Shown here: one piece after another, positions 1-64,000 of the stretch
How positions within the stretch are numbered: the stretch's first letter is position 1
Layout: every line of letters begins with the position of its first letter
NCBI GenBank assembly: GCA_947589645.1
Contig: CANQCG010000002.1
Span: 6,018 to 70,017, forward strand
Reading direction: 5' to 3'
Source: an uncultured Clostridia bacterium
GTDB lineage: Bacteria; Bacillota; Clostridia; TANB77; CAG-508
DNA length: 64,000 nucleotides
Notes under the pieces: generated by a model
Told to the model about the DNA's origin: nothing
Database searches by the model: none
Seen by the model: only the letters and a program-made list of their open reading frames with translations
Program-made: the position numbers and the translations under genes

Positions 1-301
1 GTCCTGCAAATCCAATATCAACTTGATTTGATAAAACTGCTGTCATAACATTGTCTGCTCCTTGACCAGTTGTTAAATCTAATTTTAGCCCTTCATCTTC
101 AAAATATCCAGCAGCTATTGCTACGTATTGTGGCGAATAAAATACAGAACGGGTTACTTCACTGACAGATATAGTTTTTAACTCTTTTGAAGAATCACCA
201 TCTTGCATCGATGTTCCAGTTCCTCTAACTATTGCAATAACAGCTATTATAGCAACTATTACTACAGCAATAATAAGAATTACGGTATTTTTTCTTGTCA
301 T
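1..301 (-). CDS. ABC transporter substrate-binding protein (NitT/TauT, NMT1/SsuA-like); only the 5' part is present and the gene runs off the window
   Basis: ATG at 301 reverse-translates to MTRKNTVILIIAVVIVAIIAVIAIVRGTGTSMQDGDSSKE... (membrane anchor/signal, then binding-protein-like sequence). It overlaps the permease stop (298-300) in an ATGA arrangement. It is the third gene of an ATPase-permease-SBP operon. Confidence 0.6.
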   Translation of the reverse strand, partial: MTRKNTVILIIAVVIVAIIAVIAIVRGTGTSMQDGDSSKELKTISVSEVTRSVFYSPQYVAIAAGYFEDEGLKLDLTTGQGADNVMTAVLSNQVDIGFAG

Positions 302-1095
302 TTTTTTAATCCTTTCCTTACTAGAATAATCTTTTCTAATAATATAACTGATAAATACATTAGACCTGCTACTATTCCTAAAATAATTACACTACTCATT
401 ACTAAATCTAGTTTAAATACTTGACCTCCATAAGTAATTAAATAACCAAGTCCTGCCTTAGAGATTAGGAATTCTCCTGATATAACACCGACTAAAGATA
501 AACCTATATTTATTTTTAACGAATTAATAAATGTAGATATATTTGCTGGAATTACTATTTTAGTCAGAATTTGAAATTTACTACTGTTAAAGGTTTTTGC
601 CATTTTTATTAAATCTTTATCTGTATTTATAAAACCATTTAGAATATCTAAAATGGTAACTATTAAGGAAATTGCTATTGCCATTACGATAATAGCTTTA
701 GTACCAGCTCCAACCCAAATTATTATTATTGGGCCTAATGCAACTTTAGGTAAACTATTTAATATAACCAAATATGGTTCAGATACTTTAGAAATAAACT
801 TTGACCACCATAGTATTATTGCAATGAAAAATCCCATGAATGTTCCTAATAAAAAGCCTATAATTGTTTCATATACTGTAACTTTGATATGTCCTAGTAA
901 ATTGTTTGAAGAAAAATTTATAAATGTTTTTAATATTCTACTTGGACTACTTGTTATAAAACTATCTATCCAACCATTGTTTGCACCTATTTCCCATATT
1001 CCTAAAAATAATACTAAAATTAGAATTTGGCCACCTAAAACTAAAAATTTTTCTACTTTAACTTGCCTTAAATATTTTTTTCTTTCTTCACTCAT
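298..1095 (-). CDS. ABC transporter permease (nitrate/sulfonate/taurine NitT/TauT family)
   Basis: 265-aa multi-TM ORF with a BPD-transporter-type EAA loop region (…LIKMAKTFNSSKFQILTKIVIPA…). It overlaps the upstream ATPase gene. Confidence 0.85.
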   Translation of the reverse strand: MSEERKKYLRQVKVEKFLVLGGQILILVLFLGIWEIGANNGWIDSFITSSPSRILKTFINFSSNNLLGHIKVTVYETIIGFLLGTFMGFFIAIILWWSKFISKVSEPYLVILNSLPKVALGPIIIIWVGAGTKAIIVMAIAISLIVTILDILNGFINTDKDLIKMAKTFNSSKFQILTKIVIPANISTFINSLKINIGLSLVGVISGEFLISKAGLGYLITYGGQVFKLDLVMSSVIILGIVAGLMYLSVILLEKIILVRKGLKK

Positions 1096-1855
1096 CTACA
1101 CCCAACTCCCTCCAAAGAGTATTAAAGTATTCACTAAAGTTTGTTGTTTCTCTGCAATTTAAAGGTGTTCTAGTTTCTACATTGAATTCTATATTATGAA
1201 TACTTTTTATTGTTCCTGGCCTTTTACTTAATACTACTACTCTATCTGCCATGCTTATCGCTTCGGAAATATCATGTGTTACCATAATTGTAGTTATTTT
1301 TTCTTTTCTTAGAATTTTGTAAATATCTACTGTAACCTTTATTCTAGTTTGATAGTCTAAAGCAGAAAATGCCTCATCTAATAAAAGTATTGTAGGTTTT
1401 ATAGCAAGAGTTCTTATTAATGCTGCTCTTTGCCTCATGCCTCCTGAAAGTTGATTTGGAAATTTATCTTTAAATTCATATAAACCATATTTCTTTAGTA
1501 AGCCTTCAGCATATTCTATATTTTCTTTGTTCTTTATTTTCTTTATTTCTAAACCTAGCATAATGTTGTTATATATTGTTCTCCATTCTAGTAAGCAGTC
1601 TTTTTGTAGCATATATCCTATTTCTGATGATATTCCTTCAATTTTTTTATTTTCTATATAAATTTCTCCTTCTGTTTTTTCTTCTAACCCTGCAATTACT
1701 GATAATAATGTAGATTTACCACAACCACTTGGTCCGATTATACTTATAAATTCTCCCTTTTTGACTTTTAAATTTATATTCTTTATTGCTATTGTCTCAC
1801 CATTTTTGTGTTGATACTTTTTACTAATGTTTTTTATTTCTAGTATTTCATCCAT
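1088..1855 (-). CDS. ABC transporter ATP-binding protein (NitT/TauT family)
   Basis: Walker A GPSGCGKST, signature LSGGMRQR and Walker B LLLDEAFSALD. The ATG at 1855 follows GAGGTGG; the GTG at 1864 in the ORF track is probably part of the RBS. Confidence 0.9.
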   Translation of the reverse strand: MDEILEIKNISKKYQHKNGETIAIKNINLKVKKGEFISIIGPSGCGKSTLLSVIAGLEEKTEGEIYIENKKIEGISSEIGYMLQKDCLLEWRTIYNNIMLGLEIKKIKNKENIEYAEGLLKKYGLYEFKDKFPNQLSGGMRQRAALIRTLAIKPTILLLDEAFSALDYQTRIKVTVDIYKILRKEKITTIMVTHDISEAISMADRVVVLSKRPGTIKSIHNIEFNVETRTPLNCRETTNFSEYFNTLWRELGVDE

Positions 1856-2037
1856 ATGTACCACCTCTATAATTTACCTTGATATATATTATGTAGAATT
1901 GTTATTTTAGTGATGGCAAATACTAAAGTTTTTGCAAGATATAATTTTAAGTTTCTTATTTATTTCTTATAAAATCTTAACAGCTTGTAAAACTTAAATC
2001 TATATTTTTTAAATCGAAATATTAAAAAAAGAATTGG

Positions 2038-2152
2038 TATATATTTCTTCCTATGATTCAATGCTTTTTTCATTATGAAATAGATAATTTTATGTAAATT
2101 CTACGATTTCATGATGAAAAAAGCATTAAATCACTACAAGAAAATATATTTA
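2038..2152. repeat. Dispersed intergenic hairpin repeat, copy 1 (module A only)
   Basis: TGATTCAATGCTTTTTTCAT…ATGAAAAAAGCATTAAATCA inverted repeat. It is near-identical to 53819-53900 and to the reverse complement of 27090-27170. Confidence 0.8.
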
Positions 2153-2166
2153 CCTCCTTGAGCACA

Positions 2167-2206
2167 CATAAAAATAACCTATGCAAATTATTAATTTTGC
2201 ATAGGG
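2167..2206 (-). terminator. Rho-independent terminator downstream of the COG0523 GTPase gene
   Basis: CCTATGCAAA…TTTGCATAGG stem, followed on the minus strand by TTATTTTTA. Confidence 0.65.
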
Positions 2207-2265
2207 TTGATTTCTTTCTTATTATAAAACAAATTCATTACCAAATGATAAAGTTGATTTAAATT

Positions 2266-3561
2266 TTATTTTTCAATGCAATTATCTAAAGCTTCTATAA
2301 TTTGTTTTTTGTCCATATCTCTACCAATAAAAACTAGTTTTACCATTCTATCTCCATAGGTTTCATCCCAATCTTTTCTGATGTCAGGATTGTTTTCTAA
2401 TATTTCTTGAAGTTCAGCTTTTGGAGAGACTGCAAACCACTCTCCTCCATCGCTTAAAGTTACTTGTTTTCCAGCTTGTTCAAATATATATGACATATCT
2501 GGCTCATCACTAAACCATACTAAACCTTTACACCTTATTATATTTCTTGGTAAATTATTTGCAAAATCTATAAATTTCTTTCTATTTAAAGAAGGTCTTC
2601 TGTAGTATACAAATGAACTTATGCCATATTCTTCTGTTTCAGATTCGTGGTGGTGATGATGATGTCCATGTCCGTGTTCATGTTCTTCATGATTATGATT
2701 ATGGGCGTTGTCATGGTCATGCTCATCTTCATCATGTTCGTGGTCATGGTCATGCTCATCTTCATCATGTTCGTGGTCATGGTCGTGTTCGTCTTCTTCG
2801 TCATCCTCGTCCTCGTCTTCGTCTACATCTACATCTCTATTTAATTCTTCTAACCAGCCTGCTGAAGTTGCTGCTTCCTCGAAATCAAATAAATTAGTAT
2901 TAAGAATTTTTTCTACTGGAACTACGCCAAAGTTTGCTTCGATTATTTCAGCTTTTGGTTGCAATTTTCTAATAATTGCTTTTACTCTTGCAAGCTCTTC
3001 TTTGCTTACTTCATCAGTTTTGTTTAGAATAATTATGTTACAAAATTCTATTTGTTGAATAATTAAGTTCTCAATATCTTCTTCATCTAAATCTTCTTTT
3101 TCTACTAAATTATCTCCACATTCAAATTCAGTAACCAATCTTAAACTATCTACAACAGATACAACATTGTCTAGTCTACAAATTTTTGGCAAGCCATATT
3201 GTTCAGTTGACTCTGAAAGTACAGTAATTGTTTGGGCAATTGGAATTGGCTCACAGATACCACTAGCTTCAATTAAGATGTAGTCAAATTTCTGCATTTT
3301 GATAATGTCTACGATTTGTTGCATTAAGTCTACCTTTAAAGTACAACAAATACAACCATTACTCAAGGCAACTAAGCTGTTATCTTTCTCTGTTACTACT
3401 CCTCCTCTTTGAATTAAATTTGCATCTATATTTACTTCTCCAATGTCATTTACAATTACAGCTACTTTATAGCCTTTTTGGTTATTTAAAATATGATTTA
3501 TAAGAGTTGTTTTCCCAGCTCCTAAATATCCCGTAAGTAATGTGATAGGTACTATTTTCAT
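2266..3561 (-). CDS. CobW/COG0523-family G3E GTPase (putative zinc metallochaperone, ZigA/YciC-like) with a long His/Asp/Glu-rich insert
   Basis: N-terminal GYLGAGKTTL P-loop, CICCT (CxCC) metal motif and a CobW C-terminal domain. The insert reads …DEHDHDHEHDEDEHDHDHEHDEDEHDHDNAHNHNHEEHEHGHGHHHHHH…. Confidence 0.85.
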   Translation of the reverse strand: MKIVPITLLTGYLGAGKTTLINHILNNQKGYKVAVIVNDIGEVNIDANLIQRGGVVTEKDNSLVALSNGCICCTLKVDLMQQIVDIIKMQKFDYILIEASGICEPIPIAQTITVLSESTEQYGLPKICRLDNVVSVVDSLRLVTEFECGDNLVEKEDLDEEDIENLIIQQIEFCNIIILNKTDEVSKEELARVKAIIRKLQPKAEIIEANFGVVPVEKILNTNLFDFEEAATSAGWLEELNRDVDVDEDEDEDDEEDEHDHDHEHDEDEHDHDHEHDEDEHDHDNAHNHNHEEHEHGHGHHHHHHESETEEYGISSFVYYRRPSLNRKKFIDFANNLPRNIIRCKGLVWFSDEPDMSYIFEQAGKQVTLSDGGEWFAVSPKAELQEILENNPDIRKDWDETYGDRMVKLVFIGRDMDKKQIIEALDNCIEK

Positions 3562-3646
3562 TAAAATCCTTCCTTTAATCTTTAAGTTTTTTGATTTTAT
3601 TATTATTTACTTATATGCTTAAGTTTTTAATCTTATCATTGTTTAC

Positions 3647-4834
3647 TTAAATTAATGCTTTTGTTTGTCTAGCTATCATTAATTCTTCATTCGTTGGAAT
3701 TAAGTAAACTTTAACTTTAGAATCATGTGTTGATAATTCTTTTTCTTCTCCTCTTATATTGTTTCTATCAATATCAAGCTTTACTCCCATAAACTCTAAG
3801 TTTTTGCAGATACCTTCTCTTATATGAATTTGATTCTCTCCAATTCCACCTGTAAATACTATGGCGTCCATTCCACCCATCGCAACTGCACATTTTGCAA
3901 CATAAGCTGCTACTTCGTAATTGAAGTGATTTACAGCCATTCTTGCTTTTTCGTTTCCGTCATTTGATGCATTTTCAATTTCTCTAAAGTCAGGAGCTAA
4001 ACCACTTATTCCTTGTAAGCCTGATTGTTTATTTAGCATATTTTCTACTTGTTCTGCAGATAAATTTTCTTTTTTCATCATAAATGTTACTACTGAAGGG
4101 TCCATATCTCCGCTTCTTGTTACCATAGGTATTCCTCCAAGTGGTGTAACACCCATACTTGTCTCTACTGATTTTCCACCATCAACTGCACATAAACTTG
4201 CACCTTGGCCTAAATGACAAGTTACAATTTTTAAATCTTTTATATCTTTTCCTAAAATTTCTGCTAGTCTGTTTGCAACATACATATGTGATGTACCATG
4301 AAAACCATATTTTCTTATTCCATATTTTTCATAAAATCTATATGGTATTGGGTATATATATCTTTCTTGTGGTATTGTTTGATGGAATGCTGTATCTACT
4401 ACAACTACCATTGGTTTTCCTGGCATTACTCTTTTGCAAGCTTCTATTCCTGAAATTCCTCCTGGATTATGTAGAGGAGCTAAATCAATAACATCATTTA
4501 GCATTTGTAGTACGTTGTCGTCTATAAGCATTGGCTTTATTATTTTTTCTCCACCATTTACTATTCTATGCCCTATTGCACTTATTTCATCTAAGCTATC
4601 AATTACTTTATATTCTGGGTTTACTAATTGTTTTAATGTAAAATCTATAGCTTCTTCATGATTCATAGCTGGATGATCTATTTGATGTTTTGCTCCATTT
4701 ACTTTATGTGTTATAAATGCTTCTTGCTCTCCTATTCTTTCATATTTTCCTGAAGCTATAACTTCTTCATTTTCCATATTTATTAATTGATATTTAAGTG
4801 ATGAACTTCCACAATTTAAAACTAATATTTTCAT
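3647..4834 (-). CDS. ackA: Acetate kinase
   Basis: MKILVLNCGSSSLKYQL… N-terminus and full-length similarity to AckA. It lies next to pta. Confidence 0.95.
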   Translation of the reverse strand: MKILVLNCGSSSLKYQLINMENEEVIASGKYERIGEQEAFITHKVNGAKHQIDHPAMNHEEAIDFTLKQLVNPEYKVIDSLDEISAIGHRIVNGGEKIIKPMLIDDNVLQMLNDVIDLAPLHNPGGISGIEACKRVMPGKPMVVVVDTAFHQTIPQERYIYPIPYRFYEKYGIRKYGFHGTSHMYVANRLAEILGKDIKDLKIVTCHLGQGASLCAVDGGKSVETSMGVTPLGGIPMVTRSGDMDPSVVTFMMKKENLSAEQVENMLNKQSGLQGISGLAPDFREIENASNDGNEKARMAVNHFNYEVAAYVAKCAVAMGGMDAIVFTGGIGENQIHIREGICKNLEFMGVKLDIDRNNIRGEEKELSTHDSKVKVYLIPTNEELMIARQTKALI

Positions 4835-4943
4835 TTTTTAAAATCCTTTCTTATTTATTATATTCTGATTTGCATATTAATAATTTACATTATTGAAATT
4901 TGCAATATTTCAATATGTATCATAGTTGCTATTATTTTAGTTA

Positions 4944-5945
4944 TTAGTAATTGCCTTGAGCCTGAACTGCTGTAATTGCCACAACTCCTGCAATATCTTC
5001 TTTTGAGCATCCTCTTGATAAATCATTTACAGGTTTTGCAATACCTTGGCAAAGTGGTCCATAAGCCTCTGCTTTGGCTAATCTTTGTACTAATTTATAA
5101 CCTATATTTCCAGCTCCTAAATCTGGGAATACTAATATGTTTGCATTTCCTTTTAATGGGCTATTCTTCGCTTTTAATTCAGCGACCTCTGGTATTATGG
5201 CTGCATCTAATTGTAATTCTCCATCTACTAATAAACTTGGCATTTTCTCTTTTACTAGATTTGTTGCATCTATTACTTTTTGAGTCGCATCTGATTTGGC
5301 ACTTCCATAAGTAGAGTAAGATAGCATTGCAATTCTAGGGTCATTTCCTACTAATTGTTTAAAACTCTTACTTGAAGATATAGCAATTTCTGATAATGCC
5401 TCACTATCAGGTTGTTCGTTTAAACCAGAATCAGCAAATATAAAGGTCCCATTTTCTCCATACTTGCAATCTGGTACTACCATTACAAAGAATGCTGATA
5501 CTAGCTTTGTTTCTGGTGCAGTTTTAAGTATTTGAAGTGCTGGCCTTAATGTATCTGCTGTTGAATGTGCAGCTCCTGATACTAAACCATCTGCTTCATC
5601 TTGTTTTACCATCATCATTCCAAAGTAAACAGGATTTTTAATTAACTCTTGTGCTTGCTCTAAAGTCATTCCTTTATTTTTTCTAAGCTCATATAAAGAA
5701 TTTGCATATGCTTCACTTTTTTCAGATGTTAATGGACTTACTATTTTTGCCCCTTCAATGTTTAAATTATTTTCTTTTGCTTTGGCTAAAATTTCTGCTT
5801 CTTCTCCAATTAATATAATTTTTGCATATCCTTCTGCTAATACTGTTTCTGTTGCTTGCAATACTCTAATATCTGTTGCTTCTGGAAGGACTATTGTTTT
5901 TAAATCTTTTTTTGCTCTAGTTTTGATTTGTTCAATAAAAGACAT
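4944..5945 (-). CDS. pta: Phosphate acetyltransferase
   Basis: 333-aa PTA_PTB-type sequence (…SGAAHSTADTLRPALQI…, …DLSRGCS…). It forms a pta-ackA pair. Confidence 0.93.
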   Translation of the reverse strand: MSFIEQIKTRAKKDLKTIVLPEATDIRVLQATETVLAEGYAKIILIGEEAEILAKAKENNLNIEGAKIVSPLTSEKSEAYANSLYELRKNKGMTLEQAQELIKNPVYFGMMMVKQDEADGLVSGAAHSTADTLRPALQILKTAPETKLVSAFFVMVVPDCKYGENGTFIFADSGLNEQPDSEALSEIAISSSKSFKQLVGNDPRIAMLSYSTYGSAKSDATQKVIDATNLVKEKMPSLLVDGELQLDAAIIPEVAELKAKNSPLKGNANILVFPDLGAGNIGYKLVQRLAKAEAYGPLCQGIAKPVNDLSRGCSKEDIAGVVAITAVQAQGNY

Positions 5946-6004
5946 TTTATTTCCTCCTTATCAGTTTCATATTATATATAATATTACAATCTAAATCAAG
6001 TGTT

Positions 6005-7726
6005 TTAACCATTTTCTAATTCATCATCTTCTAGTTCTTTATTCAATGTTTGTTTATATTGTACTTCTCGTTTTACCACAGGTTTTTCTCCTTGCTCTAA
6101 CTCATTTAATGGTGGTTTTACTCCCTTCTGTAAATCTTCTAAGAAGCTTTGCCTGTTCGCCATAGATTTTTTTTGCTTTCCTTTTATTTGTGCATCTTGC
6201 ACATCATAACTCAATATACTCGAAAAATTTTTTACATTTTGGGTCAAAGCTTCAAATTGAAAAGAAAAATCTATTAACCCTTTTGCCGCTTTTGTCTTTA
6301 AAAAGCGTGGCTTTAGATTCATTGAAGCTTTACTACTTAATCTTGCTCTATCTAAAGCATCTGCATCTCTTAAGATGGATGTAAGCATTAAAGTAGAATC
6401 AATATCTTGAGGCTCAACTCCATATTTGTTAAGCATTTTTATTGCTTTTTCTTCGTTTCCCTCATGTGCATTAATAACCGCTTTTAATATATTCATATCT
6501 TCTTTACTGTAAGCTTCTCCATTTGAGTGAACTAACTTCTTTTTATCTACTAATTTTACACTTCTTTTGGCATGTGGTCCTTGATTTAAAATTCTACCTA
6601 TATCATGGTAGTATCCAGCTGATGCCAATATATCAAGCATTCTATTATCTAAATTTATTCCTTCTCTTTGAGCAATTATAAATGCTAACATAGTTACTCT
6701 ATCACTATGACTATGCCCATGTATACCTTTTCTTTTTATTGGAGCATTACTATTTAAATCTGACATCTTTTGTTCTAAAAACTTTGCTTCTTTGCTTTGC
6801 CTAAATTCTTGTAAAACTTTAGACATCATTTGCTGGTGTATTCCTTGTCTATTAAGCTCTATAATGCTACTTACATATTTCTTATCTCTTACAGGTTTTT
6901 TGGTATCTGCTTGTCCTTGCTCTATTTCCTTTGTTATTCTAAAAATTTTTGCATTTGGGTTTTCATCTAATTTTTTCTGAGAATTAAACACTCCTCTCAT
7001 AAAATTTTTTATAAAATCTAAACTATTATTTAATGCATACTTTCCCTCTAATTCTGTAACATGTAATATTGTATTAGTTGTATTTCTAATGTTCAAAAAA
7101 TCTTTTTGAGCATAGCCATTATTTTTTTTATATCCTTCAATAGCTTCTAAAAATTCTGATGATGGTTTATACTCATCTCCATCTCTTTGTATTTCTGCCT
7201 CTGTTCTTTCTCTGAATGCAATTTGTTTTTGCCCTTTGTTATCTAAAATTACTGTACCATTTTCGTCTCTTACTAAATCTAATACTAATTGAGTTAGTTT
7301 TGTTCTTTCTTCTGGAATTATGCAATCTCCCTCATGTAAAATTACATTATCAGCTAATCTAGTTTTATAATTTGATAACTCTTCTAACTTTGGTTCCATC
7401 TTTATAGCATATACTATTTGTTCTGGTGCCATTAATATATTTTTGCGAGGATCTGATATTAAATTTTTTAAATAATTTTCTAAATTCGGTATTCCTAAAA
7501 ACATAAAAGCTGCTGACTTTCCATAAGCATTAAGGATACCTTTGCTTGCTCTTATCTTACCACTATCTAAAATTTTATTCCCTACTTCTTTGTTTGGAAC
7601 ACAATGATAAAAGCCTTTCTCTACTGCTATGTTATTTACTTTTTCTGTTAAGTTTAGTCTGACTGTCTTTGCGAGAACTGCTAAAACTGTATTTGGTGCA
7701 AGCAGAATTAAATTCCCTAGCTTCAT
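6005..7726 (-). CDS. HD-domain protein with a large uncharacterised N-terminal region
   Basis: The C-terminal half carries HGHSHSDRV…YYHDIGR…LRDADALDR (HD phosphohydrolase motifs). I do not recognise the first ~330 aa. Confidence 0.6.
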   Translation of the reverse strand: MKLGNLILLAPNTVLAVLAKTVRLNLTEKVNNIAVEKGFYHCVPNKEVGNKILDSGKIRASKGILNAYGKSAAFMFLGIPNLENYLKNLISDPRKNILMAPEQIVYAIKMEPKLEELSNYKTRLADNVILHEGDCIIPEERTKLTQLVLDLVRDENGTVILDNKGQKQIAFRERTEAEIQRDGDEYKPSSEFLEAIEGYKKNNGYAQKDFLNIRNTTNTILHVTELEGKYALNNSLDFIKNFMRGVFNSQKKLDENPNAKIFRITKEIEQGQADTKKPVRDKKYVSSIIELNRQGIHQQMMSKVLQEFRQSKEAKFLEQKMSDLNSNAPIKRKGIHGHSHSDRVTMLAFIIAQREGINLDNRMLDILASAGYYHDIGRILNQGPHAKRSVKLVDKKKLVHSNGEAYSKEDMNILKAVINAHEGNEEKAIKMLNKYGVEPQDIDSTLMLTSILRDADALDRARLSSKASMNLKPRFLKTKAAKGLIDFSFQFEALTQNVKNFSSILSYDVQDAQIKGKQKKSMANRQSFLEDLQKGVKPPLNELEQGEKPVVKREVQYKQTLNKELEDDELENG

Positions 7727-7809
7727 TTTCTCCTCCGTGTAATTATTTTTTCATAAATTATATTATCATAATAAAGTTTATAATTCAACGATATAGTATA
7801 ATCTTTTTT

Positions 7810-7839
7810 AAAGCTGATTGCGTAATTGCAATCAGCTTT
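7810..7839. terminator. Hairpin between gerQ-like gene and HD-protein gene (possible bidirectional terminator)
   Basis: AAAGCTGATTGC-gtaatt-GCAATCAGCTTT, flanked by A- and T-runs. Confidence 0.5.
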
Positions 7840-7846
7840 GTTTTCT

Positions 7847-8149
7847 TTAAATTTGAAAATTTTTATCTTGCCTAATGTATGGATTTTGAGAAATTACTAC
7901 AAATTTTATTGCATATATATCACAATAAAGTAAATTTCCGCTTTCAATTGATCTAAGTAATACATAACTTGCTCCAACTTCTTCTAGTATACCAACCCTA
8001 TCCACGATTTCATTTGTTCCGATTAAAAATTCTATTCTTACTAATTTTCCAAGATTTTCTCTTAAAAATGCTGGTGTGTATATATCATTAGTCATTATCT
8101 CTGGTGAATTTGAATCTAATACAATATTTCTTCTATTATTTTCTTCCAT
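7847..8149 (-). CDS. gerQ: Spore coat protein GerQ (YwdL)-like
   Basis: Small ORF directly downstream of a CwlJ-like hydrolase, as in the B. subtilis cwlJ-gerQ operon. The ATG at 8149 follows an AGGAGGAAGGAAA RBS. Confidence 0.55.
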   Translation of the reverse strand: MEENNRRNIVLDSNSPEIMTNDIYTPAFLRENLGKLVRIEFLIGTNEIVDRVGILEEVGASYVLLRSIESGNLLYCDIYAIKFVVISQNPYIRQDKNFQI

Positions 8150-8168
8150 TTTCCTTCCTCCTATTAAA

Positions 8169-8615
8169 TTAAGTTTGAGCATATTTGCTTGTTGGTCTAT
8201 AAAAGCAATGCTCTCCTATTCTAGTATGAAGTGTTCCTGAACCATTATATGGAAAAGTAGGACCACAGTTAGATGCAAAAGGATTTAAAAACCATAAGCA
8301 ATCTCCTACCTCGTTTAATTTATTTCCTGCTAATGCCCAATCAGCTATTTCGTAATGTACATTTGTAGGATTCATATTATATATGTTTTGCCTATTGTAT
8401 CTTCCTCCTATTGTTTCACTAGCGCAGTCAAACTGTCCTCGTTGAAATATAATGTTTCTTATATTTCCGCCTTGAGATATTCTTGAATATTCTCCAGTTG
8501 ATGCATTTACTCTATTTATGATTACTGTTGCAACTGCCTTCATACCATTGTCTCCTTCTCCTCCTGCTTCGCACTGCACAATTCTAGCTAGTAGCTCTCT
8601 ATCAGAATAAGCCAT
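8169..8615 (-). CDS. cwlJ: Spore cortex-lytic enzyme, CwlJ/SleB family (Hydrolase_2 domain)
   Basis: MAYSDRELLARIVQCEAGGEGDNGMKAVATVIINRV… is the typical Hydrolase_2 N-terminus. The size (148 aa) and a gerQ-like neighbour fit. Confidence 0.8.
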   Translation of the reverse strand: MAYSDRELLARIVQCEAGGEGDNGMKAVATVIINRVNASTGEYSRISQGGNIRNIIFQRGQFDCASETIGGRYNRQNIYNMNPTNVHYEIADWALAGNKLNEVGDCLWFLNPFASNCGPTFPYNGSGTLHTRIGEHCFYRPTSKYAQT

Positions 8616-8736
8616 AATAAAAACACCTCACAATATTATATTCTAATAATAATATAAGGTGTTTATTGTAAACTATTTTAATTTCGCAATTAGAGCTTTT
8701 TAAATTCTTTGATTTAAAGACAAGGGTTATTAGAAC

Positions 8737-9390
8737 TTATTTTAATTTCGCAATTAGGGCTTTTATTTTAATTCCTTGATTTGAAAACATCGTCTCATGT
8801 TCAGTTTCTATGTTTTCTAAACAATTTTCACTGTGTAAATCATAAGTTTTCTTAATAATTTCAAAGCCACTTTCTTCAAAATATGTCAGGCTAGCTTCAA
8901 ATAGAGCATCATCATCTGTTTTAAAATAAACCTCACCATTTGGTTTTAAAAATTGTTTATACTTTTCTAATTGTCTTGTATGTGTTAAACGTTTTTTTCT
9001 ATGTTTTCCTTTGGGCCAAGGGTTGCAAAAATTAATATAAATTCTATCTATTGCATCTTTTTTATCTAATATTAATAATATTCTATCTATGTCGAATCTT
9101 GTAATTAAAACATTATTTATTTCTTTACCATTATATGCTTCTTCGATTTTTCTTTTTGCTAGACCAAGCATTGCATCAACTAAATCTATAGCTATGTAAT
9201 TAATTTCTGGGTGCTTTACAGCAATTTGTGATATAAATCCTCCCTTGCCACATCCTAATTCTAAATGTAATGGTTTGCTAGAATCTGCAAATTGCTCTCT
9301 CCACTTTCCTTTTAATTTTTCAGGCTCTAATACATAAAAGCTACTTGCTTCTAATTCTGCTCTTGCCCATGGTTTAAATCTTATTCTCAT
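8737..9390 (-). CDS. trmB: tRNA (guanine46-N7)-methyltransferase
   Basis: 217 aa with the SAM-binding motif LELGCGKGGF and a TrmB-like C-terminus. Confidence 0.88.
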   Translation of the reverse strand: MRIRFKPWARAELEASSFYVLEPEKLKGKWREQFADSSKPLHLELGCGKGGFISQIAVKHPEINYIAIDLVDAMLGLAKRKIEEAYNGKEINNVLITRFDIDRILLILDKKDAIDRIYINFCNPWPKGKHRKKRLTHTRQLEKYKQFLKPNGEVYFKTDDDALFEASLTYFEESGFEIIKKTYDLHSENCLENIETEHETMFSNQGIKIKALIAKLK

Positions 9391-9431
9391 TTTTAAATCT
9401 AACTTGTTCCCCTTTCTTTATTAATGCGTAT

Positions 9432-9977
9432 TTACTTAATGTCTCCACAATGTTTTTTGTATAGAGCTTTTATATTCTTTTTATTTAAAACTGGTTCTAT
9501 TCCTTCTATAGCAATCTGCTCAAATAGTTCTGTTAGCATTTCTTCTAGATGCTTATTTATTCTAATTCTTTCTCTTTCGTGTCTCCAATACTCTATTTCA
9601 GAAGTTTTAGTCCAATTTTTTCCTTGGTAAACTTTACTTGCTGATAATTTATCACATATCATTTCTACTACATATTTATACGGAATTATTGGTGTTGGAT
9701 TTGGTGCTAAATCATCTACCCAATATTCTGCGTGGTGTTTATTTCTTCCTTTGTGATGTAACCAAGCTTTAGAATATCCATTCGTCTGCTTTGCAAATGT
9801 TATAGGGCTTCTTTTTCCATTATAAAATTTAACACTTTCCCAAAATTCAGTTGGTGAAAATTTTGACATATCATGCATTAATCCCCTCAAAGGCATTCCT
9901 AATTTTGTACAATATACAAATACATACCATTTATGCTTTAATATTAAAATTGTATGTTTTATTACATTTTTTATCAT
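9432..9977 (-). CDS. Conserved hypothetical protein (DUF5662-like; often mis-annotated as catalase)
   Basis: Motifs GLMHDMSKFSP…AWLHHKGRNKHHAEYW are recognised from that family. Function is unknown. Confidence 0.5.
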   Translation of the reverse strand: MIKNVIKHTILILKHKWYVFVYCTKLGMPLRGLMHDMSKFSPTEFWESVKFYNGKRSPITFAKQTNGYSKAWLHHKGRNKHHAEYWVDDLAPNPTPIIPYKYVVEMICDKLSASKVYQGKNWTKTSEIEYWRHERERIRINKHLEEMLTELFEQIAIEGIEPVLNKKNIKALYKKHCGDIK

Positions 9978-10100
9978 TTTCTTTTCTCCCTTTTTGTTTT
10001 TATATTTTACATTATATTTTCCTTTTTTTCAATATTATTGTTCTAAAATTGAATTTTCTAATGTTTTATGTTAATATATGTACTAAAAGGAAAATAAATT

Positions 10101-10976
10101 ATGAATATCGAATATAAAGTAAAAGATACAATTAGTATAAATCAAGTCTTAAGTGAAAAACTAGAAATATCAACAAGATTGAAAAATAAATTAATAAAAA
10201 ATAAATCCATTTTATTAAATGGTTCTTTTGTCGACACTAGAACTATTGCTAATGCTGAGGACATAATTACCATTGTTTTAGATTCAGATGAGGATAATTC
10301 TAATATAATTCCTACAAAAATGAATTTAGATATAGTTTATGAAGATGAACATTTATTGGCTATTAATAAACCTGCTGGAATTGCTATACATCCATCTATT
10401 TTGCATTTTACTGATTCTTTGTCAAATGGTATAAAATATTACTTTGACGAAATTGGTTTAAAGAAAAAAATTAGACCTATAAATAGAATTGATTTAAACA
10501 CTTCTGGTTTAGTTTTATTTGCTAAAAATGAATATGTACAAGAGAGTTTAATAAAACAAATGAATAATAAAATTTTTAAAAAAACTTATCTTGCAATTGT
10601 TTTTGGAAATTTAAAAAGTAAAAGCGGAACTATTGATGCTCCTATTGCAAGAAAACAAGGTAGCATTATCGAAAGATGCATTGACTTATCTGGTCAAAAA
10701 GCTGTAACACATTATGAGGTAATTAAAGAATATAATAATTATTCACTTATTAAGTGCATATTAGAAACTGGTAGAACGCATCAAATAAGAGTTCATTTTG
10801 CTTATATTGGAAACCCATTACTTGGTGACACTTTATATAATACTTCTTCAAATAGTAATTCTTTAATAGATAGGCAGGCTTTACATAGCTATAAAATGGA
10901 ATTTATTCATCCAATTAATAAAAATAAAATTTGTTTAGAAGCGGAAATTCCTGAAGATATGAAAAAATTAATATAA
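10101..10976 (+). CDS. RluA-family 23S rRNA pseudouridine synthase (RluD-like)
   Basis: S4-like N-terminus, catalytic region HPINRIDLNTSGLVLFAK and GRTHQIRVH motif. Confidence 0.88.
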   Translation: MNIEYKVKDTISINQVLSEKLEISTRLKNKLIKNKSILLNGSFVDTRTIANAEDIITIVLDSDEDNSNIIPTKMNLDIVYEDEHLLAINKPAGIAIHPSILHFTDSLSNGIKYYFDEIGLKKKIRPINRIDLNTSGLVLFAKNEYVQESLIKQMNNKIFKKTYLAIVFGNLKSKSGTIDAPIARKQGSIIERCIDLSGQKAVTHYEVIKEYNNYSLIKCILETGRTHQIRVHFAYIGNPLLGDTLYNTSSNSNSLIDRQALHSYKMEFIHPINKNKICLEAEIPEDMKKLI

Positions 10977-10980
10977 ATAA

Positions 10981-11346
10981 GTTCAAGGAAAATCTGTAAG
11001 CCGGGTTCTGTCATTTAAAATAGTCATTTATCTAGGACATATATTGCTATATATCTCAAGCCACGCAATTTAGAATCACCGAGCAGGTGTTATATTCTAT
11101 TTAGGTGTTGCTCCAGATGGGGTTTACACTGACCCAGTATGTCACCATACCAGCGGTGAGCTCTTACCTCGCCTTTTCATCCTTACCGCATTGCTGAAAT
11201 CAACTTACGGCGGTTATTTTCTGTTGCACTTTCCTTAAGGTTACCCTCACTAGACGTTATCTAGCATCTTTGCTCTATGGAGCCCGGACTTTCCTCTTGT
11301 AATTTCTTTCGAAATTTACCAGCGACTATTCAATTTTCCTTGAACC
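10981..11346 (-). ncRNA. rnpB: RNase P RNA, bacterial type A
   Basis: The minus strand reads GGTTCAAGGAAAAT…GAGGAAAGTCCGGGCTCCATAGAGCA…AGTGCAACAGAAAATAACCGCC…GGTAAGAGCTCACCGC…GGTAAACCCCATCTGGAGCAA…ACAGAACCCGGCTTACAG ATTTTCCTTGAAC. The P1 stem is formed by the two ends. The universally conserved blocks are collinear with E. coli M1 RNA. Confidence 0.93.
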
Positions 11347-11399
11347 TCTTTATTATAACATATTTTAAAGGTTTAATCAATAATAATAGACATACTTCT

Positions 11400-11436
11400 A
11401 AAAATAAAGAAGAGAGCAAATTTATGCTCTCTTTTA
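11400..11436 (-). terminator. Rho-independent terminator after the SleB-like hydrolase gene
   Basis: AAGAGAGCA-loop-TGCTCTCTT, followed on the minus strand by CTTTATTTTT. Confidence 0.7.
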
Positions 11437-11462
11437 AAATGGCTTATAACTATTCGCAATGC

Positions 11463-12461
11463 TTATGTAGCATATGGCGTATAGTCCACATAACCAAAGT
11501 AGTTGTCTTCGTCATAGCAGATATAAAGTATCGATTCCTTAACCAAGAATTTAGCAATAGCTAAAACATATGGTGGTAGATTACGTCCACCTGCTAGACA
11601 CCAACGAGCAGCTTCGATAGAAGTTTCACTCGGTGCTTTTTTTGGATCTTCCAACCATCCGTCTACTACAACGGCCCACTGATTTTTCTGATGAAGCACA
11701 TCATAAAAATTATCTGGAAATTCAAACGGACACTGAATACGGTTCATAAAAACAGTGCCCACCGCTTTTTGATATTCCAAAGGTTTATCTCCTCCTTCGA
11801 GATAAATTAATCTTGCAAATATCATTACTAGTTCCTCATCAAGTTCAACATTTGGATTAGCCTCTATGTAATAATCATCTGGCATTTCTTCATGATAATA
11901 CTGATTCTCTGGAACCTTTGGAATCCATATAGATTTGTCTTTAGAAAGTTGTGGTAATTGATCATATAAATGTATGGTCCTTGTTCCCAACTCATAATCT
12001 ACTTTAGATTCTGGTTTTGATTGAGTTTCCGTTTCGGGCTCTGCTTCAGGTTCCTTAACAGATTCTGTTTCTTGATTTGCTTCTGCTTCGAGTTCCTTAA
12101 CATGTTCTGGTTCTGGGCTTGTTTCTATTTCAGGCTCTATGCTAGGCACTATTTCAGGTTTAAAAGTAAAATAACTTTTTAATTCTACTTCCCGATCTGA
12201 AAGTGGTAGAATAATACCCATAGAACTTTGCTCAGGACTTTGTTCAGAACTTTCGTCTGTTTTTAATCCAACGTCCGTATGTTCGAAGAATAATATCATT
12301 ATAGTTATTAAAATGATCATTATTGCTATAATAATAGCGTTTGCTATAGTAGATGTTCTTTCATCAAACGTATTATCTTTATTATCTTGCAACCGTTTTT
12401 CTTCGTCTTGCGTCGTTGGTAAATCTTTGTCCTTTTTCTGTCTGTGTACCATTTTCTTCAA
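11463..12461 (-). CDS. Membrane-anchored cell wall hydrolase, SleB/CwlJ (Hydrolase_2) family, with an acidic Glu/Pro-rich linker
   Basis: N-terminal TM segment, then an EPE/ETE-rich low-complexity linker, then a C-terminal Hydrolase_2-like domain (…LIYLEGGDKPLEYQKAVGTVFMNRI…). Confidence 0.7.
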   Translation of the reverse strand: MKKMVHRQKKDKDLPTTQDEEKRLQDNKDNTFDERTSTIANAIIIAIMIILITIMILFFEHTDVGLKTDESSEQSPEQSSMGIILPLSDREVELKSYFTFKPEIVPSIEPEIETSPEPEHVKELEAEANQETESVKEPEAEPETETQSKPESKVDYELGTRTIHLYDQLPQLSKDKSIWIPKVPENQYYHEEMPDDYYIEANPNVELDEELVMIFARLIYLEGGDKPLEYQKAVGTVFMNRIQCPFEFPDNFYDVLHQKNQWAVVVDGWLEDPKKAPSETSIEAARWCLAGGRNLPPYVLAIAKFLVKESILYICYDEDNYFGYVDYTPYAT

Positions 12462-12603
12462 GTCCTTTCATTTTATTTAGTCATATTCTATTTTACCATA
12501 TTAATGTATTTATGTCAATTTTTAATATTGCTACAATATGCCATTATATCTAATAAATTTAATATTTTTATAAAAAATAGTTATACTATTAAAAGGTGAT
12601 TTT

Positions 12604-12888
12604 ATGCAAACAAGCATTAATATTTTCAGTGATAAAAAAGGTGAAATTGATAGATTTTTAAGCAGTTATTATAATACAAATTTAGATATAAAAAATAACC
12701 TTAAATGGCAAAAAGATTATGAAAACCCTGTTGAAATGACAGATTTGATAGGTGTATTTGTAGACAATCATGAAGATTTTAACATTAGTTTGTGGGTTTG
12801 CTTAGATAATGATGTATATATTAGAGTATCCCAGCAAAATGCAGATCAGCTTATTAGATATATTTTTGAAAGATACCCTTATAGCTAA
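12604..12888 (+). CDS. Hypothetical protein (94 aa)
   Basis: Clean ORF with an AAAGGTG RBS 5 nt upstream. No motif recognised. Confidence 0.5.
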   Translation: MQTSINIFSDKKGEIDRFLSSYYNTNLDIKNNLKWQKDYENPVEMTDLIGVFVDNHEDFNISLWVCLDNDVYIRVSQQNADQLIRYIFERYPYS

Positions 12889-12974
12889 CAGTAACTAATA
12901 TTACTTTGTTTTATAAATTTTTGCAATTTACTACTTTCATAACAAATTACTACTATTTAATAAAGGAAAAAGCA

Positions 12975-13009
12975 AAAGCCCACTTTCATAATTTGAATAG
13001 TTGGCTTTT
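12975..13009. terminator. Bidirectional terminator between convergent genes
   Basis: AAAAGCCCACT-loop-AGTTGGCTTTT, between the 12604-12888 (+) and 13022-13558 (-) genes. Confidence 0.65.
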
Positions 13010-13021
13010 GGTTATTATTTA

Positions 13022-13558
13022 TTATTCATTTTCGTCTTGTTTTTCTGTATTTTCCGGTTCCTCGTTAGATTGGCTTTCATTAGCTTCATTACTTGAATTT
13101 TCCTCATTCACTTCAATATATGAATCAGATACAAATTTTTCATGTTCATTTGATGAATCATCATTTACGAATTCTACTTCGCGAGCTTCTGCATCTTCTT
13201 GCTTTGCTCCACAATAATTGCAGAATTTAGCAGATAAATCTATTTCTTTAAAACAATTAGGGCATTGTTTCTTATCTTTTAATTCTCTTAATTGATTTAG
13301 ACATGATTCAATTTCTGATGAAAGAACATCTATTTTTGTACACTCTTCTTCTAGTTCTGTTTTTATATCAATTGTTTCAGAATTTACATGTTTCTCATAA
13401 ACTTTTTTTCCAATCTCTTGATATAATGAATTAATTGTTGACTTGTTTTCATTCATTTTCATTCTTATTTTAGCTTCTTTAGCTAATTCACCTGTCTTTT
13501 TGCTTGCTCCTTCATATGTTTCTTTTGCTTTTTGAGTTAATTTATTAAAAAAATCCAT
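13022..13558 (-). CDS. Zinc-ribbon domain protein with coiled-coil N-terminus and acidic tail
   Basis: CPNCFKEIDLSAKFCNYCG (CxxC…CxxC zinc ribbon). Function otherwise unknown. Confidence 0.6.
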   Translation of the reverse strand: MDFFNKLTQKAKETYEGASKKTGELAKEAKIRMKMNENKSTINSLYQEIGKKVYEKHVNSETIDIKTELEEECTKIDVLSSEIESCLNQLRELKDKKQCPNCFKEIDLSAKFCNYCGAKQEDAEAREVEFVNDDSSNEHEKFVSDSYIEVNEENSSNEANESQSNEEPENTEKQDENE

Positions 13559-13617
13559 TTTCTTTTTCTCCTCGTCTTTTTACTATATTAATAATATTAT
13601 AAATCGAATGCAAAAAA

Positions 13618-14601
13618 TTATTCTGATTTTTTGTCTCTTGTCATCAAATTATTTACAGCATCGGTAGGTTTTAAGCCTTTATATAATATGTTATATACTG
13701 TTTCTACAATTGGCATTTCTACACCATAAATATTTTTTAATTTATATGCTACTTCAATATTATCTATGCTTTCAATTGTCATGCCTACTTGCTCTTTTGC
13801 TTCTTCTAATGATAAACCTTGGCCTATAAGTTTTCCTGCTTTTCTATTTCTACTATGTTCACTTAAGCAAGTAACTATTAAGTCTCCAAGACCACTTAGC
13901 CCATAAAGAGTATCTTTTTCTGCACCTAGTTTTTGTCCTAACCTAGATAATTCTGATAAACCTCTTGTAATTAGTGCTGCAAAAGCATTATCCCCTAAAC
14001 CTGTTCCTGCTGCTACACCTGCGCAAAAAGCTATTATATTTTTTAAAGCTCCTCCAACTTCAACACCTTTTACATCACTAGAAGTATAAATTCTCATTGT
14101 TTCACACATAAAAGTATCTTGCACTAAACTTAATATTTCTGGATATTTAGATGCTACTACCAAAACAGTTGGCATTAATATTGAAACCTCTTCTGCATGG
14201 CTTGGGCCAGATAATACTCCTAGTTTTATATTTGGTGCTTCTTCTACAAAAACCTCATCTAATGTTAACAAGGTTCCACTTTCAAAACCTTTAGAGCAAA
14301 TTATTACAGGTCTATTTTTTACTAGATGTTTATACTGTTTTAATATATCACGTGTGAATTTTGATGGTGTTACATGTAATATAAAATCGGCACCTTCTAA
14401 AGCTTCTTCAAATGATGTAGTACATTTAATATTAGATGGAATTTCTGCTTTAGGTAAAAACTTGCACTTTCTTTCATTATTAATTAAATCTACTTCTTCT
14501 TGTGCAAATGACCATATTTTAATATTGTTTTCCAAAGTAGCTAAATGAATTCCAAGTGCAACTCCCCAACTGCCACTTCCTATTATGCATATATTTTTCA
14601 T
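13618..14601 (-). CDS. gpsA: NAD(P)H-dependent glycerol-3-phosphate dehydrogenase
   Basis: MKNICIIGSGSWGVALG Rossmann motif and full-length GpsA-like sequence. Conserved der-plsY-gpsA order. Confidence 0.93.
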   Translation of the reverse strand: MKNICIIGSGSWGVALGIHLATLENNIKIWSFAQEEVDLINNERKCKFLPKAEIPSNIKCTTSFEEALEGADFILHVTPSKFTRDILKQYKHLVKNRPVIICSKGFESGTLLTLDEVFVEEAPNIKLGVLSGPSHAEEVSILMPTVLVVASKYPEILSLVQDTFMCETMRIYTSSDVKGVEVGGALKNIIAFCAGVAAGTGLGDNAFAALITRGLSELSRLGQKLGAEKDTLYGLSGLGDLIVTCLSEHSRNRKAGKLIGQGLSLEEAKEQVGMTIESIDNIEVAYKLKNIYGVEMPIVETVYNILYKGLKPTDAVNNLMTRDKKSE

Positions 14602-14623
14602 ATTATGTTATTTTCCTCCTTTG

Positions 14624-15253
14624 TTATTTTTTAAAGCTTATTTTATTTTCTTTGCCTTCTAAAATTCTTTTAATATTTTGCTTATGATTAAATGCTACAA
14701 GTAAAGCAAGTAGAACACTAAAAATAAAATAGCCTGTTCCTTCTGTTACTGTATAATTTGTATGAATAAATAATACTAGTACAGGGTAAAGTATTGCTGC
14801 TCCAACTGATCCTAAAGATACCATTCTTGTTAGTGCAATAATTGCTACAGCAAATACAAGACATATTAGACCTATTTGCCAATTTATCATTAATAACACT
14901 CCTAATGAAGTTGCAACTCCTTTTCCTCCTTTAAATTGAAAGAAAATTGGAAAAGTATGTCCTATAACTACTGCCAATGCTGCTATTTGAACTAATAATG
15001 ATTTATTTACATTTTTAATAATTACTCCTGCTAAAATTGCTACTAAAATTGCTACTACACCTTTTAAAATATCACAAACTAGCGTAATAACTGCTGCCTT
15101 TTTTCCAACTGAACGAAGCATATTAGTCGTTCCAGCATTTCCACTTCCTTTTTCTCTTACATCAAATCCTGCCATTTTTTTGCTTATTATAACTGAAAAA
15201 TTAACACTTCCAATTAAATAAGCTATTATTGCTACGATAATGTATGTTGTCAT
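14624..15253 (-). CDS. plsY: Glycerol-3-phosphate acyltransferase PlsY
   Basis: 209-aa polytopic protein with GSGNAGTTN and FKGGKGVAT motifs. Confidence 0.92.
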   Translation of the reverse strand: MTTYIIVAIIAYLIGSVNFSVIISKKMAGFDVREKGSGNAGTTNMLRSVGKKAAVITLVCDILKGVVAILVAILAGVIIKNVNKSLLVQIAALAVVIGHTFPIFFQFKGGKGVATSLGVLLMINWQIGLICLVFAVAIIALTRMVSLGSVGAAILYPVLVLFIHTNYTVTEGTGYFIFSVLLALLVAFNHKQNIKRILEGKENKISFKK

Positions 15254-15272
15254 AAAAATTCCTCCTTATTTT

Positions 15273-16610
15273 TTATATTTCTGTAACGTCTTTATTTCCC
15301 TTTTCGCGGGCAATTATTCTAATTGGTGTTCCTTCTAGTCCAAATTCTTTTCTGATTTGATTTACTAGATACCTTTCATAAGAAAAGTGAAATAATTCTT
15401 TGTTGTTTACAAATATTACGAATGTAGGTGGTTTCGTTGAAACCTGTGTACCATACAAAATTTTAAGTCTTTTACCTTTATCTGTTGGTGGTTGAACTAT
15501 TGCTATAGCTTCATTAATTACTTGATTTAGAATTGATGTCGAAACTCTTAATGAATTTTGCTCTGCAACATGATTTATTAAATCAAATAATTTATCTACT
15601 CTTTGTCCTGTTTTAGCTGATATAAATAGAATTGGTGCATATGATAAATATGCAAGCTTATTATAAATATCTTTTTTATAGTTTTCTAGTGTTCCTGTGT
15701 CTTTTTCATATTCATCCCATTTATTAACTACTATTATTATACCTTTACCTGCTTCATGTGCTTCTCCTGCGATTTTCGCATCTTGGTCTGTTACACCTTC
15801 TGTTGCATCTATTAACATTAAACATACATCTGCTCTTTCTATTGCAAGTAAAGTTCTCATAATACTAAACTTTTCAATAGATTGCGTTACTTTGCTTTTT
15901 CTTCTAAGACCTGCTGTATCTATAAAAGTATATTTTCCTTTTTCGTTTTCAAAATCTGAATCTATAGCATCTCTAGTAGTACCTGCAATATCACTTACTA
16001 TGTTTCTGTTTTCACCTAAAATTTTATTTATTAATGAAGATTTTCCTACATTAGGCTTTCCTATAACCGCAACTTTTACTCTTTCATTATTGTTTTCTGT
16101 ATCACTTTCTTCTGGAAAATATTCGTAGATTGCGTCTAGCACATCTCCTATTCCTAATGCATTTGACGCAGATACTAAATATGGCTCTCCAAGTCCTAAG
16201 TTATAAAATTCATATGAGTCTTCTTTGTATTTTGAGTAATTATCTGCTTTGTTACATACTAAAACTACTGGTTTAGAAGATTTTTTTAGCATTAATGCAA
16301 TTTCATTATCTGCCGATGTAATTCCTTGTTTTATATCTGTTAAAAATATAACAACATCTGCCATATCAATTGCCATTTTAGCTTGCTCTCTCATCTGTGA
16401 TATTATTACATCTTGCGACTTTGGCTCAATTCCAGCGGTATCTATTAATGTAAATGTTCTTCCTCTCCAATTTGTTTTCGCATAGATTCTATCTCTCGTA
16501 ACACCTGGCGTATCTTCTACTATTGAAATTCTGTTACCTGCTATATAATTAAAAAACGTTGATTTACCAACATTTGGTCTTCCTATTATTGCTACTATTG
16601 GCTCTGCCAT
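15273..16610 (-). CDS. der: Ribosome biogenesis GTPase Der (EngA)
   Basis: Two tandem GTPase domains (GRPNVGKST and GKPNVGKSS) plus a KH-like C-terminus. Confidence 0.95.
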   Translation of the reverse strand: MAEPIVAIIGRPNVGKSTFFNYIAGNRISIVEDTPGVTRDRIYAKTNWRGRTFTLIDTAGIEPKSQDVIISQMREQAKMAIDMADVVIFLTDIKQGITSADNEIALMLKKSSKPVVLVCNKADNYSKYKEDSYEFYNLGLGEPYLVSASNALGIGDVLDAIYEYFPEESDTENNNERVKVAVIGKPNVGKSSLINKILGENRNIVSDIAGTTRDAIDSDFENEKGKYTFIDTAGLRRKSKVTQSIEKFSIMRTLLAIERADVCLMLIDATEGVTDQDAKIAGEAHEAGKGIIIVVNKWDEYEKDTGTLENYKKDIYNKLAYLSYAPILFISAKTGQRVDKLFDLINHVAEQNSLRVSTSILNQVINEAIAIVQPPTDKGKRLKILYGTQVSTKPPTFVIFVNNKELFHFSYERYLVNQIRKEFGLEGTPIRIIAREKGNKDVTEI

Positions 16611-16749
16611 TTTTTCACCTCTAACTCACATATATTTTACTACACTGGTTTTAAAATATCAACCGAATTTAGTATTTTAGTTCAAAATATTGCTAAATTT
16701 GTCCATTTATAGTATAATTAAAGTATGTTTAAAGAAAGGAATAAATTTT

Positions 16750-17199
16750 ATGAAAAGAATTAAAAGATTTGCACTATATGCTTTATTACTTATAATATTT
16801 TTTGTATTTTCTCGTGTAATTATTTTTATAGGATTAAATAATACATATAATAATATTGATTTAAAAGAATCTGTTCCTCAAGGAGTTACTATTACATCTG
16901 CTAAAGCTACTTCTGTAAATGGTGAAATAAAAGGAAAAATATCAGATGAACTTAAAAATAAATTTATAAAATTTAATTTTTATACAGACAATAATGCTTT
17001 AGGAGGAAGCTATTATTTGACTCCTTCTGAACTTCAAAATGGCAACTTCGAATTTTATTTTAAAATGAATTATATAGATTCTTACAGCATAGAATTAACT
17101 GATGAAAAACCTGATATAGTAGATTTAGAAAGTTTTTCTATAAAACCATATGAAGGTTATATAATTTGGTCTGCTCTTTTTGCTTTAATGCTTATATAA
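16750..17199 (+). CDS. Hypothetical membrane protein
   Basis: ATG at 16750 (MKRIKRFALYALLLIIFFVF…). N- and C-terminal TM segments. No recognised domain. Confidence 0.5.
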   Translation: MKRIKRFALYALLLIIFFVFSRVIIFIGLNNTYNNIDLKESVPQGVTITSAKATSVNGEIKGKISDELKNKFIKFNFYTDNNALGGSYYLTPSELQNGNFEFYFKMNYIDSYSIELTDEKPDIVDLESFSIKPYEGYIIWSALFALMLI

Positions 17200-17235
17200 T
17201 TAAATTTATTAATATGATCTTAAATATAAACACTT

Positions 17236-17327
17236 AAAAAAGTAGACATTTTTAATATGCATCATTCAAAAAATGTTAGGCAGTATTAACATTTTAAGAT
17301 GCATCTTATTTTTATTGTCTACTTTTA
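17236..17327. terminator. Long imperfect hairpin between convergent genes (bidirectional terminator or small structured RNA)
   Basis: AAAAAGTAGACA…TGTCTACTTTT outer stem, with nested ATGCATC/GATGCAT and AATGTTA/TAACATT pairings. Confidence 0.5.
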
Positions 17328-17343
17328 TTTATGCTTGTTTGAT

Positions 17344-18894
17344 TTATTGATTATATATTAATTTATTATTGTAAAATATTGATTTTTTTTGAAGTTCTTC
17401 TCTTACAAGATTTTCTCCATATTTTTCTGCCAAGGTTTGTTTCTCTGAAAATAAATTAGTTCCTAAGCCTAGTCTTTCTCCTTCAATTTTTGCTCCTATT
17501 GATGCCAAAGTAGTTGGGTACATGTCCATTGTAAAGAATCTTCTGTTTTTAGTAGTTTCTGTATTTTGTATTGCTGAATTTATTATTGCATTATATACTG
17601 TTCTTTCATTATAATTATTTTTTGAAGCTAATTCTTCAATGTCTGATTGCATTGTTATATGGTCTCCTGAGATTATAATAGTCGTATTTTCATAAAAAGG
17701 TTGTATTTTTAGCCAATCTACAAATTCGGCCACTTTTTTACTAGAACACCTTATTACATTACTATATTGATCTTCAAATTCATTTTCACAATCATTGCAA
17801 ACATATCCATCTGTAAAATGTGTATCTACAGTAAGTATTGTATAGTTAAAAGGCTCATTTTTTTGAGAAATTTCACTTAATTGTTCTTTGGCATATTTAA
17901 ATAAATCATTATCAGAATAGCCCCACCATACCCTGTCTGATTCTTTCATTCTATTTTCTTCAATAGCAGAGGTGTAATCCCAAATATTATAATTGCCATG
18001 TGATTCAAAATAAAGTTTTCTTCCTCCAAATTCGCTATCAGATCCTAAAAGTAGGTAATTAGTATAACCGTTTTTTTCTAATATTTCGCCTAAACTGTAT
18101 GCTCCTGGCAAAAATGTTTTATGTCTACCATAATCATTTTCTCCTATACTAATTTTTAATGGCACACCACTAGTTTGAGATACCATTGCAGCAATTGTCC
18201 AATGAGTACCTTTAAGTTCTAACGCTCCACCTACTTTATCTGTATTCGAAAAGTTTATATTTTCTTTTGCTAATTGGGTTAATTCTGGTATTCTACTTTT
18301 TTCGTACATACCACCATCTTCTACAGATGCAAATGAATTTTCCATAGACTCTAAATATATGTATATTAAATTTCTTTTTTGCTCTGGAAATTCTACATTT
18401 ACTTCTGCAGGATTAATGTAGTTTTCCTCAATAAATGAAGATGCTTTAATTTGATTTATAATAAAATTGTATATGTTCATTTGGATAAATACCACTACTA
18501 CACTTATTATTAATATAATTTTTGATAGTGTATATAAAATTCTTTTTTTGTAAATTGATGATAACTTAATTTTGTTCTCAAAAAAGTATAGTACAATAGA
18601 TACTACTAATAGTATTAATATTATTCTTAAAAATGTCCATTTTATATAATCAAATATCATTCCTATATTTGTTCCTTTTATTGGAACTTTTAGATGGAAT
18701 AATAATTGATCTAATGTAACATTCCCTGTACTTGTATAAATCCAATATATCGACAGAGATATAAAAGCAGATAAAAATATCAAAAATAATATAAATGCAT
18801 TTTGTTTTTTAGTTAATGTCTCTATTCGTTGGGTGTCTTGATTATTTAACTCTATTAATAATTGTTCGTCTTTTATTACAGTTTCTTGTTTCAT
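17344..18894 (-). CDS. LTA synthase-family (sulfatase-domain) phosphoglycerol transferase-like membrane protein
   Basis: N-terminal multi-TM region plus an extracellular sulfatase/alkaline-phosphatase-like domain (…YIYLESMENSF…, …SGDH…). The ATG at 18894 follows AAGGAG. Confidence 0.7.
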   Translation of the reverse strand: MKQETVIKDEQLLIELNNQDTQRIETLTKKQNAFILFLIFLSAFISLSIYWIYTSTGNVTLDQLLFHLKVPIKGTNIGMIFDYIKWTFLRIILILLVVSIVLYFFENKIKLSSIYKKRILYTLSKIILIISVVVVFIQMNIYNFIINQIKASSFIEENYINPAEVNVEFPEQKRNLIYIYLESMENSFASVEDGGMYEKSRIPELTQLAKENINFSNTDKVGGALELKGTHWTIAAMVSQTSGVPLKISIGENDYGRHKTFLPGAYSLGEILEKNGYTNYLLLGSDSEFGGRKLYFESHGNYNIWDYTSAIEENRMKESDRVWWGYSDNDLFKYAKEQLSEISQKNEPFNYTILTVDTHFTDGYVCNDCENEFEDQYSNVIRCSSKKVAEFVDWLKIQPFYENTTIIISGDHITMQSDIEELASKNNYNERTVYNAIINSAIQNTETTKNRRFFTMDMYPTTLASIGAKIEGERLGLGTNLFSEKQTLAEKYGENLVREELQKKSIFYNNKLIYNQ

Positions 18895-18946
18895 TTGTTT
18901 CTCCTTATGCATACATTTTAACATAACAATTATTTATTTTCAACAT

Positions 18947-18976
18947 AAAAAAAATAGTCTTTCGACTATTTTTTTA
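18947..18976 (-). terminator. Terminator after rpmA
   Basis: ATAGTC-tttc-GACTAT stem embedded in A8/T7 runs. It overlaps the rpmA stop codon. Confidence 0.6.
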
Positions 18977-19240
18977 TGCGTTTTCTGTAGTAGGATAAAC
19001 ACTAACTTTCTTTTTATCTCTACCCTTTCTTTCAAATTTAACATTTCCATCTACTAATGCAAATAGTGTATCATCTTTACCTTTACCTACATTAGTTCCA
19101 GGATGTATTTTGGTTCCTCTTTGTCTTACTAATATATTACCAGCAAGAACAAATTGTCCATCACCTCTTTTGACACCAAGTCTTTTTGACTCACTGTCTC
19201 TACCGTTATCGGTACTACCCTGACCTTTATGATGTGCCAT
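18974..19240 (-). CDS. rpmA: 50S ribosomal protein L27 (no N-terminal pro-peptide)
   Basis: [25 protein letters not shown]…. An in-frame TGA lies 3 codons upstream of the ATG. Confidence 0.95.
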
Positions 19241-19297
19241 GTATGTTCAACTCCTTTCGGTTTTACATTTTATTTCTCATTATTATTTTTTAATTAA

Positions 19298-19693
19298 TTA
19301 AGCTTCTACTTTTTCTGGTTGTTTAGCTTTTTCTGGTTGCTCAACTTTTTCTACTTTTTCTGCTTTCTTAGCAGCTGTAGATGTTGTTTTAATTGATGTA
19401 ATTTCTACTTTTGTATATGGTTGTCTATGTCCTTGTTTTCTTCTATAGTTCTTTTTAGCTTTCATTTTGAAAACAATGATTTTTTTAGCTTTACCATGTG
19501 AAACTACTTTTCCTTCAACTTTTACATTTTTAACATAAGGATTTCCTACTTGTACTTTTCCATCATTAGATACTAATACAACATTGTCAAAAGTAACTTT
19601 TTTACCTTCTTCTGCATCTAATTTTTCAAAAAATACTACATCACCTTCTGCTACTTTGTATTGTTTGCCACAGCTTTCGATTATTGCGTACAT
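19298..19693 (-). CDS. rplU: 50S ribosomal protein L21 with Lys/Glu-rich C-terminal extension
   Basis: [20 protein letters not shown]… is the canonical L21 N-terminus. Confidence 0.95.
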
Positions 19694-19825
19694 TTAAAAT
19701 GCACCTCCTTATTTGTATACTCGCTAATCCTAAAATGTAGGTAGCTAAACTTGAGTTAGCATTTATGAACCTTAATTAAGCGGATTACAATTACTTATTC
19801 TAACATAATTTGTTTTATTTGTCAA
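19694..19825 (-). promoter_or_regulatory. rplU promoter (TTGACA-17-TAGAAT) and structured 5' leader, possibly the Firmicute L21 leader
   Basis: On the minus strand, TTGACA lies at 19820-19825 and TAGAAT at 19797-19802 with a 17-nt spacer. The ~95-nt leader contains TAATCC…GGATTA and GCTAAAC…GTTTAGC pairings. The leader-family assignment was not verified. Confidence 0.45.
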
Positions 19826-20260
19826 TCAAAATTTGCCATTTTTTACATCTTCTACAAATTTATCTCTTATTTCTGAAGGAAGTAAATTTATTTTTTCGAT
19901 ATTTTCCTTTTTTATTATCTCAGGAATATACTTTCCTCTATCTGCATATTTAGGATCATTGTTAAATTCTGGCCCATCTCCTGTTCCTAATTTTCCAGAT
20001 ACATATTCACAAAGGAAAAAATATTCTTTTTGATTTATTTCTCCACCATCTAGCTCATATATTTTTTCTTTTACTTTTACATTGATTCCGAACTCTTCTT
20101 TTATTTCACGTACAATTCCCTCTTCTAAAGTTTCTCCCTCTTCTAGTCCTCCTCCTGGGAATACATGATAATCAAGTATTCCATTTACTTTATTGCCTAT
20201 TCTATGCATTAGTGCAAAACCATCTTCCATTGGAATAATTCCAGCTACTCTAATTCTCAT
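19826..20260 (-). CDS. NUDIX hydrolase
   Basis: Nudix box GGGLEEGETLEEGIVREIKEEFG. Confidence 0.85.
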   Translation of the reverse strand: MRIRVAGIIPMEDGFALMHRIGNKVNGILDYHVFPGGGLEEGETLEEGIVREIKEEFGINVKVKEKIYELDGGEINQKEYFFLCEYVSGKLGTGDGPEFNNDPKYADRGKYIPEIIKKENIEKINLLPSEIRDKFVEDVKNGKF

Positions 20261-20278
20261 ATTTTTCCTTCTTTCTAC

Positions 20279-21634
20279 TTATTCTGTAGCCTTTGCTTTT
20301 TCAACACCATTTTGAGCTAAAAGGCTCATTAATTCACTAGTTGTTGTTCCACTTGTTATATAATAAACACCTTTGCCTTCGGCAATAGTCATATAAACTT
20401 TATCTAAAATAAAATTACTAAATAAATTTTTTCCTTCTTGTGTTACTAAGTTGTATTTTCCTCCTAGAGCAACTACTATTAAATTATAATCAGGTATTTG
20501 CAATACGCCATATGCTTTAACATTAGTTACAGAAGGGTTAGGGCATCCTATAGAGTCATAAGTCATATCTGTTATTTTGCTGCCATCTATGTTAAATAGT
20601 CCCCATTTATTATTTTGTTGTACAGGAATTATCTTGTTAAACAATATAATTCCATCTGTTACACCATTTTGGTTATATTGTGCTACATTATTGATACCTA
20701 TTTGCTGATATTCTGGATACATTAAAACATCTCCATCTCCATTTAATAGTCCATATAAACCTGATTTATTAACTATGTAAAATATTTCATTTTTGTTTAC
20801 GATTGTTTTAATGTCATCATAAATTAATTCTATTTTTGTTTCTTTGTTTGCTTTTATAATTCCTTTTTTAGCTCCACTAGTTACTAAAAAATCAGAAGTA
20901 TTTTTTTGATATTCAATACTATCGTATTTAGTTTCTAGTATAATTTGGTTATTTTGAATAGATATTACTCCATATGCATTATTTGATGATTTTACTATTA
21001 GCATACCATCTAATATTGCAGTTTTGTTTAAAAATGTTTCTTGCTCAATTGGTAAATATCCTGCGTTTTGATAAGCTACTGAATATGCATTATATAAATA
21101 TGTTAAAGTTTGAATAGTTATATCATTTTTTTCTGCATTATAGTAAAATATCAAATTAAAAGCCTCTTGCGCTCCATCTGAAGATATACATAATTCGCCA
21201 TTTATTTCTTGTATAGGCTCAGTTATTTTTATTTGAGTAGTTTGCTCTTCTATTACTTTTGTTAATGTATTAGAATTTAAAGTAAAAGAAACAAGCTCAT
21301 CAGCATTTTCAATATAGCATTTTGTTTTATCTTCAGATTTACTTATATAATCTCCATTATAAGAATCATATTGTAAATATGTAGCTATCCTTTTTATTGG
21401 GAAATATACTTTATCATTTTCTTGAATTATTAAAATATTTTTTAGTTCTTCTGCATTATTACCATCTACTCTTATAGTCAAGATTGTGCCTCTAAAATAT
21501 ACTATTGCTGCAATTACTCCTATACATAATAATACTAATATTATAATTGCTACTAATATTAATGTAGAGGCTTTAATTTTTATTTTTTTCTTTTTAGGTT
21601 TCAAAATATCTTCATTTATTAAATCTTCTAACAT
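20279..21634 (-). CDS. Membrane-anchored WG-repeat (KWG-like) protein
   Basis: N-terminal TM segment. Repeated motifs …YGVISIQNN…, …YGLLNGDGDVL…, …WGLFNIDGSKI… are typical of WG-containing repeats. The ATG at 21634 follows GGAGG. Confidence 0.6.
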   Translation of the reverse strand: MLEDLINEDILKPKKKKIKIKASTLILVAIIILVLLCIGVIAAIVYFRGTILTIRVDGNNAEELKNILIIQENDKVYFPIKRIATYLQYDSYNGDYISKSEDKTKCYIENADELVSFTLNSNTLTKVIEEQTTQIKITEPIQEINGELCISSDGAQEAFNLIFYYNAEKNDITIQTLTYLYNAYSVAYQNAGYLPIEQETFLNKTAILDGMLIVKSSNNAYGVISIQNNQIILETKYDSIEYQKNTSDFLVTSGAKKGIIKANKETKIELIYDDIKTIVNKNEIFYIVNKSGLYGLLNGDGDVLMYPEYQQIGINNVAQYNQNGVTDGIILFNKIIPVQQNNKWGLFNIDGSKITDMTYDSIGCPNPSVTNVKAYGVLQIPDYNLIVVALGGKYNLVTQEGKNLFSNFILDKVYMTIAEGKGVYYITSGTTTSELMSLLAQNGVEKAKATE

Positions 21635-21645
21635 TTTTTCCTCCA

Positions 21646-22779
<1,134 letters not shown>

Positions 22780-22921
22780 CTAGGTTATTATACCCTTTCT
22801 CCTTTCACAATTCTCTTTACTTACTTTTTAATTGTATCAAATAGTATTATAAAAATCAATTATTAAATAGGTTTTTATCATTTAAAATAGAAAATTTAAT
22901 TATAACATTTATAATAATGCT

Positions 22922-25531
22922 CTACTGCATTTTTTCTTTTATTTTGACTAAAGTATTTAGAGCATCTATCGGAGTTAGCTCGTTTAGATTTATTTTATCT
23001 ATTTCATGGGCTATTTCAGCCAATTTATAGTTAAACATATCAAACTGCCCTTCAACTACCTTTTTATTTTCTTCCTTTTTCTTGTTTAGAATTAGATCTT
23101 TTCTTTCCAATGATTTTAAAATTTCATTTGCTTTATTTGTTACTACTTTTGGCACTCCTGCTAATTTTGCAACATGTATTCCATAGCTTTCATCTGTTCC
23201 ACCACGCAATATTTTTCTTAAGAAAATTACATCTTCTCCTTTTTCTTTTACTGCTATATGGTAATTTTTTACACATTCGATGCTTTGTTCAAGATTTATA
23301 AGCTCATGATAATGTGTTGCAAATAGCGTTTTAGCTCCACATTTTTCTTTGTCTGCTATATATTCTGCAACTGCCCATGCAATAGAAAGTCCATCATAAG
23401 TTGATGTTCCTCTTCCAATTTCGTCAAGTATTACTAAGCTATCAGGTGTGGCTTCTTTTAGTATTTGAGCCACTTCCATCATTTCTACCATAAAGGTACT
23501 TTGCCCCATACTTAAATCATCTGATGCTCCTACTCTTGTAAAGATTTTATCTACAATTCCAATTTTTGCATCATCTGCTGGTACAAAGCTTCCTACTTGT
23601 GCCATTAATGTAATTAAAGCTACTTGTCTCATATAAGTTGATTTTCCTGCCATGTTAGGTCCAGTTATTATAGATACTAAATCATTTGCTTTATCTAAAT
23701 ATGTATCGTTTCCAACAAAGCTTCCAGATGGTAGCATTTTTTCTATAACTGGATGTCTTCCATTTTTTATATCAATAGCACCACTATTATCTACTTTTGG
23801 CATACAATAATTCATGTCTTCTGCTACTTGTGCAAATGATGCTAATACGTCTAATGTTGCAACCGCTTCTGCAGTTCTTTGCAATCTCTTGATATTATGA
23901 GCGATTTTTTCTCTTATCTCTACAAATGCATTATATTCTAAATTTACTACTCTTTCTTCTGCTCCAAGAATTTGGTCTTCTAATTTTTTTAATTCATCTG
24001 TTATATATCTTTCTCCATTTGTCAAAGTTTGCTTTCTTATATATCTGTCTGGAACTTGAGATAAAAATGATTTTGTTACTTCTATATAATATCCAAATAC
24101 TTTGTTAAACCCTACTTTTAAAGTTTTAATTCCTGTTTTTTCTTTTTCTTCTTGCTCCAAGCTTAATATCCAGCTTTTTCCATCCGTTGTAGCTGTTTTT
24201 AGCTTGTCTATCTCTGGATCATAACCCAGTTTTATTATTCCACCATCTTTTATAGTCATTGGCGGATCATCTACAATAGATTTTTCTATTAGCTCATATA
24301 TATCTTGCAATTCATCTATATTTTCGTAAATTTCTTTTAAATATACTGATTTACAGTTAGAAAGTACTCTTTTTACTTCTGGCATTTTTGAAAGAGAAGC
24401 TTTAAGTGATAACATATCTCTTGCATTACTATTTCCATAAGCCATTTTTCCTGCTAATCTTTCAATGTCATATACTTTTTTTAAATTTTCGAAGATGTCC
24501 CCTCTTAATATCATGTCATCTTTTAATTCTTTTACCGCATCTAGCCTTTTATTTATCTGTGATAAATCTTTTAATGGGTCATTTAACCATCTTCTTAACA
24601 TTCTTCCACCCATAGAAGTTGATGTTTTATCTAATACCCATAAAAGAGTTCCTTTTTTTGATTTGTCTCTTAGTTTTTCCGTAATTTCTAGATTTCTTCT
24701 AGTATTTATGTCTAATGACATATATTTTGAAATACTATAAACTTTTATAGTGTTAATATGTTCCAAAGAAGTCATCTGCGTTTGTGCTAAATATTCTACT
24801 AAAGCATTTATTGAAGCTAAGGCTAATTTTTGTTCTTCTATATTTTCTACACTTTGTCCATTTGTATTTATAAAATTATATTTTTCATTTAAATTTTCTA
24901 CATTTTCTTTAAAATATTCATCTGAAAATCTAGTAATATATATATCAAGTCTTTCTTTTATTTTATTTAGTTCTTCAGTTGAGTCATACATAAAACCATT
25001 TGATATTATTTCAGATGGAGAAAATCTTGCTATCTCGTCTAATAATGTTTCAAAATTATTTTGCTCCTTAATTTCAGAACTATAGAATTCCCCTGTTGAA
25101 ATATCACATACACTAATTCCAAAAAATATTCCGCTTTTGTATATAGACATTATGTAGTTGTTTTTTCTTTCTTCTAGCATATTTGATTCTACAAGTGTTC
25201 CTGGAGTTAATACTCTTATTACTCCTCTTTCAACCATTCCCTTTGTTGTTTTTGGATCTGTTAATTGTTCACAAATTGCAACTTTATAGCCTTTCGCAAT
25301 TAATTTTGATGCATAATTTTCTGCGGCATGGAATGGCACTCCCGCCATCGGTGCTCTTTCTTCTTGTCCACAGTCTTTACCTGTTAATGTTATTTCAAGT
25401 TCTCTGGATGCTGTTATAGCATCATCAAAGAACATTTCATAGAAATCTCCTAACCTGTAAAACAATATGCAATCTTTATATTTTTCTTTTGTTTCTAAGT
25501 ATTTTTGCATCATTGGAGAATATTCTGCCAT
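22922..25531 (-). CDS. mutS: DNA mismatch repair protein MutS
   Basis: 869 aa with MMQKYLETKEKYKD…FYRLGDFYEMF N-terminus and GPNMAGKSTYMRQ Walker A. Confidence 0.96.
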   Translation of the reverse strand: MAEYSPMMQKYLETKEKYKDCILFYRLGDFYEMFFDDAITASRELEITLTGKDCGQEERAPMAGVPFHAAENYASKLIAKGYKVAICEQLTDPKTTKGMVERGVIRVLTPGTLVESNMLEERKNNYIMSIYKSGIFFGISVCDISTGEFYSSEIKEQNNFETLLDEIARFSPSEIISNGFMYDSTEELNKIKERLDIYITRFSDEYFKENVENLNEKYNFINTNGQSVENIEEQKLALASINALVEYLAQTQMTSLEHINTIKVYSISKYMSLDINTRRNLEITEKLRDKSKKGTLLWVLDKTSTSMGGRMLRRWLNDPLKDLSQINKRLDAVKELKDDMILRGDIFENLKKVYDIERLAGKMAYGNSNARDMLSLKASLSKMPEVKRVLSNCKSVYLKEIYENIDELQDIYELIEKSIVDDPPMTIKDGGIIKLGYDPEIDKLKTATTDGKSWILSLEQEEKEKTGIKTLKVGFNKVFGYYIEVTKSFLSQVPDRYIRKQTLTNGERYITDELKKLEDQILGAEERVVNLEYNAFVEIREKIAHNIKRLQRTAEAVATLDVLASFAQVAEDMNYCMPKVDNSGAIDIKNGRHPVIEKMLPSGSFVGNDTYLDKANDLVSIITGPNMAGKSTYMRQVALITLMAQVGSFVPADDAKIGIVDKIFTRVGASDDLSMGQSTFMVEMMEVAQILKEATPDSLVILDEIGRGTSTYDGLSIAWAVAEYIADKEKCGAKTLFATHYHELINLEQSIECVKNYHIAVKEKGEDVIFLRKILRGGTDESYGIHVAKLAGVPKVVTNKANEILKSLERKDLILNKKKEENKKVVEGQFDMFNYKLAEIAHEIDKINLNELTPIDALNTLVKIKEKMQ

Positions 25532-26958
25532 TAGTTCTCACCTCTTCTAATTATTGTTCCTTTTAAATACCACATATGTTCAGAAACTATTTTTACTTTT
25601 ATTAATTTGCCTGTTATGTCTTCTGTTTCATCTAGTATTACTACTTTATTGCTATCTGTTCTTCCTGTATATGTATTTTCATTGTTTTTACTTTTTCCTT
25701 CTACTAAAATTTCTTGCACTGTTCCTATATATTTTTTATTGTCTTCTTCTATTTGTGATTCTACTAATTCTTTAAGTCTGTCAAATCTCTTATGCTTTAT
25801 ATTATCTGGAATTTGATTTTCCATTTTTGCCCCTGGAGTTCCTTCTCTTATAGAATAAATAAACATATATACTTGTTCAAAACCAACTTTTCTTACTACA
25901 TCTAAAGTGTCTTCAAAATCTTCTTCTGTTTCTCCTGCAAATCCTACAATTATATCTGTTGATAAAGTTAAATTTGGTATTTTTGCTCTCATTTTTTCTA
26001 CTAAATCTAAATATTGCTTTTTAGTATATTTACGATTCATTGATTTTAATACTTTACTTGAGCCTGATTGAAGTGGCAAATGTACTAATTTACAAACTTT
26101 TTCGCAATCTGCAATTGCTTCTATTACATCATCTGTAAAATCTTTTGGGTGTGGAGAAACAAATCTTATTCTTTCTATTCCTTGAATTTTGTTAACTTCT
26201 CTAAGTAGTGTTGCAAATGAGTTAACTCCTCTATAAGATTTTCCTAAATTCTGCCAATTTTCTGCTACTAAGTATGAATTTACATTTTGCCCAAGTAATG
26301 TAATTTCTTTGTAACCCTCTTTTGCTAAACCTTCTATTTCTTCTAATATGTCTTTTGGGTGTCTGCTTCTTTCACGTCCCCTTACATATGGAACTATACA
26401 ATATGTACAAAAATTATTGCATCCATACATAATCGTAACAGATGCTTTTAAGTTACTTTCTCTTTTTATTGGTAGCCCTTCATAAACTTTTCCATCTATA
26501 TCTATAACATCTTGTAATTTTTTATGATTTACTAAAATTTTTAAAATATCTTCTGGAAGTTTGTGCAAAGTATGTGTTCCAAAAATAATATCTACAAAGG
26601 GATAAGACTCATGTATTTTTTCTATAATATGTTTTTCTTGCATCATGCATCCACCAATTGCAATTATCATATTGTTTTCTTCTTTTATTCTTTTTAGTTC
26701 TCCTAATTTGCCAAATAATCTATCTTCGGCATTTTCTCTTACACAACATGTATTAAAAATTGCTAGGTTTGCTTCTTTAAAATTGTCAGTATATTTATAG
26801 CCCATTTCTTCTACCATTCCGCATATTTTTTCTGAATCATTTTCGTTTAATTGGCATCCAAAAGTTAAAATTGTATATTTAAGGCTTTTATTCTCATTTA
26901 TTTTTTTTATTTGATTAATATATTCTTTTTGTTTTTCTATTTCTTGTAATGTGTCCAT
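25531..26958 (-). CDS. miaB: tRNA-2-methylthio-N6-dimethylallyladenosine synthase
   Basis: UPF0004 N-domain, radical-SAM CNNFCTYCIVP motif and TRAM C-terminus. The stop overlaps the mutS start by 1 nt. Confidence 0.93.
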   Translation of the reverse strand: MDTLQEIEKQKEYINQIKKINENKSLKYTILTFGCQLNENDSEKICGMVEEMGYKYTDNFKEANLAIFNTCCVRENAEDRLFGKLGELKRIKEENNMIIAIGGCMMQEKHIIEKIHESYPFVDIIFGTHTLHKLPEDILKILVNHKKLQDVIDIDGKVYEGLPIKRESNLKASVTIMYGCNNFCTYCIVPYVRGRERSRHPKDILEEIEGLAKEGYKEITLLGQNVNSYLVAENWQNLGKSYRGVNSFATLLREVNKIQGIERIRFVSPHPKDFTDDVIEAIADCEKVCKLVHLPLQSGSSKVLKSMNRKYTKKQYLDLVEKMRAKIPNLTLSTDIIVGFAGETEEDFEDTLDVVRKVGFEQVYMFIYSIREGTPGAKMENQIPDNIKHKRFDRLKELVESQIEEDNKKYIGTVQEILVEGKSKNNENTYTGRTDSNKVVILDETEDITGKLIKVKIVSEHMWYLKGTIIRRGEN

Positions 26959-27071
26959 TTGTTTTTACCTTCCTTGTTATTTTGCTTAATTTTATTATAT
27001 TTTTCAATATTTTTCAAGTAATTATCTCTGTTTTTTATAGAATTACAAAAAAGTTTAAAATTTTTATATTT

Positions 27072-27285
27072 AATATATTCCTTTTCAAGATTTGATGCTT
27101 TTTTACTCATGAAATCGTAAGCTTTACATAAAATTATCTATTTTATAACGAGAAAAGCATTAAATCACAGAGGAAAATATATTTTCCGTCAAAAATAGGG
27201 CTTTTCTACAAGCTAGCATTTTATTTTTATGTAAAATTACAATGCTAGCTTGTAGAAAAGGGGTGTTTTTAGAAAAGAAATATAT
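27072..27285. repeat. Dispersed intergenic hairpin repeat, copy 2 (modules A+B; inverted relative to copy 3)
   Basis: Contains GATGCTTTTTTAC…GAAAAGCATTAAATCA (module A) and CTACAAGCTAGCATT…AATGCTAGCTTGTAG (module B). The reverse complement of 53721-53912 aligns along its whole length. Confidence 0.85.
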
Positions 27286-27326
27286 AAGCACGACATTAAA
27301 ATTTGAAAATTGATTTAGATTTCAAT

Positions 27327-27360
27327 AGAAAAAAGCCATGTTCAAACATAGCTTTTTCTA
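27327..27360 (-). terminator. Terminator after nrdD
   Basis: Minus strand reads AAAAAGCTATG-tttgaa-CATGGCTTTTTT, followed by CTATT. Confidence 0.65.
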
Positions 27361-27372
27361 TAATTACTAAAA

Positions 27373-29499
27373 TTACAAATGCAATACTCTTGCTTTTATT
27401 TCTTTAGTTTTTCCTACATTCCAAAAATTTTCTCCTAAATAGCCACAAGTTCTTCTTGTTACATTCATTTTGCTGTGGTCCTTATTTCCACATTGTGGAC
27501 ATTCCCACTCATTATTATCATTAATAATAATTTCTCCATCATATCCACATACATGACAATAATCTGATTTAGTATTAAACTCTGCATATAAAATATTATC
27601 ATAAATAAATTTTACTACTTCTTCTAATGCTGTCAAATTTTTAGACATATTAGGAATTTCAACATAAGAGATTGCTCCTCCTGAAGAAATCTTTTGGAAG
27701 TCACTTTCAAATGATAGTTTACTAAATGCATCGATTTTTTCTCTTACATCTACATGGTATGAATTCGTATAATATCCTTTGTCTGTAACATCTTCTATGC
27801 TTCCAAATTTTTCTTTATCTATACGTGCAAATTTATAACACAAGCTCTCTGCTGGTGTGCCATATAGAGCAAATCCTAAACCTGATTCTTTCTTCCATCT
27901 ATCTGTTGCTTCTCTTAAATGCTTCATTAGTTTTATTGCAAATTCACGTCCTTCTTTCGTAGTATGAGAAACACCTTTTACTAATTTTGTTGTTTCATAA
28001 ACTCCAATATAGCCTAAAGATAGTGTTGAATAACCATCTTTTAACAATTTGTCTATTTTTTCACCTGGCTGTAATCTTGCAATTGCTCCATATCTCCAAT
28101 GTATAGGGCTAACATCTGAAGTTGTTCCAAGTAGAGAATAATGTCTACACATCAAGGCTTCTCTACAAAGCTCTAATCTTTCATCTAGTATTTGCCAGAA
28201 CTTTTCTTCATCCCCATCTGCCACGATTCCTACTTGTGGTAAGTTTATGCTTACTACACCTTGATTAAATCTTCCTTCAAATTTATAGTTACCATTTTCA
28301 TCTTTCCAAGGAGATAAAAAGCTTCTGCATCCCATTGGGCTAAATACATTTCCCTCATAATATTCACGCATCTTTTTAGCTGAAATATAATCTGGATACA
28401 TTCTTTTTGATGAACATTTAATAGCAAGTTTTGTTAAATAATCATATTTTCCGCCTTTTAAGCAATTATTCTCATCTAAGACATACACTAATTTAGGAAA
28501 CGCTGGTGTTACAAAAACACCCTTTTCATTTTTAATGCCTTCATATCTTTGCTTTAATATTTCTTCAATTATCATTGCATTTTCTTTTATGTATTCATCA
28601 TTTTTTTCTAGGTTTAAGAATAATGTTACAAAAGGTGATTGTCCATTGGTTGTCATTAAAGTATTTATCTGATATTGAATAGTCTGAACTCCTTGTCTTA
28701 GTTCTGTTCTAAGTCTTGTTTGTGTAACTTTTTCTATCATCTCTTCTGAAAGTTCGTCTTTATATTCTTCTTCTGTTTCTTTCTTGAATTTCTCATAAGT
28801 CTTTCTTAAGTATTTTCCTAAGTGTTTTATATCTACTGATTGTCCTCCATATTGACCACTTGCAACAGATGCAATAATTTGAGTCATTACTGTACATGCT
28901 ACTTGGAAAGTTTTTGGGCTCTCAATTAGTTTTCCATTCATTACAGTTCCATTTTCTAGCATATCCTTTATATTTACCAAGCAACAATTAAATATTGGTT
29001 GTAAAAAGTAATCTGCATCATGGAAATGTAAAATTCCTTCTTCATGAGCTTTGGAGATTTTTTCTGGTAATAACATTCTTTTAGTTAAATCTTTTGAAAC
29101 TTCGCCAGCAATTAAATCTCTTTGAGTTGATGCTATAACAGCATTTTTATTAGAATTTTCTTCCATTACTGCTGTATTTGTTTTTCTAATTAGTCCTAGT
29201 ATTGATTCATCTGTTGTATTTTGCTTTCTAACTAAGGCTCTTGTATATCTATAAACAATATATTTTTTTGCAAGCTCGAATTTTTGAAATTCCATTAATT
29301 TTTGTTCTATTATATCTTGTATGTCTTCTACAAGAATTCTTTTTTTACCTAATTCTTCTATGTAATCGATTATTTTATTGATGTCTTCTTTTGTTGCTCT
29401 CTCAACTTTTCTAACTTCTTTATTTGCTTTTTCAATTGCTATAACTATTTTTTGTCTGTCATAATCTACAGCTCTTCCATCTCTTTTTATTACCTTCAT
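27373..29499 (-). CDS. nrdD: Anaerobic ribonucleoside-triphosphate reductase
   Basis: ATP-cone N-terminus (MKVIKRDGR…), C-terminal Zn site CHVCGY…CPQCG and glycyl-radical tail RRTCGYLG. Confidence 0.95.
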   Translation of the reverse strand: MKVIKRDGRAVDYDRQKIVIAIEKANKEVRKVERATKEDINKIIDYIEELGKKRILVEDIQDIIEQKLMEFQKFELAKKYIVYRYTRALVRKQNTTDESILGLIRKTNTAVMEENSNKNAVIASTQRDLIAGEVSKDLTKRMLLPEKISKAHEEGILHFHDADYFLQPIFNCCLVNIKDMLENGTVMNGKLIESPKTFQVACTVMTQIIASVASGQYGGQSVDIKHLGKYLRKTYEKFKKETEEEYKDELSEEMIEKVTQTRLRTELRQGVQTIQYQINTLMTTNGQSPFVTLFLNLEKNDEYIKENAMIIEEILKQRYEGIKNEKGVFVTPAFPKLVYVLDENNCLKGGKYDYLTKLAIKCSSKRMYPDYISAKKMREYYEGNVFSPMGCRSFLSPWKDENGNYKFEGRFNQGVVSINLPQVGIVADGDEEKFWQILDERLELCREALMCRHYSLLGTTSDVSPIHWRYGAIARLQPGEKIDKLLKDGYSTLSLGYIGVYETTKLVKGVSHTTKEGREFAIKLMKHLREATDRWKKESGLGFALYGTPAESLCYKFARIDKEKFGSIEDVTDKGYYTNSYHVDVREKIDAFSKLSFESDFQKISSGGAISYVEIPNMSKNLTALEEVVKFIYDNILYAEFNTKSDYCHVCGYDGEIIINDNNEWECPQCGNKDHSKMNVTRRTCGYLGENFWNVGKTKEIKARVLHL

Positions 29500-29691
29500 T
29501 TTCTTGTTTGCTAGACTCTTAAAGTCAGCTTCCCCCTTCCCATTTAATCTTAAAATAAAATTTATGTATACCTTTTCTTTATTCCGTCGACATTATATTA
29601 CTTATTTTTTTAAGAAAGTTGTTGCAAAAACCACAAAAATGAAATATAATATTTTCGTAATATTTGTAATATTATTGTAATTTTTATAAGG

Positions 29692-30297
29692 ATGTTTGAT
29701 ATGGAAAAAAGCTTTAAAATGGAGCAATTTGTAGAAGATTTTAGCACAAATTGTTCTAAGGTTCAAATAAAAGAATTTTTGAAAGGTGAAACAATAACTA
29801 CATACATAGAAAAAAGAAATCAATTTTGTATTTTAATAAGCGGAGAGGCTGATCTTATTCGTTATGATTTTTATGGACATAAAACAATAATTGGTCATTT
29901 TAATGAATTTGATACATTTGGAGAAGTTTTTTACCCTGCTAATACAAATAATGAACTTTTTGTTGAGGCTAAGAAAAAATGTAAAGTGCTTTTTTACATA
30001 TATGATAATTTGGAGCAAAAATGTCGAAAGAATTGCACCTTTCATAGTAGTTTATCTACTTATTTATCAGAAATACTTTTAGACGAAATTGTTAATTTAA
30101 ATATGAGAGTTGAACTTTTATCAAAAAGAAATATAAGAGACAAACTAATTTCATATTTTAATTTGCTTTCTACTAAGACTCTAAGTAAAACCATTATTAT
30201 TCCTTTTTCTTATACAGATTTAGCAGATTACTTAAGCATTGATAGAAGTGCTATGATGAGAGATTTAAAAGCTTTGATAGACCAGCGGCATTATTGA
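29692..30297 (+). CDS. Crp/Fnr-family transcriptional regulator; the last ~15 codons are displaced into the +1 frame (30284-30331)
   Basis: cNMP-binding-like N-domain plus HTH (…YTDLADYLSIDRSAMMRDLKAL…). The canonical C-terminus SGIIEKNGNRIKLLT* is encoded in the +1 frame after a single extra C near 30283. Confidence 0.75.
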   Translation: MFDMEKSFKMEQFVEDFSTNCSKVQIKEFLKGETITTYIEKRNQFCILISGEADLIRYDFYGHKTIIGHFNEFDTFGEVFYPANTNNELFVEAKKKCKVLFYIYDNLEQKCRKNCTFHSSLSTYLSEILLDEIVNLNMRVELLSKRNIRDKLISYFNLLSTKTLSKTIIIPFSYTDLADYLSIDRSAMMRDLKALIDQRHY

Positions 30298-30394
30298 AAA
30301 AAACGGAAATAGAATAAAACTTTTAACATAATAGATTACCTAATTAAATCTGATATAATAATATTATTTGTATTAAATAAAAATATAAAATAAT

Positions 30395-30459
30395 AGCGAA
30401 TCTAAATTTTTTATATATTAATTAATTTTATATATTAATTAAGAAATTTTAGATTCGCT
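30395..30459. terminator. Long AT-rich hairpin between convergent genes (bidirectional terminator)
   Basis: AGCGAATCTAAA…TTTAGATTCGCT stem. The loop holds a duplicated TATATATTAATTAA. Confidence 0.6.
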
Positions 30460-30529
30460 AAAATTATGGCATTTATAATTTTTTACTATTGTTATTGTTT
30501 TGTCCGCATTTACTGTTAAAGACTTGATT

Positions 30530-32890
30530 TTATCTGTCTTCTTGCTTTTTAGAATCTATAGATTTTTGTATTAACTCATCTATTTTTGTAATATCTTCTA
30601 TAGCATATCTTGGATTTTGTGCATTTACCTCAAATCGCTCTTTTAAAGAATTTTCCCATGCACTTGTTCCTGCATGTGGTAGCCAATGTTTTGGATCTCT
30701 TGACACCCACCACCTTTGAGTCAATTGTGTTCTGTCTATTTTTCCTTGTTTAATTAATTCAGGTTTTAATTTTATGAATTCTTCTTCAGATAATACATAA
30801 GTAGCAGATTCATTATCAGCCCTTATTTCAGTAGTACCAGTTAATTTATCTTTTGATATTTTATGTAATTTTTCAATTAATACTGCTCCTGCATCAATAT
30901 TAGGATAATGGAAAATTATATGTCCATCAATTATTCCATCCTCAATTTTTAGATTTTTATCTAACGAAGATAATAAATTATATTTTGCTCCAGGATCTCT
31001 CATTTTAATGCGCTCTTTTGGAATTTCAGGAGCTTGATCTTTGGTTTTTCTTTTAGTACCTTTTCCACCATTTTTTTGATAATTATCCAAAGCATTTTCG
31101 ATATTATAATATTGTGCAAGTTCTTCTTTCGCTTCTTGCTCTTCTTTACTTGTTCCATCAAAAATTGTATATACTAAAGCAACTTGATATGCATAACTCA
31201 TTTGTTTAGACTTTTCAAATAATCTTATTAAAACATCTTTGTCAATCAAGCCTTCATCTCTTAAGTATTTAGCATCTAAAGGTTTTAAGCTTTCACTTTC
31301 TAGAAGTTTCTCTATTATATCTTCACCACCCCAGTCAACTGCGACTTTTAAAGGAATTATATCAAGGTCATATAATGGAATTAAATCTTCTGAAGCTATT
31401 TCTCCTCCAAATTCATTAACAAATTCTTCTCCCTTAGATACTATTTCTTGGTCTGTTTTGCCTAAAAGCTCAGTGTTTCTATATGCTAAACAATATCTTT
31501 CTAAAGAAACTCTTGCATCTTCTTTTTGTTTGTCTTCTGTGGCCTCCTTGTAGTTCTGATATTTTTCAAATAAATTTTCATTTGTAATTATTGAAGCCAT
31601 TTTTTCTGTAGCACTTTGAAGTTCTGCTACTGTAATTATTTCTTTATCAAACAAATCACGTATTTCTTCTGGAGTTATATCGGTTTCATCTAATAACAAT
31701 TGGAATAACTCTGGTGAACATTTATTAGCATTTTTTATATCTTTTAACATGGCTGATTTAGGAAATTTCATATTTATTTCTTTACATAAGAAAATATAAT
31801 CTTCTGGGTTTCTCTTTACAATTTTAGATATTGTAATTGGTCGTAAATTCATTGCATCAAATAGAGCAGGAGTCCATTCTTTTAAAGATATTTGCCCTGA
31901 TAAAAGAGCTTCTTCAATTTCTTTGCAATCACTTCGTTTTAAATAGGACATATCTTTTTCAAACATTATAAATCTCTTTAAATCTCTTGATAAATCTTTA
32001 AGTTTATATTCCCCTCCATGTGAATCAGTTATTCTTGTTTTTTCATTTCTTATATGTTTTTGCATTGTTTGTATAGCAAAAAACACTGCTGGTATGCCTT
32101 CAGGAGTTATTCTTTCTTCTTCTAGACTTTGAATATATCTATATGACGAACACAATAAAAGCTTATCAAAATCCACTTCTTCAACATTATCTCTTAATAC
32201 TGAATTTATATCTTCAACAAAAAGAGATGGTTTTTTTCCTTTTGCCAATTCATGATAATTAGTCTTACTTAATTTTTGTCTTTCTTCTACATTTTTTAAT
32301 ACTCTTGCAAATGGATTATACTCAACTTTTTCAAGCAATGCTTTTGCTACATTTTTATTTGGTATTATTGTTTCAAAATCTTGCCTAAAAATAGATTGTG
32401 TTACATTTGAAAAGTGCAATTGTTTATTTAACTCTTGTAATCGTTTTACATTATCATTTTTATCTTTTCTAGATATACCTTTTGATAAATCTTCTGTGTT
32501 TACTATTAATATAGATGATATTAAATTCTCTTCATCTATTATAATAAATAAATAATCTTCATCTATATCTTTTAATAATTCTCTTGCAGTTTTAATACCT
32601 TCTTTTGCTACTTTTATATCTTCATTTGTTATATTCCATTGTTTTAATTGTTCTTCATAACTTAGCAATATTCCTATTACCAATTGAGTATTATCTATGA
32701 AGTTTCCAAATTTCATTATAAATTCATCTAATTCTTCAGCAGTTGTCATTTCTTCAATTTTTATTCTTCCTAAATTTGCAATTTTATCAGGAGTATCTGC
32801 TTTCCAAATTATACTGATTTTATCAGTTGTTAAAAACATGTTAGTTTTTCTAAGAATATCACTTAATGAGATTTTATCTAATTTATTCAT
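30530..32890 (-). CDS. Large uncharacterised protein (786 aa), second gene of a two-gene operon
   Basis: Uninterrupted ORF starting 15 nt after the upstream gene's stop. Mostly helical and charged. Lys-rich segment GGKGTKRKTKDQ and a Trp/His-rich C-terminal motif RWWVSRDPKHWLPHAGTSAWE. No TM segments and no catalytic motif recognised. Confidence 0.55.
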   Translation of the reverse strand: MNKLDKISLSDILRKTNMFLTTDKISIIWKADTPDKIANLGRIKIEEMTTAEELDEFIMKFGNFIDNTQLVIGILLSYEEQLKQWNITNEDIKVAKEGIKTARELLKDIDEDYLFIIIDEENLISSILIVNTEDLSKGISRKDKNDNVKRLQELNKQLHFSNVTQSIFRQDFETIIPNKNVAKALLEKVEYNPFARVLKNVEERQKLSKTNYHELAKGKKPSLFVEDINSVLRDNVEEVDFDKLLLCSSYRYIQSLEEERITPEGIPAVFFAIQTMQKHIRNEKTRITDSHGGEYKLKDLSRDLKRFIMFEKDMSYLKRSDCKEIEEALLSGQISLKEWTPALFDAMNLRPITISKIVKRNPEDYIFLCKEINMKFPKSAMLKDIKNANKCSPELFQLLLDETDITPEEIRDLFDKEIITVAELQSATEKMASIITNENLFEKYQNYKEATEDKQKEDARVSLERYCLAYRNTELLGKTDQEIVSKGEEFVNEFGGEIASEDLIPLYDLDIIPLKVAVDWGGEDIIEKLLESESLKPLDAKYLRDEGLIDKDVLIRLFEKSKQMSYAYQVALVYTIFDGTSKEEQEAKEELAQYYNIENALDNYQKNGGKGTKRKTKDQAPEIPKERIKMRDPGAKYNLLSSLDKNLKIEDGIIDGHIIFHYPNIDAGAVLIEKLHKISKDKLTGTTEIRADNESATYVLSEEEFIKLKPELIKQGKIDRTQLTQRWWVSRDPKHWLPHAGTSAWENSLKERFEVNAQNPRYAIEDITKIDELIQKSIDSKKQEDR

Positions 32891-32905
32891 ATATTCCCTC
32901 CTATA

Positions 32906-33685
32906 CTATTGCTTAAATATTTCTTTGTTTATCACGGTTACTGTTTTTTCAAAAGGATTTTTATTTATATATAGTTTTTTATTTTTTATTTTATCCCTAA
33001 AATATTGCTTGGTGTAATCATTATTGGTTAATATTATTACACTTTTACCTAAACCATTTTTCATCATACTGGCTGCATCTTCTAAATTCAATTCTGAATA
33101 TGATTCAATAGGAATCTGGTTTTCGTCTGCATGTTTATATATTAATTCTGTTAGTTCATTAAATTCATCACTATCTCTGTAAAAATCTATATAATTAAAG
33201 CTATAAAATTTTGCTTTATTATTTACTTTTGCTAAATATGTATTGTATCGATTTATATCATCAATACATATTATTTTATCTATATTTTTATCAGTAGTAT
33301 CATATAAATAAGCTATATTTTCAGTTTGAAACTCTTTTAAAACATTATTCGTTAATTTTACTATAAATTTATTTATACCTAAATAACTATTGCCAAACTC
33401 TAGCAAAATCTTTGTTTTTGTAAGAATTGCTAGTAATATTAAATTTAATGTTATATATGGATTTCCATTGTAATGTATCAGAATTGTCTCTTGTTTATCT
33501 AATTCTAATTTTTCGTTTTTTAAATTATCTACAATTTCTATTAAGTTTTGCAAATCTATTTTCATTTTTATATATTTAGAGTCTATGTTATATAACTCTT
33601 GTAGTAATTCATTATTCTCTTGAAGTTTTGACTTTATTGTATAAAAAACTGTAGATAAATTTTGATTATTTATGTTGTATTTCAA
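32906..33685 (-). CDS. Degenerate gamma-glutamyl-phosphate reductase (ProA)/ALDH-like protein, probably non-catalytic
   Basis: TTG start at 33685 follows a GAAGGAG RBS and lies downstream of the predicted promoter. ILIHYNGNPYITLNLILLAILTKTKILLEFGN resembles ProA's IYESRPNVT.DAAALCLKSGNAVILRGG. VIILTNNDYTKQYFRDKIKNKKLYINKNPF resembles ProA's AIVTE…A..FL.EVDSAAVYVNASTRF. No catalytic Cys block was seen. Confidence 0.45.
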   Translation of the reverse strand: MKYNINNQNLSTVFYTIKSKLQENNELLQELYNIDSKYIKMKIDLQNLIEIVDNLKNEKLELDKQETILIHYNGNPYITLNLILLAILTKTKILLEFGNSYLGINKFIVKLTNNVLKEFQTENIAYLYDTTDKNIDKIICIDDINRYNTYLAKVNNKAKFYSFNYIDFYRDSDEFNELTELIYKHADENQIPIESYSELNLEDAASMMKNGLGKSVIILTNNDYTKQYFRDKIKNKKLYINKNPFEKTVTVINKEIFKQ

Positions 33686-33728
33686 ATTAATACTCCTTCT
33701 TCTATAATAAAAAACACATACATACTTT

Positions 33729-33757
33729 ATTATACCATAATTTACATAATCTTGCAA
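33729..33757 (-). promoter_or_regulatory. Sigma-70-type promoter of the 33685-30530 operon
   Basis: Minus strand reads TTGCAA (33752-33757), a 17-nt spacer ending TGG (extended -10), then TATAAT (33729-33734). Confidence 0.55.
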
Positions 33758-33898
33758 TAGCTGGCATATGCTCATATTATGTATACTAACAGTTTTAAAA
33801 TTTTATAAAGTTTGCTTGTTTCCAAATACCTTATTAAAAATAAAAATTGTAACCATCATTTGTATTTATGCATATATGTAACTAACGGAGGTATTGTT

Positions 33899-34438
33899 AT
33901 GAAAGAAGAGAAGAAAATCATTAAATTTACTATTTTTAGTATAGTATTTGTAGCTATTTTAGGAACTTTGCTACATTTTACTTTTGAATGGTCTAATTAT
34001 AACCCATTTGTAGCTGCTTTTAGTGCTGTAAATGAAAGTACTTGGGAGCATTTAAAAATATTATTCGTCCCTATGCTAATTACAAGTATTATAGGTTACT
34101 TTTACTTAGGCAAAAATGTTTCTAGCTACTTATGTGCTAGAGTTTTTGCAATAATTACTGCTCTTTTATTTACAACTGTTTTCTTTTATACTTACACAGG
34201 AATAATAGGGTCTAATATTACAATTTTGAATTTATTAAGTTTTTATTTTGCAATAATTTTAGGTGAATATATTTCTTATAGGTTTATGCTTTCTAACTTA
34301 ACTTGTAACAAATCAAAAGCTATTATATTTCTTGTAATATTAACACTATGTTTTGTAATTTTTACATATTTAACTCCACAAATTGTTTTGTTTAAAGATC
34401 CTTTAACTAATGGGTATGGAATTGTAAGGAAAAGTTGA
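33899..34438 (+). CDS. Polytopic membrane protein (DUF6512-like)
   Basis: ATG at 33899 follows GGAG. About 5 TM segments. No known function. Confidence 0.5.
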   Translation: MKEEKKIIKFTIFSIVFVAILGTLLHFTFEWSNYNPFVAAFSAVNESTWEHLKILFVPMLITSIIGYFYLGKNVSSYLCARVFAIITALLFTTVFFYTYTGIIGSNITILNLLSFYFAIILGEYISYRFMLSNLTCNKSKAIIFLVILTLCFVIFTYLTPQIVLFKDPLTNGYGIVRKS

Positions 34439-34496
34439 AATTTTTCTAATATTATATTAAAATATATTCTATAATTTTGTAATAAGGAATTTTAAG

Positions 34497-35156
34497 ATGG
34501 ATAACTATTTAGATTTTAAAAACATTGTAGAATATGAAAAATTAAAAGAGCCTGCTAAAATAATAAGAAGCGGTGGAATTGTCGTATTTCCAACAGAAAC
34601 AGTGTATGGAATTGGCACAAATGGTTTAGATGAAAATGCAGTTAAACGATTATATGATATAAAAAATAGACCCCTTACTAAACCTATTAGCTTATTAGTG
34701 TCAGATATGACAATGATAAATGAGGTAGCTCAGGATATATCTGAGCTAGAATATAGATTAATGGAAAGCTTTTTCCCTGGTCCTTTAACTCTTATATTAC
34801 AAAAGAAAAATATAGTGCCAGATATACTAACTGCTAATCAAGATACTGTTGGTATTCGTATGCCTAGTTGCGAAATTACAAGAAAACTTGTCCAATTTGC
34901 AAATGTACCTATAGCCGCTCCTAGTGCTAATATTAGCAATAAACCAAGTGGAACAAATTTAAATGATATTATGCCAGATTTTAAAAATAAAGTAGATTAT
35001 TTTATTGATGCAGGAGAAAGTAAATTAGGAATTGCCTCAACTATTGTAAAGGTTATAAATGATATACCTCATATATTAAGGCAAGGCTCTATAACAAAAG
35101 AGCAAATTGAAAAAGTAATAGGCAAAGAAGTTATTGATATAAAAAAGCAATCCTAA
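34497..35156 (+). CDS. tsaC: L-threonylcarbamoyladenylate synthase (YrdC/TsaC/YwlC type)
   Basis: …GGIVVFPTETVYGIGTN…, …RIYDIKNRPLTKPISLLV…, …APSANISNKPS…. Confidence 0.88.
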   Translation: MDNYLDFKNIVEYEKLKEPAKIIRSGGIVVFPTETVYGIGTNGLDENAVKRLYDIKNRPLTKPISLLVSDMTMINEVAQDISELEYRLMESFFPGPLTLILQKKNIVPDILTANQDTVGIRMPSCEITRKLVQFANVPIAAPSANISNKPSGTNLNDIMPDFKNKVDYFIDAGESKLGIASTIVKVINDIPHILRQGSITKEQIEKVIGKEVIDIKKQS

Positions 35157-35168
35157 TATTTTCTACAT

Positions 35169-35201
35169 AAAAAGGAGTACATTTTAAAGTACTCCTTTTT
35201 T
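35169..35201. terminator. Bidirectional terminator between tsaC and the cotJC 3' fragment
   Basis: AAAAGGAGTAC-attttaaa-GTACTCCTTTTTT. Confidence 0.75.
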
Positions 35202-35210
35202 ATATAGAAA

Positions 35211-35651
35211 TTATCTTCCGCATCCACAATTATTATTGTTGTTATTATCCATACAATTCATATTGTTCATATAAAATTTCTTCTCAGCTAATTTGTCTTG
35301 TACTCCACGAAGTGCTTCTCCGAATCTTTGGAAGTGTACAACTTCTCTTTCTCTTAAGAATTTTAATGGTTCAATTACATCTGGATTATCTTTACATATA
35401 TCTATTAATTTTTCATAAGTTGCTCTAGCTTTTTGCTCTGCTGCTAAGTCTTCTTGTAGATCTGCTATTGGGTCTCCTTTTACAGCTAATACTGCTGCTG
35501 TAAATGGGTAACCTGCTGCTGCTTGTGGATATACTCCTAGACCATGGTCTGTATAATATGGGTCTAATCCAGCTTCTTTTATTTCTTCTATGCTAGCACC
35601 TTTTGTTAATTGGTGTACTATTGTTCCAACCATTTCTAAGTGTGCTAATTC
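35211..35651 (-). pseudogene. cotJC: cotJC (manganese-catalase-family spore coat protein), 3' portion separated from its 5' portion by the inserted element
   Basis: The reading frame from 35651 gives E LAHLEMVGTIVHQLTKGASIEEIKEAGL…GDPIADLQEDLAAEQKARATYEKLI…FLREREVVHFQRF…. It is collinear with B. subtilis CotJC residues after DIGTEE. Confidence 0.9.
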
Positions 35652-35767
35652 GTTAGTTCCAAAATGTGGTCGTTTGAAGGCTAAAAAAATTTTTATTATT
35701 ATTAAATTACTTTTTTAGCATTTACATTCCATTTTTATTTTCAATTTCTATATCATTTAAAATATCA

Positions 35768-37420
35768 CTATCCTGCTTTATTAATTTTAGGATATAAGTT
35801 TATAATAAAATTTGTTGGATCAGAGTCTTTTCTTATTGATTTTTCTGTTTTTAAATAAGTTACTTGTGTCAAAACTGTTTTTAATAAGTCATTCTTTTCT
35901 TCAGGTGTTTTTAATAAATAATATACATCAAGAACATTTTGTTGGTTAGGAACTAAAATGTGTTTTTCTTTATATACAATTTTTTCTTGTGATAGTTTAG
36001 TTTTATATTCTTCAATGGAGTTATTTACTCGTGCTACATTTTGTGATACTACCTCTACTCTTTCCTTAAACATTTGCTTTGTATAAGTTCCATCTTCTAG
36101 AAAATTATATATGCTTATTAACTTATCATTTTCTTTTTTAACTTCCGCTTCTAATGATTTTATTGTTTCTTCAATTGATTTAATTTTTTTATCATTTATT
36201 TTTTCTATATGCTCTTGATAATCAAATTTATATTGTTGTAACCATTTTTTTAATCCATCTAAAACTTTTTCTTCTATAAGATGCAATTTTGATCCTACAT
36301 TATCACATTTAGTATTAGCACAATATAAAGTAGGTTCTTTGCTATATTTAGTATAAGCCCTTCTTTGCATTTTCTTACCACATTTTGCACAATATACTAA
36401 GCCACATAATGGATTTTGTACTTCATGACATCGTACTACTGGTGATATATTTCGACTTCTTTTAGCTTCTACAATTTTCCATGTTTTTTCATCTATTATA
36501 GCTTTATGCAGTCCATCTACAAGTATATAATCTTTATTTCTAGGTCTTGTATTTTTAAGTTTTTCATCTTCATACACTTTTACAACTTTTCTTGCATTCC
36601 ACTTTATTTTGCCTATATATATAGGATTAGCCAATATATCTTTTACACTAGATTCAGACCATTTATCGTTTTTTCTGGGTTTTAAACCCATTTCATTTAG
36701 TTTTCGTGTTACTTCGTGCAATGATAAGTTATCATAAGCATATAAATCATATATTATTTTAACAGTACTTGCTTCTGAGTTTTTTATTAATGTAAATCCT
36801 TTATCTCCTTTAATTTTAACTCTATCATATCCAAATGGTGCGATACTACCTACATACTTTCCTTCATTTACGGATGAAATTCTTCCCCTTTGAAGTCTTC
36901 TATTAATTGTTTTATATTCTCGTCTTGACATAAACAAACCGAATTCAAAATATTCTTCATCAAATTCATCATTTGGATTGTAAGTTTTCATTGGTGTAAT
37001 TATTTTTGTATCTGAAATTTTAAATGCCTTTGCTACAATTCCTTGATCCATTGTCTCTCCACGGGCTAATCTTTCAACTTCTACTACTAATACACCTTTC
37101 CATTTGCCTTGCCTTACATCTGATAGTAATTTTTGCACTTCTGGTCTTGCCTCAATTGTTTCACCACTTACTATTTCTCTATATATTTTTCCTATTTTAA
37201 GGCTTTTTTTATGTGCTAAATCTAGTAATATTTTTTCATGCCTAGCAAGAGTTTCACCTTCTCCTTTTGCCTCTGCCTCCACATCTGCTCTTGATTTTCT
37301 TAAATATACTGCATATTCATCAAGAATATGTACCTCATAATTATTTGAATAGCCATAATATAAATTGTCCAAAATACCTCCTTTCTTTGTTAATTTTATC
37401 AATCGTTGTGAGTTTAACAT
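35768..37420 (-). CDS. Large serine recombinase (SpoIVCA/SprA/TnpX-like)
   Basis: Resolvase catalytic domain (…AVYLRKSRADVE…VVEVERLARG…), recombinase domain, zinc-ribbon (CGLVYCAKCGKKM…YCANTKCDN) and coiled-coil. An alternative TTG start at 37372 follows an AAGGAGG RBS. Confidence 0.9.
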   Translation of the reverse strand: MLNSQRLIKLTKKGGILDNLYYGYSNNYEVHILDEYAVYLRKSRADVEAEAKGEGETLARHEKILLDLAHKKSLKIGKIYREIVSGETIEARPEVQKLLSDVRQGKWKGVLVVEVERLARGETMDQGIVAKAFKISDTKIITPMKTYNPNDEFDEEYFEFGLFMSRREYKTINRRLQRGRISSVNEGKYVGSIAPFGYDRVKIKGDKGFTLIKNSEASTVKIIYDLYAYDNLSLHEVTRKLNEMGLKPRKNDKWSESSVKDILANPIYIGKIKWNARKVVKVYEDEKLKNTRPRNKDYILVDGLHKAIIDEKTWKIVEAKRSRNISPVVRCHEVQNPLCGLVYCAKCGKKMQRRAYTKYSKEPTLYCANTKCDNVGSKLHLIEEKVLDGLKKWLQQYKFDYQEHIEKINDKKIKSIEETIKSLEAEVKKENDKLISIYNFLEDGTYTKQMFKERVEVVSQNVARVNNSIEEYKTKLSQEKIVYKEKHILVPNQQNVLDVYYLLKTPEEKNDLLKTVLTQVTYLKTEKSIRKDSDPTNFIINLYPKINKAG

Positions 37421-37444
37421 ATGACAGACAAAATTACAAATGTT

Positions 37445-37582
37445 TTAAGAATATTCTGAAATTTTCTTTATAGTTAGACTTAATAATATATCGACTATTT
37501 CTTGATCTTTACCTTTTGCTATAATGTCTCTATCATCAACCCTAATTATTGTTTTATCAATTTTATATTCTTCTATAATCAT
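37445..37582 (-). CDS. Small ORF (45 aa) immediately upstream of the recombinase gene; candidate accessory factor or RDF
   Basis: ATG at 37582 follows GAGGTG. The sequence is MIIEEYKIDKTIIRVDDRDIIAKGKDQEIVDILLSLTIKKISEYS. The stop lies 24 nt before the recombinase ATG. No homology recognised. Confidence 0.4.
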   Translation of the reverse strand: MIIEEYKIDKTIIRVDDRDIIAKGKDQEIVDILLSLTIKKISEYS

Positions 37583-37832
37583 ATACACACCTCTAATCAA
37601 TGTGTATGCAAAAAATTCAAAAACTTGTATTATTTTTAATAGCCTTTCAAATTTATTTTTTAGGTACATCAATACCTGTTAATATATCTTTTTTTTAATG
37701 ATAAGAATGAGTTTTACTATTATATTTATATAGAACTGTTCCAGTTTCTATTTGCCATAATAATTGGAAAGAGCAATAAGAATATCCCACATACAATAAA
37801 TATTATAGATAACTTTTTTCTAGTTTTTTTAT

Positions 37833-38090
37833 ATGGGCAAAATAGGAGAAATGAATTCTTTAATTGCTCTTAGGGATGAGAATATATTTGATTCGTTAAA
37901 ATATATTCATGTCCCAACGGCTATTTTTCATGGAAAAGAAGATAAAATATGTCCTTTTCCTATGGCAGAAATTATGCATAATAATATTCATGCTTCAATT
38001 TTATTTCCATTTGAAAATGCTGGGCATGGTACATTTTATGATGTTAAAGATGAATTTAATAGGACTTTAATAAAATTTTTAAATTATTAA
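37833..38090 (+). pseudogene. 5'-truncated alpha/beta-hydrolase gene remnant (C-terminal ~70 residues only)
   Basis: …IHVPTAIFHGKEDKICPFPMAEIMHNNIHASILFPFENAGHGTFYDVKDEFNRTLIKFLNY matches only the C-terminal His-loop region of alpha/beta hydrolases. No nucleophile-elbow region lies upstream. Confidence 0.6.
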
Positions 38091-38638
38091 TTTAATTGTG
38101 AAAATCTGTATATTTTATATTCAACACTTTTTTCTTCTAATAATTTGAAATTACAACTTAAATCTTTATAAAATTTAGACATTTTACTTTTATGTGATTT
38201 TGTAACTATATTGTAAAGTTTTTTTGATTTATCTAGAATTTTTTTTCTATTCTCGGGTTTATTGATATACGAATATTGTTCTGAAAGTAATCTTTTATAT
38301 CCATAGCTTTTGCTTTTAATGTCTAATAGATAGACACATTCTTGAGGTACAGGTATCATATCTGAAAATCTAATAATACCTAAATCATTTTTTGTTTTGG
38401 TATTTATTATTTTAAAAAAAGTTAAATTATCTTTATAAGTTTTATGTCTTTGTTTCGGAGAAAATAGAGGTGCAAAATAATAATGTTCTCTAACAACTAT
38501 TACAACTCCTATGTAAGGTCTTTTTTGATTTTTATTATATGCAATATGTTTATCAAATTGGCTTAAATAATTAATGTAATTATCATCTATAATATAAAAA
38601 TTTAATTTTCCTAATTTTATTTTCTTATTATTTTTCAT
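38087..38638 (-). CDS. toxN: Type III toxin-antitoxin system toxin, ToxN/AbiQ-family endoribonuclease
   Basis: Collinear with Pectobacterium ToxN: FY.I…Y..YL..FD…IG.V……Y.APL.SPK..H…FK…LG.I…MIP…LLD…YKR.L..Q…CNF.LLEEK. The ATG at 38638 follows GGAGG. Confidence 0.85.
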   Translation of the reverse strand: MKNNKKIKLGKLNFYIIDDNYINYLSQFDKHIAYNKNQKRPYIGVVIVVREHYYFAPLFSPKQRHKTYKDNLTFFKIINTKTKNDLGIIRFSDMIPVPQECVYLLDIKSKSYGYKRLLSEQYSYINKPENRKKILDKSKKLYNIVTKSHKSKMSKFYKDLSCNFKLLEEKSVEYKIYRFSQLN

Positions 38639-38660
38639 AAATTCCTCCATTTACAAATAT

Positions 38661-38686
38661 AGGGGATACTTTTATAAGTACCCCCT
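38661..38686 (-). terminator. Hairpin between the antitoxin repeats and toxN (attenuating terminator, as in toxIN loci)
   Basis: AGGGGATACT-tttata-AGTACCCCCT (9 of 10 bp), placed 23 nt upstream of the toxN start. Confidence 0.55.
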
Positions 38687-38694
38687 AATTTTTC

Positions 38695-38860
38695 AGGAAA
38701 CTCGTTTATAGTTAAACTAAAGGCTCGTTTCTAACCTAATGTTCAATAGGATATTCGTTTATAGAATTTTCATTCTAAAGGCTCATATCTAACCTAATGT
38801 TTAAAATGCACTTGTTTATGAAGTTAATCAAAGGTTTGTGCTAACCTAGTTTATTTGATA
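38695..38860 (-). ncRNA. toxI: Candidate type III antitoxin RNA (ToxI-like): three imperfect tandem repeats of ~52-58 nt
   Basis: Repeats on the plus strand: …TCGTTTATAG-N-CTAAAGGCTCGTTTCTAACCTAATGTT (38702-), …TCGTTTATAG-N-CTAAAGGCTCATATCTAACCTAATGTT (38755-), …TTGTTTATGA-N-CAAAGGTTTGTGCTAACCTAGTT (38812-). They lie between a promoter and the toxN gene. Confidence 0.65.
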
Positions 38861-38887
38861 AATTGCTTTATCAATATTAGTATATTC

Positions 38888-47372: not shown

Positions 47373-47546
47373 TTTTTCACCTCTATTTTGTGAGCCTTTT
47401 TCTCTTGCATATGTTATATCACAACTTGTTTTATTTTTCAAGAAAAATAATAAGTTTCTTTTGTTTTTACAAAAAAATATACTAAAATTTTTTGTTTTTC
47501 TAAATTTATAATATAAATGCCTTGATTTTTAGAAGTTATGGCTATG

Positions 47547-47587
47547 AAAAAAAAATAAAACTACATTTAAATTTTAAAATGTAGTCT
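47547..47587 (-). terminator. Rho-independent terminator after rho
   Basis: Minus strand reads AGACTACATTTTAA-aat-TTAAATGTAGTTT, followed by TATTTTTTTTT. Confidence 0.75.
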
Positions 47588-47604
47588 TATTTTTATCATT
47601 TTTG

Positions 47605-48999
47605 TTATTTAAATCTTCTTAAGAAAGTATCTATTTTATCTAAAAATTCCTCATTGTTTTGTGTTTGAGTCATTTGACTAATTATTTGCTCTGTAACATC
47701 TGCTACTGGTAATGAATTTAATGCTTTTCTCAATGCAAATACAGTTTCATATTCTTTTGGGTTTAATAGTAAGTCTTCTTTTCTTGTTCCTGATTTGTTT
47801 ATATCAATTGCTGGGAAAATACGTTTTTCTGAAAGTTTTCTATCTAAGTGTACTTCCATATTTCCTGTTCCTTTGAATTCCTCGAATATTACATCATCCA
47901 TTCTACTTCCTGTGTCTATTAAAGCTGTAGCTAAAATTGTTAAGCTTCCTCCATTTTCTATGTTTCTTGCTGCTCCAAAGAATTTTTTAGGTTTATGTAA
48001 TGCTGCTGGGTCTATACCTCCAGATAGAGTTCTTCCAGATGATGGTATAGTTAAGTTGTAGGCTCTTGCTAAACGTGTGATACTATCTAATAAGATAACC
48101 ACGTCTTTATTTTGTTCTATTATTCTTTTTGCTCTTTCTAAAACCATCTCTGCAACTTTTACATGATGCTCTGGTAACTCATCAAATGTTGAATAAATTA
48201 CTTGTCCATTTATTGAACGCTTCATATCTGTTACTTCTTCTGGTCTTTCATCTATTAATAATACTATTAATTCTACTTCTGGATTGTTTGTTGTGATACT
48301 ATTTGCAATTTTCTTTAATAGCGTGGTCTTTCCTACTTTTGGTGGTGCTACTATCATTCCTCTTTGTCCTTTTCCTATTGGTGATATAAGGTCAATTATT
48401 CTCATTGCATATTCATTTGAAGTAGTTTCTAGTTTTAATCTTTCCTCTGGATAAATTGGTATTAATTCATCAAATCTTTTTCTTTTTGCAGCTTTTTCAG
48501 GATGTTCACCATTAACTTCACCAACAAATATTAAAGATGGAAATTTTTCGCCTTCCTTACATCTAGAGATTCCTTTTACCATGTCTCCAGTGTCTAATCT
48601 AAATCTTCTTATTTGTACTGGAGAAATATAAACATCTCTTGGGCTTGATAAATAATTGTCTCCACGTAAAAAACCATAACCATCTGGTAGAACCTCTAAA
48701 ATTCCTTCTACTATTTCGTCTTCTTCGTTAGTTACTTTATAGTCTACTGTAGAATCTCCAATTAGGGAGTCTTCAAGCTCTAGTTCTTCATCTTCATTAT
48801 CATATTTAATTTCTTCTTGCTTTTTTTCTAGAGTTTGCATTTTCTTTTTTTCTAATTCTTGCGCTTTGTTTCTAGATCTTTGCACATCTATTAATACTTC
48901 TATTAATTCTTCTTTTTTTAATTTTGATACATTTTTAATATTTTGCTCCTTAGCAATTTCACGTAATTCTGTTAATGTCATTTTTTCTAATTCAGACAT
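47605..48999 (-). CDS. rho: Transcription termination factor Rho, with a ~50-aa charged insertion after the N-terminal helical domain
   Basis: Rho_N ([14 protein letters not shown]…), CSD-like RNA-binding domain (…[14 protein letters not shown]…) and ATPase ([10 protein letters not shown]). Confidence 0.95.
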
Positions 49000-49140
49000 A
49001 AACTCCTCCTTTAATTATATTATTTTTATTTGGAAAATTTAGATTAAAAATAATAGAATAAATAATTTTGATTTATAACCACATATTTTATTATAACATA
49101 TATTTCTTAATTTGTGAAGCATTATTTACAAATATTGGCA

Positions 49141-49189
49141 AAAAATAAGCAAATAACACCTTTTATTTTCAAAATTAGTGTTATTTGCT
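49141..49189 (-). terminator. Terminator of the yabP-yabQ-divIC operon
   Basis: AGCAAATAACAC…GTGTTATTTGCT stem overlapping the divIC stop, followed on the minus strand by TATTTTT. Confidence 0.7.
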
Positions 49190-49444
49190 ACTATCTACAT
49201 ATATACTTTCATTAGGGTAATACATATTTAACCTTTCTCTTGCAACCTTTTCTATGTATTCTAATGAATTAGCATTTTCTCTACTAACTATTAACTCTTC
49301 TTGATATTCTTTTGCTTCTTCTATTTGAGTTTGTACCTCTGCCTCTTGCTTTTTGTATGAATTTAATACTTTTTCTTGATTTATAAAAGTAGTTACTGCA
49401 TATATTATAAAAACAATACCTACTATAATTTTTAACTTTTTCAT
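49181..49444 (-). CDS. divIC: Septum formation initiator (FtsB/DivIC family)
   Basis: 87 aa with an N-terminal TM segment plus coiled coil. Conserved position after yabQ. Confidence 0.75.
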   Translation of the reverse strand: MKKLKIIVGIVFIIYAVTTFINQEKVLNSYKKQEAEVQTQIEEAKEYQEELIVSRENANSLEYIEKVARERLNMYYPNESIYVDSSK

Positions 49445-49487
49445 ATGTGCCTCTCACTTATTTTTTGAACTTAAACAAATAAAGCTC

Positions 49488-50003
49488 TTAATTTATTATT
49501 CTACTTTTATTGTGCTTTTCCCCTATTTTTTTCACTTTTTTCATCGTATTTTTATTTATTTTTGCAATTATTTGTCTAAAAAACTTTTTTACATTGATAA
49601 TACAAAATAATATTGGCTTTTTTAGTATGTTTTTTATAAATTTGTAAATTTGTTGTATTGGAAAGATTAAAATTTTGAAAATAAAACCTACTATCTTTTT
49701 TATAATATTAATTATTGTAACACTTGCTTTAATTATAAGATTACTTAATATAAGCATGTATAACATTACTCCTAAAAGTACTCCTAAAAACATAAAAAAT
49801 CTTATTTCGCCGTTATTAAATACAAATATTGAATATAATACTATAAAGCCTGCGATGAGCCAAAAGATTATGTCTTCAATTACTGTTATAAAATCTGCTG
49901 TTTTAAAACTTTTTCTTAATATTCTAAAAATATCAAAAATTAAACCAATTATTGCTCCATCTAAAACAAAAATTAAAAATAATTCTGCTTGATTTAAAAC
50001 CAT
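49488..50003 (-). CDS. yabQ: Spore cortex biosynthesis protein YabQ
   Basis: Polytopic membrane protein (…LDGAIIGLIFDIFRILR…) directly after yabP. Confidence 0.75.
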   Translation of the reverse strand: MVLNQAELFLIFVLDGAIIGLIFDIFRILRKSFKTADFITVIEDIIFWLIAGFIVLYSIFVFNNGEIRFFMFLGVLLGVMLYMLILSNLIIKASVTIINIIKKIVGFIFKILIFPIQQIYKFIKNILKKPILFCIINVKKFFRQIIAKINKNTMKKVKKIGEKHNKSRIIN

Positions 50004-50012
50004 ATAATCACC

Positions 50013-50312
50013 TTATTTAAAGATTTTGCTTAATAAACTTCCTGATGGCTTATTTTGACCCACTTCACTATATGCTAGATAAGATATTTCGCCTTCTACA
50101 ATTACTTCTGAGGTATCTATACTTAATTTATTTATTCTTAAATTTTGTCCTTTAACTGTTAAAAGCCCTAGCTCTGTTTCTACCATTACAACTTGATCAT
50201 CAAAACTTAATACATCTAGAACTCCTGATATACTTAGTTTTTCTCTATTTTCTAATACCAAATTTTGAATTACACCCGTATTTGTACTTTTTCTTTCTTC
50301 TATACTTGGCAT
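50013..50312 (-). CDS. yabP: Sporulation protein YabP
   Basis: …LENREKLSISGVLDVLSFDDQVVMVETELGLLTVKGQNLRINKL… is a typical YabP. Confidence 0.85.
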   Translation of the reverse strand: MPSIEERKSTNTGVIQNLVLENREKLSISGVLDVLSFDDQVVMVETELGLLTVKGQNLRINKLSIDTSEVIVEGEISYLAYSEVGQNKPSGSLLSKIFK

Positions 50313-50462
50313 TATAAATCTCCCCTTTCTATATAAAAATATTTACATATATTGTCATAATTTTTATACCTTGCTTTGTATATTGCACTATTTATATATA
50401 TTCCGGGGTTGTACTTTTTAGAACTCTTATATTACATGTTTTTTCGTTATTTATAAACTTTT

Positions 50463-50493
50463 AAAGAGTCAACTTATTTTAAGTTGACTCTTT
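50463..50493. terminator. Hairpin downstream of the P-type ATPase gene
   Basis: AAAGAGTCAACTT-atttt-AAGTTGACTCTTT. Confidence 0.55.
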
Positions 50494-50564
50494 AACTATT
50501 TTTCTTAAATAAATTTTTATAAAAAACCGCACATTTCTTGATGTAAAAAGCTAGCATTTTAGTA

Positions 50565-53289
50565 TTATTCTTCTTTTGTTGTATTTATTTTTAGTAATTT
50601 AAATATTTCTACTATAACTATTGGTAGTAGCACTAAACCTATAATTTCTAGAATATTCTGCGTTGGTAATATTGGTATGCTAAATATATGCCTTAATGCA
50701 GGTACAAATAATATTACAAGTACTAATATTGCAGATACTAATATTGCTAAAAATAATTTGCTATTATTAAATATATTTGTTTTAAATAAAGATTTTTTAT
50801 TGTCTCTTACATTAAATACATGTACTAATTCTAAGAAAGATAATGTTACAAATGCCATAGTTTGACCTACTTCTATCTTGCTTTCGTCCAGTGATAATCC
50901 ATCTATTGGAGCTTTGGTTGTTGCTAAACCTATCATAAATGCTGATAATGTAATTAGTCCTACCATTATTCCTTGATATATAATTCTAAATGTCATGCCT
51001 TTTGTAAATACTCCGTGTAGATGGTTTTAAAGGCTTTCTCGTCATAATATCACTATTTGCTGGATCAAATGCTAATGCTAAAGCTGGAAGCGAATCTGTT
51101 ACTAAGTTTATCCATAATATGTGTATTGGAAGTAATACTTCTATTGCTGCTACATTTATTATTCCAAACCATTTTGCAAATAATGGTGTTAGTAAAGTTG
51201 CTAAAAATAATACTATTACTTCTCCTATATTACATGATATTAAAAATTGAATTACTTTTAATATATTGTCATATATACGTCTGCCTTCTTCTACTGCTGA
51301 TACAACTGTTGCAAAGTTATCATCTGTCAAAATTACATCTGCAGCTTCTTTTGCTACTTCTGTTCCTACAATTCCCATTGCACATCCTATATTGGCTGTT
51401 TTTAGTGCTGGACTATCATTTACTCCATCACCTGTCATGGCAACTATTTCTCCATTTGCTTGCCATGCTTTTACAATTCTAACTTTATGCTCAGGTGATA
51501 CTCTTGCATAAACTGAGTATTTTCTTACATTTTTTGTTAACTCTTCATCTGAAATTTGCTCTAACTCACTACCAGTTATAGCTTCATCTTCGTTTTCTAA
51601 TATTCCTAATTGTTTTGCTATTGCTATGGCAGTAATTTTATGGTCTCCGGTAATCATTACAGTTTTTATTCCTGCAGTTTTACATTTTTCTACTGCTCGT
51701 TTTGCCTCTTGTCTTGGTGGGTCTATCATTCCAACCATTCCTAAGAATATTAAGTCTTTTTCTATTGTTTCTAACTCTTCTTTTTCTGGTCTATGGTCTA
51801 ATTCTTTATAACCAAATGCTAATACTCTTAAAGCATTTCTTGCCATTTCTTCATTTTTTTCGTAAATTTCTTTTTTGTATCTTTCTAAGTCATTTCTATA
51901 GTTTCCATTTAAACTGTAGCCTTTACATCTTTTTAGAAGCTCATCAACCCCACCTTTAGTATATACTCTATATAAGTTATCTGATATTTTGTGTACTGTT
52001 GTCATAAGCTTTCTTTCTGAATCGAATGGCACTTCTGCTATTCTAGGCATATCTCCATAAATGCTAGAATCCAACTTAAAGTTAAATGCCATTTGTGTTA
52101 AAGCCGTTTCTGTTGGGTCTCCTGCTAAAGAGCCATCTTCTAATACTTTTGTATCATTACATAGAATTGCATTATATATTAATTGTTGCAATTCATTGTC
52201 CATTTCTGCACTTTCTATATCTTCTAGTCTACCATTCCAAAAAGCTTTTTTTACTGTCATCTTATTTTGAGTCAAAGTTCCTGTCTTATCTGAGCATATA
52301 ACTGTTGCACTTCCTAATGTTTCAACTGCTGGTAATTTTTTTACGATGGCATTTCTCTTTACCATTTTTTGAACTCCTATTGCTAAAACTATTGTTGATA
52401 CTGCAACTAAACCTTCTGGTATTGCTGCAACTGCTAAACTAACAGCTGTCATGAACATATGAATAGGTTCTTTTCCTTGAAATAATCCCAAAATAAATAT
52501 GAATATACAAATTGCTATTGCTGCTATTCCTAATGTTTTTCCTAACTTGTTTAGTTTCTTTTGCAAAGGTGTTTCTTGTTCTTCTGTATTGCTTAGCATT
52601 TCTGCTATTCTTCCAACCTCTGTTTCCATTCCAGTTTCTGTTACAATGGCAGTTCCTCTTCCATAAGTTATTAGACTTGAAGAAAATAGCATATTTGTTC
52701 TATCTCCAATACCTATTTCTTTTTTATCAATTACACCACTCATTTTTTCTACTGGAACAGATTCTCCTGTTAATGAAGATTCTTGTGATTTTAAGTTTAT
52801 GGCTTCTACAATTCTTAAATCTGCTGAAATGTAGTCTCCTGTTTCTATTATTGCTATATCTCCTGGTACTAATTCTCTTGCTGGTATTACTTCTGTTTTT
52901 CCGTTTCTAATTACTTTAGCTGCATGGCTACTTAATTTTTGAAGTGCCTCTAATGATTTTTCTGCTTTACTTTCTTGGGCTACTCCAATAATTGCATTTA
53001 CTATTACTACTATCATAATAACAATAGTATCTGTTATTCCTTCTCCTTCTGCTATTCCTACAATTCCTGATATTATGGCTGCAATTATAAGTATTATAAT
53101 AGAAAAATCTTTAAATTGAGCTAGAAATTTTTGAAATATGTTTTTCTTTTTTTGTTGTTTTAATTCGTTTAAGCCATATTTTTCACGTTTTTGCTCAACT
53201 TGCTCTGTTGTTAATCCTGTTTTTAAGTTGGTCTCTAAATTTTTTTCAACTTCTGAAATTTCTTGATTAAACCAATTTTCCTTTTCCAT
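50565..53289 (-). pseudogene. P-type (type IIA, Ca2+/Mn2+-transporting) ATPase, interrupted by a +1 frameshift at ~51012-51027
   Basis: DKTGTLT phosphorylation site, TGDHKITA and [11 protein letters not shown] motifs. The ORF stops after …RKPLKPST. Deleting one C in ACA-C-GGA gives …[21 protein letters not shown]…, which joins the 143-aa downstream ORF. Confidence 0.88.
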
Positions 53290-53345
53290 ATGACCCTCCA
53301 TAATTAAAGTATTTTTATTTTTTTAAATTATAAACATTTAAATTT

Positions 53346-53406
53346 AAAAATAAGACTTCTAAAAGAATTTAAGCTACCAATGTTGCTTAAGTTCTTTTAA
53401 AAGTCT
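53346..53406 (-). terminator. Expression-platform terminator of the Mn2+ riboswitch
   Basis: Minus strand reads AGACTTTTAAAAGAACTTAAGC-loop-GCTTAAATTCTTTTAGAAGTCT, followed by TATTTTT. The 5' arm overlaps the aptamer's 3' P1 strand (GAGACTTTT). Confidence 0.7.
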
Positions 53407-53490
53407 CGCTTGCTCTATATTTTAAGCTTACTAACCAGATGCTTTTAACATCGCGACTGTTGATTAGTAAAATATAGCTACTCCCTTTTA
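53399..53490 (-). promoter_or_regulatory. yybP-ykoY (Mn2+) riboswitch aptamer
   Basis: Minus strand reads AAAAGGGAGTAGC-TATATTTTA-CTAATCAACA…TGGTTAG…TTAAAATATA-GAGCAAGCGAGACTTTT. The conserved GGGAGUAG and AGCAAG.GAGAC loops and the paired helices match the known four-helix architecture. It lies upstream of a P-type ATPase, a known regulon member. Confidence 0.75.
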
Positions 53491-53506
53491 AATATGTTAT
53501 TTCTTG

Positions 53507-53581
53507 TGGTGACCCCTACGGGAATCGAACCCATGATTCCACCTTGAGAGGGTGGCGTCTTAACCGCTTGACCAAGGGGCC
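53507..53581 (-). tRNA. tRNA-Glu (anticodon CUC), CCA encoded
   Basis: GGCCCCTTGGTCAAGCGGTTAAGACGCCACCCTCTCAAGGTGGAATCATGGGTTCGATTCCCGTAGGGGTCACCA. It folds as a cloverleaf with a 7-bp acceptor stem, a CCACC/GGTGG anticodon stem and loop CT-CTC-AA. Confidence 0.92.
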
Positions 53582-53598
53582 ATTTATTGCACTTATTA

Positions 53599-53627
53599 TT
53601 TATATCATTTTTCTTCTTTCTAGTCAA
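53599..53627 (-). promoter_or_regulatory. Promoter of tRNA-Glu
   Basis: Minus strand reads TTGACT (53622-53627), a 17-nt spacer, then TATAAA (53599-53604), ~18 nt upstream of the tRNA 5' end. Confidence 0.55.
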
Positions 53628-53720
53628 GTGATTTTAATGAATTTGAATTACTACTTTTTAGAAAATTTATATATCTTACTCATTAATTTTTTTAAATTTA
53701 TATATATCTTTTTTAAAAAC

Positions 53721-53912
53721 GGGCCTTTTCTACAAGCTAGCATTTTATTTTTTTTGTAAATTATAATGCTAGCTTGTAGAAAGACCCTATTTTTGGTAGA
53801 AAATATATTTTAATTGTGTGATTTAATGCTTTTTTCATTATAAAATAGATAATTTTATGTAAAGCTTATGATTTTTAGAGTAAAAAAGCATTAAATCATA
53901 CATGGAAATATA
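53721..53912. repeat. Dispersed intergenic hairpin repeat, copy 3 (modules B+A)
   Basis: CTACAAGCTAGCATT…AATGCTAGCTTGTAG, then TGATTTAATGCTTTTTTCAT…TAAAAAAGCATTAAATCA. It matches copy 1 directly and copy 2 in reverse complement. Confidence 0.85.
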
Positions 53913-53919
53913 TTAAACT

Positions 53920-56900
53920 TTACAAATTTACATTTATTAATTTATCTAAATATGTTGAATAAATATAAACTTCATCAACTTTTCTTCTTAAGCTTTCCTC
54001 TAATGCTGTTTTATACAGTTTTAATTGCACTTCATATTTCTTTACCAAAGTCTCCTCCTTGCCAATTTCAACATAATCAGTTTTATAATCTAGCAAAACT
54101 AATTTATTATTTTCGTCAATAAAGTATAAATCAATTATACCTTGTACTAAAATATCTCCTTGCAAGTCATCACTAACATCTTGTTTATAAACATCTTTTA
54201 TCGGAATATTTATATAAAATGCTTTTTCCTTGCATAAAGTTTTTGAATTTTGCATCCTTTTCCAAAGGTTATTTTGAGTAAATTTATAAATTTTGCTTGG
54301 ATCAATAGCTTCAGCCTGCTTTTCTGTAATTTGATTTTTTGATTTTAAATCTTCGATTAATTCTTTTACATCAGCCAATGTGTAATTTTTAGAATTGTTT
54401 AATTTTTGCATGCATAAATGAATTAATGTTCCTTTTTCGCTATTTGTTATTTTATTCTCTTGATTACTCATAAATTTAGGCTTTGCAAAGTTTATTTCTT
54501 CTTTGACTTTTTGGGTATTAGACATACTAAATATTTTGTCCACATCTATTGATTCTAAAGATTCTTCTATAGCTTTTTCTTTTAGCTTGCTTACTGATGC
54601 TTTTGTTGGAATTGTAGATAAAGCTATGTCTGGATATTTATATTCTAGTAATTTTTTTATTTTTTCATATCGAGAATCATCTATTTGAGCATTGTTTAGT
54701 TTTTCATAAATATCATCTATGTTATTTTCATCTTGCTCTTTTTTAATGTTTATGTCATTCTTATTTATCAAATTAAATGTACAAATATCTTTTATGTCTT
54801 CGTTATATTTATAAACTAATATAAGCCAATCTAAATATTTGGTATATTTTTTTATTAATATTGGGTTTATCTTTTCTGTAGTTTTTGCATATCTAGAAAT
54901 TAGCTCGTCCATCTTTTCAAAAACTTGTTTTGCATTAGAATATGTTCCTGTTATAATTAATTTTTCTTTTGCTCTAGTAAGAGCAACATATAAAATTCTC
55001 ATTTCTTCAGCAATTGTCTCTAAATGCATTTTATTTGCAATAGCAGATTTGGTTAATGTATCATACTCTATTTGCATATTATAATCTATAAATTTTGTTC
55101 CAATTCCTATTTCATTATGTAATAATAAATTTTCTTTTAAGTCCATTAAATTTATTGTTTTTCCTGTGTTTGATAAAAATACAATTGGAAATTCTAGTCC
55201 TTTGCTTTTATGAATACTCATAATTCGCACTACATCTTCGTTTTCTCCAATAATTTTAGCTGAGCCTAAATCACCGCTTCCTGAATGGACTTTTTCTATA
55301 AAGTTAATAAAATTAAACAATCCTTTAAAGCTTGCAGATTCATACTGTTTTGCTCGTTCAAATAACATTTTTAAATTTGCTTGCCTTAAAGCTCCATTTG
55401 GCATTAAGCCAACGTAATTATAGTAACCTGTTTCTGTATATATTTTCCAAACTAGTTCATCTAAGCTTAAATATTCTTTGGCTTTTCTCCAATTTTCTAC
55501 ATTGTCTAAAAAAGAATTTATTTTTTCTTTTAATGTTTCGTCTGCGGTTAGCTTTGTCTTTAACATAGCATTATAAAAATAATCATACCCATCATTTAAT
55601 CGTATTTGTACTAAATCATTATCTGTAAAATTTGCAATGCTAGACCTTAAAACTGTTACTAATGGAATATCTTGTAATGGGTTATCTATGATTTTAAGTA
55701 AGCTCATTATAGTTTGAATTTCAATTGAGCCTAAATATTCAGTTGATGAATCGCTAAATACAGGTATATTTTGTTTCGCTAATTCTTTTTCAAATATTGG
55801 CGCTGATACTTTTGTTGACCTAAGTAAAATTGCTATGTCTTTATACTTGATGTTTCTAAATTGTTTAGCTTTTATATCATAAATTTGATACTTGCTTTGC
55901 ACTAATTTATTTATTTGCTGTGCAACATATTTTGCCTCTAGCTCAATGTCCATAATATGCTCATCTTCATCAGCTTGGTTATATTCTAAATCAGCATCTT
56001 GCATATTTTTTTTAGGGTTATCATCTTGCTCATCTATTTCTGATTTATCATTTTCATCATCGGTTTCAGCTAAATCAATAGCATTTATTTCTATTTTTAA
56101 ATCTTGCCCTACATCTTTATAATCTGCTCCCAAATTTAAAAATTCTTGCTCATTATATTCGATTTCCCAAGGCTTTTCTGTCATTAGATTTTCAAATACT
56201 AAATTAGTAAAATCTAATATGTTTTTTCTACTTCTAAAGTTTTTATATAACAGTATTTTTAAGTCATAATCTTGTGCTTTTTCTTCTTTTAATTTATATG
56301 TGTTGTATTTAGTGTAAAATAAATCTGGTCTTGCCTGTCTAAACTTATATATGCTTTGCTTTACATCTCCTACCATAAACATATTATTTTTTCTTGAAAT
56401 AGCAGTTAAAATATATTCTTGAATCAAATTACTATCTTGATATTCATCAATTGCAATTTCTACAAATTTGTCTTGATATTTTTTTGCAACTTCAGTTTGC
56501 TTAATTTCTCCATTTGACTCTTGCATTAATATATTTAAAGCAAAATGTTCAATGTCATTAAAATCCAGAATATTTTTTTCTTTTTTTGCCTTGCTTAGCC
56601 TAATTCCATATTCTAAAATTATGTTTTTTAATGCTTTTAATTTTGCATACATATCAAAAATATCTTGATTTGCTTCTCTTGAATTAAAAATTAAATATTT
56701 ATCTGTTTTCTTCTTTAATTTCTTTTTTACATTATCTCTAGCAGTTTTGGCAATTTCTTTTGCTTCTAGATCTAATTTTGAACTTCTTGGCCATGTTATA
56801 AATTCTAAATTTTGATTGATTTTATAAGCCTTGTCCCATGAATCTAAATTCACCTTTAATAGTTCCAACTGTTCTATATCATTTCTTAATGTTTGACTAT

Positions 56901-64000: not shown

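Follow-up and report, generated by a model that had tools for sequence, protein, structure and literature searches.

The junction at 35642–35670 of the window (the whole 64,000-nucleotide stretch of DNA analyzed here) is very probably one of a pair produced by a large serine recombinase (LSR), with strand exchange at the dinucleotide TC, or GA on the coding strand. Taken as a whole, the explanation that we consider likely is that a small, non-phage element carrying this LSR has inserted into the spore coat gene cotJC and that its excision would restore the gene.

An Interrupted Spore Coat Gene

The interrupted gene, read on the minus strand, is cotJC, the Mn-catalase spore-coat gene of a cotJA-cotJB-cotJC operon. 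The relevant features are as follows:

35211–35651, minus strand: C-terminal fragment of cotJC (residues 83–227; Pfam Mn_catalase profile positions 66–197)
35652–39847, minus strand: cotJC-intervening element, 4196 bp
39848–40090, minus strand: N-terminal fragment of cotJC (residues 1–82 of the longest ORF; Pfam Mn_catalase profile positions 1–66)
40425–40042, minus strand: cotJB (Pfam CotJB), upstream of split cotJC
40823–40422, minus strand: cotJA (Pfam CotJA), upstream of split cotJC

The two cotJC fragments adjoin at profile position 66. The N-terminal fragment ends at a TGA stop one codon past the junction, and its homologues begin at Met18. Joining the host flanks gives GGC ACC GAA GAA TTA GCA CAC, which reads in frame as GTEELAH, exactly as the earlier note on this DNA had proposed. 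The joined CotJC (…GTEELAHLEM…) aligns with intact CotJC proteins without gaps, with GTEELAHLEMVG invariant, and intact alleles in relatives are 94–95% identical to the joined window protein. The point of insertion lies inside the conserved Glu82 codon, of which GA forms nucleotides 1 and 2; Glu82 belongs to EExxH, the metal-ligand motif of the Mn-catalase. The operon is uninterrupted in two related loci, L081 and L082, the first of which represents an empty site at the nucleotide level and has the same Sua5-family gene as its neighbor. An exact look-up of the restored CotJC in a collection of 15 billion proteins gave no match, and database searches recovered neither the excised circle nor the restored cotJC of the source organism. 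The earlier note named neither the host gene nor its likely sporulation context.

Rereading the window confirmed all of the coordinates and sequence statements that had been made for the two junctions. The left junction consists of GTGCTAATTC (35642–35651), gttagtt (35652–35658), and CCAAAATGTGGT (35659–35670), and the right junction contains ACAACATTTTGG (39827–39838) and GTGCTCATTC (39838–39847). Placed in register, the two junctions agree at 9 of 10 bases, for which the probability at a fixed register is ∼1.8 × 10⁻⁴. The junction observation is correct at these coordinates and well beyond chance.

The Recombinase, a Small Conserved ORF, and Proposed Developmental Excision

The intervening element has a GC content close to that of its host and encodes the following features:

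35768–37372, minus strand: LSR, 534 aa from a TTG start at 37372 behind an AAGGAGG ribosome-binding site (longest ORF from 37420)
37444–37581, minus strand: conserved 45-aa ORF (MIIEEYKIDKT…KKISEYS), 72 nt upstream of the LSR gene
37600–37609, minus strand: conserved box GCATACACAT, ∼20 nt upstream of the ATG of the 45-aa ORF
38087–38650, minus strand: ToxN/AbiQ-family toxin of the type III toxin-antitoxin/abortive infection class (Pfam PF13958, E = 1.3 × 10⁻³⁹; PADLOC AbiQ, E = 1.9 × 10⁻⁴³)
38660–38801, minus strand: toxN-proximal repeats and terminator hairpin (∼58-nt direct repeats, 1.9 copies, 38695–38801; hairpin 38687–38660)
39178–39741, plus strand: cargo ORF of 187 aa with weak matches to a D5-like regulator

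The LSR is complete in its domains, with PF00239 (Resolvase), PF07508 (Recombinase), and PF13408 (Zn-ribbon) all present, and it matches the PHROG 95 integrase family (E = 7 × 10⁻⁹⁰). Homologues in databases are also 534 aa long. The closest solved structure is SprA/YokA of SPbeta (PDB 9dxh, E = 1 × 10⁻⁴¹ over residues 36–540), in which YLRRSR corresponds to the catalytic motif YLRKSR of the LSR; the presence of a coiled coil was assessed only from the sequence and this alignment. LSR relatives at 40–84% identity occupy the same cotJC codon. For 70 related LSR loci, the flanking sequence was long enough to be assessed; in 37 of these, the 3′ end of the LSR gene lies no more than 600 nt from a junction at cotJC codon 82, both orientations being represented, and the insertion position is the same to the nucleotide among LSRs down to 40% identity. 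The complete LSR, the relatives at the same codon, and the contiguous attP sites described below support the earlier note's reading of the junctions as an LSR attL/attR pair with an imperfectly palindromic attP.

The 45-aa ORF is kept at the same position in ∼27 loci, with 49–73% identity. It resembles no known recombination directionality factor (RDF), searches of Pfam, PHROG, and the PDB gave no meaningful relatives, and an exact look-up in the 15-billion-protein collection did not recover it. We consider it a candidate RDF from the analogy with two small factors, GirX (42 aa) and CD1234 (72 aa). In the box upstream, the pattern CATAnAnnT is invariant in 17 aligned loci, and the sequence farther upstream diverges. 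This CATA(C/T)A box resembles the −10 boxes of sigma-E promoters in C. difficile (PMC7438776 Table S6) and, more broadly, the −10 elements of mother-cell sigma factors of the sigma-E/K class. Its match to the consensus is imperfect for sigma-E and sigma-K alike, a search for a −35 partner gave no convincing candidate, and the spacing fits neither factor. Because GCATACAYAT is not enriched in the window (10 occurrences versus 11.5 expected), the promoter argument comes solely from conservation across loci. A sigma-70 promoter scan was uninformative, with 43 sites versus 46 expected.

Directly upstream of toxN lie the repeats, followed by a hairpin terminator. This order is that of type III antitoxin RNA loci, and the repeats may be regarded as a putative antitoxin RNA. 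An Rfam scan of the element returned a single chance-level miRNA match and assigned the toxN-proximal repeats to no known RNA family. Separately, a "terminator" called at 39835–39858 by a promoter and terminator scan was rejected as nothing other than the dyad symmetry of the N-side junction.

In the mechanism that we propose, integration of a small, non-phage mobile element into cotJC would have left two recombinant junctions, one of them at 35642–35670, each composed of a host attB half-site, the crossover dinucleotide, and an element attP half-site. The LSR would bind two quasi-symmetric half-sites per partner and cut with a 2-nt stagger at TC (GA on the coding strand), after which the half-complexes would rotate and the ends would be religated. 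Recombination between 35650/51 and 39846/47 would yield a 4196-bp circle carrying attP and leave cotJC in frame. Excision would require the 45-aa protein as directionality factor, and expression of its ORF from the CATA(C/T)A box would limit excision to the sporulating mother cell, as for skin, SPbeta, and gin; the element would stay in the spore chromosome. We lean slightly toward excision being developmentally programmed in this way. There are precedents for small RDFs and for sigma-E control (PMC5595907, PMC5025042, PMC7438776 Table S6), and the characterized LSR elements in mother-cell sporulation genes (skin, SPbeta, vfbin, vrin, gin, and yin) are all excised during sporulation (PMC5595907, PMC4191935, PMC10747680).

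Alternatively, this could be an ordinary integrated element or a decaying remnant for which the conserved gene is a mere landing site, with cotJC inactive in its carriers and any excision serving horizontal transfer rather than sporulation. We think this unlikely, but it deserves serious weight. True temperate phages with a cotJC-like attP belong to the same LSR clade, so the target need not be developmental, and stops or frameshifts damage some of the related LSR genes. The promoter assignment of the CATA box is also weak. In B. subtilis, cotJC is expressed in the mother cell under sigma-E and is not essential for sporulation; because it is dispensable there, selection for precise developmental excision would be weaker than at sigK. 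Divergence of the element is barely correlated with that of its host (LSR versus CotJC, rho = 0.22, p = 0.15, not significant), which suggests horizontal movement. Because this codivergence is weak and not significant, it makes no case for long vertical residence, and it speaks neither for nor against retention of the element in the forespore chromosome with vertical inheritance.

Against a passive landing site stand the joint conservation of the small ORF and CATA box upstream of the LSR over ∼27 loci, the behavior of the characterized elements named above, and the gene content of the element, in which Pfam and PHROG profile searches found no phage or transfer genes. The host fragments point the same way: all of the split C-terminal fragments examined in relatives are still open and conserved, with a median dN/dS of 0.13. 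These fragments look functional, the dN/dS value being no more than suggestive, and the purifying selection that it reflects may predate the insertions, given how loosely LSR divergence tracks that of CotJC.

Attachment Sites and the Crossover Dinucleotide

Under excision by the LSR, the two junctions resolve into the following parts:

35642–35670: C-fragment-side cotJC junction (attR in the cotJC reading direction; left junction on the plus strand), with the host half-site to 35649, the predicted crossover TC at 35650–35651, and the element (P-type) arm from 35652
35650–35651: predicted crossover TC, C-fragment junction copy (GA on the coding strand, nucleotides 1–2 of the Glu82 codon; dyad center of the reconstructed attP)
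35652–35681: LSR-proximal attP arm, outward from the center GTTAGTTCCAAAATGTGGTCGTTTGAAGGC
39817–39845: LSR-distal attP arm, on the coding strand and outward from the center ATGAGCACCAAAATGTTGTCAATAGCTAAA
39846–39847: predicted crossover TC, N-fragment junction copy
Predicted join sequences: attB GGCACCGAAGAATTAGCACAC; attP GGAACTAACGAATGAGCACC

When the element ends are joined, an 11/12 inverted repeat forms, ACAACATTTTGG-16 nt-CCAAAATGTGGT, with its axis between the T and C of ATTC; here too our reading agrees with what had been noted before. With 25-nt arms around TC, the reconstructed attP is symmetric at 17 of 25 positions (binomial P = 5.6 × 10⁻⁵), and among 200,000 joins made at random within the window, a fraction of 1.05 × 10⁻⁴ reached that level. 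The predicted attP of the circle reads …GACCACATTTTGGAACTAAC-GA-ATGAGCACCAAAATGTTGTC…. Half-site alignment gives the consensus nTnnGnnC…TATC/GGTC outward from the center (the distal motif is also given as TATC/GTC). T2, G5, and C8 recur in each of the four attP and attB half-sites, and the distal TATC occupies offsets 17–20 in attP and 12–15 in the left attB arm, with only a weak counterpart in the right attB arm; LSR sites in general have an outer (zinc-domain) motif displaced by ∼5 bp between attB and attP, a shift seen clearly here in the left attB arm only.

The 10-nt stretch GTGCT(A/C)ATTC had been described as a core shared by the two junctions. The similarity is indeed present at both junctions, but the identity between paired junctions among relatives ranges from 2 bp up to about 16 bp, and because of this variation the stretch is not a mechanistic core. 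From these comparisons it reads as half-site mimicry, that is, an attP arm resembling an attB arm, and not as an obligatory block of identity.

Contiguous attP sites of the predicted geometry occur in L009 and in two phages (in all, L083, L084, and L009). The site in L009, whose LSR is 82% identical to that of the window, lies ∼130 nt past the LSR stop. In the two phages, the Paenibacillus phage phiIBB_Pl23 and the faecal phage MT835739, a GA/TC-centered attP that mimics cotJC codons 79–85 is found 19–31 nt past the integrase stop. Arms homologous to the LSR-proximal attP arm are present in L005, L009, and other loci, and elements with such arms are found in both orientations. L009 and L087 each contain the window-type arm pair as one contiguous attP; a pattern scan of viral contigs found no free attP of this type. 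L087, the single metagenome match, was considered as a free circle and ruled out: the locus is chromosomal and contains an intact internal attP beside a cotJC junction.

Placement of the crossover at TC (GA), which the earlier note had put forward from the symmetry of the site, now has comparative support that is independent of symmetry. GA is common to both junctions in 16/16 related loci for which both junctions are available, and it is the sole identity between the junctions in L001, L055, and L073, which belong to different LSR lineages and in which the bases on either side differ. With the recombinase and sites as described, exchange at TT or AT of ATTC, or within the GTGCT block, is very improbable. 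The ATTC identity of the window taken alone would permit AT, TT, or TC, but in L001, L055, and L073 the bases next to GA are mismatched between the junctions on either side; AT, being palindromic, would not fix the orientation of insertion; and GA/TC marks the dyad axis in the reconstructed attP and in the contiguous phage attP sites alike. A crossover within GTGCT was rejected outright, as exchange to the left of the A/C mismatch leaves a TGA stop in the restored cotJC.

Relative to the LSR gene, the dinucleotide is GA in the window and TC in L005 and phiIBB_Pl23; relative to cotJC, it is always GA. This comparative evidence suggests that the central dinucleotide sets the orientation of insertion.

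Repeats produced as a transposon target-site duplication with terminal inverted repeats, or as a tyrosine-recombinase core with the serine recombinase a mere passenger, would account for the short direct repeat found at each end and the inverted repeats nearby, but we reject both mechanisms and give them almost no credence: searches found no transposase or tyrosine recombinase in the element, the direct repeat is imperfect and falls to 2 bp in relatives, the insertion nucleotide is identical among LSRs as distant as 40% identity, and the inverted repeat becomes a dyad only once the ends are joined, as expected of an attP.

Relation to Known Elements and Implications

The LSR element in cotJC is a well-supported new case of a known class, the "skin-like" elements inserted in sporulation genes. 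It is similar to gin of B. cereus ATCC 10987 (in gerE; GirC integrase, 42-aa GirX RDF; PMC5595907) in being a small, non-prophage element in a mother-cell sporulation gene, with an LSR, an attP built as an imperfect inverted repeat about a central dinucleotide, a short junction-shared stretch that includes the crossover, and a very small motif-less protein encoded near the integrase. The two differ in target (gerE versus cotJC), in number of recombinases (three versus one), and in cargo, which here is ToxN/AbiQ; the present element is known from sequence alone, and its host is a low-GC gut Clostridia metagenome-assembled genome (MAG).

SPbeta of Bacillus subtilis (SprA/SprB, spsM; PMC5499854, PMC4191935; PDB 9dxh/9dxd) supplies, in SprA, the nearest solved structure to the window LSR. 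It also targets a mother-cell gene for spore-surface maturation, and its excision restores the reading frame, as ours does in silico. In contrast, SPbeta is a 134-kb active phage in a different target gene, the present element spans 4.2 kb with no phage genes found, and the PDB search gave no sign that the 45-aa candidate RDF is related in sequence to SprB. The skin elements interrupt sigK, with SpoIVCA as recombinase in B. subtilis and CD1231 with the RDF CD1234 in C. difficile (PMC5025042). The C. difficile RDF is small and under the control of sigma-E, so that excision is kept to the mother cell; we propose the same regulatory model for the cotJC element. The target of skin is a sigma factor, whereas interruption of a coat/catalase gene should not gate the sporulation program, and the promoter class here is a tentative, sequence-based assignment.

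Two further comparisons bear on cotJC itself. A recombinase-bearing "skin-like element" in cotJC was mentioned for Laceyella sacchari, a member of the Bacilli, in one sentence that gives neither att sites nor a crossover (Galperin et al., bioRxiv 10.1101/2022.02.25.481979); this was the only mention of cotJC as an att site that we found in the literature. The integrase of Paenibacillus larvae phage phiIBB_Pl23 (NC_021865) is 46% identical to the window LSR, and its attP, TTACTGATATCCCGATGGTTCATAC-TC-TTCTGTACCATGGTGTTATCAATAA, located 19 nt past the integrase stop, conforms to the half-site pattern given above and imitates GGT ACA GAA GA of cotJC. Unlike the window element, phiIBB_Pl23 is a complete temperate siphovirus with the opposite polarity (TC relative to the integrase gene). 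We infer its integration site here; the searchable literature gave no report of it.

A broader reading, which we offer tentatively and think on balance doubtful as a whole, is that cotJC is a multisite landing pad for several unrelated LSR lineages in gut Clostridia and Paenibacillaceae. One clade, extending from isolated Paenibacillus phages to gene-poor mini-elements of 3–9 kb, may target the GA of Glu82 in EExxH. Its half-site recognition at offsets 2, 5, and 8 may be blind to codon wobble on both arms, and the clade may insert either way round, as set by a flipped central dinucleotide. Other lineages may split the 0.6-kb cotJC at about residues 50, 120, and 153; with several lineages splitting the gene, making the one coat protein would, in some genomes, take two to four independent excisions timed to the mother cell. 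The 45-aa ORF may represent a new RDF family.

For the window itself, one cotJC and a defined 4.2-kb element account for two "Mn catalase" fragments that annotation would treat as pseudogenes, which matters for predicting sporulation capacity from MAGs. The relatives form a natural series of serine integrases, at 40–100% identity, with inferred attB/attP pairs, a defined central dinucleotide, both insertion polarities, and a candidate 45-aa RDF, and they are a useful resource for work on integrase specificity and for developing orthogonal tools for genome engineering. With insertions probably at several positions, cotJC would join the short list of sporulation genes colonized by excisable elements. 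A plausible rationale for this choice of target is that the only bases needing an exact match are the first two of a conserved Glu codon.

The gene interrupted by the element

The insertion at 35652-39847 (4196 bp) divides a minus-strand gene of the manganese-catalase family (Pfam Mn_catalase), one half of which lies on each side. Genes for CotJB and CotJA lie directly upstream, and the split gene is therefore cotJC, a spore-coat gene.

Features of the operon and element (window positions)
40823..40422: CotJA, directly upstream of the split gene
40425..40042: CotJB, directly upstream of the split gene
40090..39848, minus strand: N fragment of cotJC, Mn_catalase profile positions 1-66
35651..35211, minus strand: C fragment of cotJC, Mn_catalase profile positions 66-197
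38087-38801, minus strand: ToxN/AbiQ-family toxin with repeats and terminator
72 nt upstream of the recombinase gene: 45-aa ORF
Within the element: esterase gene fragment
Within the element: 187-aa ORF, no function assigned

The joined protein aligns with intact CotJC proteins without gaps, and GTEELAHLEMVG is invariant there; intact alleles in the 90%-identity cluster holding the window's C fragment are 94-95% identical to it. In two related loci, L081 and L082, the cotJA-cotJB-cotJC operon is uninterrupted and lies, as in the window, next to a Sua5-family gene; the host site (attB) of both is GGAACTGAAGAATTAGCACAC. The EE(L/F)xHLEM motif of CotJC, which we take to be the E-x-x-H metal-ligand motif of Mn catalases, aligns with the solved Mn catalases 4R42 and 1JKU; the crossover falls in the codon for the second Glu of the EE pair. 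All split C fragments have open reading frames, and their median dN/dS of 0.13 indicates purifying selection; this is no proof of selection while split, because recombinase and CotJC divergence correlate only weakly (rho = 0.22, p = 0.15).

The element encodes a large serine recombinase (LSR) of 534 aa, starting from TTG at 37372 with AAGGAGG ahead of the start. It contains Resolvase, Recombinase, and Zn-ribbon domains and carries the PHROG label integrase; among solved structures, SprA/YokA of SPbeta is nearest to it, and the SprA motif YLRRSR aligns with YLRKSR. Ahead of the ToxN/AbiQ gene, a unit of ~58 nt is directly repeated (1.9 copies and a degenerate third one), and there is a strong terminator hairpin. 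Judged from sequence, this cargo has the layout of a type III toxin-antitoxin/abortive-infection system; its toxin-proximal repeat unit matches no Rfam family. Genes for phage structure or for transfer are absent from the element, whose composition does not stand out from the host's.

Junction sequences and the point of crossover

The earlier note had proposed that the junctions are LSR att sites with crossover at TC (GA on the coding strand), and the positions it gave for the junction sequences proved exact when the window was re-read.

Junction sequences (plus strand)
35642-35651: GTGCTAATTC, left junction
35652-35658: gttagtt, left junction
35659-35670: CCAAAATGTGGT, left junction
39827-39838: ACAACATTTTGG, right junction
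39838-39847: GTGCTCATTC, right junction

In register, the two junctions are identical at 9/10 positions (chance ~1.8e-4 at fixed register). Joining the element ends reproduced the proposed 11/12 inverted repeat with a 16-nt spacer, its axis falling between T and C of ATTC. With 25-nt arms, the joined ends have 17 symmetric positions (binomial P = 5.6e-5), a value reached by 1.05e-4 of random joins drawn from the window (n = 200,000). The joined host flanks read GGC ACC GAA GAA TTA GCA CAC, as claimed, with the reading frame kept.

Scanning the recombinase against 185,579 species genomes yielded 79 loci, mainly from gut Clostridia MAGs. A cotJC junction at the same codon, ≤600 nt from the LSR 3' end, is present in 37 of the 70 loci with enough sequence past the gene, and in 22/33 where the recombinase is ≥55% identical. 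Insertions at codon 82 occur in both orientations. Both junctions are available in 16 loci, the window counted, and all 16 carry GA at each junction; this is nt 1-2 of the Glu82 codon and reads TC on the window's plus strand. In three of these (L001, L055, and L073; recombinases 84%, 45%, and 40% identical to the window's), the bases flanking GA on either side differ between junctions, leaving GA as the sole identity. A crossover left of the A/C mismatch in the window would leave TGA in the restored gene. Since GA is shared throughout and a leftward crossover leaves this TGA, the crossover is fixed independently of the symmetry argument. The proposed reading is thus supported overall, and we consider the att-site and crossover assignment, made from these comparisons, very probably correct. 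The 10-nt shared "core" fared differently: the similarity at both junctions stands, but relatives have anything between 2 and about 16 bp of it, so it is no more than a likeness of an attP (element-site) arm to an attB arm.

Contiguous sites and half-site anatomy

Paenibacillus larvae phage phiIBB_Pl23 (L084; NC_021865; integrase 46% identical) has an attP at ~4093-4145, TTACTGATATCCCGATGGTTCATAC-TC-TTCTGTACCATGGTGTTATCAATAA, 19 nt past the integrase stop codon; reverse-complemented, the right arm gives GGT ACA GAA GA of cotJC. In the faecal phage MT835739 (L083; integrase 48% identical), the attP at ~4057-4108, …GTGCCAAC-GA-ACTGGCTCAT…, lies 31 nt past the stop and reads GAA CTG GCT CAT = ELAH. 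A related locus, L009 (recombinase 82% identical), contains AAACGACTACTTCTTGGTGCGAAC-GA-ATGTGTACCATTATGATGTCAATA, spaced just as in the joined ends of the window's element. The attP predicted from the joined element ends therefore exists contiguously in relatives. Read in the direction of the integrase gene, the dinucleotide used at this one host site is GA in some cases and TC in others, which matches the rule that orientation depends on the central dinucleotide alone (Ghosh et al. 2003, as cited in 10.1101/2021.11.05.467528). Both phage sites, directly past the integrase gene, mimic cotJC codons 79-85; the comparison implies that cotJC would be the chromosomal integration site of phiIBB_Pl23 and MT835739.

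Complete attP-like sites with two arms also occur in chromosomal-looking loci (L087, 1003-1034; L041, ~11785; L009, ~11678; L071, ~4851; L004, 1670/1746). Those in L087, L041, L004, and L071 are P-arm/P-arm sites, intact or hybrid, beside or far from junctions; in L087 and L041 the site is just ~30-50 nt from the cotJC N-junction, and the L087 site matches L049's reconstructed attP exactly. Tandem accretion, elements with a pair of attP sites in opposite polarity, or circles caught in the assembly could explain them.

We compared attP and attB half-sites from the 16 loci (window spans 35623-35681 and 39817-39875) and built a profile from 32 attP half-sites, numbered outward from GA. The profile has information peaks of 1.4-1.8 bits at offsets 2 (T), 5 (G), and 8 (C), with more at 19-20 and 23; T2, G5, and C8 are also present in both attB arms. 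With codon positions 1-2 at the centre, the wobble positions of cotJC are placed symmetrically in the two arms, at offsets 1, 4, 7, and so on. These are the positions unconserved in attP arms, and the 2/5/8 periodicity coincides with non-wobble positions. A distal TATC lies at offsets 17-20 in attP versus 12-15 in the left attB arm; in the right attB arm the shift is only weakly visible. Structural models of serine integrases predict a 5-bp displacement of the outer motif between attP and attB.

At 39747-39830, the distal portion of the LSR-distal attP arm (GTCAATAGC) pairs as an inverted repeat, at ~50 nt spacing, with GCTATTGAC, which lies past the end of the 187-aa ORF; this repeat may be a terminator or accessory site. 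In L025, L041, and L087, too, the arm is overlapped by a hairpin of this kind.

Other loci show cotJC split at about residue 50 (L062, L065, L067, L073, and L076), 120 (L004, L012, L014, L015, and L026), or 153 (L018 and L004), and some genes are in at least three pieces. Where a recombinase was detected (at the residue-120 and -153 sites and at residue 50 in L073), the insert has its own distant serine recombinase (23-27% identity). The residue-153 junction (GCAGCAGA|G) is again at GA of a Glu codon. In one 90%-identity cluster, intact proteins are found together with truncated ones that stop at residues 84, 121, and 153. In L080, resolvase and LSR genes (668-2577) lie immediately upstream of an intact cotJC (91% identical to the window's), at the expected place of cotJB, and may represent another element at or near the operon start.

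Proposed excision and related elements

In the proposed mechanism, the LSR would exchange strands at both TC dinucleotides, releasing a 4196-bp circle and restoring cotJC. Direction could be controlled by the 45-aa ORF, a candidate recombination directionality factor (RDF) conserved just ahead of the recombinase gene in about 27 loci. Pfam, PHROGs, and PDB yielded no relatives of it, as is usual for RDFs. GirX of the gin element is 42 aa with no motif (PMC5595907), and CD1234 of the C. difficile skin element is 72 aa (PMC5025042). A CATAnAnnT box ~20 nt upstream of the ORF's ATG is invariant in 17 loci, while the sequence beyond diverges; similar -10 boxes belong to sigma-E promoters of C. difficile, the CD1234 promoter among them (compared with PMC7438776 Table S6). 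No convincing -35 element was found upstream of the box, the CATA-box motif is not enriched in the window, and database searches found no excision product from this organism. On balance, we slightly favor mother-cell-specific excision.

LSR elements are established in the mother-cell sporulation genes sigK, spsM, spoVFB, spoVR, gerE, and yabG (PMC5595907, PMC4191935, PMC10747680); the closest analogue in design is gin, a non-prophage element. A "skin-like element" in Laceyella sacchari cotJC is mentioned in a single sentence (Galperin et al., 10.1101/2022.02.25.481979). In the searchable literature, we found neither a description of cotJC att sites nor a statement that cotJC is the target of the P. 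larvae phage or of MT835739. The cotJC element is a further case of the established LSR elements that interrupt sporulation genes.
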